Shown: piece after piece, positions 1-64,000 of the stretch
How the letters are laid out: every line of letters starts with the position of its first letter
Position numbering within the stretch: the first letter of the stretch is position 1
Assembly: GCA_011109175.1 (NCBI GenBank)
Contig: RDEW01000012.1
Span: 908,552-972,551, forward strand
Length of the DNA stretch: 64,000 nt
Reading direction: 5' to 3'
From: Dicyema japonicum
Lineage: Eukaryota; Animalia; Dicyemida
Made by a program: the position numbers and the translations under genes
The notes under the pieces: model-generated
What the model saw: the letters and a program-made list of their open reading frames with translations, nothing else
Databases searched by the model: none
What the model was told of the DNA's origin: nothing

Positions 1-602
1 CTGCCCTTCTTTAAAGTAGTTGACTTATTTATTCGATCATTTTGTTGGAATTATTTATCATAATAAGCTTGGTTAGATAAGCCATTTCCTTTAAGTAAAC
101 AATTTATTAACATAAAGTTGGTATGACAGGTCTCTGTTATGGCCTGAACACGCAATGGGAGTTACCTCAGCCCAATGTTCTGGAAAACCCCTCATGTCGT
201 TCTCTGTTCATCTTTCCGCTTTTTCACAAGCCGTCCATTAAATCTATACGTGCTCGGACAACAAAGCCAGACGTATTGGCTGGAAAACGAACCTGTCTTT
301 CTTTAATTAGTCGTTTTTATTTACTCCCTGGGACTTTTTAAGTCTTATGTCATCTCTTATTGTGTGAGCTCTTTTGATCCAGAAATCTTTTATCTGGGTT
401 TTGGGTGAGCTGTGGGGTGCCAACCTGAAATGTTAGTACAAATGCATGTTTACAAATTGGTAGGAAACTGGGAGTAAACATCGAGGAATCTGTATCCCTT
501 GGACGGTACTTCCTTCAAGACCGAGCATGAAAAGACCGCTGAGAGAACTATGGATCATCTGAATTTTTCATTCTACTTTTGTCTCATGTCAGCTTGGAAA
601 TA

Positions 603-670
603 TTATTACTATTACCCCCGGATCACAAGGTTAAAAGGAATAGAAAATTCTTAACTCACTAAGTGACTCA
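603..670 (-). mobile_element. 3' terminal remnant (hairpin + AATA tail) of the APE-RT LINE family
   Basis: Minus strand GAGTCAC-TTAG...GTGATCC-GGGGG-TAATAGTAATA matches the 3' end motif seen on longer RT-bearing copies (7633, 17748, 47344). Confidence 0.55.
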
Positions 671-935
671 TACCAATACAGGGAAAGTCCTATCCGAAGT
701 GAACAAGACTCCTGAATGACTCTATAGAAGGGAATTAATATTTCAATTTAAAGTCTTATTTTTTATATACAAAATAAACTTCTGCATATTATTACAAGAT
801 TTTGGATATCTGTTTTTATTCCATTAAGGACCACATACATGCCTTCTTCAATTCCTATGCCTGGTTTTCAAATATGGAAGATTTGATATCGATGTGAGTT
901 ATCCTGAATAATATTAATTTTTAGTGAAATACAGC

Positions 936-998
936 TTATTTATTATCCCCGGATACACCGAGAAAGTAGATAAAGCAAACAACTAATTAAGTGTATCC
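936..998 (-). mobile_element. 3' terminal remnant of the APE-RT LINE family
   Basis: Minus strand GGATACAC-TTAATTAG...GTGTATCC-GGGG-ATAATAAATAA; perfect 8-bp stem at 951-958/991-998. Confidence 0.6.
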
Positions 999-1678
999 AG
1001 TTTCCACTTCCACATAAACAGAGTCCATCCGGAATCAACATAAAGGGTAAAAGACGTCCATAATTGCAGTTGTGGAAACCCCTCCAGTGGAGTGGGGGCA
1101 ATACAGCTTACAGAGAAAAAAACTGCCTTTAAATTGCACCAGAAAACGTGATAATATACGCATATTACTCGACAAATATTGTCAGACCCCTTCCTATCGA
1201 AAGCAATCGTACTTATATATGAAAGATTGAGTGTTCAGAACCAAGTTCTTAGCTGTGATTCATTGCCCGTAAACGGATATTATATAATTTGAAGTATTTA
1301 CATCGTCTCCTCTTGTAATTTTTTGCAAGAGAATATCTATGCTATACACAATTACTTGATTAAACTAGAGGATTACTCGAACGATTCCGGACCCCTGGTG
1401 GTTCAAAGTGACCTCTTTGCGAATCATGGTCGATTTCTACTCCCAGAATTTTAATTGAAAATCTTCAAGTCATCACTCGTTTCGAATTCAGTCGATTTTA
1501 AAGGGACAACTGTACCATTGGTAATGATTCATCTTCCAAACTCATTTGTAGGGATATTAGTGATCATTTAGCTGTAATGGCTGTTTGGCTGTCCAGATTG
1601 ACCTCATTGTAACATCTGGGATCATCACCTGTCAATCAAAATAATATATAAATTCCAGATTTTACAAAGAAAAAACTA

Positions 1679-2166
1679 ATGATTTTCTACTTATTTTCAA
1701 TCATCTTCACCTTCTGTCAAGCCGAGCCAAGCTGTGGACCCGACAATGAGTTCTGTATTGCTACAGCTTCACCGAGAAAGACCCACTAAGAATAAGCTGC
1801 TCCCCCGACTTGAATGCAATGTAGTTGATTACTCATTCTCTCAGAGTTATCGGACATTCTACGATCCCCAAACTGTTAAAGAGCCACATTTCCAAGACCT
1901 GCTCCCACATTAAAAATATGTTGTCCTGGGACTAACCGTTTAGCGAATTCCGTAGCTCAACTATTGGCTACATTGGAAACAAGGCGTTTTCCGGGCTTAC
2001 GAACGTCGAGGACATGTAGCCACTTTCATAATAAATAGTGGTTTCTCAAGGACGACTGTTAAAAGATTGAGGATGACTGCCTTCAGAGGAGTCAGGTCTC
2101 TCAGACAAATGTAATTTTATTTGTAATTTCAGCCATGTCGGGAAAAACTCAGAAGTCACAATAGTT
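1679..2166 (+). pseudogene. Secreted LRR protein, copy 1 (frameshifted relative to copy 2)
   Basis: Signal-peptide-like MIFYLFSIIFTFCQAEP, same tiny introns as copy 2, LRR exon IEFRSSTIGYIGNKAFSGLTNVED; 1-nt indels in exon 1 and exon 4. Confidence 0.55.
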
Positions 2167-2849
2167 TAGGCTAATTTAGTAATCACTAACAAATGGAGTT
2201 TTCCTGATATTAACGATGATCTTTACTTTCTATTCTGTAGACTAAGCTCCACGTTTTCCTGAGGTTCCCTGTGTTATTCCGTAGATACTACGGAGTAGTC
2301 CTTCATGAAGACATTTTATGATTTGTCCATTCTAATTCTCACACGTGGCCAAATTGATTCCGACATCTAGTTATAGCTCGAGTACATTTTTTATGTAAAG
2401 TTTCCCCTTAAGAGGATATGTCTGGGAGTTATTGACTTTAAGGCTAGCTAATAGTCTGTGATGACTTGGAAGATGTGAGGTTTATACCACTTTGTAGTGG
2501 TTTTCCTAACTTTTCACGCATGTTTAGACGAAAGATGATAGGCGAATATGGTCGACCTCTACTCCCAGAATTTGGATTGAAGATCCGTCCTGCATTAAAT
2601 GTGTTAAATTATTACCTTAAGTATTATGAAAGTCACTACCTCAACGCCAGTCATCACTCGTGTCTAGTTCAGTCGATTTTCAAGGGACAACTGTACCATA
2701 GGTAATGATTTATCTTAGCTCATTCGCAGCGATATTAGTTATCATTTAGCTGTAATGGCTGTTTGGCTGTCCAGATTGACCTCATTGTAAGATCTGGGTC
2801 ACCTGTCTATCAAAATTATATATAAATTCAAGATTTTACGAAAAATCTA

Positions 2850-3340
2850 ATGATTTTCTACTTATTTTCAATCATCTTCACTTTCTGCCAAGCCACGCCA
2901 AAATGTAGACCCGACAATGATGTTCTGTATTGCTACAGCTTCACCGAGAAAGACCCACTAAGAATAAGCTGCTTCCCCAATTTGAATTCAATGTAGTTGA
3001 TTACTCATTCTCTCAGAGTTATCGGACATTCTACGATCCCCAAACTGTCAGAGAGAGACAGTTTCAACAACTGCTCCCACATTAAATATCTGTTGTCCTG
3101 GGACTAACCGTTTAGCGAATTACATAGCTCAACTATTGACTACATTGGAAACAAGGCGTTTTCCGGGCTTACGAACGTCGAGTACATGTACCCACTTTCA
3201 TAATAAATAGTGATTTTCTTAGGATGACTGTTAAAAAATTGAAGATGAATGCTTTCAATAGACTCAATTCTCTCAAAAAAATGTAACTTTATTTGTAATT
3301 TCAGCCATGTCGGGGAAAGCTCAGAAGTCACAATAGTTTA
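2850..3340 (+). CDS. Secreted leucine-rich-repeat protein (LGR/glycoprotein-hormone-receptor-like ectodomain), 3' end unresolved
   Basis: Spliced ORF MIFYLFSIIFTFCQATPKCRPDNDVLYCYSF...LELHSSTIDYIGNKAFSGLTNVEYIDFLRMTVKKLKMNAFNRLNSLKKI; phase-2 introns 2993-3016, 3092-3115, 3188-3210, 3283-3304; exons 75/72/72 nt; TATA-like TATATAAA ~30 nt upstream. Confidence 0.6.
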
Positions 3341-3759
3341 GGCTAATTTAGTAATCACTAACAAATGGAGTTTTCCTGATATTAACGATGATCTTTACTT
3401 TCTATTCTGTAGACTAAGCTCCACGTTTTCCTGAGGTCCATATGTTATTCCGTAGATACTACGGAGTAGTCCTTCATGAAGACATTTTATGATGTGTTCA
3501 TTCTAATTCTCACACGTGGCCAAATTGATTCTGACATCTAGTTATAGCTCGAGGACATTTTTTATGTAAAGTTTCCCCTTAAGAGGATATGTCTGGGAGT
3601 TATTGACTTTAAGGCTAGCTAATAGTCTGTGATGACTTGGAAGATGTAAGGTTTATACCACTTTGTAGTGGTTTTCCAAACTTTTCTGCCATGTTACTTA
3701 AATTACGTTGAAAACTTGAAATACTCTAGAAATGGATGGGGACCTACAAAATGTGTAGA

Positions 3760-4414
3760 TCTCCGAGTGTTAACTGTCCTTAAAGCCTACAAAAGGGGTT
3801 CCCAAGCATTTTCATCCATATTCTGATGGCACATCGTTTAAAGGGGAGTGCTGCATGGATCTATTTTAATCTCCCTGTTATTCAAAGTATTTATGGAAGA
3901 TTTTTCGTTACCGCTAGACGTCAGGACCAAGCTGATAATATACGCTGATGACATTTTAATCTTGGATTCGTCTTTGAGGACATATCTTTTAGAGTAGAGA
4001 CTAGGAGATTTTGTTAGCAGAGTCCAGGATTGGTGTGATCGGAGAGCCCTGAGATTCTCTACGGAAAAATCCAGTTATTTACGGATAAGCAGGCTGGATA
4101 GGCATCACGAAGAGCCTTGCACTCTTCACATACCAAGAGTTTCGTCCCTGAAATACCTTGGAATTGTAGTTGATGGGAGAGGATCATATCTAAAGGACAT
4201 CGAAGAGCAAAGAAAGAAGGCTGTGCAAGCACTGTTCTGCACTAGAAGCCTAAAGTTTGATGGTGATACCATTCGAAAAGGAGGAGTACCGAAACATTTG
4301 GATCGATTAGCATTCCAACCTATTTTCGCTGAAAAGTCTGAAATTATTGGCCCGAGCACGTCTGAGTTTATCAGGTTAATCAGGAGACATGCAGGACTGG
4401 AGAAGGGTCATTAG
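3760..4414 (+). mobile_element. Degraded non-LTR reverse transcriptase fragment
   Basis: GVLHGSILISLLFKVFMEDF...IIYADDILILD readable across frameshifts. Confidence 0.7.
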
Positions 4415-4501
4415 AAGGAGACTCTATGGTTTCCCAGGTTTCTAAGCCAATTTCCATTGTTGGAATTGTGTTTCTATTTATGGATATGTTGCATATTTGT
4501 G

Positions 4502-5300
4502 TTACTGCTGTGAGTGCTTTATCATTCTATCCAGTTCCTTTTTTTGCTGAATTCTGTTTCTCTTCTCAGGGGTTTTGATCTTCGAGAGGGTGTTCCACAT
4601 GATTGGCAGGGACCTCTGTTTGTTCAACGCGGAGATTATCTTTATCCATTCTTCCACTTCTTTTTCATAGTGATGTTCTTTTTCGTTATCCATCACTCGG
4701 ATTCTGCATCTAATTTCTGGTGATGGTCCTTGAATACTCTTGAGACGATTACGTTCATTCATAATCTTCGTTTGTGGTCAAAACATTTAATGTAGGATTT
4801 GATTGACCTTTCTCTGATGAATACCTACATTTCCTTCAGGATCTCTCTGCTAACATGGGAAACTGCATCATCGAGTGTCCACAAATTGAGCATAATCTTT
4901 CCAATTAACATTTCTGTATTTCAGGAAAGTGTTTGTCTTGTTTGACCGTGCCATTCATCCGAATGAAAATAGTATTGTGGTCGCTCGGGAAGTCATAAGT
5001 CACAGACCAGTTGGCAGGAGAAGCAATGGATGAGAGAGATTTCCTCTTGTACCAGATCGTTGAGGTCTCCACATATCAACAAATGTTGGTATTGGTGGAA
5101 CACATCCAGGGATAAGGTAAACTCCTTTGGACAGGAGCTGGTAGGGGGAATGTACATGTTAAAAATTGTAATATTTCCCATGTTTGTTTGAATGGAGATC
5201 CCAATGTATTCCATGGGAGATGGAGGATCATAATGCAAAGACGTTGTTGTATGCCCAATCTCTCTTTTGAAGGAGTAATGACTCCTCCACGGCCAAGGAG
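4502..5300 (-). mobile_element. Degraded non-LTR fragment: APE endonuclease and linker
   Basis: NMYIPP and LLICGDLN APE motifs (4993-5307), followed by helical linker (4502-4762). Confidence 0.7.
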
Positions 5301-5309
5301 TGTCCAAAT

Positions 5310-6105
5310 TATTATTATTATTTAAAGCACTCCCGAGAAGTCATAAAATTAATCAAGCCTCCCTTGTGCCGTATTTCTAGCCATCCTCTCTATCAGCCTT
5401 TTCCAGGACCCTCTACTTCGTGCCCGTTCCCTTAAGGTATCTAGGTCGTCTGCGGAAGTGAGCTTCAGTCCCACAGCCGACAGGTCTCCATTCAAAATAG
5501 TTGGGAGTGTGACTCTTGGTCTTCCACGGAAACCGGCTCCCGTATGCATTAGGTAGTTTTCCATGGCGATATTCGCGGGTACTTGAGCATTTAGACGTAA
5601 GATATGTCCAAAGAGACTCCATCTTGATCTGAAGATCTCCTCGGATAGTATACCAGATTTGCACTTCGAGTAGAGGTCATTGTTTGAGATCTTCTTAGGC
5701 CACTTGATCTTGATTACTGATTTCAATTGTGTCCTGTGGAAAGCGTCAAGACGGTCCATCTCTTGTTTAGAGATTCCCCAAGTACCTGAATTGTAAGTCA
5801 GGACGGGGATGACAAAAGCCTTATATATTCTGAGTTTGGTGTTTAATCCCATCCTCTTCTTATGACCCCACATATTCGATACTTTCTTTAGTGCACACAT
5901 TGCGAGGATTTTCCTCCGAGAAACATCTTCTGAGTCCCCGAGAAGCGAACCCACCTTCTTTTGCTTTCTCCAAGACTCGTCCGATCTTCGATCATTGCGT
6001 GTAAGTGTTGTGAACTCTGTTTTATCGGTGTTAACGGTTAAGAACCATTTCGAGAATACGTGTGGAAGAACGTTAAGCATGTGTTGAAGTACTTGAATAT
6101 CCTCA
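5310..6105 (-). mobile_element. 5'-truncated RTE-clade LINE
   Basis: ORF 5349-6080 with TKLRIYKAFVIPVLTYNSGTW, LDAFHR, WSLFGHILR; (TAA)n tail at ~5308-5322; candidate 8-bp TSD GTCCAAAT at 5302-5309 and 6106-6113. Confidence 0.85.
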
Positions 6106-6189
6106 GTCCAAATACGGTTTTTAAAATAATTTCATATTTTTTAATCACATCAAAATTAAATTATTTATTTTTATAATTAAAAGTCAATT

Positions 6190-6660
6190 AGGATTCGCTT
6201 GTTGTTCTAGGATTCATGACGTCTCAACAGCAAATGTGACAAACAAATGATTCTCCGAAATGCTCAGGTACTTCATTCTCTTCTGATCCTTGGCTTACTT
6301 AAAGCATGACCTGAGTCAGAGACTGAAGCGGTTAAACTATTCTGAGAGTATGCATCAACACATGTAGTGTCCCAAACCAGGTTCCGACCATTAGCAAAAG
6401 GGAATAGTGTCATCGCGTGGATGAGAATCAAATTGCAGTGGTGGCCAGCATAGGAAATGCGATTTTCAACATCACGCTGAGACAGGCATGCCTTCGAAAC
6501 CTGCACGATAGTGCATGGTAGCCATTTGAATCGATCAAACGTCCACAACGACATTTTCTCTCAGAATACACTTTAATACCAAGACGGAGCGAGGCGGCTA
6601 TTCTCACTGTCTCATCATCCGGGGGTTCCAAATTCAGCTCAAGGATAGGCATTCAACCAG
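6190..6660 (-). mobile_element. CRE-type (restriction-like endonuclease) retrotransposon, C-terminal fragment
   Basis: IAASLRLG..KCRCG..GYHALSCR zinc-knuckle region and LVWDTTCVD motif. Confidence 0.8.
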
Positions 6661-6779
6661 GCACCATTATAATTAAACGCGTAATTTTCGTTGTTAATGA
6701 TTAAACAGAATTGTACAATTTTGAAAAAATTCGAAAGCTAGAAATTATGAAATTTATTCGGGTTCACTAACAAACCCAG

Positions 6780-7682
6780 GCACAAAAAACAATTCTATGT
6801 TCTGTAGACATTCACTAGGCATTCGACTTCATCCCAAGAAAAAGGCTCACCAGGAAAATCTATCATACGGATATATCTGGGAATTTCAAACTCTGGTTGG
6901 TGAATTCCTCAGTAGACGAAGAGGAAGAGTCTGTTTGGGAAACCTACGGTCGAGTTCCAGGTTAATTCCAAATGGAATACCCCAAGGATCTCTTCTGTCC
7001 CCTATACTCTTCAACCTTTTCTTTAATGATATCCCGATTCTGGAGCATGAAGATGACCTTTTACTTGTAAACTGCTTAATCTACTGGTTAAATTAAAACA
7101 GTCTGTCGATCAGCCCGGAAAAATCGGTTACGTCTCTCTTTACCTTTGATAAGAGAATATCCAACAGGACAGAGGATATGGAAGCAAGTTACCATTCCAA
7201 AAATGGCAGAAGATCTTCGAAGTAGTATTCGACACCCATATGACTTTCTTTACATGGGAAATGTTTTAAACAAACGTGAATTGAAAATCAATTTCTTGAA
7301 GGGGATCTCTAGTTTATGGAAGATTGGAAGTCATCCCGTTCGGAAATCACTATACAGTCAGTACGTCGAGCCATCATATGCATGTGCATCATGGGTCCCT
7401 CAATTTCTTGGACGAATGCCCAGAGAATTGCGACAACTCAAAAAGAGCGTTTTTCGTGATAGAAAACTGGATCAAAGACGATCTAAATTATACACCTACC
7501 TCCTTGGAAGACCTAATAAAAAGAAAAGGAGGCCAAACTCAACGATACCAGAGGATCACTTGTCCAATGCGTGTTTGATTTGGATCGAAGGAAGACCATC
7601 GGGCCAAGCTGAGAGCCTTATTGGAATTCGCCGGGATTACATAATTTTTTGTTTTGTCTTTAACTGTGGTCTTTGGAAATAA
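6780..7682 (+). mobile_element. Ingi/Vingi-like APE-RT LINE, 5'-truncated
   Basis: NGIPQGSLLSPILFNLFFND RT motif; LYSQYVEPSYACASW post-RT motif; family 3' hairpin at 7633-7673. Confidence 0.8.
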
Positions 7683-9638
7683 ATTTCAGCAAAATTAAGA
7701 TTTCTCGGATTTCAGTATTTCTTTTTTTCAAGCGTGTAATCCACCTATGTCACCCGTCATTTGAAATTTGAGTCAGAGGACAGTGAATATGTGGAAAGCC
7801 GAGGAGCAATGATTAACGTATTATTTTATCCAAGGTGCTTCACTAAAACGTATTAACGAGTTTACAGTCGTTGATGACTCGAAAGGTTAAAAATGGACTA
7901 ACTTGCGAAAACCCTATGGAGAGTCATCGACAGATATCTTTTCAAATGAATAAGTAGAGACTAGGTCACGTGATGTTAGTCAGACTTCACGTGATATTCC
8001 ATAAAGTCATTTATTATCAGAAAATAAAAAATTATAATGTTTCAAAAGTTTCATCTACAAAAATTAATTACGTACAACAATCCTAAAAAAGCGTGGATGG
8101 ATTAGGAACAGTTCGACACATTCCTGATTGAAACATTTAGTTAGACATGAAGAACTATACAGGATCCAATCACAGAGCAAGAGTTTCTTCATTTTTTAAG
8201 CAGTTGGATAAAATTAGAAATAAAGATATACCCAGACCAATTTTGTCCCAATCGTCTTCGAAACCTCTGGAGTGGTTCGGACTTGTCGGAAAGCAATCAT
8301 CGAATGGTTTGGAGACCACCGCGAGTGATGTTGGTATAGACAACGGTTAAGAATGTCCTGACTATGTGGAAATGGGTTATGTCTTTAAACAACTGAAGAT
8401 TTAATGATAATCGATGATAATCTGTCCTGTCCACCTGCGACTGAGACAAAAACAATGAAACAAAGACCTCCTGAGATCAGCGCTTCTGAATCGTCGCTCC
8501 CAAGGACTATCAGAGTGGCTCCCCCACCTACGGTGTAGACATCATCCATCTCTGAGTGGAAGATAAGTTCGAGATCTCTTTGCTTGTCTTGGACCACCAA
8601 GAACTGGGAGATCTCTGGAACGACCTTACTTGGTGGAGCTCTCTCTTCCTAACGGTATCAACTCCCTAAAGTGGGTTAACGATTTAATTAACAGTCTAAT
8701 CCTCAGATAATCTAGGCTTACTTAAATTATTCCAAATTAATCACAATTTATAACTTTTCCCATGAAATTACATTATTTTTAATTTTATCCATAAATCACA
8801 CAATTACTGCTTTTTTAACGTCAAAAATCTATTTATTCCACAATAATTACTATGCGCCAGATTGTCATAGAATAATACTTGTCTGCCAATATTAATCTCC
8901 TTAAGTCATTAATTACACTTACAAAGATATATCATCCCTTAACGGATAAGGGCTTCTCACAACCTTCTTTCTAAGACCTCTTGAGTTTTTAGGTCGGTTC
9001 GGTGAGAAGGCAAAGTTCTCAAAACAAAAAGAACTAAACTGAAAAAGGCATCTTCCAACATTTGCCATGAGAGTTTTTTGCCCGGCCCTACATGGTTCTG
9101 CGAAAAGGACCCCTCAGGAACGAGGAGAACCGAGAACAAGAGAGTTGCTCACCAGAACATTGTCCTATTGGGTAGACTCAATAACCATTCTTAATGACTG
9201 CTACCATAATTACAGTAAGGCCCTTTAGTTTGTCAAATAACATAAAATGCCCAATAAACCGTTTGATGCTAAGCAAAATAATTAACTGGGCAATAAATCA
9301 AGGACCAACAATGGAATAAGACACAATTAATTCTACAATAATAGACAACAAACTAGACTCTGAAAACATAAACTAACCGACAATCACCATAGACAAATGC
9401 ACAAAACTGGCAACACCAAGGGATTGTCCACAAAAAATCTAGCCACAACAATTCCCAGGAATTCCCGCCTTCAGTAAAAAACACAGTCGTCTGATAGCTT
9501 AAGGGGTTTGCATCAATCTAAAAGTACAGCAATCCTAGAAATCTATTAATAACAGTTCACTCAGTCAATAACAGATAAGTGGCATACAAGAACTATACTA
9601 AGCTAAAATATAAAAGATAATTAATTAGAGTCAATTCA

Positions 9639-10376
9639 CTACTCGAGGTCCTCACGTGGGATGGATTCTATTTGCTCCAAAATGGACTCTGAAAGCTCCT
9701 TGAATTGCAACTTCAGCATCTTAATTTCTTTTCTCTGTTGGAGACGGGTTTTTTTCAGTGACGAAATTGTAGACGTGGCTTCCTTCAAAATAGTCATCCG
9801 CGTGGCCTTTTTACAGGCAAGCGACGGAATGGAATTCTTTAGGTCGTCCATATAACTGGCGATCTCTCTCCTTCGCTGTCTCTCCCGCACATTATGGTAT
9901 GTTTTCTTATTGTAGTAAGAATTCAAGTAATATCCCTCCACATCGAAGCACATTGTATCCTCAGTTTTTACCGGGTCCTCGGCTACAGTCACAAACTGAT
10001 CCCTCGAAGGCTGAGGCATCATTGAAAAGTCGTAATTTTGAGGGGACGGGCACTCCTGTTTGATTTCTAAGATAAAAATTAAGTTAATTGGTCTGAAAAT
10101 ATAAGAAGGAAATAAAGAACTCACCAGTTATCAAAACGGGGGCTCAAAGTTTGAATCGATTTTGTCATAATTTTGTGTGTCAAACAAATCGTTGAATTGG
10201 TCGTTATTATAAAAGTTCATACTTTCCCAGATATTGTACGTTTCCGGGCAGAAGTCGGGAAGCTGGATTTCTGGGTTGTAAGAATCAAGGATGTCGTCAT
10301 CAAAACTCCAATCGGGGTTACTCGGAAACAGATTATTTGGACTTTCGAGGAGAAAACTAGGGAAACCGCTATCCAT
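9639..10376 (-). CDS. myc: Myc-like bHLH-ZIP transcription factor (~226 aa)
   Basis: bHLH KKTYHNVRERQRRREIASYMDDLKNSIPSLACKKATRMTILKEATSTISSL resembles Myc (HNVLERQRR...ILKKAT) plus heptad zipper; intron 10067-10124 (GTGAG..TTAG); needs one extra base in the C5/T4 run at 10133-10142. Confidence 0.7.
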
Positions 10377-11462
10377 GACAGAAATATATAAACACGCGGT
10401 TTTCATTTAAAATTACTTTGTCTGTGGCGCAGATGACGCATAACAAAATAAAAGGGCATCTCTTACAAATTGATCCCCCGTCAACTTTGATTGAGTCCAC
10501 CCAAATATAAGGACCAATGAACCCTGATAAGCTCACCCAGACATTCATGGACGTTAAATCCGTCAAATAATCGATTTATGATAATCAGATTGAATATATA
10601 AACGACATTAATTTCACGCTTGGAGTGTTTTGAAATATTCTTTAGAAATTCTTACTCATTTAGTACTTTTGTGGTTTTGATAATGAATAGGACACCCAAA
10701 TAAGTTGTATTGACAAATCAGTGAGTAATTCATCTTGACAGGCCAATTTGATATTTAAGTGTATTAATTACCTATTCCGGTTGTTGAACATGACATGTGG
10801 GTACATTTTATTGCCATGTCCACAATCTGCTGATAGTATTAAAAATATTGATTATGACAATTTGAATTAAATTTGAATAATTATGACAATCCCTTTTACC
10901 CGTTGGGAAGACCGACGTTGAAACGCTGCAAGTCTCTGACTTTCTCGGTGATGCAACATTTCTATTGAAATTGGGAACTTCGTCGATTTTTCGAAAAACT
11001 CGGAAAACTAATCTCAGGAACCTTCGCGACGATGCTTATCTACACATCAAGATTTATAAAAAAATGCTTGAAATTCTAAATTCGAGTATTAGGTAACGCG
11101 TAACACCTGTAGTTGGAAGAATTATTGATAAATGGAATTAAAAATGAAATTGATAAGACTCTGGGACCCCCACAAACGGAATTTGTCATTGTCCGCGAAA
11201 CGGTAATTGTCGTGCCCATTATTTAGGCTCCTTAATGGTTAGGCACTTTCCTCTGAGATTACTGTCGATATAAGCTCTCGAAGCCAACCCGTCTCGAGTT
11301 GATTCTTGTTAACCTTTTGGATCATTGAACCGATCAACGGAGTAGGTAGTCCCCTGTGAGTCAGGGATTCCTGACGTCTCCACACCGAAAAGTAAAGGTA
11401 AATGATCTTTGACTTTCTTGTAACGTCAAATTTATTAATTTGTTAAATTAAAATTAATTCGA

Positions 11463-12510
11463 AAGACCATTGTTAAACCGAAAAAAACTAAGTGATCCCG
11501 ACGAATTGGATCATGGCTTTCATCTTTGCTCGGTGTTGATCCCTTGAGCCTACACAAGCTCGGTGCGGGCGAGCACTTCCTTTTTGGCATTGGTGTCCAT
11601 TTTTGTTTTTTACGATTAATGTCTCCAAGGGCGTCGGTGATTTGATGTTTTCCCTTGTATACCATCTCTCAGTTAGTTTGAAGGCCCTTTTCTGGGTTGC
11701 GAAAATTTTCTGGATGTTCGTATAAGAGGCCAGTGGTCCCCATAAAGTACACGCAAATGAAATGCATGGTTTGATGTACTGTGAGTAGAGCGTTTTAAGT
11801 ATAGGGTGATGTCCAATTTTCCATGGACCTGTTAGGCATTTCAGAAGGTTGATTTTCTCACATTTGTTCAACACGTTGTAACATGTGCGTATCGAAAGTT
11901 AGACCCAATATTTTTTGCATTTGCTGAAAGGCAATCCTCTTCACAGTAACTTCTATTCTCCTGTTCGACAATCTTTTGTCAGAGGTATAGAGAAGTTGTA
12001 ACAGATTTTTCGGTATTGATTGACATACGATTTTCATTAAACTACTCGAGTAGTCGATCCATGTGGTGTTGTATTCTTTCCGTCGCTGTTTGGATGTTCA
12101 GATCCCGTGAGGCCAAGATGATATCGTCTGCATAAGCCAGAAGCAGGTCGTCTTCTCCATTCGGCGTCGGATTGTCAGCCGTAAATAAGTTAAATAAGAA
12201 TGGTGATAGCGGCGAACCCTGGGGTACTCCATTTGGAAATAAACGGGAGACAGAACAAATGTTTCCAATGCACACTCTACCTCTCCGTCCGCTAAGGAAG
12301 TTAGTCAGCCAGCGTTTGAGGTTTTCAGGGATATATGATTGGTAGATTTTCCATGTTAGATTTTTCCTCGGCAGAGTCGAAAGTTTTGTGGACGTCCAGT
12401 GAACATGACACAGTTTTCTGGTGTATTGGCTTGCACAGAAATCCAGAGCGAATAAAGTTAGTCAGGGAGCTGAGGAAGCTGTTGTGGACCGATACTTTTT
12501 GAAGCCATGC
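11463..12510 (-). mobile_element. Ingi/Vingi-like APE-RT LINE, degraded
   Basis: NGVPQGSPLSPFLFNLF and LAYADD (12042-12275); LYSQYIKPCISFACTLW; 3' hairpin 11463-11499. Confidence 0.85.
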
Positions 12511-12765
12511 TTCTCGTTAATCCTTTTTTTCTGGCAAGCATTCCTCCGAGTTCGCGCAAGAACTCAGCCGTCATTGGACCAACGGCTCCTGATGACTCGA
12601 CCGCAACAGGAATAAATCGGTACCGGTCTCCGAGGAAAGAATATTTCTTGATTTTTAGGTTTTCCGCAATTGAAGCAGCTGCTTCAGTGTCTGAACCGAT
12701 TTAAAAAGGTTTGTATTTGAATATGTGTCAACACAAGTTGCCTCCCAGACCAAAGATCTTCCTGA
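12510..12765 (-). mobile_element. CRE-type retrotransposon 3' fragment
   Basis: Nucleotide similarity to 47490-47760; AAASIAENLKIKKY..GDRYRFIPVAVESSG readable. Confidence 0.7.
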
Positions 12766-12861
12766 TGTGTAAGGGATAAGGGTCATCATAAATTCAATTA
12801 ACGTCAAAATTTGACTTTCCAAGGTTGCGTCCGATTTATCAATTTATTATCCTTGACCAAC

Positions 12862-13224
12862 TCAATAACTAAATCCTCTGATGAAGACTACCATTATGAA
12901 AACTCTTCCGCCGATGAATGAAGTGATGTCCGCGGAAGGACGTGTAATGAAATAGAAAAGAATAAACCTACTTCTCCACCTCTCTTCTGAAGCGGAAGCC
13001 TGTAATGGACTAACGGAGGATTGATTTGGTGGCGCAAACAAATGTTCTCCCTTGGGTTTCTTCATTGTATTAATTAGTGTGACTGTGCTGGACTTACTAA
13101 AGATTGCAAGCTTGGGTTTAATAAATCCATAAAAAGTTTTTGTCCTCTTCAAGAACCTGAAACATTAGGTTACAGACCAAGAATTCCACGAATTCCATTG
13201 GTCCCTGCAGTTGTCAGCTATCAT
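12862..13224 (-). CDS. Possible short/truncated spliced gene of unknown function
   Basis: ATG at 13224, a 21-nt GT..CTAAT..CAG intron-like segment (13156-13176) leading into ORF 12862-13152; no family recognised. Confidence 0.25.
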
Positions 13225-14162
13225 TAGGGACAAAATAACCGCGATTAATTAGGCTGGAAAAATTAACGTAATTTCCGATGTCCAAATTTCTACAATCTAC
13301 TTTAACGTACTTCATAGTCTTCCGAGTCATCGAGGACTTTCGAGTTATTTGAGACAGTTTTGTTTCCGATTAAATAGGCTTATTTATCAGATCGAACAAA
13401 ATATAATGAATATCTAGAATTTGTAGGAATTCAAAATGAATTGACGAATTTCCACAATATCTTGTGACTGATATTTGTAAGTGCTCTTTCACGTAATTGT
13501 GTTAGAACCCCCCTCATATTAAGGCATATATTCAGTCGTGTTAAATGAGACGCTTGAGATTGTTCTTGTAGAACACTGACTTGGACGATACCTTAGAGGA
13601 GGAATCCTCTCCTATCTAGCCGCCTGGTAGACATGACGATTAGTCAGGATGAAGATGGGAAGTGGTCATGTGGACTTGAAGTAACTCTTCTTATAAAAGG
13701 AGAAGGATATTTGAGTAGACACTTAATTAGTTATTATTAGTCTGGATCTAACTTTCGTCCCCCGTATAGGATTCAGAAGACATTGGATAAACGGATCCTC
13801 GGAAATAAAGAAGCATCGGATGCAAATGTTCAGGTTAGAATTCTGACTGCCACAATTTGAAGAAAATCGGGGGTAATTGAATCTATCCACAAAATATGCT
13901 CGCTTAGGGCATCCTAAGAAAACTCTTTTTTGAATCACCAGAAACTCGGGAAGCTATCCTGGCGTTGATCTGAACACCAAACGTTAAATATATCGACTCA
14001 CACAATTTAAGGACCTCCAGAATATCATTTTCAATTTGGACTTTATTAGAATTTTAATGAAAATTTAATTCCCACACTTGTAACCAGCTGAGCCCTGTGA
14101 CAGGTTTCGTTCAAAAGAGTAAGCAAATATCATGGAAGCCCACTTGTATCGTATAATAGAAC

Positions 14163-14600
14163 AGTGTTTCTCAACCTTTTTTTCGTATCGTCTCTATGAA
14201 AAATTTCCCCCTCCCTTTTAATAACTAAAGTAATGCTAAATTAATTAGTATTTTTTATTTAAAAATGTTAATGTGACCCTTGACCTTGGTGAATGTTTAC
14301 CAGATGCTCTATATTTGGGATTCTTTATTAAGAGCTACTCTTATATCCCCTTTTAGCAGATACTTAAATAATTCCGCTTCGTACTCACCATATGGTTAGG
14401 TAAACTAAATACCTTTTCAACACAATATTGCATCAATCATTTTAACTCTTTAGTGATTTCAAAAAAGATTTAACAAATCCAAACAATTTCCTTTTGGTAA
14501 CCATCTAATTCGCTTTGCAGTGGGTATTGGATAAGCAAAAGTCAAAATACCTGCTAGTATTAGGCATTCTTACCATAAAGTTTCCCTATGACATTCAATG
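14163..14600 (-). mobile_element. hAT (Buster/Charlie-like) transposon 3' remnant with TIR
   Basis: TIR-like CAGTGTTTCTCAAC at 14163; minus-strand KGDIRVALN..PNIEHLVNIHQGQGSH* resembles the C-terminus of this transposase group. Confidence 0.6.
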
Positions 14601-15022
14601 AGAGGATTTCTCTCAGGACACAATGAGCTTTTTGAGATCAGTTAACCTCTCTAGTCTGACCAAGGATCCCAAAATCATGTTGGACTATTCCCGAATGAAA
14701 TGACTTACAAACGATTTCCTGACTATGTTGATGACTAATCTTCATCAGGAGTTGTTCAGAGATCCGATTGGAGAGTAGAATGACCTTTGAAATATGGACT
14801 AACAGACAAATAAGAATACTGTTTAGAGTCCAAAGCATTTTTGATGAACGCGAAGAGTAGTCAAAAATCAGAGGAGGAACTCATCATCAAACCACCTCTT
14901 GGAGTTGACGACTTGGCTTTATGAGACTTGAAGGTTTATCTGAACGAAAAGAGGTTTGGAAGATGGGAAACGAGAAATCGGTAACTTTTCCCCCCCTTTT
15001 CACGAGAGCCATGACATGAAAC

Positions 15023-15155
15023 ACACTTATTAAAGTAAAGAGCAGTTATGATAACTAATCGTAGAAAGGGAGAACTCACGATTGCTCTTCACATCTTTTT
15101 GTTGCACGTTTCGTTCGGCAGTCAAGTATTCTCTGATGACTGGGTCACTCGTGAA
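15023..15155 (-). mobile_element. SINE fragment (family of 26469)
   Basis: AAAGAGCAGTTATGATAACTAATCGTAGA and CTGATGAC..GTCACTCG blocks shared with the full copies. Confidence 0.65.
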
Positions 15156-15469
15156 TCCAAAACATAAAATGAGCATAAATAAAATAAAAATATTTAAAAA
15201 TTATCTTAACATTTAATGCCCACTCTATATTGTTTATAGTCTAGTTGTCTCTCACAGGCCTTTTGTATTGTGAAGGGAATAAATATACTAATTTCAGTTT
15301 AATTTTTTAAATGGAAAACGATTAATTTACAAAAAGAAAGATTTAAATAATTAATCCTTTTCAGATAGGCTTAGACAGAACTATTCGTGGGGTTCTTTTT
15401 GTCGGCTCGCTGGTTTACCTCTTATTTCTTCATAAAGGGCGCACTGAGGGATCCTACAGCTCCCTACGT

Positions 15470-15950
15470 TTTTATAACCACTGGTGTGTGAATCTGTCTC
15501 CGATGGCCGAGTACTTTTGGATTTTGGCTAATTCTGCTGCGTTGGCCGCAGATCTCAGAAGGAGCGAAGTCGAGAAGGTATCCACATAAAGTACATTCCA
15601 AACCAATGATTTTCCCTGTGAATATGGGAAAAGCGTCATTCCGTCTGGCCTCATGTCATCTCCATGATCTAGTCCGACAGACTCCAGTTGAGCTGCGAAG
15701 CTTGCTGCCTCGAAAATTCGCAGAATAACATTATTCAATGCGGTGTGACGAGGTGAGCGACCTTTACTCTCTTTGCAAGACAAAGGATGTAATGGTGTCG
15801 ACTGTCCCTTCAAAACTGCATCTGCGTATCTGGCAGACGTCAAGTCCCAATCGTTCTGCTATTCAAATTCTCACGCAGTCGTCGTCTATAAGAGTTCCGA
15901 AAGAAGCTCATGGAAATGCGTGGAGCCATGCATTGGTATTTCATTGTAAT
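15470..15950 (-). mobile_element. CRE-type retrotransposon endonuclease fragment
   Basis: HPLSCK..RHTALNNVI..RPDGMTLFPYSQGKSLVWNVLYVDT. Confidence 0.85.
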
Positions 15951-15959
15951 TAATATTTG

Positions 15960-17400
15960 CTCTCTCGATGCCCACTCAACATCTGGTACTTCGATGACGC
16001 TGTCTTAGGAGGTCCCCGGAGATGGTCTTCCAGGAATTGGAAGTACTCATCCCCGCGTTGTCCAAGGTGGGTCTTGAATTGAATACAACGAAATGTGAAA
16101 TAACTAACTGTGGTCTTGCTGACGATGACTTTCTTCAATTGTTCCAAAATTTTACTCCTTGTTTCCTGGTGGGATTTCGATCCCTGAAAACGAATTGATT
16201 TTTCTTGGATCCTCGATCACTAGGAATGCGATGAATCATGTCCTCCTATACAAGAAACAACTCCTATGCGAATCGCTGGACAGATTACAGCTTCTTGATT
16301 CACACTCAGCACTATTCCTCATGAAAATAAGTCTTAACATTCAGAGAATCGCCTATTTACTCAGGACAGCCCCGTACTATTCTCAACTGGAGCAGCTTGA
16401 GCACTTTGATTTGTCTTTCTCAGCTCGACGGACAAATATTTAATGTCAAATTCGACGATGCTACATGGAAGAAACTACACTCCCAGTTAAATTTGGGGGT
16501 CTTGGAATTTGTCGTACTTTGGACGTCTCACTTCCTGCACATCTGCCTTCACTCACGGCCTGCGAACTTTTAATCAGGAGAATTCTACTGGGTCTTGGAA
16601 TTTGTCGTACTTTGGACGTCTCACTTCCTGCACATCTGCCTTTACTCACGGCCTGCGAACCTTTAATCAGGAGGATTCTAAACTCCCTACCCGAATTCTC
16701 AATTGACCAAGACATAATCCACGCACGAGAAGCCTGGAATGCCACCAACCTCCCCCTGCCTCCTTCAAAGACTGCCAGCGAAACCTGGACAATTTATTGT
16801 GCTGGAAATCATTTGGACTCCTACTGGAATCGGCCAATCAGCACCGATGCGCTTGTTTGCTTTCGGGGGCTTCCCCTGAGAGTGGAGCTTAGCTAAACGC
16901 TATCCCAAATAGAGCTCTGGACACCTTTTTGGATAATGAATGCGTTAGAAGTGGTATCTCTCTACGGCTGGGACTGAAAGTATGTGTACCTCACCCGTGC
17001 CGATGTGGCATCCTGATAGACTGTTATGGCCTGCACCCTCTCGCCTGCAAGAGGAGCGCTAGAAGATTTCCAAGGCACAAGGCTCTTAATGAGATTGTCA
17101 AAGGCTATGGATGCTGCTGGATACTCGGCCATTTTTGAACCGGTCGGGTTATGCAGAAGTGACGGGAAACGACTGGACGGGATTACCATATTTCCCTTTG
17201 AGGCCGGGAAACCACTTGTTTGGGAGTGACATGTACAGACACGTTCGCACCGAACAATCTTCACGAGTGCGCTTCAAGGGCCTGCTCTGCACCCGTCAGG
17301 CGGAGAAGGCCAAACTCGAAAAATACGTCGACCTTCCCGATAATGTCCAATTTGTTCCCCTTGCTATGGAGACTTCAGGATCCTACTCCCCTCTACACTA
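15960..17400 (+). mobile_element. CRE-type retrotransposon, RT to endonuclease, degraded
   Basis: NIWYFDDAVLGG, TLPVKFGGLG, LRLGLKVCVPHPCRCG, DGKRLDGITIFPF..LVW, FVPLAMETSG. Confidence 0.9.
16497..16680 (+). repeat. 93-nt in-frame tandem duplication inside the CRE ORF
   Basis: Units start at 16497 and 16590; duplicates GLGICRTLDVSLPAHLP(S/L)LTACE(L/P)LIRRIL. Confidence 0.95.
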
Positions 17401-17439
17401 GAGTTTTATATTTTCATACATCAGAAAAAAATTTTTAAC

Positions 17440-17730
17440 AAAAATTTTAAATTCAAAAATCGTTCTTCAGTGATAAAACCATTGATTGCATCCATCCTTG
17501 AAATCTATTCAACAAGTGAACTATCAAGTTTATGATGTTTACAACTGTCTTGACTTGTTACTCATAGTTTTCCTATTTTCACGGTTTCTAAGAATTTATG
17601 AAAGTGTCGAAATGATTCATTATATTTCACAGATATGAATTATTCTGAGAGTCATTTTTGATATATTTTTTATCTCACAAATCTTTCTTTTCTGTGCAAT
17701 AGGTCCTCTTTCTAACCATTTGGCACTGTA
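17440..17730 (-). mobile_element. pogo/Tigger-like transposon 5' remnant (CENP-B-type HTH)
   Basis: TA-CAGTGCC terminus near 17730; degraded QKRKICEIK..STLS.ILRNRE. Confidence 0.45.
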
Positions 17731-17747
17731 AGATTTTAATTTTTTAA

Positions 17748-19823
17748 TTTATTACTCCCGGAATCACAAGAAAGAGGACAAGAGTTATCGTCTAATTAAG
17801 TGATCCTGGTGTCCATACCAGTCCATTTCCTGCGGTTAGTTTTGGAGTCCTGGATTAATCTCCACAACGGGGAAGGTTTCTTCTCGTATCTCGGGCCGGC
17901 GTCCATATTTTGTTTGATGTCCGGTCCCAGAGGATGATCAGGGGACTTTGCCATATTGAGGAAGTCACTGTGGCGTTCCGTATGGTATCCTATGATGGGG
18001 GGGGACGTTTAGTGTTCTCCATAGTAACGAAATGACGTATTTTCGACGATCTCAATAGTATTCTAGACAGTGGTTTTGTAAAACTTCCAGCTTGCTCTGT
18101 GCCGATAGTGATAAGGGGGCAATCCATGCAGCACAGGCGTACTTGGTAGAACAAATTGTGTGTTAGAAGCTCCAACGATGGGCCAGAAGATACTGGGGAA
18201 TCCGTAAAAGCTTGAGAATTCCAATTTCTTTTGAATCCTCGCGGTTACCAGGTCAAGTGATGATTGAATGAAAGGAGAGGATCCATGATGACTCCAAAGA
18301 TTGAAAGGGTTTTAATGGGGATCGAGAATCATAAAATTTTATTTTGGCGTTATTTTTTGTGATGAGGAAAACGTCGTACTTGTGACTTTCGTGGTTACTT
18401 GATATATTTAGACGGTTCTTCAAAAACCAAAGACCCACAAGGTTTAGTATCTCTTGCACGGACCGTGTCGCCTCCTCTACTCTTCGATGTTTCAGTGCAA
18501 TCACGAGATCATCCGCATACGATAAAAGAAGTGGATTTTTGGTAGTTGGGGATGGGAGCTCACTGAGGAACATATTGAATAGCGTTGGTGACAACAGTGA
18601 TCCTTGTGGCACTCCATTTGGAAGGTATCGCGGTTTTGATTTTTGGTTGTTTGCCACCACTTGGTCCATTCGACCGTTGACGAAGTTAGCCAACCATGAA
18701 TCGAGTTTAAGGTTGATCGACGTCATTAAAATTTTTGCCGTAAGTATCTTCCGGAAGCTGACTCAAAAGCTTCTCTACATCCACGAGACCACCACGTTCT
18801 CTCGTGTGGATTTGGGGTATTCAGGCCGTCCGAGATGAATTGACCAGTTTTGTTAATGAGTTGTTGTTGAGTGTCCTTCGTAGAATTCCGTGTAAAAAAG
18901 ATGGTAGAATTACGAAAGGACGGATCTTGAGAAGGACCAGTTTTTCTAACACTCGTGATAAGGTGGATACGGGCTGTGGGAGACGAGCAGTTTGCTGGAC
19001 ATTGATGGTGACCCATCGGAATAATCTTTTGCGAGCTCAGAGTATAATTTCGTTGATGTATTTGATAGCAGCGTCGATAGAGCTGAAATCCTTTATCCGG
19101 AAGGCGTGAAGCTGTAGTTCGATAAAAATATGTGAAAGCGGGCCATATTGTCTTCGAGAAGTTAATATTGGTTCTCGGAGTGTTTGTTAACTAATGTTTT
19201 TGTGGATCCTCATTAAGATTGTATTATGGTATGTAAGTCGTATATAACATCCCATGAAATAACAGCCGCAAGAGAAGGAGCGGCAAAAAAATGTCGAGTG
19301 AAGTAGAAGAGTAGTCTCGACGGGAAGGGGTGCTTATGTGTTTGTTTGGATTATTGAGAATGAACAGGTCGTCAAATGCTTCCTGATTAGCATAATAAGG
19401 CCTCCTCCATTTCCATGACTTTTGTCTCGCCTGAAAAGGAGTATCCCAAAAATCGGGGGTTAGCCGCCGTGGGTTAAGTTTCGTCTCTTGGAAAAGAGCT
19501 ATATCCACTGAATGTATGACGAGGAAGCGTTATAGTTCGACAATTTTCGTCCGGATACTATTGATGTAAACTTGCATCAGATCTGGTCCAGGATTTTCCT
19601 CGACGTCTCCACAGGAAAAAAGCAGGATCCGACACCATCCACGCCTCCATGGTTGCGAAATAGGGAGTTTGCGACTCTTTTCCAGCACTTCAAGTAAGCG
19701 ACGCCACCACGTGGGTGAGTCACTCGGGTTATTAAAATTTTGCTGACTCATCAAAAAATTCGGATTATTGATGTTCGGATTAATGGTGGGTTTACATGTG
19801 TGGTTGAAGAACATATGAGTCAA
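17748..19823 (-). mobile_element. Ingi/Vingi-like LINE with N-terminal 2A peptide, APE and RT, degraded
   Basis: LLFSCGDVEENPGP (19584-19610) directly before APE start (INSIRTK, DIALFQETKL); RT NGVPQGSLLSPTLFN, LSYADD (18253-18726); 3' hairpin 17748-17806. Confidence 0.85.
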
Positions 19824-20676
19824 TTATTGGGCCTTGATTGACAGATTTATATTTTAGACGATTTTGTGGCATGAGTTTCCTGCCAGCTTGCTCCAATTAC
19901 GTCGATGAGGCCCTGTTTGAGATCATGGCTTTGTAATGACATAGGAACTGCATGCTTGAAAGAAAACTCTCATTCAGTCCTGTGGGCCTTAAAGAACAAC
20001 TAAGAAATTTCAGTAAACGCTATGGAAATGAAAATTATTTTGCTCACAAAATTAACCCAAATGACGTATTCCAGTATGAATTAGCATTATCCTGACATGT
20101 GTCAAGTGGTAGAAGATTTAAAACTCAGTATAACAACAAAGTAAATTTCTGAGGAATGATCTTAGCAACTAATTCGAATATTAGTTTCACGGAATTACTG
20201 TGCCTTATAATATTCAGAATATCGCTGTTGTCCACGGAGGAAACTGGAGACCAGTAGGCAGCGTATTGCCAAGACAGGTCGTTCCTAGAGATCCTCCACA
20301 TCCACGTCAACCCCTGGCTGTCCAGTGCAAGCAAAAGGATGTCGACGATCGACGCCAACATCAATACCTCACTGCGGAACCGGATTGTCTGCAAGAAAGC
20401 ATGCCTTGACCCCCTTCCAACGATCAGTTATCATAACTGCTCCCCACGTGGAGCCATAAATGTTAAGACCCTCGTGAAAGTGGTGCTATTAGTTTTAAAA
20501 AATACATCAAAAAATTTGAATTGACCAATAATGAATTTGCATAATTTAAGCGGCGTCAGTTATAAGCCAAATTTTAATTCAGACATGGCATTTCTGTGTC
20601 GTCTTGACGTCTTTGTGTTCGTTTCTTAGTTTTGCTGATATGTACGTTTTTAGTTTTCACTTTGAGATAGACAGAC

Positions 20677-22940
20677 ATGAATAACAAGGTTAATGTTGAG
20701 AAATTGAAATTGTTCGACGAATATTTCCGAAAAGTCCCGGGACTATGCGAAGGCCATTCTCTCGAGAAAAAAGAGTAGCAGTTTGCTCAAAATCTAGTGA
20801 CGTCTACTCTGCGGAAGATTCTGCAGATAAAGTCGACAATTTGGGTTTAAATTTAATTTGGAAAGTAGAAACACAAGTTGTGAGTTATTCCTGCGGCTTT
20901 ATTGTGGGTGGACTGTTGGAGATTCGACATGGCGCTTTCCTGGAGAATATAAGCGTCGATAAAAATTATTTCTGCTGTGATTTTGTCTTTGACGACGATC
21001 TGACGTAATTTTATTTTTATAGTTTCGAGAATTACCGACTCTGACTTGGAAAACGTGGAGATTGAATTGAGGGAAATGTTAGGGAGTAATCATCCATTTG
21101 AAGTCTCTTATATCCCCGTTCGTGTGATTTTGTCAAAATTCGTAGTTTCTGAATTTTTTATTTCAGGAAAATATTGGATTTAAAAGAAAAATCACACGAT
21201 TTTCCGACCAAGAAAATATTCAATTTTGCAGGTTGGTTGACTACCCGAGCATAGATGCGGTGATGTCTGCAACTTTGCGTCCTCAAAGACAGTCAGAAAC
21301 ACCTCGGACATAAAGGAAATAAAAATATTAAATGTATCCTCTATTTGTGATACGAAGGAAGGAATTGTGGTTGATATTCAAGACGGCAACGTCCAAGTCT
21401 TAAGGAGAGTGTCCGGTTTCGTCTTCAAGGATGCCAAGGAGGCAGAAATCTGGCGACTGAAAAGAGATCTATACTCCCATCTTGGCTATTTCCACATTGG
21501 CTATGTTATCAATTTCCAGTCATTTTAGAAGCAAGATTTGTTCATTGTTGGGGAGAATAACAATATTTCCCTCAACAGTAACGGATCGAGGATTTGGCTG
21601 TCTTTGTGTAATATCATGGAGGTACTCCATATTTTAACGTCTTGTAGGATGTGTACTCAAAAAATAAGTACCTGAAGATCATAACCCCCGCTATCTACAA
21701 TGTTCGACACTGGGAAGATAAACTGTACAGGCTGAAGAGTAAGAAGCCTTATATGGTATATTAAAGTTGAAAATCAAAGGGGACTTTGTTAGTTCATGAA
21801 AGCAGAGAAGGAAGATTTTTTTTGAAGGACACCAACTCCCTGTTTCATTGGTTGGTATTCCCGACTATTATAGTCTTTACTTTGAGGAGATAAAGCCTAC
21901 CAGCCTTCCCTTCAAGTTGATAGATTTCGGAATGCTATACGAGAACAAGTGCAAACACTCCGATATGACTTACCCCAACGATTTGACCAACTTGGATGAC
22001 GCCACGGTCTTTTGCTTGAGGGAGAATGTACGGTCCCGCTTTATTTAGATTGAAAATGAGATTCTGGATATCCTTACATTGTGTGTGAGGATTTATTCAA
22101 TGTTCGGTCTTCGGGTCATCGCCAGGATAACTTCCCAAATGCCTGATGATTCTGAAGACTCGGAGGAGTGGAACTTTACCGTCAAAGTTTTCTTAGTGAG
22201 GATTTGTAGAAAATGAAGGATGCTCTTAGCATGACGAGTATATTTTGTGATCCTCACCCTATATTTGCGGATGCATTCAATTACCCCCGAGTAAATGACA
22301 TTTAGTGACCTTAGATTGAACTGATGGCGAAGTCTGGGAGTGACTATTTGTACAAATGCGGAAAGATTGAAGTCTACTTGGATTTGACAAAACAATTCGG
22401 TTTGAATTGCAAGATGTAAATCTCTTTGGTCATTTTCATAGTGGAAGGGAAAATATTACCCCCATGGTCGTCCACCATCAGATCGTCGGGTCATTCCTTG
22501 ATTTTATGTACTTACTATGTGAGCATTATCTAGGGATCTGGTATTCCCCAGTAATGTATCTAATCCTTTAGGCCATTCTGGTTATCTGGTTGCAACTGCA
22601 TAGTTATGCCACTAAAGGAGGAGTACCTTGACTATTCGTATACAGTATATTCTCGGTTTGTAGCATTAAAGGTGTGTGAGCGCATAAAACAAGCTAATTT
22701 CAGCTGTGATTTGGTTTGTGATTTCGAGGACACCTGTAATCGAATGAATGAAGCTAAAAAGAAGTCATATTTTTTGTTGGGTAGTATTTTTGTATATTTT
22801 TAGTAATTGGTGAGAAGGAATTTGTGGGAAATAAAGTCTTTCCAATAGCCACATATACCGTTATGGGTGAATGTACCCTAGAAGATTTTATTGAGAAGAT
22901 GAGAGAGTTGAGGGACTCTAGAAATTTTATTGTTTGCTGA
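20677..22940 (+). CDS. Threonyl-tRNA-synthetase-like protein with degenerate catalytic motifs (~627 aa, 15 introns of 21-37 nt)
   Basis: Spliced product aligns along eukaryotic ThrRS: RCGD..VRNTSDIKEIKILNVSS, LRRVSGFVFKD, IITPAIYN, EKEDFFLK, LPFKLIDFG, DDATVFC, HYLGIWPFWLS, LVIGEKE. 2264 nt minus 381 nt introns plus one missing T (T8 run 21816-21823) gives 628 codons. Confidence 0.85.
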
Positions 22941-23379
22941 TTTACTCTTAATTTCGTAAATTTTCTTATTTTCTTTTTAATCCCTGTTAGAGATCCCTTT
23001 GCTTGCTCTGGACCACCAGGAGTCGGGGGAATTGGAGGATCCACTCCCATCATGCCTTCTAGATGAACAGAATAATGACCACATCTTCTCTTTTCTGGGT
23101 CAACCTTTGAGTTATGCACAGCACCGAATACACCTGACTGATCGCTGGTTTTAGCCGTGACTTTCTTGTTAGTCATCTGTTTCCTTTACTCTAAGTGACG
23201 AGGGTACCCATCTTCTCCGCTAGTAGCTATGGAGCCGTTTGACTCAGACACTTTTAATTGCATCGTTGTAGCATTTCCTAGTTCATGTCAAAATTGTTAA
23301 ATTATAAACTCTGGTGTATCTGCCACGAGACTATTGACCCCTCAATCTTTAGCTATGGTAGTAGTTGCCTTTGAATAAA

Positions 23380-24960
23380 TGCTGATGAGTTGATTCCACA
23401 AGACTATCAAAACTTGGATATTCGGAGTCATTTGTAGACAATCAAATCCTCTAAAGGAGTTGAAATAAGATTTCCGAGTCTTCTAAGTAAATCGTAGTCA
23501 AAGGCTCCAGAGGCCTCCACAGTGAGAGGAACAAAATTCACATCACTGAAGGGTCAGCATACTTTTGCACTTCAACGTTTCGGCTTTCCTTGCGACTGAA
23601 GAGCCATTGCATTACTCTGAGGGAAGTTATTTGAAGCAAAGTGTCTGCACAAGTGACATCGAAAACAAAGGGCTTCTCGGTGGTTGAGTACACAGGGGAA
23701 ACCAGCTTGTCTAACGACTTTCAGATCAGAAGAAATATCTTCCCGACCTGAGAACGTATAATATTCCAGACCAGGGAATCGGGGACCATATGATACGATA
23801 GGTGTGCATGCAGATGAACATCAAGAGGAGATCGAACTTGAAGTCCCCAAATCTAACAGGCAGTTTGACCTGTTTCCAGGAGAAGTTGCCGAACATGCAA
23901 ATTTTTACAAGAAAAAGTAAAAAAGTAAGTTGACTCGGGAGAGAGAAATAAGGGGCCGTTCGGAAGATATAAAAAATTCTCTAAACGGAGAAGTTGCTCC
24001 ATGAGAAGATCAGAGAGCTGAGACACAGCCAATCGAGTTTCTTTTTGAGGAGAAGACGTTTATCGCACATAGTGTTGATCCTGCTTCATCCAGATACCAG
24101 TTCAAGGAAAAAAGGTTTGATGATTTTTGATGTTTAGAGTGAAGAAAAGATATCTAAAAGGGTTTATTGTGGACTTGGAAGGTTGAGAGGATTCAATATT
24201 CTTTACGAAGAAAGTCATGCAGGACTCCATACCAATCCGAAAATATATCCATACAACCTTCAGAATATCATTTCTTATATTTTTGAAAGCATCTTGGTTC
24301 CCAACTTGGTGCCAACCAACTTGGAGAGAACATGTCCACGAGAATTTTGTAATCTCCTGATTTTGAAAATGGACTGCAGCTTCGCAGGAGTACTCTAAGC
24401 TTAATAAAAACGCTTAGAGAAGGCGGAACCAGATAACTCTTGTATGCGATCTTAGCAGTTATCCTCAAGAAAACAAAGCCCACAAAAATTGGACCTCCTC
24501 CATTTTTATCAAAGATTGGGAGAGAACATGGCATGACATATTGTCTCAGGTAAACCACCTGATAGAATCCTGTCTGTAAGATAAATGATAAAGGATATAA
24601 TACGGACAACTGGGTCTCCTACGGACAGAACAGTAAGGTTTTTCAAATCTCCGAGTTTTATATCATCCCGGTCACCAATGCTACATAAACTAAAATTCCG
24701 AATCGCTAAAAGTAAATCATTGCTTGAGGAGATAAAGAGGCTAACTTTGGCGGGTCTAAGATTGCCAATTGTATCAATTACTGAAACTGTGTGAAATGAC
24801 AAGGAAAGCCAGATACAGAGTCATCATCCAACTCCCTCTTACAAACTGTATGAAAATGCATTCAATTATCCATTTTAGGCTGCCCTTCCTTTATGATCTG
24901 ATGGCACGGAAAGGGATTTGGGTTATAGGATCCCTGAGATTTTGGCTGTGACAAGCTTGT
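23380..24960 (-). mobile_element. CRE-type retrotransposon, long degraded copy
   Basis: DKNGGGPIFVGFVFLRITAK (RT start) and LVFDVTCADT..FVPLTVEASG (endonuclease end). Confidence 0.65.
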
Positions 24961-25019
24961 AAATGAACTGTTGTCCTAAGTTCAGATTTTCTTTAATGGT
25001 TTCGACTTTTATTGAGATC

Positions 25020-25260
25020 GTTTTGAGTGAAATGTCGTCATCGACGAAAATAGCACATAAAGCCGTCCTGTCAGGACTTTAGTTCGTGTTGTCAAGCCCA
25101 ATGGGTTCCAGTTGTACTGAATATCCCTCCGCGATTATTTCGTTCATTGCCCTATACTTCACGCGACTTCCACGTTCTGTTTGCAAGAGAGGGTTTCAAG
25201 TCATTTAACGTCAACAGTCTTCTCATCTCTCACCGGTCGCTTATCCAAACAATGAGTCGG
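25020..25260 (-). mobile_element. CRE-type endonuclease fragment
   Basis: PLSCK..YRAMNEII..QLEPIGLDN..PD. Confidence 0.6.
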
Positions 25261-25821
25261 AGACTTTATTGTGTCGTTCTCACGTGGTTTTTCAAAAACT
25301 AATTTTTGTTGAATTTTACGTGGTTTCAAAAACTATTTATTTTTGAGTCAAAGGGAATCGTGAATACCGGGATTACCCTGGGACTTATGAATTCAAAGGT
25401 ATGTTCCAACATGGAAAAACATCCTTCAACAGGTTATAGGGAAACTTTAAATTAGTTTTGCTTGATTAAACTGAAACCACTAATATAGAAATGAGTAGTA
25501 GTTTACTCAAATTGGATGTCTAACGATATCCTTACTCTCTTGAACGAATGTAGTTATCGTTCACTAAGAATCACTATGGTTAACTTAGTTCATGGGTTAC
25601 TAAATAAATTATCTGATCTGAAAAATGGTTACAGTGAAACTGAATTTTTCTGCCAAAGTTATATCTCCTTGTCTGCGTTCACTGCTTCTCACCTTATAAG
25701 GCCAACAGGTCGAGTGGTCTATCAGAAAAGGAATCGAGACTACTGTATTCATTCAATAATATATATTCATTAAAAAGTAAAATATGAATCATGGGATTTT
25801 GACGTAAACTTGAATTTATGC

Positions 25822-26338
25822 TTAAAGGACTTTAATACCCTTTTTATATTCCTCTTTATAAATGGAGGCTCTTTTGGTTATATCATCAATACTTTTATGG
25901 TTGTCCTCAATCAATATGTCTTCTAGGCTATCATTAAATGTTTCAGAAATGGGAATTTTACGTTCTGATCTCAAAAAAGGGTCAGGAAATTTCAGTTGAG
26001 TAAAATCGCATTTAGGATTGTTAGTATGATTCCACATAATTCACACCACAAGGAATTCTAGCTTTCTCATATCTTTGTATTTTAACAGAGAACTGAGTTG
26101 TCTGACTTTTAATTAACGAACCAAGTTTTTGTGATTAACACTACCCAAATTTTGACCATTGATAGCAATAACTTCGTCCCCTTCTCTCAATCCTACAATT
26201 TCAACAAGGACTTTCAAATTTTATAGTTTTAATATAATGTCTGTTTTTATCAGTTGATTCTATTCCTAATCCATACTTTCCATTTTTGCACTGACGTGGG
26301 TCCAATTCATAAATTATGGACTTTGTTGATGAACTCAT
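25822..26338 (-). pseudogene. PDZ-domain protein gene, frameshifted (pseudogene or assembly error)
   Basis: GKYGLGIEST..YIKTIKFESP / GLREGDEVIAINGQNL..HKNLV / LIKS; two 1-nt frame breaks; 3' extent uncertain. Confidence 0.6.
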
Positions 26339-26468
26339 TTAGAAAATTGATGTTTATTTTATATTTTATTTAATAAGCGTAAATTATACATTATTTAAAA
26401 ATAAGCGTAAATTAATAAAAATCAATTTTAAAATAAAATAATTTTGGAAATTTTCACTTTCTTCACTT

Positions 26469-26804
26469 GGAGGGCCGGGTGCTTAGTGGTTAGGTGTCAG
26501 GCTTAAGTGCTTAGGCTACGGGTTCGAACTCGCTGCTGTTCACTGGTGGAAGGTTCCACGCATCTACGAGCAGAAATGGTTTGACGAGTGACGCCGTCAT
26601 CAGTGAATACTCACTGCGGAACTGGATTGTCTAGAAAGGACACACTCACACAAAAAGAAAAAAAGAAGTGAAGATCATTCCTTGGTTCTACGATTAGTTA
26701 AAATTAACTGTTCTTTACTTAAATAAAGTGTGGTGTCCTGCCTATGCGGAGCTATAAAATACTATGGCTCTCGTGAAAAGGCTTAATTATTATTATTATT
26801 ATTA
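26469..26804 (+). mobile_element. tRNA-derived SINE, full length
   Basis: A box GGTGCTTAGTGGTTAGG, B box GGTTCGAACTC, ~280-nt body, (ATT)n tail, 7-bp TSD TTCACTT (26462-26468, 26805-26811). Confidence 0.9.
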
Positions 26805-27069
26805 TTCACTTTGAATTTTGATGTACCAAAAAAATTAACAACAAAATACTGGGGACCAGACATCCTGATATCAGTGCTTCGAATCACTGTTCCCGAGAAT
26901 TTTTAGAGTGAGACTTGTGTGTTTACGGTCGTTGATATAGTCCATCTTTGAGTGAAGAGAAGTTCGAGACTTCCTTGCTTACCCTAGCCCCCGGGACTCG
27001 ACAGGAAAGTGCAGGATCTCTGAAAGCGACCTGTCTGGGGGGCGCATATTAATGGTTCCCAACTTACTA

Positions 27070-28230
27070 CAGTAAAACCTCTCGAATCCACCGTATTTTT
27101 AAAAAAAATATTTTTTTTATTTTCTTAATAATTTCGTATTTTTTTATATAAAATTTTTTTTAAACAATTAAACAAATGTCAGTTGAGGAAGCCTGCTGCG
27201 TGGATTGCGAACGAGTTCCCTCGGAGTATGGCTTATATTATTTTTTTTTAATTTAAAATACTTATACACGAGACATAATCATTTTTTGTGTTGTTGGTCC
27301 TAATGAAATGTAATTGTACAAGATTAAAAAATTCTGACCTGAGGAGTAAAAAAATGTATCCACTTTGCTTTTTTCAGAATTATCTCGGAACCCATATTTG
27401 AAGTTCAATGAAATCGATGAGGATACCATGTCGTTGATTGAACTGATGGAAACCAGAGGATCAATTCTTAATGACGCGATTATTCTTACAGAGTGAAGGC
27501 TTTGCAAATAAACGCCAAATAGCTGATTTTAAAGCCTAAAAAGCATGGATTCCAATTTATTAAATACATTTTTTTGAATGGGATATCAGGTTGACTAAAG
27601 AAAAGTGCAAAATACTACTCGTAATTGACCAAATTCCATCTCACAAGATTTACAATTTTACAGCAAGTTGAAATAATGCTTCATGTTTTTACAGCCGATG
27701 GACCAAGGCATCATCAAGACATTCAAGACGCTATTCAATAAATTCAAATTTCTTGAAATTATTGAAAAAATTGAATTAGGAAAATCATCAACCGAGGCAT
27801 GTATAGAAATGAGACTTGAGGATGCTATTGTACCTATCAAGCATGGGGGAAGCTAAGTAGTACAACAATACAGTTTTCGACATGCCAAATGGACCCAAGA
27901 TTTTATTGAAGAAATTAATGACGAGTTTTCGCCTGAAACTTATCAAAAATTCGTGTCAAGACTGCAAATAAATGATCCATTACAGAAGATGAGTTCTTCG
28001 CTATGAATATACAGAGAATGAAGAGATTGGAAGGATAAAAATGATAAAGACACAGAATGCATTAATGGTGGAGAACAAAAGACTGAACAAGTCGTTTTAG
28101 ACTACGATGCAGTGAATGCTGTCTATACATTGAGGAAGTACTTCAAACAGAAGGATGAAGTTAACTTAATGTCTTCAATCACCTTTATGTTAGTAGAAAC
28201 ATCAAAACGAATATTATTATTTAAGCCAAA
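27070..28230 (+). mobile_element. pogo/Tigger DNA transposon, degraded, with a CRE 3'-end fragment at ~27180-27240
   Basis: TA-CAGTAAAACCTC terminus; KAW..., KILLVIDQIPSH, QPMDQGIIKTFK; right TIR not found. Confidence 0.75.
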
Positions 28231-29681
28231 AAAACATCGTCTTAACCAATAACTAATATTCAGGTGATCTCGGCATCTCTCAAAAATCGGGCCATTAAAA
28301 TGGAATACTGATTATTTTAAAGGAATTAATGTTTTCATTTTTAATTAGTCTTTAAAATTAAAAAAATCATTTTATTAATTTATAAAAAAATTCAAATTTG
28401 CCTATCGAATCTGCCTTAATTTCTTAGGTCCCAATCTGTATTTGTTAGCAAAATCGGGATTAGCTGATAAAAAAGCCGGTTTCAACTGTCGAAAAGCAAT
28501 AATCCCTCAAAACGTGACAGCATGTGGTTTAAAAAAGTGCTACAACTATTCTATTTCGCTTAAGAACTATTTTTTCTATTCCACCTGGACGCCATCTCTC
28601 CCCGTCGACCCTTTCTGGGCATTTACCCCACTAGAGATCTTTCTCTGGTGGGTACAGGAGCAACATGAGGTCAATCTTGGTTCTACAAATGAATATAAAT
28701 GAAATAAAAGGGAACTATGTGTCATTAAAATAACCACACGATCATGTCAAAACTTTCTATTAATCTCCAGAGTCCTCTCCCTATATTATGAATTAGTAAA
28801 TTTGTGTGTATGTCCGCAGTATCTATAGGTAATTTTCCATGTGAGTATAATATGAGGTAAAATGATCTTTGATAACAAGGCAGTGATAGAGATGACAAGG
28901 AAACGGTCCTCATGTTAGGAGAGGTCGAAATGTTGATTTTTCACATTACTGTTACAATCATATTTGGGGGTCAATTCAAGGTTAGAGACCGCGAGGTGTC
29001 GGAAGAGGTCGAAATGTTACTTGATCTTTTTAAAGGTTAGGAGGCTTTAACCCTCTACGAGGGGTAGTTTTTCTCTTATAGGAGGGAGATAAATATCATG
29101 TTGCTGAAAAGATCGACGAGAAGTTAGGTAAGGACTGGGAGAAATTACTGAGACGAGAAAGAGTGACCACGGAGGCGAAAACAGCCGTATCATGTATAAA
29201 ATGCTGTATAGCTTACTGAGGATTGACTAATTGAAAAGGGACCCCAGTAAGGAGGCTAGACTCTATGAAATATTATTCATGTTATTTCAACTTCCACCAT
29301 CTTTCCCTGAAGGACTCTTGGGATGGAAATAAATACCATGGACAGTTAAAGAATGTATTAATTAGGAACAATTGTATGTAGTGACCAAGAGTATGGAGAT
29401 AATCTGTATAAGGACGGAGAGACTAGGAACATATTCTGAGGCATTAAGGTAAAAATAAGAATAAACTGAAACTTCTTAAGATCGCTTGTGTCAATGATAT
29501 CGAAGGTGACCAATGAGTATCGGGAAATGGCTGTTTCAAAGGATTTCTCTAGCAGTTGTAAGGGAAACAGCCACTCCATTCTTTCAGCAGAATTAAATTG
29601 ACTGATTATTTTTGATGAATATAAAAAATATTTATGTTAATAAAATTTAAAGATTATTTAAATTTAAAAAAATTTGCTTTG

Positions 29682-30276
29682 ATGTTTGGATATTTTATTC
29701 CGGGCAGACAGGTGAGAAAAACTTATTAAAATAGGTTTTTACAAACTTTCAAACAACCAATCAAAATACATTTATAACGCAAGTCGAGTCCCCTCACATG
29801 GCTGAGCAAATGGCCGTTTTCATGACAGGACAGATTTCTTTCCCCGAAGGACTCTGCGGTGCCGTCTATTTGATTCTCCCCGACGTGGAGGGGTCTGTGA
29901 ATACTTCCTAGGTGGAATCGCCAATCACCACCCAAGCAGTGTCTTCAACATTTCAACGTTGATTAACTCAGAGCACAGAACCCAACCCCCAACTGTAGCT
30001 ATCCTGCAAATAAACGTGTCCCAGATTTCAGAAGTGATGAACTACATCCCGGCCGTATCCACCAACACTGGACCGACTATCAACGACGTTCAGGGGTTGC
30101 CTCAAAAATACTAAAACATTTGGAGAATTATGTCACCTCCTTTGATGACGCTGCTAATGGATATATCCCCACAGCCAGGTTTAATAAGTGGATTGAAAAT
30201 ATTACCAAGAGAATTAATAGAGACCCTAATTTTTTCAAAAAATAATAAGTCTTTAAAATTACCCCATTTATCTTAG
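29682..30276 (+). CDS. HIKESHI: Hikeshi (OPI10/C11orf73 family) Hsp70 nuclear import carrier
   Basis: MFGYFIPGR|VFTNF, AVFMTGQISFPEGLCGAVY, FLGGIANHHPSSVF, KWIENITKRINRDPNFFK; one 23-nt intron; two single-base breaks in G and A runs (29890, 30104). Confidence 0.85.
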
Positions 30277-31916
30277 AAAATACATCCCTTAAAGTAAATC
30301 AGGAATGAGTATTGTAGCCGTTTGTCTCATCAACGGCAGTTAATCTCCTTGAATTATAAATGGAGCGTTATGTGGAAGTGCCAACAGCGCAGTTCCCCCA
30401 CTGCCCATGTGTATCTTTGTGTGATTTCCAAGTACCAACGAAAGAATGTCAGTTTATAGCCAAATTTTCTTAGCATCATAAATCTCGCTGAAATGTCCCA
30501 AAGACTAGTTTGTCTAATTTTCTTGGTCTTCTTTTAACTTCTCGTCCGACATCATTTGGAGAGCAACTAATCTTCTCCTTGGAGAGAAAAAACTACCCCC
30601 CGCATCCAGATAAGAATGATAACAATTTCTCTTCAAACTTTCTTTGACAAACCAATAGAAATCAACATTTCGACCTCTTCTGACTCGGATATCTGCCCTC
30701 GTGGTCTCTATCATGAGAATCGTTTTTACCTCATTTTGTGCCACTTACGAAAACCCTCCCTTACTCGTAAAGTATATAGCTATGTACTCTAATGGAAATT
30801 AGTATCCCCCTTTCCATTGAAAAGTGTCCCATCAAATCTTGTGCTTGAAGTGTTCAGTTCAGGATGTTCCAACTGTAGTGGGAATCCGACAGCTTACAGT
30901 CTCAACGCGATAATCATAAATTAAGCGTCAATGTTGACTCTTATTTGTAAATTGTGGGTTATTGTAGCTAGTAATTCTAATTTACCGGTGGCTGATTATC
31001 TCACTGGACTAAATAACGAGTTCAGGGGACAGTGTGTCTACTCATTAAAATCAATATTTCCAACAAGTCACAGTAATAGGATGAAGCCATGATTTAATCT
31101 TTATGCATTTAATTCGTGGTTAAAAATAAAAAATAATTATATAAAGACTTTTATCAATTATAAACTGAATATTTGTTTCCTGTTGGTACCACGGAGAACT
31201 CGTTATTATTAGAACGTTCGAGAATTGACAACCAACTAATAACTCCCAACACCCTAATGGGTAATGGTTGAGGGTTAAGCTGTTGAAAGTACTGGTGCAC
31301 TATTATCATAAATTATCATCGACTTGAGCACTGGGACATTCTCCACTACAAGACAAGTCAATCAAGAAGATAACAATTCGATTCCTGGTGGCTCACCACT
31401 AGTAAAGAGATCACCAAGTTTTCATCGAGTGAGAGATGTTTCACTTCCCAAACGTGAGTTTCTAGAGCAACGAATCTAAAACGCTGATCTCAGGAGGTCT
31501 GCACCTCAGTACTTTGTTGTCTCCAAGGTCCCATATACACAAGCGAAAGCTTATTCGTTACTTTTTGTCCAAATACGATTTTCTGATTTGCCTGCACTTC
31601 ATGGATTTGAGTAGTGACAAGGTTGTGTGTTAGGTCAAGTGATCTAAGCACCGCGTTTCGATGTGATCTTCACTAAAATAAAAAAGGAGAGGATCAATTT
31701 TGGATACCGCCCATGAACTGGGCGTCTCCTGAATTAAGAAGATCCCATGACTCCTCCAAGGAACTAAAGAAACCAAAGAGTACAACGGAAACCTAACAGT
31801 GTGTCAAGCCTACAGCTAATCGCAACAACACCAACACACACTGCCTACCCCTTTGTAACCTAAGGGACCATTAATAAACCTCCAGAAATGTCAGTCAAAC
31901 AGATCACAGTAAGTTG

Positions 31917-33451
31917 TTATAATGAATTCAATACAAAGGGCATATTCTCTGGTGTGACGTCAACTACAGCATATTCGTTTTCCCCCAATGACTCAACATC
32001 CCCATATTTACAGCCTTAACTCACTACCAATTAGACCTGTTTTGAATAATATAAAATTCGACAGACAATCCGTTTGATACTCACAACTGTTGCACATAAA
32101 GCCAGCAACCAGGTCACTATTTTTCTTAGCAATTGCTTCGTTGGCTACAAACAGACAAATGCTAAACCTCTGTGATATTGTAGTTGGGAGACGACAATTT
32201 CGTTCAACATCACAGCCCCAATGCTAACTCCATCTTTCTGGACCTGAAGTTTTGCCCAAAAGAAACCGTCCTCAGTGACTCAACGACTCCAGGACCAGGA
32301 AAGGCGACAAACGTAAGGAAGTCAGCCCATTCTGTCAGTCTAAACATCCTCGACCTCAATTGGAGTAAATTGGTGTTCCCAATGTCTGCGAATCGACTAT
32401 AAAAGGATTAACAAACCGAGTACCGGTCATCCATTAGTAGAAAGTCGTGTTTTTGCTTCATTTGGATCAAAGACCCCACAAGTTCGTCAGAGAATACCAA
32501 AGTTGAGCTATTTATTATAATTAACGAAGTGTGGGGTCCCAAACTGTCCATAAGCTGACATTACAGCGACAGAAACCTTCAAAACCTGTTCGGCATCGTT
32601 CACTGAGCTTAAACAGAAACAGATCTTTGAGACTGATTTAGATTTCACGATGACTTCAAGTTTTCTCCCGAAAAGATTGGGAGTCGGTGGTATTTGTCGC
32701 TAGAGATCAAAGGAATCGGTACAATTTGATGATTTTCCTCGTTACTGGGCAGATTTGAAAAGCCCAAGTTAATCATGTACAGATTGATCAGTTCAGCTGA
32801 GAATTCGAGGCCATATGGTGGAGACGAATGAGGTACCAAATTTTCTGCATATTGATGAGTCTACAAATACGCATAAAAGAGTCAATTACGGGTAAAATGA
32901 CAAGGCTGAGGAAGACATCAAATCGTATCCTCCCTGCTGTCTGTCGAGAATAGCCAGACAGTCGTTAACGACGAGTCCGTGACTCCTCAGAATCTAAAGG
33001 AGGTAAGTTGCCCCCTAACTTTGACGACTTCGACGGAAGAAGACCCAGTAGTAACGACGTTCTTCAATAACCAAGCATTTTTGTCCGTTTTTATAGTTGC
33101 CTTGAATAACAGGGTCGTCAAATACAGTCAGCAATGGCACATCGAGGATATAAGCCACCACCTAACAGATTCTAAAAACACGATACTGAGCCGATTGGAA
33201 GAGCTCCGTAAGGGACCGAGCAGATCACGTCGAACTGAATGTCGTAAAACTTGAGGAAATCCACGATATGAGATGCAATCCGTTTCTATCAATATTACTA
33301 GACTGTGAACCATTATACTGGGAAAAGACATGATTTGTCTCATGTCAAAGTAAATGGGAGCTTCCTGTCCACTTTTTAGCTTAAATGAGCCAAATTGTAT
33401 AGAGTTAATCTCAATTAAAAGTTTGACAATTTCATAGTCAGTCAGGAGCAT
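31917..33451 (-). CDS. UMPS: UMP-synthase-like (OPRT + OMP decarboxylase) with eroded active sites; possibly pseudogene
   Basis: FGSFKLKSGQEAPIYFDMR, SVPYGALP, CLVIE(D)VVTTG, LDRQQGG, MDDRRFADIGNT, EWADF, FPGPGVV; eight 22-29 nt introns; three 1-nt frame breaks. Confidence 0.8.
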
Positions 33452-33549
33452 TCAAAATAACCGCGTAAAAGTCACGATCTTAAAAACGTGCTCAATTTAT
33501 ACTTTTATATAAAAATAATTTTTAATATTTAACATTTAATAATGAATCT

Positions 33550-33600
33550 GATCACGTGGTAATTATTTTGGTTTTACCGTGGTCTTGGGTTTTAAATAAA
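33550..33600 (+). mobile_element. Isolated LINE-family 3' hairpin (extremely truncated copy) upstream of UMPS
   Basis: GATCACG..CGTGGTC-TTGGG..TAAATAAA. Confidence 0.5.
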
Positions 33601-34536
33601 TGGTAACTCTGACAGAAATCCTTTAAAATTCTACTCAATAATCTCTATTATAGGGATGACAACCAAAATGAGACATTCGTCGATCAATAAAAACAGATAA
33701 TTTTTAGAAAAGGACTTTTAATTATTGATTTTTAGATAAAAATTTATTCAAGTGTAAAAAAAAGTTGACAACTAATACAAGTTCCTTTGGTCAAGGCTGG
33801 CCACTCTCAGAATTGAAAACGCATTCCCTGGCGATTAGTAAGGGAATTCGTTCAATAAGGCTGCTCCTTTCTCTCATTCTTTCTCTTCCTCGCGATAAGC
33901 TATTGAATACGGCTCAGCAGGGTCAGTGATTAATGGGGACCACATTTGACATATCTATCAAATCACATGGGGAACGCAGTGGAAGGAGTTGAAAGTTTTC
34001 GTATCCCGCGGACAAGAAGATTATTAGTTAAATTATTAATTCTCGGACTTTTTACTATTCCACTTCCAATCCCTAATGAAAACGAGAAAGTCCTATCCAC
34101 AAGTGATAAGTTCGCTGGAAGAGGCATCAAGAGATCATAGTTGATCTTTACTAGAAAATGAAGAAAGCAAAACTGGGAAGGAGAAAGGCGTCATAGGGTG
34201 GTATACGCTGGTTTCGAGGATCAATAGAAAAAAAGGATTAGAGCGGCAAATTCTGATGTGGCGAACAAGTCACACAACTGACTAAGTGATCGTGGGTGAT
34301 TTTTTTAGCTGAACAAGGGACAAGGAGGAGGATTCAACGGAGATATCCAAAACATGATAGTTCTTAGACTAACTTTGATGACATTTGAGTATTGGAAGAG
34401 ATAACATCTTTAGTTGGTAGGCCCCCCTTCTGAAGATCGCAGAAAGGTAGGGAAAGTCGAACTCTTCCATGCAGAACGTGTAAGAGCGCCACCACAACAA
34501 CCGCATGACGCCACGCTAAAATTCAAATTCCAGGTT

Positions 34537-34598
34537 GAGATCACCTAATTAGTTAGTTTTGACCTATCTTTCTTGGTGGTCTTGGGGTTAAATAAATA
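34537..34598 (+). mobile_element. LINE-family 3' end remnant
   Basis: Near-identical to 47344-47405; 9-bp stem GAGATCACC/GGTGGTCTT. Confidence 0.75.
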
Positions 34599-35149
34599 TC
34601 TTTAGTTAGCTACTCCTGCCTCATTAATTAGTAGGAGGTCGACGGCCTTCAGGGACTCACACAGGAGAATCCCCTCAAGACTATTAGCTTCGTCGAGGAA
34701 GGAAATGCATGGAAATTATGCAGTACCGGTGTTTTCAAAAATGAATTTTTCGTGTGCCAAATTTTTCCAAAAATAAGCCCATGGCAAAAAAGCAATGCCA
34801 AAAAATAATCGAATACAAAAACGTTTAATAATTTATTAAATCAATATTTTCAATATCATCGATAATTATTTCCATTTTTTCGATAAACTTTTGGTCAATC
34901 CGATCTTTGGCAGCGAAAGCTCAATAGCAGCCATCATCCAGTCGACTTCCCAGAGGTCTGGATAAGGTTGACAGTAATTGTGATTCTTTTAGTTGCAGAT
35001 TGATACTGGTATCCAATTTTCTCCACGTGAAGGTGGTCGTTGTCTACAATGCCGGGACTGACCGATCTATGGGAGCGACCAACATCTGCTGCGTCTTATT
35101 TAATAGCTGCTGGCCTCCCACAAGTTAGTGAGGCTTGGGTTACTTAACT

Positions 35150-35480
35150 AACTAATAACCTTTTGGTGTAAATTCTTTGACACCTTCAGACATCCACCTA
35201 TCCCATTCATTTCTCAATATGATTGAATAAGAATTAACTCTTGCATCCAATGGTTGAAGATATGGAGTTGTTTTCCCTGGTATAAACAGCACGTCTGTAT
35301 TCATTTTTTTAGTTCGCTAATTATGGATTCCTTTAATGACTTCCAAACGAATCCATATAAATAATTGTGCCAAATTGAAAATCCAATCTTAGTAAGAGTC
35401 CCAAAATATAAAGTAGCATCTGGAGTGACTTAAGGACAATACTTTTACCAGTTAATCTCTGTGGAACGAGCTAAGTAAAC
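35150..35480 (-). mobile_element. pogo-type DDE transposase fragment
   Basis: MDSFGSH, IPGKTTPYLQPLDARVN..LRNEWDRWMSEG..FTPKG across frameshifts. Confidence 0.6.
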
Positions 35481-35849
35481 AAAATTCGTGACTGAGTAAG
35501 CCAACTTGCATTCACAGTATTACTGGTTTATCACGGAGATGATACAGAATAACCTCGATTAAATTTCGAATTATAAATTTTGAATTTTCAGTATTAAAAA
35601 ATTTTACATGGTAATATTACTATAACAGTCCTCCATCATTACCCTTATTGTATCTTCCAGGGGCTTGGATTTATTCATCGAATATAGATCATTGTTGCTG
35701 ATCTCTCTTGGAGGTAAGAGAGAACGAAGGTGGTATGTTTCCATCTACTCACGTTGAATCCGACTTTTTCGCATAAAATTCATTCACAAAAAGTTTTAAT
35801 TTAAATCAGCCCTAAGGCCGATGTGTGGTAATGTCTCCATTACTTAAAC

Positions 35850-36045
35850 CTCAGCTTAGACAGGACACATACTTTGCTAAGAATGAAAGAACAGTTATGA
35901 AAATTAATTGGAAAAGTTAAGACAAGACATGATTTATCACTGATGACGGAATCACTCGCCAGTCAAATAAACATGCGTGGAAGCTTCAACCGGAAAAAAG
36001 GACAACGATATTAAACCACTTATGACACTGAGCCATCACGGTTTA
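35850..36045 (-). mobile_element. Degraded SINE copy
   Basis: AAAGAACAGTTAT, CACTGATGACGG..TCACTCG and ATGCGTGGAA blocks shared with 40472-40796. Confidence 0.6.
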
Positions 36046-36049
36046 GCAT

Positions 36050-36540
36050 AAATAATAATAACACAAAGACCACGGTAACACAAACTAACTGATCACATGA
36101 TTCCAGCACGCTTTAAACAGGTAATTCATCTTGGCCCGATGCTACTCCCTCGACCCCACACAAGCACGTATCGGTCGAGTGACTGGATCTTCGCACTCAC
36201 GACGGCGGGTTCCATAGTCCATTTGTATCAAGGCTTCAAGAGGTATTGGTGGCTGGAACTCTCCAGAAATCCAGCGTTCCGTGATTTTGGAGGCTTTTTT
36301 CCCGGCTAGACTCGATCTTCAAGACATTCATCCAAGAGATGAATGGGCCCCATATACCACATGCATGGCTCAATAAATTGTTTATATATAGAGCTCAAAA
36401 CAGTATGCTCTTCGATCTTTCAGAAGCCTGTAAGGCATTTAAGAACATTGTTTTTTTTCGCATTTTGTAATTACGTTTCAACATGCGGCGAAATGACATA
36501 TGCATGTCAAAAGTCACCCCAAGGATCCTTTGAATTTTCT
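36050..36540 (-). mobile_element. Ingi/Vingi-like LINE 3' portion
   Basis: ILGVTFD, LYINN/IEPCMWYM post-RT region, ends in family hairpin and (TTA)n. Confidence 0.7.
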
Positions 36541-36615
36541 TTTTAAAGAAAGAAATATAAATAAATAATTTTCTTTTAAATAAAAATAATATTTAAATTT
36601 GAATAAATATATTTA

Positions 36616-37837
36616 ATGTGTTCGTATCGCCTTATTCAAGTATCGAATTTATCTCCTAGAGTTAACAAAGATCAATTATTTACATTTTTCTCGTATATTG
36701 GGCGAGTATCCAAAGTCAAGCTATACACATCACAGTACAGTCTTATCTAACGCCCAGAAACAACAAATTCCAATTCAATGTAGCATATCTTAAATTCTCA
36801 GACCAGGATGATGCCATTTCGGCTTTACACCTCTCTAACACCATTTTTTATGACTTTCCTATCCGGGTGAGTCTCCTGGTCTCAAATGATACCCCGACTG
36901 AGGAGGAGGCCTTTAAAACTGTCCCTTTTGGCGGACCCCAACACTCGGTGGCCCCCCACGGTAAAAAATACGGTATTCTTAGCCTATTATTCCTAGATTG
37001 TCAAAAACGAGGACTCCATTTCGGTGAAGACGTACGACCCCAAAATCGTCAAAATGAGGCTCCATGAGTACCCCAACCTATCTGCTTTGACGGATACTGC
37101 CGTTGTGGAGCAAATTCGGAGGACAGTAAAAGTCGTAAACCTTAAAATGCCGGTAAAGCTATCTGTACTAATTCTTAGATCGATAACGACCGTTTCCTGC
37201 AGTTTTTCAGTAGAGCTGGGGATATTTCTAATGTAAAAGTAGATGGACACGCTCTCGTCGAATACCTCCATCAGTCTTCAGTCCCAATAGCTCTTAGCTT
37301 CAATAAGTCACAATTCGATGGCACCGTCATCTAGTAATCTTTTATTTTTGCGCTTATATTTTATTTGCTTATAAAATAACTAATTAATAATTTTATATTT
37401 TAATCTCCATGATGCTTGTTTTCAATATTAAAATGTTAATTTTTAATTATTTATACTTTAGTGTTTAAAGAATCTATGATTTATTTAGCTTGCAGTTAAT
37501 TCGATCACGTGCTATTGAGTGTTCTATAATTTAGTGTTAACCACTCAAAGATTGCGATTGAGTTACCTCCACCTGAGGAAATAGTCCTGGCTCACAAACT
37601 AAAGTTGCGTGTTGGATTTATTATGTAGGCCGGATGTTCGTCCACAGAAGAAACATAGGAGTCGATCTCGAAGTCATCGGAGACGGTATTTTTTTTTTCT
37701 TACTGTAGTCAACACCACTCTTCAAGTCGTGAGGGGAGGCGACATTCACGGAGAAACTCTTCCCGTGAATCTAGAAGGTCCCTTGTTTTAACCATTTTAG
37801 AAGAGACAGATCTCAGAGTAGTAGAGATAGGTCATAG
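36616..37837 (+). CDS. SRSF11: SR splicing factor SRSF11/SREK1 family (two RRMs + RS domain)
   Basis: IQVSNLSP..QLFTFFSYIG, ALHLSNTIF, EQIRRTVKVVNL, SVPIALSFN, VNHSKIAI, RSRSRSHRRR; six 23-26 nt introns plus one 201-nt intron (37334-37534); one extra C at 36952-36957. Confidence 0.85.
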
Positions 37838-40471
37838 ACTTGTATAAACGTGATTCTTGTTGATTTTGATTGGTGAATAAAGTTTCTTTGGAGAGATAGT
37901 TTTCCATGTTCTTATTTCGATGTTCATAGATTGTGTTTTTGGTGGTAATAGGTGTAAGGACACGTGTGGTAGAGATTATTTATGGGTGTTTAGTTAGGGA
38001 TATAGTGATCGGCAACATACGTGCAAAAATGGCTTAGGTGGACCTTTTCGAACGAAAATGGAGTTGTAGTCGTTTTGTAGTTAGGCTGTACGGTTCCTAA
38101 TAAACCTATTTTGCCATAAACATAGGTGATAACGGTGCATTTGGTTTAATAGTTAGTCAACTCAACCTTTCAGTACCTTGTTGTTGGATTTGAAGAAAAC
38201 TTCATTTATGCAACTCAATTTATTGTTTATGAGCTTCTGCTATTTGTTAATATTATATTTTCTAAAAATCTGATATTTTTTTATTTAAAGAACCCAGGCT
38301 TCACAGAGAAGGGAAGGCAAAGAAAAGATTAAACTATTAGGTCACATATGCTAGTCGAACCTTCAGTATGTAGGGGTTCGATGAGTATTCCCGCTTTGGA
38401 GTTCATCACGTCGCAGAAGCTTACTCCACAGTCGAGGTGATAATGTTTTGTTATGGATTCTTCCAACTGGAAAGGACTGCGAGCTAACGCGTGTGGTGTT
38501 CATTATATGGAGTCCTTCCGTTTCGTGTGGATGATAAAACACATGTCACTCTCAGAATCATGGGAGAGCGTGTGAGGAATATTTGAACAATGAAGATTTT
38601 GGTTCAAGAAAATGGCTGATACTTGAGCACAGTTAATCGAGCTATTTAAACTGGCTATAAACTCTGATACTTGCATGTTCGAGAATAGTTCATTGTAGGC
38701 TCCTCTTTTCCGTTTAAGGAGGTGATGTCCTGGTTTATCGATAATTGTATAAAGTTAATCCTCGTATACCGCTTCATAAACACGTCGACATGTCGAGGAT
38801 TATATTTTCTGTCAGTCTGCTGAATATTCTGCCAGCCCCTTCTATTTATTCTTAGAGCCAATCCGTTGTCGGTAAACTTGCCTGTCCAATCCATCTAATA
38901 ATCCTTGAATCTCTTTGTTTCTGTCTGTCGCATGTGGACTCATAGAAACCCTTTCGAGCATAAAATGATCTAGGGAGTCCTGCTAGTAAGAGGAAGCTGA
39001 ATAAATAAATCTGTTATAGTACATTGGAGAGGTCGAACAAATACCTTATGGAAAAATGTAAGTTTAAAAAAATGGCCGCGTAGTTCTGTAGGCTTTCGGA
39101 AGAGATCTCTAAAACTGTTCTAATTAGGCATCTTTTCCTTTTATGATGCGAGCCGTGGATGTTCATAATACTACGAGTGTGGCATCACCCATCTGACTAC
39201 GCGGCCAATAAATTTTTACTATTTATTTACATAAAGCATAACTTCACACTAAAATTCTTAAGTAGCACTCACTTTGGCAAAAAAATAAATTTTATTTACC
39301 ATAAAATTCGTTTCTACAAAATAATTTTAAATGATGAGATTGACAGTTTGAGTTTTTTGTTGATTCCAATCATTTGAATTTATTTGCAGACATTTCTACC
39401 CATGAGTGTATGGGACAGTACTAAGTTGTGTTGACACTCCGAGTCACCTTATAAGGTGTCAGATAAAGCGTAAAATGGCAGTCTGGTAAACTTGTAGATA
39501 GTGTTATGGATAAGTGGTGAATCAGATTACACTATTACTAAAAGAGAATTGGGAGGCTCAATACTGTGAGAGGAATTTACAGGGAGATAGTGCGCTATTC
39601 CTTATTCGTTTGTTTGCTCAACCACGACCAGCTGACGTCAAATAGCTAAGTTTAGAAAAAATGACCTCAGTTGGAGGCGCTTATGACTTTCTTACAGGAC
39701 AGGAAGTTTTATGTAGACATTAGAGTGTCCACACTGCAAACAATAGAGCGTTTAGTCAATAAGTTTGGTAGTCAACCACGACTATATGTGGAGTCATAAT
39801 GAGGTTTTGAGATTTTTTGTGGAACAAGTACGGGATTTCATTCCAAAAAGTTACTGACTCATAGATTGGAGTCTCTTATCGGAAATGCAAGAGTTTTGGT
39901 AAAGGTGGACCATTTTTTAAAGGAAAAAAATAAGTGATTATTTCGGTTGATTTTATAATGATTGGATGATATACCACAATTCGGGAGACGCTCAGTGCTT
40001 AATCGAACTCTAAAAAGGATCCCTTTCTTCCCTACTCCTGGAGGTTCACACAACTGTGGATGTGGGTTCGCGTTATGCTCGTAGGATGTGTTCACTCCTA
40101 CTGTGAAACCCAGACATGTCTTAAAGAAGTTGGTTCTATCTACAATCGGTTCTCTTTTCCATTGTCTTCTCTTGTTCTTCCCCCTTCCAATTTCTCAGTA
40201 ATATCTGAATGAAATCTGGGAAAATGTCCCCACGCGGATTTACGTTAATTAACCACTGGTTTTCGTTACTTGAAGGGACGGAAGTAAATAAATAGGATCT
40301 ATCTCATTTGATTGACGTGATAACGAAAAGATCAAAGTAAATATCAATGAAAACAAACAATTTAGTATTCGCAACTTCAGCCTCCCAATCAGAAATATAA
40401 CATTCAAAAGCAAGTTCCTAAATCCCTCACCACCTCGTGTGCGAAATCAATAGTGACCTCATGACTTACCA

Positions 40472-40796
40472 ATAATAATAATAATTAAGCACTACCGCGT
40501 TGCCATAAGCACGTAAGATTCCTAGGGTTTCGGTCGTGCAGAACACACACTTTATTTAAGTAAAGAACAGTTATTATAACTAATCGTAGAGGAGAACAAA
40601 GGAATGCTCTTCACTTTTTTCTTGTGTGTATGTCCTTTTGACTATCCAGTTCCGCAGTGAATCTTCACTGATGACGGCGTCACTCGTCAGCCCTTTCCGC
40701 ATCGTAGATGCGTGGAACATTCCACCAGGTGAACAGCAGCGAAAAGAACCCGTGACCTAAGCCACTTTAGTTCGACACCTAACCACTATGCTACTT
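40472..40796 (-). mobile_element. tRNA-derived SINE, full length
   Basis: A box AGCATAGTGGTTAGG, degenerate B box, body homologous to 26469 copy, (ATT)n tail, candidate TSD TTACCA (40466-40471, 40797-40802). Confidence 0.85.
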
Positions 40797-42003
40797 TTAC
40801 CAAGAGATCTTCTCAAAGAAGTAGAAATATTACCCTTTCTATCTAAAATTACTATTTTCATTATTCAATATATTTTTCTAAATTAACAGAGATGTCTGTG
40901 TTCGGTCTCAGATATTTCCTTTGATCTTATAGAAAAGCAAAATATTTCAAAGTTGTAATTACTAATTTCTTTATAACCTTAGGATCATTAGGAGATCTCA
41001 TTATTTTCACGTGACTCGCTTTGAAAAAAAGACTTCATCTTTGTTCGAGGTCGAATTAGTAAAAGGGTTCATTTCAACTATCTTTCATAAATTTAGTTTA
41101 AATACACCATTTTTGATAATACCACTTACATCGACTAAACGGTTCATCCTCTTTTGGGGGTCACTTTGCGAAGGCGGACATCCTTCGTGACTGAAAAACT
41201 CCAAAGAAAGACTTTTGGCTGTATTGAGAATTCACGCCATTCGTTGCTAAGACAAATATTATGTCCTGCCATAAGAACGCATATCTTTTATAGGTTGAGC
41301 TGATAATCTATAGTTTCATAGACTAAAAGGTTTATCCCCCTTTGGAGTCACTTTGTAAGTCCTTTATAGCATTGATCCGTAAATAGGAATATCACTCAAG
41401 AAACCAACCTTACTACATGGTTTGTCCCCTCTGGACAATACCGACCGAGGAGAGACTTTTCAGTCGCCTGGAAGAAGCTGATTTAGTTTCCATAACACAT
41501 ATCTATATGATTGCCAATATTCCACATGGACAATATTATTCATGGACATTAAGGAATTAATCTCAGATTACTGACATTATCGATACAAATATTTCACAAA
41601 TCAATGATTTCATCTCCAAAGGTACATGTCCTTCATGGGTCACTGATTTCCTTGCAATGACGTAAGCTACAGATTTCCCCCTAAACTCATATCTTCCTAG
41701 ACTTTTAGCTAAAGGCTACTAATATTCCATAGATATAGGAGTTCGCCTCCCCCTATTCATTAAAATAAGCCACCGACTGCCTCGCAAGCTCATATCTTCT
41801 CAGGCTTTCCACTGCAAATATTCCATGATTAGGAGTTCGCATCCCCCTGATATATTCAAATGACCCAACATGACAAGTAAATACATTGGAATATTATTCT
41901 ATAGAGTAATTTATAGCTATGACGTCACAAACAAGTGGGAATAGTGCGTGTAAACTCTATGAATGTAAAATTAAACTATTAAAAATAATTTGAGTCAAAA
42001 ACG

Positions 42004-43503
42004 TCACATCACCTCCAGCAGTTCGGGACATTCCGTCATAACCTTAACAAGAAGCTGATCATAACGCTCTTTCAGGGAATCAATGGATTGTCGAAGGGAC
42101 TCATTCTCTGTTGTTAGGACTGAATGAAAACAACCGTCTACCAGCATTCTTTGCACTAAGATTGGCGATCTTCGCATTTAGAACAGCTGCTTCACTCTCT
42201 CGCTCATTAAAAGGCTAAGCAATTATTTCACATTTTTAGCCTTTTTGGAGTCATCCCCCTAAAAGTAAGACAAAAAATAACCTCTTCACCCATCAAAAAG
42301 GGATTCCCGTTCTGCGATTCGATGACCTATGTATTTACTCGAACTATAAACGGCTTCATTCTCTGAAGCATCCCTTCTTCTATCGGGTTCTCCTCCATGA
42401 AGACACTTCGACTGAACCTTCAATGTCGCATCACACAGACCAGGTCCACCAGCCGTGGTTGTGACGAAAATTTTCACCCCCTGAGTGAGTTCCTTATTTC
42501 TTAGCAAGAAATCAATACGAGGGTGTTGGGCTCAATGGAAATGAAGAATAGCGAGGGGAGTGGTAGATCACATTCGCCATAACCGACCTCCCCCGATTAT
42601 GACATCAATAATGTCCCCAAGTGATGAGCCAAAGTTTGTCCCGTGAACATAAATTTTCTCCTTTTTATCAGATCTAATTCGTTTGGGCTTTATGGAAGTC
42701 ACGTGTGGAATCTTCGAAACCAAATTCTGATTTTTGAGATCAAATACCTGTTTTTCATTTACTGACACGACCTCATCCCTCAGAGAACTCTGAATGGAGC
42801 CAGCGGGGGATCCGGGCTTCGTTGCTATGGAAGATATTCTGTTCGTCGATTCCATGGCCGAATGTTTGGCCAAATTGTTTATCCTCTCCGAGGAGACCGA
42901 GACCGTGCTGTTCTTCGATGAAGACCAGTCGATCGATAATTTTGAGTTTCTTTTGAATAATTTAGAGTTTTTAAAAAGCACTGAGCCAGTTTTAGTACGC
43001 AATCCAGCCTGAGAAGGAAACACTCTGGAAACCCAGCATTTGATGAATATTTCACCGCAACAATTCGGGAAATCCTGAACAGGCACAAACAGGAGTTTCT
43101 TTAGACTGAAAATAAAAATATTGAGCGCCTGTTGGCTTCCTCACTGGGAATATCACTCAAAGGGATAATAATCTTCCCAATTTTCGTATTACTATCCATA
43201 ATTTTCAAAGTTAAGTCATCCTTGCAGTCGATCTTTAGTGGACTAAATTATTTTGGAGAATTTATCAAACATTTTGGCTTCTTCGTTCCATTTGGGGTTC
43301 CCATCACATACTGAATCCTTCGCTGTGGTGAATTTTTTGCTGCCGACTCCGAAAACACAAGAAAAGTTCCTCACTCCTTTAATAATGTCATAAATTTGCA
43401 ACCTTCTTTTCTTCCGACAATTTTTTTGCCATTTAATACTAAATATAATTCCTAATTTGGTACTTATAACAGTGATTTCCTTAGGAATTGTTGGTGAGTC
43501 CAT
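42004..43503 (-). CDS. Rab11-FIP-like protein: C2 domain + IPT/TIG domain + C-terminal FIP-type Rab-binding domain
   Basis: C2: FSCVFGVGSKKFTT..NPKWNEE; IPT: PHVTSIKP..IYVHGTNFGSSLGDIIDVIIGG..IFVTTTAGGPG; RBD: KERYDQLLVKVMTECPELLEVM*. Tiny introns incl. GC-AG at 43106-43128; splicing between 42200 and 42590 not fully resolved. Confidence 0.7.
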
Positions 43504-44812
43504 TCTTCTCAATCAATGAAGTTAGCACAACATAAAATTGGTGTTCCAGTTTTAATTGATTTATTTTTTTAAATTTATTTTGGTTCTCCATTTTAAAAAT
43601 TAATATTATTTTTTTAATATTTTTAAATAATTAATTTAAATAATAAATCCACTCATGTCAAAAATTAAATATTTAGCAGTTAACATGTCTACGATTGATT
43701 AATGAATTCCTTTCCCCAAAAAATATTCATAACCAATAATGAATTTTAATTGTTTCTCCAATTTTCAGGAAAGTTGATGAAAGGCGGTGAAGCCAATTAT
43801 TTTCCGCCATTTGATTGACCTTATTGTTGTGTGGTTTCATTTGTTATTAACTTTTCTTTTAAACATAAAACCACTAAAACATGCAAATTTAACGTAAATA
43901 AATGAGTGATCTGATTGATGAGCATCTGACGTGTACATTAATGCTATTTTTGGAAAATATTGGGAAATCTATAAATACAGTATTTTCCAACAATTTACGT
44001 CCATGCGGTTAGAAACAGAAGGACAAACTGCCGTACAGGCAAAGTAGCCAGGTTCGAATACTGATTCCAAGAATCTGACGATCTTACAGGATCATCTTTT
44101 AAATCTTATTTAAAAAAAACTGACTATTATCTCAGTGTTTCACAATCTTATAATATCTCAAAGTCTATAATCTTAAAGATCTAGTTTTTGCTTAAATGTC
44201 TATGTCACTAATGATTTTACAGTTTAAATAATTTGAGGTTTAATCATAGCGGCGGTTATGTATTTGTGACAGTTCGGAGTGAATAGAAGTATCCATGGTC
44301 ACAAAAGCGACTGTGCTCAAGAGAGCCACAGAATGTGTGTTTTTTGAAGCATTACGGGGGAGTCCTCTCAAAGGGGAATACTAAAGATTATCCCAGAATA
44401 GTCGCTAGGAGAAAGTGAAGACGTGTGAAGGAGTATAAATTGTTATTAGTAACATTGAATAATACTATGGTGCACCTTCACAGATGATCCTTAAGTTCCT
44501 TCAATATTGAACAGACAGAATTCAAATCCGGATAGTACGTACATCTGACATTTACCTCTGACATCCCGAGTCAAGAAAGAAGTAACGTACATCACCGCCT
44601 CAACTATCGTTTGGTTAACTAATCCTGTCGCAATTATTATCAAAGATCATACTAAAGGGAATAGCTATGGAACCGTACATTTACACGGAAAGACTGGGTA
44701 TTGCAGACAGAACAAACATTCCCTAAAAATAAAAAGCCACAAAAGGCATGCTCGTAGGACATTTATTAATAAACACGAAAAAATGATGCTGAGGCATTAC
44801 GAATAACTAACA

Positions 44813-47405
44813 ATGAAGGTACTATGTCATAAAATACTTATTTTACCACTTATCATCAGTATTCTAATCCACGTGGTAGAACTAATTAATAATTTGGACC
44901 GAACAAGAAGTCTCAGAGGAGGATTATTGACTATCGTTAAGGATGGACTTAAATTCACGGATCACCCCTTCTGTATCTTCTCTCTGCGTCTGAAACAGAT
45001 TTCTATTGAAGTTCCCTTTTCTTCGACGAGATGTTTTACACTCTGTAATGTCTATAGTTCCCGCCTCAGGGGTCATGTACTACTTCCTACATCCCCAATC
45101 ATATTGAGCCTGTGTGGACCAAAGGATCTGCTACTATGCGGAGACCTAAACGCTAAACATCCACTCTGGCTCGGACTCAATCAGCTGACAGTCGCGGCAT
45201 ACATTTTTTCCTTGCTCAATGATCTGACTATCCTTGATGATCCGGACACTCACACAAGGACCCCGTCCCGCAGAAGGGACAGTCCAACATCCCCGACCTG
45301 TCCCTCTGCTCTCCCTCTATGGCTGGATGTATTTCATGGAATGTTCGTTATGGTTTCTCAAGCGACCATAACCTTATAGTGTTGAGACTTAGAAGGCCTA
45401 TTTGTTCACCGTGTTGTTATACAAAGTTCAAAAATTACTTGAAAGCCGACTGGCAGGGTTTCAGGACGTATGTGGACAATAAATAGTCTTCTTGACTTTA
45501 CTATGATTACTTGCACAGTAGAAAAGATGGTCAAGATTCTGTCTGCTATCATTCTGAAAGCTGATAACTTATTTATACCTGTCGCCTCTTACATGAAGTT
45601 CAGTCCAAGATTATCATCACAAATTGAATCACTCATCGAGAAACGAAATGCGCTGAAGAGGAATAGAACATAGACGTATAATTCCTTCTACTCCAACGTT
45701 CACTGAATACAAAATTATCTGAGGTTATTCGAACTAACAACAGACTCAAATGGAGCTTCCTATTGGACGACTATGTCACAAAAACTCTTGTGCCACATTT
45801 TGGAAAACACTAAGAAGGATCAATAGCCTTATCAATGAGGAGGACCGCGGAGCTGAGGCCGTTACCCGCAACGCTTCGAACCCGCACGCATACTCGCAAA
45901 CAAGATTATGAAGTACTACGTATCTATCAGCCATAAATATTTTTCTCGTTCTACACGTGTTGAACGGCGCCGCCCTCAACAAAAACCATGTTCCATGTTG
46001 AAAAGGCTATTAAATTACTACGTCGTCGTCAGGCACGGGCCATACTATCAAGACTGTACAACGACTCTATCAACTACTATACGTTACCTAATATATGGAA
46101 GAACTCCCTGATTACGCCAATCCTAAAGCCCAAAAACCAAAAGACGTTCCTCTTCTTACCGCCCCATCTCAATAACTTGTGTTTCATCAAAAGTACTGGA
46201 AAAGCTTGTGTTAATGCGCATCTCTCCTGTTCCACATCTACCAGAGTTTCAACATGGTTTCAGGGCAGACCGTTCTACAACGACTCATTTGGGTTCTATC
46301 TCCCAGTTTATTACTGACGGCTTCAACATGAAAGCACACTTTCGGACGGCCTTAGTATCCATAGACATACAGAAGGCCTTTGACTCTGTTCCGAGGAAAC
46401 TCCTAACGCAAAAGATTTTTAACTCGAACTTACACCCAAACATCAAGCTATGGCTGGAAAACTTCTTAACTGGACGACGTGGAAGGGTCCTTATTGACAA
46501 AACCACTTCAAAATCAAGACTACTCCCCAATGGAGTCCCGCAAGGCTCCCCTTTATCTCCTCTCCTTTTCAACCTATTTCTACATGACCTACCTACTACC
46601 AATGACCAGAACACTATGTTTTTATCCTATGCGGACGACCTAATTATCGCTGCAAGAAATAAATCTCCTTCCATGGCTGTAGCAACTGTTCAGAAACACC
46701 TAAACAGAATTTGTGAATGGCTATCTGCAAATACGTTATGCGCATCAGCATCCAAGTCTCAGTTCACATTATTCACTACAGACAGAAAGTTTAAAGGTGT
46801 GCTTGAGATATCCATCGGAAACACTCCCATCCCTTCTACGCGGACCCAGAAGATCCTTGGTGTAGTTTTCGACTCTCTGTTGACGTTCTCGAGTCACGTG
46901 GAGGAGGTGCTCGCCAAAGGTCTTTGGAAATGGAACATTCTGAATGCGATGATAAAGAAGAGCCCTTTCCCCCCGGCCGACTGAATCAGCAAGGTCTATC
47001 AACAAGTAATCATACTGACCATTGAATATGCCTGCTTCGCCTGGAGGTTTGCGATTCCCCTTTCGAGAGTGGACCGTTTGAACTCCCTCAGGCGGAGAAT
47101 TATGCACCGCACGGACATCCTCATTGGCGACCTCGTTTCTGATGAGGCAACGTTGAAAAATGGCCAGGTTTTCCTACGTTTCTACAAGGAACTGTGAAAC
47201 CTATTTAATGAAAAGGTGACACATGCAGAGGAATTTCGGTCGGTAATAAAAAGTGCACGCCGATCGAACAAGAGAAGACGCTTCCGGAATGCGGTTGGAT
47301 CATCAGAAGACTGCTTAAAGAGAGTCCGGATGTTGCTGGAAGCTGGGATCAACTAATTAGTTAGTTTAGACCTATCTTTCCTGGTGGTCTTGGGGTTAAA
47401 TAAAT
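44813..47405 (+). mobile_element. Ingi/Vingi-like APE-RT LINE, near full length, frameshifted
   Basis: APE (RGGLLTIVK, NVYS, CGDLNAKHPLW), RT (QHGFR, DIQKAFDSV, GVPQGSPLSP, SYADD, KILGVVFD), 3' hairpin 47344-47405. Confidence 0.9.
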
Positions 47406-47409
47406 AAAA

Positions 47410-48120
47410 AAGTTGAAGAAGCCGGCTGCGTGGATCGCGAACGAGTTTTCTCAAGATGGCCATTCCAATTTTTTGTCTCAGCAAGAACCCTTTTCGTTGA
47501 TCCTTTTTTTTTCTGGTAAGCATTCCTGCGAGTTCACAAAGAACTCAGTTGTTATTGGACCAACGGCTCTGATGACTCTACCGCAACAATAGTAAATCGG
47601 TACCGGTCTCCGAGGCAAGAATATTTTTTGATTTTCAGGTTTTCCGCATTCGAATCAGCTGCTCCAGGTGTCTGAACCGATTTGAAAAGATTCGTGCTTG
47701 AAAATGAGTCAATACAAGCTGCGTCCCAGACCAAAGATCTTCCAGATGTATAGGGGAAAAGGGTCATCCCGTCAGGTCTCTTTCCATCTCCTCGATCGAG
47801 ACCCACTGGTTCAAGCTGAGATAGGAAGCCTGTAGCCTTCAGAGCTCTGACGATCACATCGTTCAGAGCAGCGACGTGGTCCACTTCCAGTGCTTCTTCT
47901 GCAGGACAGCGGGTGCAATCCTTTTGCATCGACTGTTTTTCCGCAATCGGCATCGGTGCTCCTGGCAAACGTCTAGTCTTAGCCTTTGTCCGATTCCAAT
48001 CCTCAAAGATTTTGTCGTCCAAAAGAGTCCCTAGGTTTGGGCAAGGTATTGTACCAAGCCATGCTCCACTTCTTCCACTTTAAGCTGGCAACAAACAAGC
48101 CGTTATCCCAATTACTTTGC
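47410..48120 (-). mobile_element. CRE-type retrotransposon 3' part
   Basis: ORF 47552-48022 HVAALNDVIVRAL..LEPVGLDRGDGKRPDGMTLFPY..LVWDAACID..VAVESS; terminal RQKIGMAILR. Confidence 0.9.
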
Positions 48121-48779
48121 TTCGTTGTGTCTTCAGAGATTTTGAGTCCGGACCTGTCTAATGTAGTTTCTTCATAATTATGTCAGCTCCACAAGTTTGT
48201 TTAAGATAATGATAACTTAATCCTCAGGGACCTTCCCTGACTATGCTGGGTGTATATCTTCATTGTCTCTTATGGATAATTTATAATTCTCGAAACAATT
48301 TGAAATATTTCCCGCCCAAAATAATTGGAATATTTTGGATTAGATGACACAATTTTATATTTCAAATTTGAATTAGATATCTCATCTTTACTTATTGATT
48401 ATGAAAGGGAATACTAACACTACACAGCTAACAAAACCCTACAGAAGATTTTCTGACCACCATCCTTGGTCTTCCACGAAAGCGATTTACATGGAAGAAG
48501 TAATATTCTGAGGGGATGTCGGGGCAAACCTCAGGAGCTTCCATTTTGCCCAAGTCACTTTATTCCCAATCTGTGTTGTTTGAGTAATTCTGTAGAGCTC
48601 GTCGTTTGTCATAAGGTTGTAATATCATTTAACCCTTTCTAAGCCTATCTATTATCTTTTGTTGATATTGTAACTGGTTTTGTAAATCAATTTTTAATTT
48701 TTAAAAGCAATAAGGAATAGAATTAATATATTAGTCAAAATACGTAATAAAATTGAATAAATAAATTAAATTGAATAAA

Positions 48780-49860
48780 TTAACTAAATCTTATTTCTAA
48801 CAAAAATCCTTATATTCCATAGTCATGTTAGCATTAATTAATTACGATTCCCACACATGCCAAACACGTTGTTTGGCTTTCCTATGGCATTGCAGACTGA
48901 AATAATATTTATAATTACTCAATAGATCTGTTGATTCGAAGAATGTACTAAATATATTAATATCATACGAATACATTCTAGCATTACTTAGATATGCACC
49001 TTTAGGGTCAGGTTTATATCTAAACTAATTATAATTCTATACGCTTGTGGGTTGTTAAATGGATCAGTACATAATGCAAGAATATTAATTTAATATTAAA
49101 AATACCCTGTTAATCGAACATCCTTTGAATGAGCTAACGTAAAAGATTGTATAATAGAATCAGTAGGAAAATAACTATAAATTAATAACATAACTTACAC
49201 ATTTTGGAGATTTATCAGGGTTACTGCAAAATCAATATCTATAAATATAAGTCCGTAACAAGTTTTGAAATCTCTATCAAATTAAAATATAAAATACAAT
49301 CCTATAATTGTAATAGGAAAAACATTTGAATGAATAGTTGTAATATTACGATCTTCCTCGCAATGAATATAAATAATTTATGTTATAATACAAAAATTTA
49401 AGATTTATTCTCTCAAATGATAGAATGTCTACTGGAAGTAGAGTAGTGTTTCCTGCATAAAGTATATATATATCTGAATCGTAGATAAGGTCAGGATTAT
49501 TGCCAAATTGACAATCAATCCAATATCTGTGATAATAAATAATTTTTTATCTTACACTTTGTTACCAACGCGTTTTTGATCGTTACATTTTTTTATCATA
49601 GTGAAGTAATAAAACAATGCTGTAAAGATAACGGAATATTACATCAGAATTTTTACATCAATTTACGGATTTGTTTTATTAACCTATTCATTAATTCACA
49701 TTTTACCATCCATAGCGTCGACAATGCGCTGACACGACAACGCGCTGACACATAAATTAGAAAAATATTTTTCCAATATAACTTTCCCAACAGCTTATCA
49801 GATTCTCTAATATCTTGTAATGTCTCATCTATAATCTCAAAGCATGTTTTTGTGTAATTT
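48780..49860 (-). mobile_element. Possible Helitron PIF1-like helicase remnant
   Basis: CFEIIDETLQDIRESDKLLG resembles Helitron (A)FEALDRTL.DIR...FGG; the rest is heavily decayed. Confidence 0.4.
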
Positions 49861-50544
49861 TACATTTTCCTGGATTCGAATGAAATCGATGAATCTTATT
49901 AATGAGTTTGACGAGGACTACTAGGACATTTATATAAAAAATTTTCTTAGAAATCATGTTGACTAACGATTTAAATTAACCCAATTTCACTTCAATAGTG
50001 TTATAATAAATCAGATGATCTGTTACATATTAATTTTTATTGGTGCTTATGAGTTGATATTTGAGATACTTATAGATCTTGGTGATTGACTCTTCTTTAT
50101 CTTAAAATTTGATCCTATATTGATTCTCGTTGATCCTTTTTTTCTGGCAAGCAATTCTAAGTAACTTCCGATCATAAAGTAGTCAAATTCAGTTCCCTCC
50201 AAAATTAAAAGAAAATGGAGGATCAACTATCAGAAACTACACAAAAAGGATAATAGTTAACGATTCCATGTTTGTAGCTGATATTAAAAAGTTGGGAGAT
50301 CTATGTAACCATCACATATAATGATTCTTCGAAGTTTATTCTTAATTCTTAGACTCCAGCGAGTTCTATTGAAAACATAATCAAATCATGGTTTTGTCAT
50401 AAACTATTATAGAAATGCTTATTATAGTTTTTTTTATTTTGAAAAACAAACTTTGTGATTATTTAAAATTATAAAAAAATAATTTTAAATTTATTTAATT
50501 AATTTTGAATTTTCACGTTTTGTTTGATCTCTAGTGTGAGCTAT

Positions 50545-51050
50545 ATGCAAATATTCGTCAAAACTCCTACTGGAAAAACTCTCTGTTGCGACGTGAGAAT
50601 TAATATTGTTAATTTAGATTACTCAAGCTGAGTATGTGTACGATTTACTCAAGCAAATCTCCAGAAAAATTGGTTAAGTCTTTTATTCTTATTATTAGGG
50701 GTTCCTTGTGATAGCACGTGCTTAAGCTACAACGGCCTGACATTAGACTACGAGTCTCCAATTGGCCGATGTGGGATCAAGGAATTCTCAACTTTGCAGC
50801 AATTTGTGCCACTTTTGGGTGGAAAGAAGAAAAAAAGTCCAAAAAACACACAACTCCCAAGAAAAGAAAACACGTGCGCAAAAAGGTCCCATTGGCAGCC
50901 CTCAAATTTTACAAGGTTGGCAATGATGGAGAAATCACCTTACTGAGACAAAAATGCCCGAACCCTGACTGTGGACCAGCTTCAATGATGGCTAACCATA
51001 AGAACAGACTCACTTGTGGAAGGTGCACTAAGACTATTATGACCAACTAA
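50545..51050 (+). CDS. RPS27A: 40S ribosomal protein S27a (eS31) fused to a divergent ubiquitin-like domain
   Basis: MQIFVKTPTGKT..LLGG then HTTPKKRKH..LKFYKV..CPNPDCG..CGRC; introns of 25 and 26 nt; one A missing in run 50830-50836. Confidence 0.9.
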
Positions 51051-51184
51051 AGTTTAATTGGTGACTTTCTTGATTATTTTGTTTTTAATTTCTGTTTATT
51101 TTTGTTTTTGTCATTAAATTATGATCTAAACATTATTGTAGCTTTCTGCCTTAAGATAACCATATGAAGCACTTTATTGTAATA

Positions 51185-51300
51185 ATGAAGAACAGTTATG
51201 ATAGCTAATTGTTGGAAAGGGGAAAAACATGTTCCTGGCTAATTTTGGTTTGCATGTAAAGACTTGTAGACAATCCGGTTACGAGTGAGTTATCAATGAT
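51185..51300 (-). mobile_element. Degraded SINE fragment
   Basis: GAAGAACAGTTATGATAGCTAAT block. Confidence 0.45.
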
Positions 51301-52010
51301 GAATGCGTCTATCGTAAAGCGGGAAATATCGTAGATGACCGAGTGTTTGTTCTGAGGTTGCGATGTACCTCTATTATGAGGGATTCATACTTCGCTTGAA
51401 ACCATGGTCTTTTTTTCTCGTAGGCATGGACGATATACTCGGATGTTGGAAACCTAGTGTGAACAATATATTTGTCTAATGCAGGAGGGTTCAAACCTCG
51501 TCTACTGAAAAAAGAAAACCTGAGGGGATAGTCTATCTGAAGGTGCACGTGTATATATTAATACTATTATATACTAATAATATGATCTTTCCATCAGTTG
51601 ATGTCAGGGACTTGGATACAAAGAAGAGAACATTAATATAGTATCCCACCGTCCCTCTATATATCGGGATTTATGGGAGGTTGGATATAAAATATTCAAA
51701 AATAAATTTTGAATGTCATTAAACGAAATTAATTGGGTTAAGGGACAAGGGTAATATTCCTTCTCATATCCTCCTAATAATACCAATGACTTACAGACCC
51801 CCATAATATGCTGGAAGTTGTCTTTTAAGACCGCTAGGCTTAACTGGTGAATTTACTGTCGTGGAAATTTGTATCAGTTGACCTATTGGATAATGGAGTG
51901 AAATGATTCTATTCACTCCATGTCCCCTTATGGTAAATATGTTCCATAACCACAGCCTTATAATATTCATGGACTAAAGGACTAACTCAGAGGATATCGA
52001 ATACAGAAAA

Positions 52011-52118
52011 TTTATGATTCTAATAAAGAAGGTTCTGGGTAACAACTCAAGAATTAGTACCCAGAACCTTATTTATGATTCTAATAAAGAAGGTTCTGGG
52101 TACTAATTCTTGAGTTGT
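52011..52118. repeat. Local duplication-inversion (31-bp direct repeat + 29-bp perfect inverted repeat)
   Basis: 52011-52041 = 52072-52102; 52042-52070 is the reverse complement of 52090-52118. Confidence 0.95.
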
Positions 52119-52357
52119 GCTCAAACAACATCCTAAGCATGGTCCTATCTTTCCTGTCTCTACAATCATCTGACATATTCAACAAATAGTAAACCCCCCA
52201 GTTTCCTCTCTTGGTATCCAATTTATCCTCTTCATTCTCATCAGGTCGACCTCTTTTCTCTTATCAGGTCAACGTACTGTCTCGTATGGTGATACAGTAA
52301 GCTTGAGGAACAAATGAATTATTCATGAAGTACGTCAATTCTGTGCAATCACTATAC

Positions 52358-52620
52358 TTATTTATTGCTCTAAGATCTCTGGGTTAAAAGAGAATAAAAA
52401 TGTCCTCATCTAAGTGATCCCAGACCAAGAGGTGGAGGTCGAAACAGATATGACGGACATAATTGACCGCTCTCCATAACGGGTTTGAAGTCTTCTTGGA
52501 GGTTTTGCAAAGTATCTTAGAAAGATTTTATAGACTCCTTGGTAGGTTGGGTACCCTTAGGGATCTTCTTTGCATTGCAGAAGTGCTTCACGAAGAATAT
52601 ACTCGAGAGTCCAACCAAAA
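52358..52620 (-). mobile_element. LINE-family 3' remnant
   Basis: GGGATCACTTAG...AATAAATAA terminus preceded by decayed coding sequence. Confidence 0.55.
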
Positions 52621-55600
52621 AACCATAAAAACACAGAAAATGGGGAAATTAGGTCAATTCTTGTATAAAATCAACGATCCTTTAATTTAATTTAAGAATT
52701 ATTTTACGGTACCTCAAGGAGCACTTTGAAATTACACAGGTGGTACATACCCCACAACATCTTACTGAGCGTAAGCAGTGCGTCGAAGTGCGATAATTAT
52801 ATTTTGAAGGAGGGCATGAAAAATGGAAACAATTAAAAATACATGACTTTCCGTGATGGGGGATATGGGAAAACACGTTACTTCATTAATAATTTGGATA
52901 AAATTTTCAAAGCGCAAATGTGTGGGGACAACTCGATCAGGTTGTATGCTATGGAAGTTTGTGAGTAACGTCAATGATTGCTAAAGTACGTACAAATGGG
53001 GGATATCAGTATTCAAACCTACCTAGGATTATACTGTGGTATTTCTGATAGAATACAAGTAGGGTCACTAATAATCTGTCCAGTATAAGGTGGATGGAAT
53101 TCTAAGTGGCTTCCTTTTCGATCAGCCATGTGACTGAAGCAGTGATGACTCGTATTCAAGAATAAATATCATTTACCCCTTAGTTACGCTAGGTACTACG
53201 TCTCCAAACCTCTACATCATTCCTATATGGGACAATAAGGCTCTTCAAAGTCTTGATTATCAGCGATAATTCCACGAGTAATAAGACCAACCACGCGAAT
53301 ACAATCATGACTTGGTAAGCTTACAATTATTTAAAAGTATTAAACTGATTTTATATAATTAGTGGAAATATTGATAAATATGAACGACTAAAGTAGGATA
53401 AGAATTTGAGTTGTCACAATTTCTGATTAATCCAAAGTTGAGGGGACCCGGGAATACCTTAGCCATTTTCTCAAATTCCTGATTTTAATGAGAATATTTG
53501 TGTTTGTCCTCGAGCATAAGGAGGGTGGTTCTCGGTCATTGGAAGCGTCAGAGGCGAATTGGCGAATTTAAATGTTTAAATAAACAATTTTCACGAAAGT
53601 GGACTATTGGTTAGGAAGTAAAGTCTATGGGACACTAATGATTCTTTCGAATCGTGTAGATTTGCCTGTAAAATTCCACGGCATTTTATGATGAGTCTTG
53701 TGGCTATTTTGTTTTTGTAGTCAGGATTAACATCTTCAAATTGTTGTAGTCGAAGGTATGATTATGTAATGTACAAATATTACATAATCTGTGACCAACT
53801 TCATTACTAAAGTAGAAATATAGATGACCAACTGGAGGTCTCCGAATAGTGCATTAATCATCGTTACGATTATGAGTTTACAGAATAATGAAAATTGACG
53901 TGGTTTGCTGCTCATTTGTTAGAGACATTTACATAAAGTTAAAATTATGTCAAATATTTATTATTTGGTTTTACTATGGTCAAATTAATAGAACTGTAAC
54001 AATTTTACCTGAAAGAGTTATCCCTTCTGTTGGAACATCATATTAATTAAAGAATACACACTTGATAATATGTTTGTGTGCGAGAACGTTGGACATTTAG
54101 TTGTGTTCGGAACTTTTGGTAAGCTTTTTTTCGGACCATAATCCGAGGATATTTTTAATAAGCCTGATATATCGCAATTAAATTTTATCCGGTTCCCTCG
54201 GTCAGAGTGGAACTTATCCTTCCCCATCATCACGTCTTTTCCAAGTAACCGCCATTATGAAAACTCCTCATAGTAGAGAAGAGAGGAATCTTATTGGATC
54301 CCGACCAGGCTCCTAAGACAGGAGTCAATTACTAATTATAATGTTATGTCATAAGGAGATTGACAGTCGTTTAATGAGCATCTATTAATCATAACCAATA
54401 CTCCACAAGACAACTCACTATACAAGTCAACTCTCGCGTGGAGACAAGTTTTTGGATCGATCCCCTACTTATCAAAGATACAAACCATAGACGCAGAGTT
54501 TGATTAAGCAAAGGAAGGCCCAGAAGTTGACTTTTGCAATCGATATCCTATGAAAACAAGAAAGAAGGGACTTTCTGGAAGCGGTGGGTGCAATTGAGGG
54601 GTAACCGGTAAATTCATCGCGAGGTAAATTCATCCCAGTTAAATCAATGAACCACCTAGGCGGGTTTCTAGATAGAAGAGGTCGAAATTTTGATTTTTTA
54701 TATTATAGTTAAATTGCGATTTTAGAGATTATTCAGCGATAGGAGTCACGTATCCGTGAAGGTAGGACCTATGAAAATTGAAAAGAGAGGACCTATTTTT
54801 TCACCTCTCTTCAGAAGTTGACGTATGCCTGCCATACATTATTAGGGGGATCAATTTAGTTGTCACAAGCAGACGTTCTCTTTTGCGTTCCCTCCTTGGA
54901 TTAATTACCAATGACTATTTTTGCTAGGCTTACCAAAGATTGTACGCCTGTGGCTAACAAATAATAAAATAAATAACTCTGTCAGTATTCATCTATATAC
55001 GACGATTGAAACATAAAATTGCCAGTTTTCTTTAATGCTGAGGACAGTATTCATCTCTATCTTAAACACAAGAGTAATGGTTGCATGTAATTATTTTTCT
55101 TTTAACTTATAAAGTAGCTTATAATCTGGTGATACTGTCCTTGAATTCTCTTGTACTTTTTCGTCATTATTATAATTGATTTCTATAAAATGATATTTTT
55201 TCGCTAATTTCTTATATCTTGACAGCATGGCTCTGCAATTTGTAATGAGTGATAGAAGTAAGAGAAAACTTTTTGAAGATGGATACATTTACTGTTTTGA
55301 AAAATTTAATGGCAAAGTCACATTATGGAAATGTGAATCCTACTATAAAATTAAATGTAAAGAGAGAGTACACACCAAGGGAGACATCATTATTAAAAGA
55401 GTCAACGAACACAATCATGCTTGTGATGCTGCATATGTCGAATCAAAGAGAATTACTCAAGAAATAAAAAGAAGAGCTCTTGCATCACAAGATAATCCAC
55501 ATATTATTATAACTGAAGTGTGTGTGGGTTTGCCACTGGAGATGTCTGCCCGACTACCCATAGCTTCTTTAATTAAAAGAAACATTAGAAATTCAAGAAA

Positions 55601-55786
55601 TACAAAAGATCAAGCTCTTCCTAATCCACTTAACATAGACCAGTTAAGAATACCTCCAGAATACAGATACTCTTATGCCAATGAACCTTTTCTATTGTTT
55701 GATAGTGAAGACAGTGCAAACAGAACAATAATTTTTACAACGAGAAAAAATCTGAATTTGCTTTCCATATTTGTTTAATATATTAT

Positions 55787-58273
55787 GGTTGTAGGAAAAA
55801 AAGTCAAGTGGAAAAAAGGTCAAGCGGAAAAAAAGTCAAGTCTGTAAGCGGAAAAAAAGTCAAGCGGAAAAAAGTCAAGTTGTCTTTTTGTAGTTTATAT
55901 CGCATTTTTGTGATACTACTAGCATCTTTTAATTTTTTATAATTTTTTTCAATACTTGACTTTTTTCCGCTTGACTTTTTTTCCATTTTTGAAAATTTTT
56001 CCCTTATAAATTTTCGAAATTTAGCGCAAAATGGAAAAAAGTCAAGTCCGCTAACGAAATCACGGACTTGACTTTTTTTTCGCTTTGACTAAATCAATTT
56101 AAGAATTTCAAGGTAATACTAAAATTGACTTAACTTTTTACGCTTGGTTTAATCTTTTTGACCTTGACTTTTTTCGCTTTGGTTAAATCTTTTTGACTTA
56201 ATCAATATACAGATTTTAAGGTTATAATTAGGCTTATTTTAAATATTATGCTTGCCACAAAAAATAAGAGACAAAATGGAGATAATATCAACTAACAAAG
56301 GAGGAAAGAAAATTTGTTTTAAGGGTTTTATGTATACAAAGCACTCGAAGACAAAAAACTATATAATTTTTAAATGTGTAAAAAAATCTTCACAAGGATG
56401 CAGAGGAAGCCTAAGAACAGATCATAATTTCGAATTTCCCAAGAAGGAATTTCCACAATCACGAATTTGACGAAAGTCAAATAAAACTGATGAAATGTGC
56501 AACGAAGCAAAACTTATTGCTAAAACGAGTCAAGAAAAATCCCTTACAAATCTATTCAAAGGTTGTGTCTGAATGTGAAACAGCAACCAGAATTATTCTC
56601 CCTTCTGCAGATTCTTTCAAGCGAACACTTAGGAATCAACGCTTGTCTCTACATATTCCAAAAAATATTTTCGATCTCGGAGATATTCCATCGTCTTTAT
56701 CTTTAACTCTTGGTCCAGATTCAGAAAATTTTTTAATTTATGATAATCATAGAAGAACCGATAGAATATTGATATTCAGCACCAAAACTAATATAACGTT
56801 ATTGGCGAATTCAAAATCATGGTATATGGATGGAAATTTCTCCATGGCACCATGTATCTTCAAGCAAATCTATTTTATCAGGATTCAGTTCAATGCCAGT
56901 GCAATTACAGTTATTTATGGAATATTACCTTCTAAATCACGAAAGATTTACGAAGAATTTTTTGAGGCTATTCAAAATGCAATTCATAATTTGAATTTGG
57001 AATTTTGTCTTGAAACTATTATGGCAGACTTTGAAGATTCGGTATTTCGAGCTGTCCTTGCAGTATTTGGGAGACGAATACATATTAGAGGATGTTATTA
57101 TCATCTAAGACAGTCAACCTGGAGAAAAATTCAAGAATTGCATCTAGTAAAACAATATAAAGAAAATATTAATTTTAACATTTTTTGCGCAATGATAGAC
57201 GCTCTTGCATTTTTACCCATTCAAGATATGGAAGAAGGAATAGAATTCCTAATGAATAATATGCCAGAAAATGTTCCAGATTCAAAATATATATTAGATT
57301 ATTTTGATAGAACATATGTTCGCGGTTATTATCGTTGCTTAAATGATCGAGAAAATCCCTTAGCTGTTAGAATACAGCACATTGCTCCATTGTTTCCTCC
57401 AAATTTATGGAATGTGTATGAAGCTACACTCAATAATAAACAAAGAACAAATAACTATTGTGAAGGGTGGAACAATAAATTATACAATTTGACGGGATAT
57501 CGTCATCCATCGATATGGAATATTATATCGTCATTCCAAAAAGAAGAAAAAATGACGAAAACTATTATTGACCAGGATTCCTTTGGAAAAAGAATTTCAA
57601 CAAGAACAAATAAAAAAACGATTGATAGACAAAAAAGGCTTTTAAATATATGTCTGGATCGCCAGGACGGAAAAAAACAGTAGGAGAAGCCCTAAAAGCA
57701 ATTGCATGGAATATTAAATATTCTTTTGATTCACATTAAATAATCCCTTGATTCTCGTTAAATAAAAATCATATGTTTATAACATTTTAAAAAATTTTAA
57801 AAGTAGAAAAAATCTGTTTTATTTTTAGAATTTATTTCCACCACGTGTAGTTTTAGTTGTGGCGGGACATTTTAATTCATTAACATTAGCCAAAATTAAC
57901 TATTTAAATAATTTGTTATTCTAAACTCGCTTACTTTAAAATGAAACGATCATGAATAAAAATCTTAATTTATAAACGGAAAAAAGTCAAGTCCGTGATT
58001 TCGTTAGCGGACTTGACTTTTTTTCCGTTTTGCGCTAAATTTCGAAAATTTATAAGGGAAAAATTTTCAAAAATGGAAAAAAAGTCAAGCGGAAAAAAAG
58101 TCAAGTATTGAAAAAATTTTTAAAAATTAAAAGATGCTAGTAGTATCACAAAAATGCGATATAAACTAAAAAAAGACAAACTTGACTTTTTTAACTTGAT
58201 GACTTTTTTTCCGCTTTGACTTTTTTTCCGCTTGACTTGACTTTTTTTCCGCTTGACTTTTTTTCCGCACTCC
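55787..58273 (+). mobile_element. MULE DNA transposon, inner element nested in the outer transposase
   Basis: ~300-bp TIRs with AAAAAAGTCAAGCGG repeats; 8-bp TSD TATATTAT (55779-55786, 58274-58281). Confidence 0.95.
56279..57683 (+). CDS. MULE transposase of the inner element
   Basis: FLYWCH-like N-terminus (56252-56470) joined by a 1-nt shift to 56490-57683 with WYMDGNF, MADFE, GCYYH, TNNYCEGWN (DDE triad and CxxH present). Confidence 0.9.
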
Positions 58274-60039
58274 TATATTATATACGATTCATGGACTAGA
58301 GAATAATGATGTTTTACCACTTATATACATTTTAATGTGTAAAAGAACGGAAGAAAGCTATAAAAAAGTTTTTTCGAAACTAAAATCATTGGAGCCATCG
58401 TTATCACCGAGGACAATTATCACTGATTTCGAAAAATCAGCTATAAATGGATTTAATATTATATTTCCTGATGCTACTACGAAGTGCTGTTTCTTTCAAT
58501 TTTCCCAATCCATTTTCAGATGCATCCAATCACAGGGATTACAATTATTATATCAGAGAAATTCAGAATTCGCTTTGAAAATGCGCATGATTGCAACGGT
58601 CGCATTTGTCCCAACATTACATGTTGTTCATTATTTTGAACATTTGTGCGATTACATCAGTTTCCCAGAAGAAGTTCAACCTGTACTGGATTATGTTGAA
58701 GATATTTGGATTGGACGTCCTGATAGTTGTCAAGTTCGTCGTTGTCAACGTTTTGCCCATGAATTGTGGAATTGTTTTGAAGCAGTGAGAGTTGCTGGGC
58801 CTAAAACAAATAACTCTTGCGAAAAATGGCATCATTCTTTTAATTCTTTAATTGGAGCGTGTCATCCTACGATTTGGAAGTTTATTTATGTTTTGAAGAA
58901 AGAACAAGCAAGAAATGAAATTAAAACTGAACAGTATGTTGCTGGTGGGGAAGGTCCTACACAAAAGAAAAAATACAGAGATAATGCTTTAAGAATTCAA
59001 CGCATTGTAAATGACTTCGATAATCGCGAAATTCTTGACTATTTAAAAGGCATTGCCTATAATTTAGCATTTTAGAAATTAACACAATGTTTTTGTTAAT
59101 AATTGTCATAAACTTGTTTTCTAAAAATTATATTATCATAAATATTCACTTAAAGTTTGACCTTTGTTATTAATCAATAATCAGTAAGATAATCAATAAT
59201 TTTTCTATCACTTTAACTAATACACACACGTGTGGTGCACATCGTTGATTAAAATTTAACACTATTTGGAGAATTGAGGTTTTCAAATTTTTTTATCTTG
59301 GGGATCTGGCCACGTGACTCATCGTCAAATTAATCTCCAAAATTACATTTTAATGATAATATAAAAAATCAAAATTTCTACCTCTTCTTTCAAGAACCCA
59401 CATGGTCGCTTGAATTAACCGGCGATGAATTTACCTCGCGATGAATTTACCAGCGATGAATTTACCAGCGATGAATTTAATTACCGCGATGAATTTACCA
59501 GCGATGAATTTACCAGCAATGAAATTACCGGCGATAAATTTACCTAGAACCCAATTGAGGTACAGATGTAAGCTGTTACTGCTAATTGCTGGAACTGACA
59601 TCACCTATCTGTTTGACTATATTTTTCCTTTTTTCTCGATGTCCTGGATTATAAATAATAATTCATTAGTCACCCACCCTGACATATCATCGACCCACTT
59701 AAAAATTTATTATCTGGAGCCCCAACCTGATAGCATAGTGTTATGAGGTTCTCGTTAGGTGGTCCACCGGCTTTCCACTAAATTCCGAAAGTTTCTTCAA
59801 GTATGTCTGCAGAAGAACTCGACAGGAGTGTCTACATTCAAGATCGAACGAGATTTCTATGTATGGAGTCATAGTTTTGCGTAAACTGAAAAAGACGGCA
59901 ATACTCTCGCGTGGTGGAATAAATCGAATAGTTTTCCGCCTAGAGAGTATATATGCTCGATCCTAGGAGAGGAAATGGCAAATCTCCAAGAATAAAAATT
60001 ATTGCGACCTCATGAATTATAATTAAACTGATGGCCTAG

Positions 60040-60265
60040 TGTCATAAGTGTCGGGTAAAGTCCTGATGACCCCAGTTGAATCTCGCTGCTGTACGTTTCG
60101 GTCGTCATCAGCGAATGCTTCACTGCAAAGAACTCACATGCAACAAAAAGAAAAATAGAATTTAAAGAAAATGTCTTAGTAAATATTACTGTTCTTTACC
60201 AAAAAATGTGCGTCATGCCTATGCAGAGCTATAAATGTTATGGCTTTCAAGAAAATGCTTTACTA
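60040..60265 (+). mobile_element. Degraded SINE copy
   Basis: TAGTGTCATAAGTG head, CTCGCTGCTGT, ACTGTTCTTTAC, CCTATGCAGAGCTATAAA..TATGGC tail like the 26469 copy. Confidence 0.65.
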
Positions 60266-60683
60266 TGTCATACATATGAGGAGGTTTAGTGGTGGAAACG
60301 TTACCACACCTCCACGACAAGAGCTTAAATCAAATCTTTATTCCAAGACCACCTTTAAACCGAATAAAGTGATTCCTACAAATTTGATACATGCTCTCAA
60401 CTTGGCTCAATTCTCCTCCCTTGATCCTACACAAGCTTGTTGGGGTCGGGTTGTGTTGTATCAGACCACCTCCGTTATTCCTTCTGATTAGTATCTCAAA
60501 GGGTGTCACTTCACGTTCTTTTTGTCCTTAGACCACTTCTCTGTCACACCGCGATTTTCTGAACATTAGAGATCGAAGCCCCCCACAAGGAATAGTAAAT
60601 GCATGAGTCATTATTAATAGCAATCTACTAGTTTCCCATTAAGTTTAATTCTCCACAAATTTAAAGAATAAAAAATATAAAAT

Positions 60684-62341
60684 TTATAGTTGATAAGTGT
60701 TCTTCATGTCCTTCAATCTTTGCTGATATTTCAATTTCGCCGTTTTATTGAAAAATCGTTTAAAGGAGAATCCATAGACATTCAGTTTCATTAGGGAAGT
60801 CGTTGGAATCCCCATTGTTCGAGTCAATGCAAGTCCTATCGTTTTTTATAAAATGCGACACATCCTCTTCGTCCGAAAGTGTGGGGATATAGGAGGCTCG
60901 ACAGACCTTAAATTGGCCCAATTCAAGTTCTTAAAGAAGGGGTGGAGTTTTATCTCGTTTGCACCAAATTTCCCGAGTCGATTGTTGGCGTCACAACAAA
61001 AATTCAAAATCAGCTTCAGACACGTTTTGCTTAAAGTCGGAATTCTCGGGAAAACAAGGAATCTGTCCCAGTTTATAATCTTAGTCAAACTCCAATCTAC
61101 CTTTAAGTGAGTTTCGTACTCAGTATTGGAGTAGAAGGGAGTCCCCCCGAACACCATCTCGTATAGAATTATTCCGACACTCCACCAATCGCAACTGTTT
61201 GTGTAATCTATCAAAATATTCACAAACGAATACCCAATCCCGTCAAAATTTCAGGGGCGATGTAATTGAGGGTTCCCACGAGGAAGTTGTCTCTGACTTT
61301 CTTTTTGGATTTCGACTTTTTAAAGACCTTTTTGAACTTATTGGCTTTGTTGGCTAAATTTAAGTATCAGTTTCACCACATTTTCTGTTCTCGTCGTTAA
61401 TCTGAAACTCCATGCTGAGTCCGAAATCACACAACTTTACGTGTCCGTCAGCGGCAATAAGAATGTTGTCGGGTTTAATATCACGATGACAGAATTTCAG
61501 TGAATGGACGTATTCTATGGCCAAAACGAGCTCTGAGATGTAAAATCGGGCCCATTCCTCAGTAAAGACGGTTTTCTGGATCAATAAACTCATGAGATCT
61601 CCCCCAGGCAAATATTCCAAAATGAAGTAAAGTGACCTCTTGTCTTGAAATGAGTAGTAAAGCTTGACGACCCAGTCACTGTCGGCCTCTGATAGAATAT
61701 CACGCTCTGACTTGATATTCTTCATTTGTTTTTTTGTCAGAGAATCCTTCTTGGAGATTACTTTCATGGCATAAATATTTTTGGTGTCTTTTTTTCTCAC
61801 CAAAAATACGTTTCCGTAACCCCCATTGCCAACCATGGAAACAAACTCAAACATTTTCACAGTCATCTTTGAATACTAAACCATAAGCGAAAAGTGACCC
61901 ATAGTTTCAAGTAATTCGACTCCATATCTTGAAATATCTCCAATATTATTTTCTTTTTACTTTCTGAGTATCCGTTTTTCTCCATTTGCATTTCAAGCTG
62001 CTTTCTTCGGAGTTTTCTCTGGTTGGCCCATTTCATCAAACCAATGGTGTACTGCTCCCTATACTGTTTATAGGTACTCTCATTAATGAGACCTCTTTCC
62101 TTGGATTCCTTCATGTATGAGCCAACGTTACCTCCAATTTCAGAATCACGTCAATTGAGTTTGATTTGCTAATTTTATATTTTGTTTCTGTCATTCTCCG
62201 ACGAATTGCCTTATATTCTTCGGCTACGTTGCTTTTCGAAATTATATGATAATTCGAAGGCTTATATTGCAGTCTTGGAGATTGGCGCTCAGTTCTACCA
62301 CGTGTCGACGGATCGTCTTTATTTTTAGTGTTTGTACTCAT
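60684..62341 (-). CDS. LATS: LATS/Warts (NDR family) Ser/Thr kinase
   Basis: MOB-binding region RKQLE..ESNYLKL; EADSDWVVKLYYSFQD, HRDIKPDN, DFG, CDWWSVG, hydrophobic motif YGFSFKRFF; five 21-26 nt introns; one C missing at 60883-60886. Confidence 0.9.
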
Positions 62342-64000
62342 TTATTTCGTTCAATATGATATTACTGAAATTTCGATTTTCCCGTTTTTATACTCCCGAT
62401 GGACGCAAAATTCAAAAGTGCAAAATTATTTGAAATTTGGTGAATCTTTTTTTGTAATTTTTACGAAAATTAAAATAATAAAGTTTTCCAGCGAAATAAC
62501 TCGATAAATTTTATGCTGATTGATCGACCACAAGTAAAGGAATTTAAATATAAATTAACCACAATCATTAAGACTTCTAATTTATAACATGAAATGACAG
62601 TACGAGTTTTCTGACTCTGATAAATTGTACTGTCCTCGTGGTGGAAGTTAGGAACTAATGAAGCGTTAAATAAGCCTAAAGGCGAGGTTGGGAGGATATA
62701 TATTCCATATTTATATGTTAGATTATTTTGGGGGATTTATTTGTAGCAATATTCGAACAAGATTTTCTTAAAATAATCAAAAATCAGTTTTCTAAATCGT
62801 GACTTAGATTTATGAAGAATTTGTTTTGTGGTTTAAACATTTTTTAAATTTTTAAGCACTGAAGAATGGTTGACTAACACCACCAATCGATATTCTCAAA
62901 TAGCTAAAATTCAGTGGCCTCTAATGGAGATAGGTTAATCACTGCGGAACAAGGCTGCAGGGATTATCCACGTTGCTGTTTTTACTATTTAAGCGTAATT
63001 TAAATAACAAAAAATAAAATCGTGAGAGGAAATAGCCACGCATCAGGGCAGCCGCTATATAACCGTTTACTCTTGTTTCTTTCATAATAAAAAGTTTTAT
63101 TTAAAAAAATAAAGAACATTCATTTTATATGATTTTTGAGATTAAGTTTTCTGTTATTACTTTTCTTGTTATATTGGGTTCTATCCCTTAAGCTTGTCTA
63201 TGAATCTAAAATTTTAGTTTTTAAGAAATGATATTGTTATTTTTGAAACTTTGTGTATTCTCTCTAGTTTGCCAATTAGTTAGTTATCCCCACACTAACA
63301 TGTAGCAGGCAGACTGCCATCAAACGTCCAGGTAAGAGTGTGGGCCTATTTCGTCTTTGAGGTATAATCGACCATCAATGACAATAAATTTCTAGGATTT
63401 TTTCATTAATTTGTATTTCTCTTGTCTTGAAGATGTACAGGATCACCATTTAGAATGTTCACTATAGATTGATATTCCATAATATTTTTGACAAAGTCTA
63501 TTATTATTACATAAAGAGATGAACATTTTATACAGCACATGTTGAATATTATGAATAACGGCAAAATATATTATATATGTCTTACACAATCAAAAATGAT
63601 CAAAGCCACATTAAGTATGACATCAGACAAGTGGCCCGACAGTGATTGACAGGTGACAAGTAACCAGCATGGGACGCGTGCCACCACGGGACGCGACAGT
63701 TCCGGAAAGATTCCTTGGCCAATGAAGCTTTCATTTCTCTACGAGTTTCCACTTTCGAATTTCAATCCCCGGCAATAAACAATAAGTATGATGAACTGAG
63801 TTCTGTTATGTCCTTCCCTGCTCATAGAAACTTTTCAGGATTTTATAGGATACGTCCACTGTGCTTAAACGTTATAATGAAATTAGCCTCCTCGAATTTC
63901 TGTTTGATCTTTTACATAGTTGTAAGACGCTGATCCTGTCATTGACTTACTAATAACGATATAACCCAGTATATAACCCGGTATCCTTGTGTATTACAAA

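Follow-up and report, generated by a model that had tools for sequence, protein, structure and literature searches.

A highly diverged threonyl-tRNA synthetase-like gene of Dicyema japonicum as a candidate pseudo-synthetase

A gene of Dicyema japonicum located at 20677-22940 on the + strand encodes a protein that keeps the threonyl-tRNA synthetase (ThrRS) architecture from the editing domain to the anticodon-binding domain, and whose sites for aminoacylation and for editing have both been lost. The gene lies in a window of 64 kb, the whole stretch of DNA analysed. We consider it somewhat better than an even chance that the gene is intact and lineage-specific, descends from an animal cytosolic-type ThrRS and now encodes a non-catalytic pseudo-synthetase.

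Homology and structure of the ThrRS-like gene

The reference profile was composed of 48 eukaryote-type ThrRS and the ThrRS of E. coli (n = 49). The eukaryote-type references were found through a DNA pattern for KPMNCPGH in viral contigs, which led to a giant-virus ThrRS that was used as the protein query, and a scan of bacterial genomes with E. coli ThrRS returned Enterobacterales only and was unusable as a diverse profile. The ThrRS-like protein scored 199 to 221 bits against the profile and was colinear with it over positions 126-692 of 698, excluding a chance resemblance to ThrRS. In a one-subject blastp comparison, residues 59-642 matched residues 69-637 of E. coli ThrRS with 21% identity (E 8e-24), and identity to the ThrRS consensus was about 0.25 overall, that is, the protein has diverged by about 75% from the family. 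In agreement with the architecture proposed in the initial annotation, the editing domain, the class II core and the anticodon-binding domain are present and colinear in the profile alignment, placing the protein in the ThrRS homologous family, and the TGS domain is truncated. The profile match begins at residue 58 (profile position 126), past the TGS region, and no TGS-like segment was found in the six frames of the 64-kb window.

In the phylogenetic tree, the protein groups with animal ThrRS (SH-aLRT 100), and the AU test did not separate a position inside the sampled animal ThrRS from one beside them (p 0.62). Its end branch amounts to about 10 changes per site, compared with 0.26 for snail. 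A profile search with an 83-residue exon against 1.84 billion cluster representatives found no relative; its single weak match, to a protein of 1276 residues, reached 36 bits and was disregarded. Looking up one 87-residue ORF by exact sequence returned nothing, and single exons searched against PDB sequences, Pfam and the ESM Atlas gave nothing significant or chance matches only, the Pfam matches including weak ones to tRNA_SAD (E 0.014) and HGTP_anticodon (E 0.17). Kinase matches in the ESM Atlas were regarded as noise. Single exons are too short for such searches, and their divergence is too great.

An open frame was traced by a shortest-path search, and the resulting gene model was then refined against the ThrRS profile. 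It consists of 16 exons, 15 GT-AG introns and 631 codons plus TGA, with the following features.

20677, + strand: start codon ATG of the ThrRS-like gene (refined gene model)
20775-20797, 21005-21029, 21142-21166, 21232-21254 and 21505-21528, + strand: introns 1-5, GT-AG
21622-21647, 21756-21779, 21851-21873, 22028-22048 and 22187-22209, + strand: introns 6-10, GT-AG
22291-22314, 22416-22441, 22541-22571, 22645-22671 and 22781-22803, + strand: introns 11-15, GT-AG
22541-22571, + strand: 31-nt intron, favoured over a 16-nt alternative at 22556-22571 (profile score 210.1 versus 199.4)
22645-22671, + strand: the fifteenth, optional intron, 27 nt, in frame and stop-free, taken on homology only
22938-22940, + strand: stop codon TGA of the ThrRS-like gene (refined gene model)

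The introns are 21-31 nt long (median 24 nt), 11 of the 15 start with GTA, and all 30 splice dinucleotides are intact. The 15 intact introns counted in the initial annotation were recovered in the profile-refined model. Fourteen of them are obligatory, since keeping any single one in breaks the frame. With the optional intron spliced out, the profile score increases from 210 to 221 bits and an insertion of 9 residues disappears, and the 31-nt intron restores the junction of GIW with PFWLS without an insertion. The T-run at 21816-21823, flagged earlier for a check with short reads, showed no length difference in contigs of four genomic runs. A ciliate origin and an alternative genetic code were dropped, as the standard code yields a clean gene model. 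The GC content of this DNA is about 38%, against 29% for Henneguya, and a myxozoan source was likewise dropped.

Aminoacylation and editing sites

The domains and motifs of the ThrRS-like protein were located as follows (residue numbers are those of E. coli ThrRS).

20677-20879, + strand: N-terminal ~60 residues, a vestige replacing the N-terminal extension and TGS domain, containing intron 20775-20797
20880-20912, + strand: editing-site HxxxH position, VSYSCGFIVGG (H73 to Y, H77 to F; blastp and profile alignment)
21268-21294, + strand: editing-site CxxxH position, CNFASSKTV (C182 to A, H186 to T; profile alignment)
21675-21716, + strand: class II motif 1 region, KIITPAIYNVRHWE, the dimer-interface motif, with Pro296 and Trp304 kept
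21816-21883, + strand: zinc/threonine pocket segment, FFLKDTNSLFHCLYF, spanning intron 21851-21873 and holding the T-run 21816-21823
21905-22015, + strand: motif 2 and its loop, LPFKLIDFGMLYENKCKH ... LDDATVFC (blastp and profile alignment)
22270-22377, + strand: amino-acid/ATP pocket strands DAFNYPRIE and YKCGKIEVY, spanning intron 22291-22314
22464-22505, + strand: motif 3, MVVHHQIVGSFLDF, with H511, G516 and S517 kept and R512H, E519L and R520D
22539-22937, + strand: linker WPFWLS and anticodon-binding domain including VIGEKE, with the weak HGTP_anticodon match

Both the motif 2 and the motif 3 arginines of the class II core are lost (R363E and R520D), and of the zinc triad C334/H385/H511 only H511 is kept, with C334S and H385T at the other two positions. 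The zinc/threonine pocket segment additionally carries P331D, M332T, P335L and G336F. In the motif 2 region, H362Y and E365K accompany the changes above and the loop Arg/Phe are lost, with D382, D383 and A384 kept, and in the amino-acid/ATP pocket Y462N, Q479K, T482K and Q484E are found together with the conservative K465R. All four editing-site residues (H73, H77, C182 and H186) are replaced, by Y, F, A and T. The exon with CNFASSKTV is also the one that gave the tRNA_SAD match in Pfam. In the anticodon-binding domain, E600 is kept and R609, a conserved arginine that contacts the anticodon, is lost; the pI of this domain is 4.85, under those of all 49 references (median 8.0).

Across the protein, 42 of the 114 near-invariant ThrRS columns (≥98%) are kept. 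Retention differs by residue class, with 4 of 29 invariant R/H/K/Q/C/T kept versus 30 of the 68 invariant positions that are apolar or structural (44%). Residual identity is highest in motif 1 (0.37), in the segment of E. coli residues 336-365, which reaches from the C334-equivalent pocket as far as the beginning of motif 2 (0.37), and from motif 3 to WPFWLS (0.43).

The substitutions reported in the initial annotation (HSSAH to YSCGF, C182/H186 to A/T, NCPGH to NSLFH, HRNE to YENK, DAHIF to DATVF and GSxERF to GSFLDF) were all reproduced by the profile alignment, and the motifs that it described as retained (WPFWLS, VIGEKE and LPFKLIDFG) are present. Its suggestion of catalytic deadness also held, as the aminoacylation and editing sites are both ablated under the profile alignment and neither the arginines nor the two zinc ligands are regained. 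No other ThrRS-like exon able to supply the missing motifs was found in any frame of the 64-kb window, nor does the window contain an active ThrRS. RNA editing that restores the catalytic residues was rejected, since the codons could be changed back only by transversions or in two steps. Judged by established class II chemistry, the protein is predicted to be able neither to activate threonine nor to deacylate Ser-tRNA, because the motif arginines, two of the three zinc ligands, most pocket residues, and the editing His and Cys residues are gone. In the sequence alignment it presents an aminoacyl-tRNA synthetase (aaRS) fold with an ablated active site, as pseudo-synthetases do, and it is probably a pseudo-synthetase derived from ThrRS.

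Selection, decay and competing explanations

Neutral substitution was simulated on the coding sequence. At least four and on average ten stop codons arose by 80% identity, the mean reached 33 by 30% identity, and no run stayed open. The real frame is open at about 75% divergence, and it has therefore probably been under selection. The window also contains an NDR/STK38 kinase exon that shares about 57% identity with human STK38 and has intact catalytic motifs, indicating that the decay is specific to the ThrRS-like gene. The assembly was compared with four genomic DNA runs of one sample from another isolate; the searches for runs with this locus returned genomic DNA only, and no splice joints were seen in these runs. 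Within 20300-23300, the isolates differ by indels at six sites, all of them intronic or intergenic, and the 1.9-kb coding sequence is free of indels. The coding differences are six nonsynonymous and two synonymous, giving a pN/pS of about 0.75, which with n = 8 is indistinguishable from neutrality, and the amino-acid sequence appears only weakly constrained at present. The initial annotation had described a fold under selection; the maintenance of the frame and splice sites against the neutral simulation is consistent with this, but the pN/pS fits neutrality.

The gene may alternatively be a non-functional relic, drifting since its function was lost, whose frame and splice sites have simply not broken yet or which fell out of use only recently, having first served as a functional divergent protein, an explanation to which we give an appreciable though minor probability. 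The pN/pS on eight differences, the extreme branch length and the lack of a conserved functional module are in its favour, as is the fact that neither a transcript-derived nor an orthologous protein was matched in very large collections by the 83-residue exon or the one ORF. Against it, the simulated stops are expected already at 20% protein divergence and none is present at about 75%, there is no frameshift, the splice dinucleotides are intact, the indels between isolates avoid the coding sequence, and the score of 221 bits together with the 44% of apolar invariants kept argues for a maintained fold.

It is rather unlikely that the gene is a former organelle copy, namely a duplicate of the single animal ThrRS that arose in the dicyemid lineage, once served mitochondria, and lost catalysis when the other copy took over the charging of mitochondrial tRNA-Thr. 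This is a scenario of origin, compatible with either present function or decay. It is favoured by the finding of trnV as the sole mitochondrial tRNA in dicyemid data (bioRxiv 10.1101/282285) and by the observation that in animals the loss of mitochondrial tRNAs accompanies that of mitochondrial aaRS (PMC4558845). However, an extra lineage-specific duplication is needed, because non-vertebrate bilaterians are reported to be without a separate mitochondrial ThrRS and TARS2 was born in vertebrates, and the N-terminus is acidic and, by eye, unlike a mitochondrial presequence. Pett and Lavrov (2015) found the mitochondrial ThrRS to be separate only in vertebrates among bilaterians, by a vertebrate duplication (PMC4558845). 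On this literature, the earlier suggestion of a mitochondrial ThrRS relic is unsupported in the sense of TARS2 orthology (PMC4558845).

An artefact of the gene model, with invented mini-introns masking stops and frameshifts in what is a dead gene, or with the true exons located elsewhere, is very unlikely. GT and AG are common, introns of 20-30 nt are easily postulated and the intron at 22645-22671 is optional, but each chosen intron outscores every other frame-keeping choice within 60 nt on the profile, the alignment with snail and E. coli ThrRS runs without a gap across each of the 15 exon junctions, and the lengths of 21-31 nt and the GTA starts agree with the published intron type for such genomes (PMC13644364). 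Least probable of all, and extremely so, is that the protein is the working ThrRS of the organism, possibly its sole one, with a non-canonical active site: H511, D383, G516 and S517 are kept, but Glu and Asp stand in place of the universally required arginines of motifs 2 and 3, only one of the three threonine-selecting zinc ligands remains, Y462, Q479, T482, Q484 and the motif 2 loop are replaced, with K465 changed only conservatively to Arg, and no alternative exon in the window supplies the lost residues.

Known relatives, possible role and significance

Compared with TARS1, the canonical animal cytosolic ThrRS, the ThrRS-like protein has the same domain order (editing domain, class II core and HGTP-type anticodon-binding domain) and carries the eukaryote-type signatures WPFWLS and VIGEKE. 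It differs in being without TGS, in an identity of about 25% where animal ThrRS share far more, in its acidic anticodon-binding domain, and in the motif 2 Arg to Glu, motif 3 Arg to Asp, and zinc-ligand Cys to Ser and His to Thr replacements. The vertebrate TARS2 is likewise a second ThrRS gene of cytosolic-type descent, but it is active and of vertebrate origin, and orthology between the two would not be expected. Among non-synthetase descendants of ThrRS and AlaRS modules, mL39 (MRPL39), AlaX and the free-standing ThrRS editing domains are N-terminal modules only. In contrast, the ThrRS-like protein lacks TGS and the editing residues but has the whole class II core and the anticodon-binding domain, so it does not have the mL39-type composition of TGS plus a second additional domain without a class II core.

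Duplicated ThrRS genes with diverged roles are known from ThrRS-L (TARSL2/TARS3) and cyanobacterial T2 (PMC9437257, PMC5909460). Unlike the ThrRS-like protein, both are catalytically active, and they are the only ThrRS paralogues in a 2022 review table of aaRS duplicates. Our literature search found no paper on a dead whole-length ThrRS, in line with the statement of the initial annotation that none is known.

A dead aaRS subunit paired with an active one is known from SLIMP and mitochondrial SerRS2-alpha (PMC10570016). Like the ThrRS-like protein, SLIMP is a class II synthetase derivative with an ablated active site and a preserved fold. It differs in being derived from SerRS and in keeping the tRNA-binding coiled coil that gives the dimer its tRNA recognition; in the ThrRS-like protein, no tRNA-binding module looks preserved.

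If the ThrRS-like protein is a pseudo-synthetase, an active ThrRS would be encoded elsewhere in the genome, and selection would have kept the reading frame while the sequence evolved very fast, preserving the fold and the dimer-forming class II core (motif 1 region, motif 3 helix and WPFWLS linker). Its most likely mode of action would then be that of a subunit with a structural or regulatory task, dimerising either with itself or with the active ThrRS, which is the weakest step of the proposal. The putative partner binding is based on the retention of the fold and motif 1 only, since no classical module (active site, editing site, basic anticodon surface or TGS) is visibly conserved. By analogy, such a dimer role would parallel SLIMP/mitochondrial SerRS or HisZ/HisG rather than a tRNA-handling enzyme. 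More specifically, we raise as a speculative and rather improbable idea that in dicyemids an active ThrRS and a dead, fast-evolving ThrRS-derived subunit form an asymmetric pair, serving threonyl-tRNA synthesis or an unrelated process. If true, animals would have invented the SLIMP/SerRS2-alpha principle twice, independently.

Only a few pseudo-synthetases are known, and every one of them has brought to light a use of an ancient fold outside translation. If the ThrRS-like gene is unexpressed, it would be a slowly dying duplicate of local interest only. If it is expressed, it would illustrate the extent to which a class II synthetase can diverge, with about a quarter of its residues left, both active sites and the tRNA-binding charge gone, and the frame still maintained, and it would be a natural test case for the use of a bare ThrRS scaffold or dimer interface.

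Gene structure and homology

The region encoding the ThrRS-like protein contains no long open frame; its coding blocks are frame-shifted relative to each other and are split by short GT-AG segments (about 23 nt each). Applying the standard code, a shortest-path search recovered an uninterrupted frame from the ATG at 20677 to the TGA at 22938-22940. All frame-keeping intron alternatives up to 60 nt away were then scored against a profile of 48 full-length eukaryote-type threonyl-tRNA synthetases (ThrRS) plus E. coli ThrRS, the eukaryote-type references having been obtained via a giant-virus ThrRS, itself found by the KPMNCPGH pattern. The initial introns were the top-scoring choice in all cases but one, where 22541-22571 (31 nt) was preferred to 22556-22571 (16 nt; 210 versus 199 bits), and an extra in-frame intron of 27 nt at 22645-22671 raised the score to 221 bits. 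The final model has 631 codons and 15 introns of 21-31 nt (median 24; GTA start in 11 of 15), reproducing the intron count of the initial annotation. Because the frame is lost when any single one of 14 introns is retained, and alignment to the snail and E. coli enzymes is gap-free at all 15 exon junctions, the predicted introns appear to be genuine intron positions rather than decayed coding DNA spliced out on paper. Introns as small as these, with GT-AG ends, are known from Dicyema japonicum and myxobolid myxozoans (PMC13644364). The GC content of the window is about 0.38, which agrees with D. japonicum (36.7%; PMC6736024) but not with the myxozoan Henneguya (29%).

The gene and the features observed around it are as follows.

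20677-22940 (+): ThrRS-like gene, 16 exons
20585-20629 (+): upstream ORF, 14 codons, hydrophobic (MAFLCRLDVFVFVS), ending 48 nt ahead of the start codon
20445-20450: copy of CACGTG, 232 nt upstream of the start codon
18253-19823 (-): non-LTR (LINE-type) reverse transcriptase fragments (YLPNGVPQGSLLSP...YADD), directly upstream of the gene
22754-23176 (-): convergent 140-codon ORF (MTNKKVTAKTSDQ...) with a proline-rich middle
55194-59072 (+): uninterrupted ORFs of 194, 422 and 272 codons
60849-61875 (-): well-conserved NDR/STK38-type kinase gene, HRDIKPDN and DFG intact in one exon

The upstream ORF carries GT donors at codon borders and could in principle be spliced to the AG acceptor at 20669-20670 as an alternative first exon. 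The convergent ORF, if unspliced, overlaps the final 187 nt of the coding sequence; the 3' ends of the two genes face each other and are hardly separated. CACGTG occurs at 24 sites in the window against 5.3 expected, a count reached in 0 of 100 shuffles, with none within the gene. The reverse transcriptase fragments are consistent with published descriptions of the D. japonicum genome as rich in LINEs, and the ORFs at 55194-59072, unusually long for a genome whose genes are interrupted every 100-200 nt, probably belong to a mobile element such as a DNA transposon.

In a one-subject blastp comparison, positions 59-642 of the spliced protein matched residues 69-637 of E. coli ThrRS (21% identity, E 8e-24), identifying it at the sequence level as a ThrRS homologue. 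Single exons were too diverged to match anything alone, with only weak Pfam matches (tRNA_SAD, E 0.014; HGTP_anticodon, E 0.17). The profile match spans positions 126-692 of 698, covering the editing domain, class II core and anticodon-binding domain. The ThrRS architecture initially proposed holds for these three domains. The protein lacks the N-terminal extension and TGS domain: upstream of the editing domain there are only about 57 residues, and a search of every frame in the rest of the 64-kb window found neither a TGS-like nor any further ThrRS-like segment.

Loss of catalytic residues and probable weakening of tRNA binding

Of 114 alignment columns with the same residue in 98% or more of the 49 ThrRS references, 42 are kept. 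Invariant R/H/K/Q/C/T residues are retained at 4 of 29 positions and apolar residues at 30 of 68 (polar versus apolar, Fisher p 0.07).

Replacements in the ThrRS-like protein from the ThrRS profile alignment (E. coli numbering)
Zinc ligands: C334S, H385T; H511 kept
Motif 2: H362Y, R363E, E365K; loop arginines and F379 lost
Amino-acid/ATP pocket: Y462N, K465R, Q479K, T482K, Q484E
Motif 3: R512H, E519L, R520D; G516 and S517 kept
Editing site: H73Y, H77F, C182A, H186T

All replacements listed by eye in the initial annotation proved correct in this alignment, and the WPFWLS, VIGEKE and LPFKLIDFG motifs it named are present. The chemistry of class II synthetases and the zinc-mediated selection of threonine by ThrRS are established; given these, the replacement of active-site and editing residues predicts a protein unable either to activate threonine or to proofread. 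R609, an invariant arginine of the anticodon-binding domain which we take to be an anticodon contact, is also lost, and the pI of this domain is 4.85, below every reference (median 8.0). The protein therefore probably also binds tRNA less tightly.

Origin of the gene and evidence on its maintenance

In a 50-sequence tree, the protein falls within the starred animal ThrRS set, beside snail and vertebrate TARS1 (SH-aLRT 100), on an end branch of about 10 changes per site (snail 0.26, E. coli 3.7); the AU test (p 0.62) does not separate a placement inside the sampled animal ThrRS from one beside them. We infer that the one ThrRS of animals was duplicated in this lineage and gave rise to the gene, since the alternative, a sole ThrRS, is excluded by the residue chemistry. 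The decay is gene-specific. One exon of the NDR/STK38-type kinase gene (61363-61875, -) served as a control for erosion of ordinary genes in the window: across 150 residues it shares about 57% identity with human STK38, and its catalytic motifs are intact.

The main rival reading is that the gene recently fell out of use. The eight coding differences between isolates comprise six nonsynonymous and two synonymous changes (pN/pS ~0.75), which speaks against strong present constraint on the protein. Other evidence counts for maintenance. Under random substitution of the coding sequence with its own base composition (200 runs), the mean number of stops was 10 once protein identity had fallen to 80% and 33 at 30%, and no run stayed open, whereas the actual protein, about 75% diverged from the family, carries no stops or frameshifts and has all 30 splice dinucleotides intact. 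Contigs of four public genomic runs, from one sample of another isolate, differ from the assembly across the 3 kb of 20300-23300 by about 16 single-base differences and six indel sites, which means that public data include two or more haplotypes or isolates of the species. Introns (21522, 22300) and intergenic DNA account for all six indel sites, and the 1.9-kb coding sequence is free of them (chance ~0.003 under uniformity, though indels prefer AT-rich non-coding DNA), which likewise favours maintenance. The T-run at 21816-21823, initially flagged for checking, is unchanged in these contigs. Searches of public sequencing runs recovered the locus only from genomic DNA, in runs dating from 2019 and 2017, and the contigs showed no splice joints. 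No credible relative of the longest exon was found among 1.84 billion cluster representatives, and an exact look-up of one ORF gave no match.

As an origin story, the gene may possibly be a former organelle-directed copy, to which the single mt-tRNA found in dicyemid data (bioRxiv 10.1101/282285) lends some colour. The relic of mitochondrial ThrRS that was initially suggested is not supported in the sense of TARS2 orthology, because a separate mitochondrial ThrRS is reported to be missing from bilaterians other than vertebrates (Pett and Lavrov, PMC4558845).

A candidate pseudo-synthetase

Conservation is highest in three stretches: the motif 1 region (identity 0.37, with Pro296 and Trp304 kept), segment 336-365, which extends from the strand of the zinc pocket up to the beginning of motif 2, and the motif 3 helix together with the following WPFWLS linker (identity 0.43). 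Because these make up the structural core and dimerisation region of a class II enzyme, we favour a non-enzymatic scaffold that would work by dimerisation, with itself or with active ThrRS. SLIMP, a SerRS-derived pseudo-synthetase, acts by dimerising with mitochondrial SerRS (PMC10570016), but it has a tRNA-binding module, whereas none looks preserved here.

The table of duplicated synthetases in a 2022 review (PMC9437257) holds only two ThrRS paralogues, T2 and ThrRS-L, both active. Text searches of the literature found no description of an inactive whole-length ThrRS, in line with the initial annotation, nor any work on dicyemid synthetases. If its expression is proven, the D. japonicum protein would be a new, ThrRS-derived addition to the known class of pseudo-synthetases.
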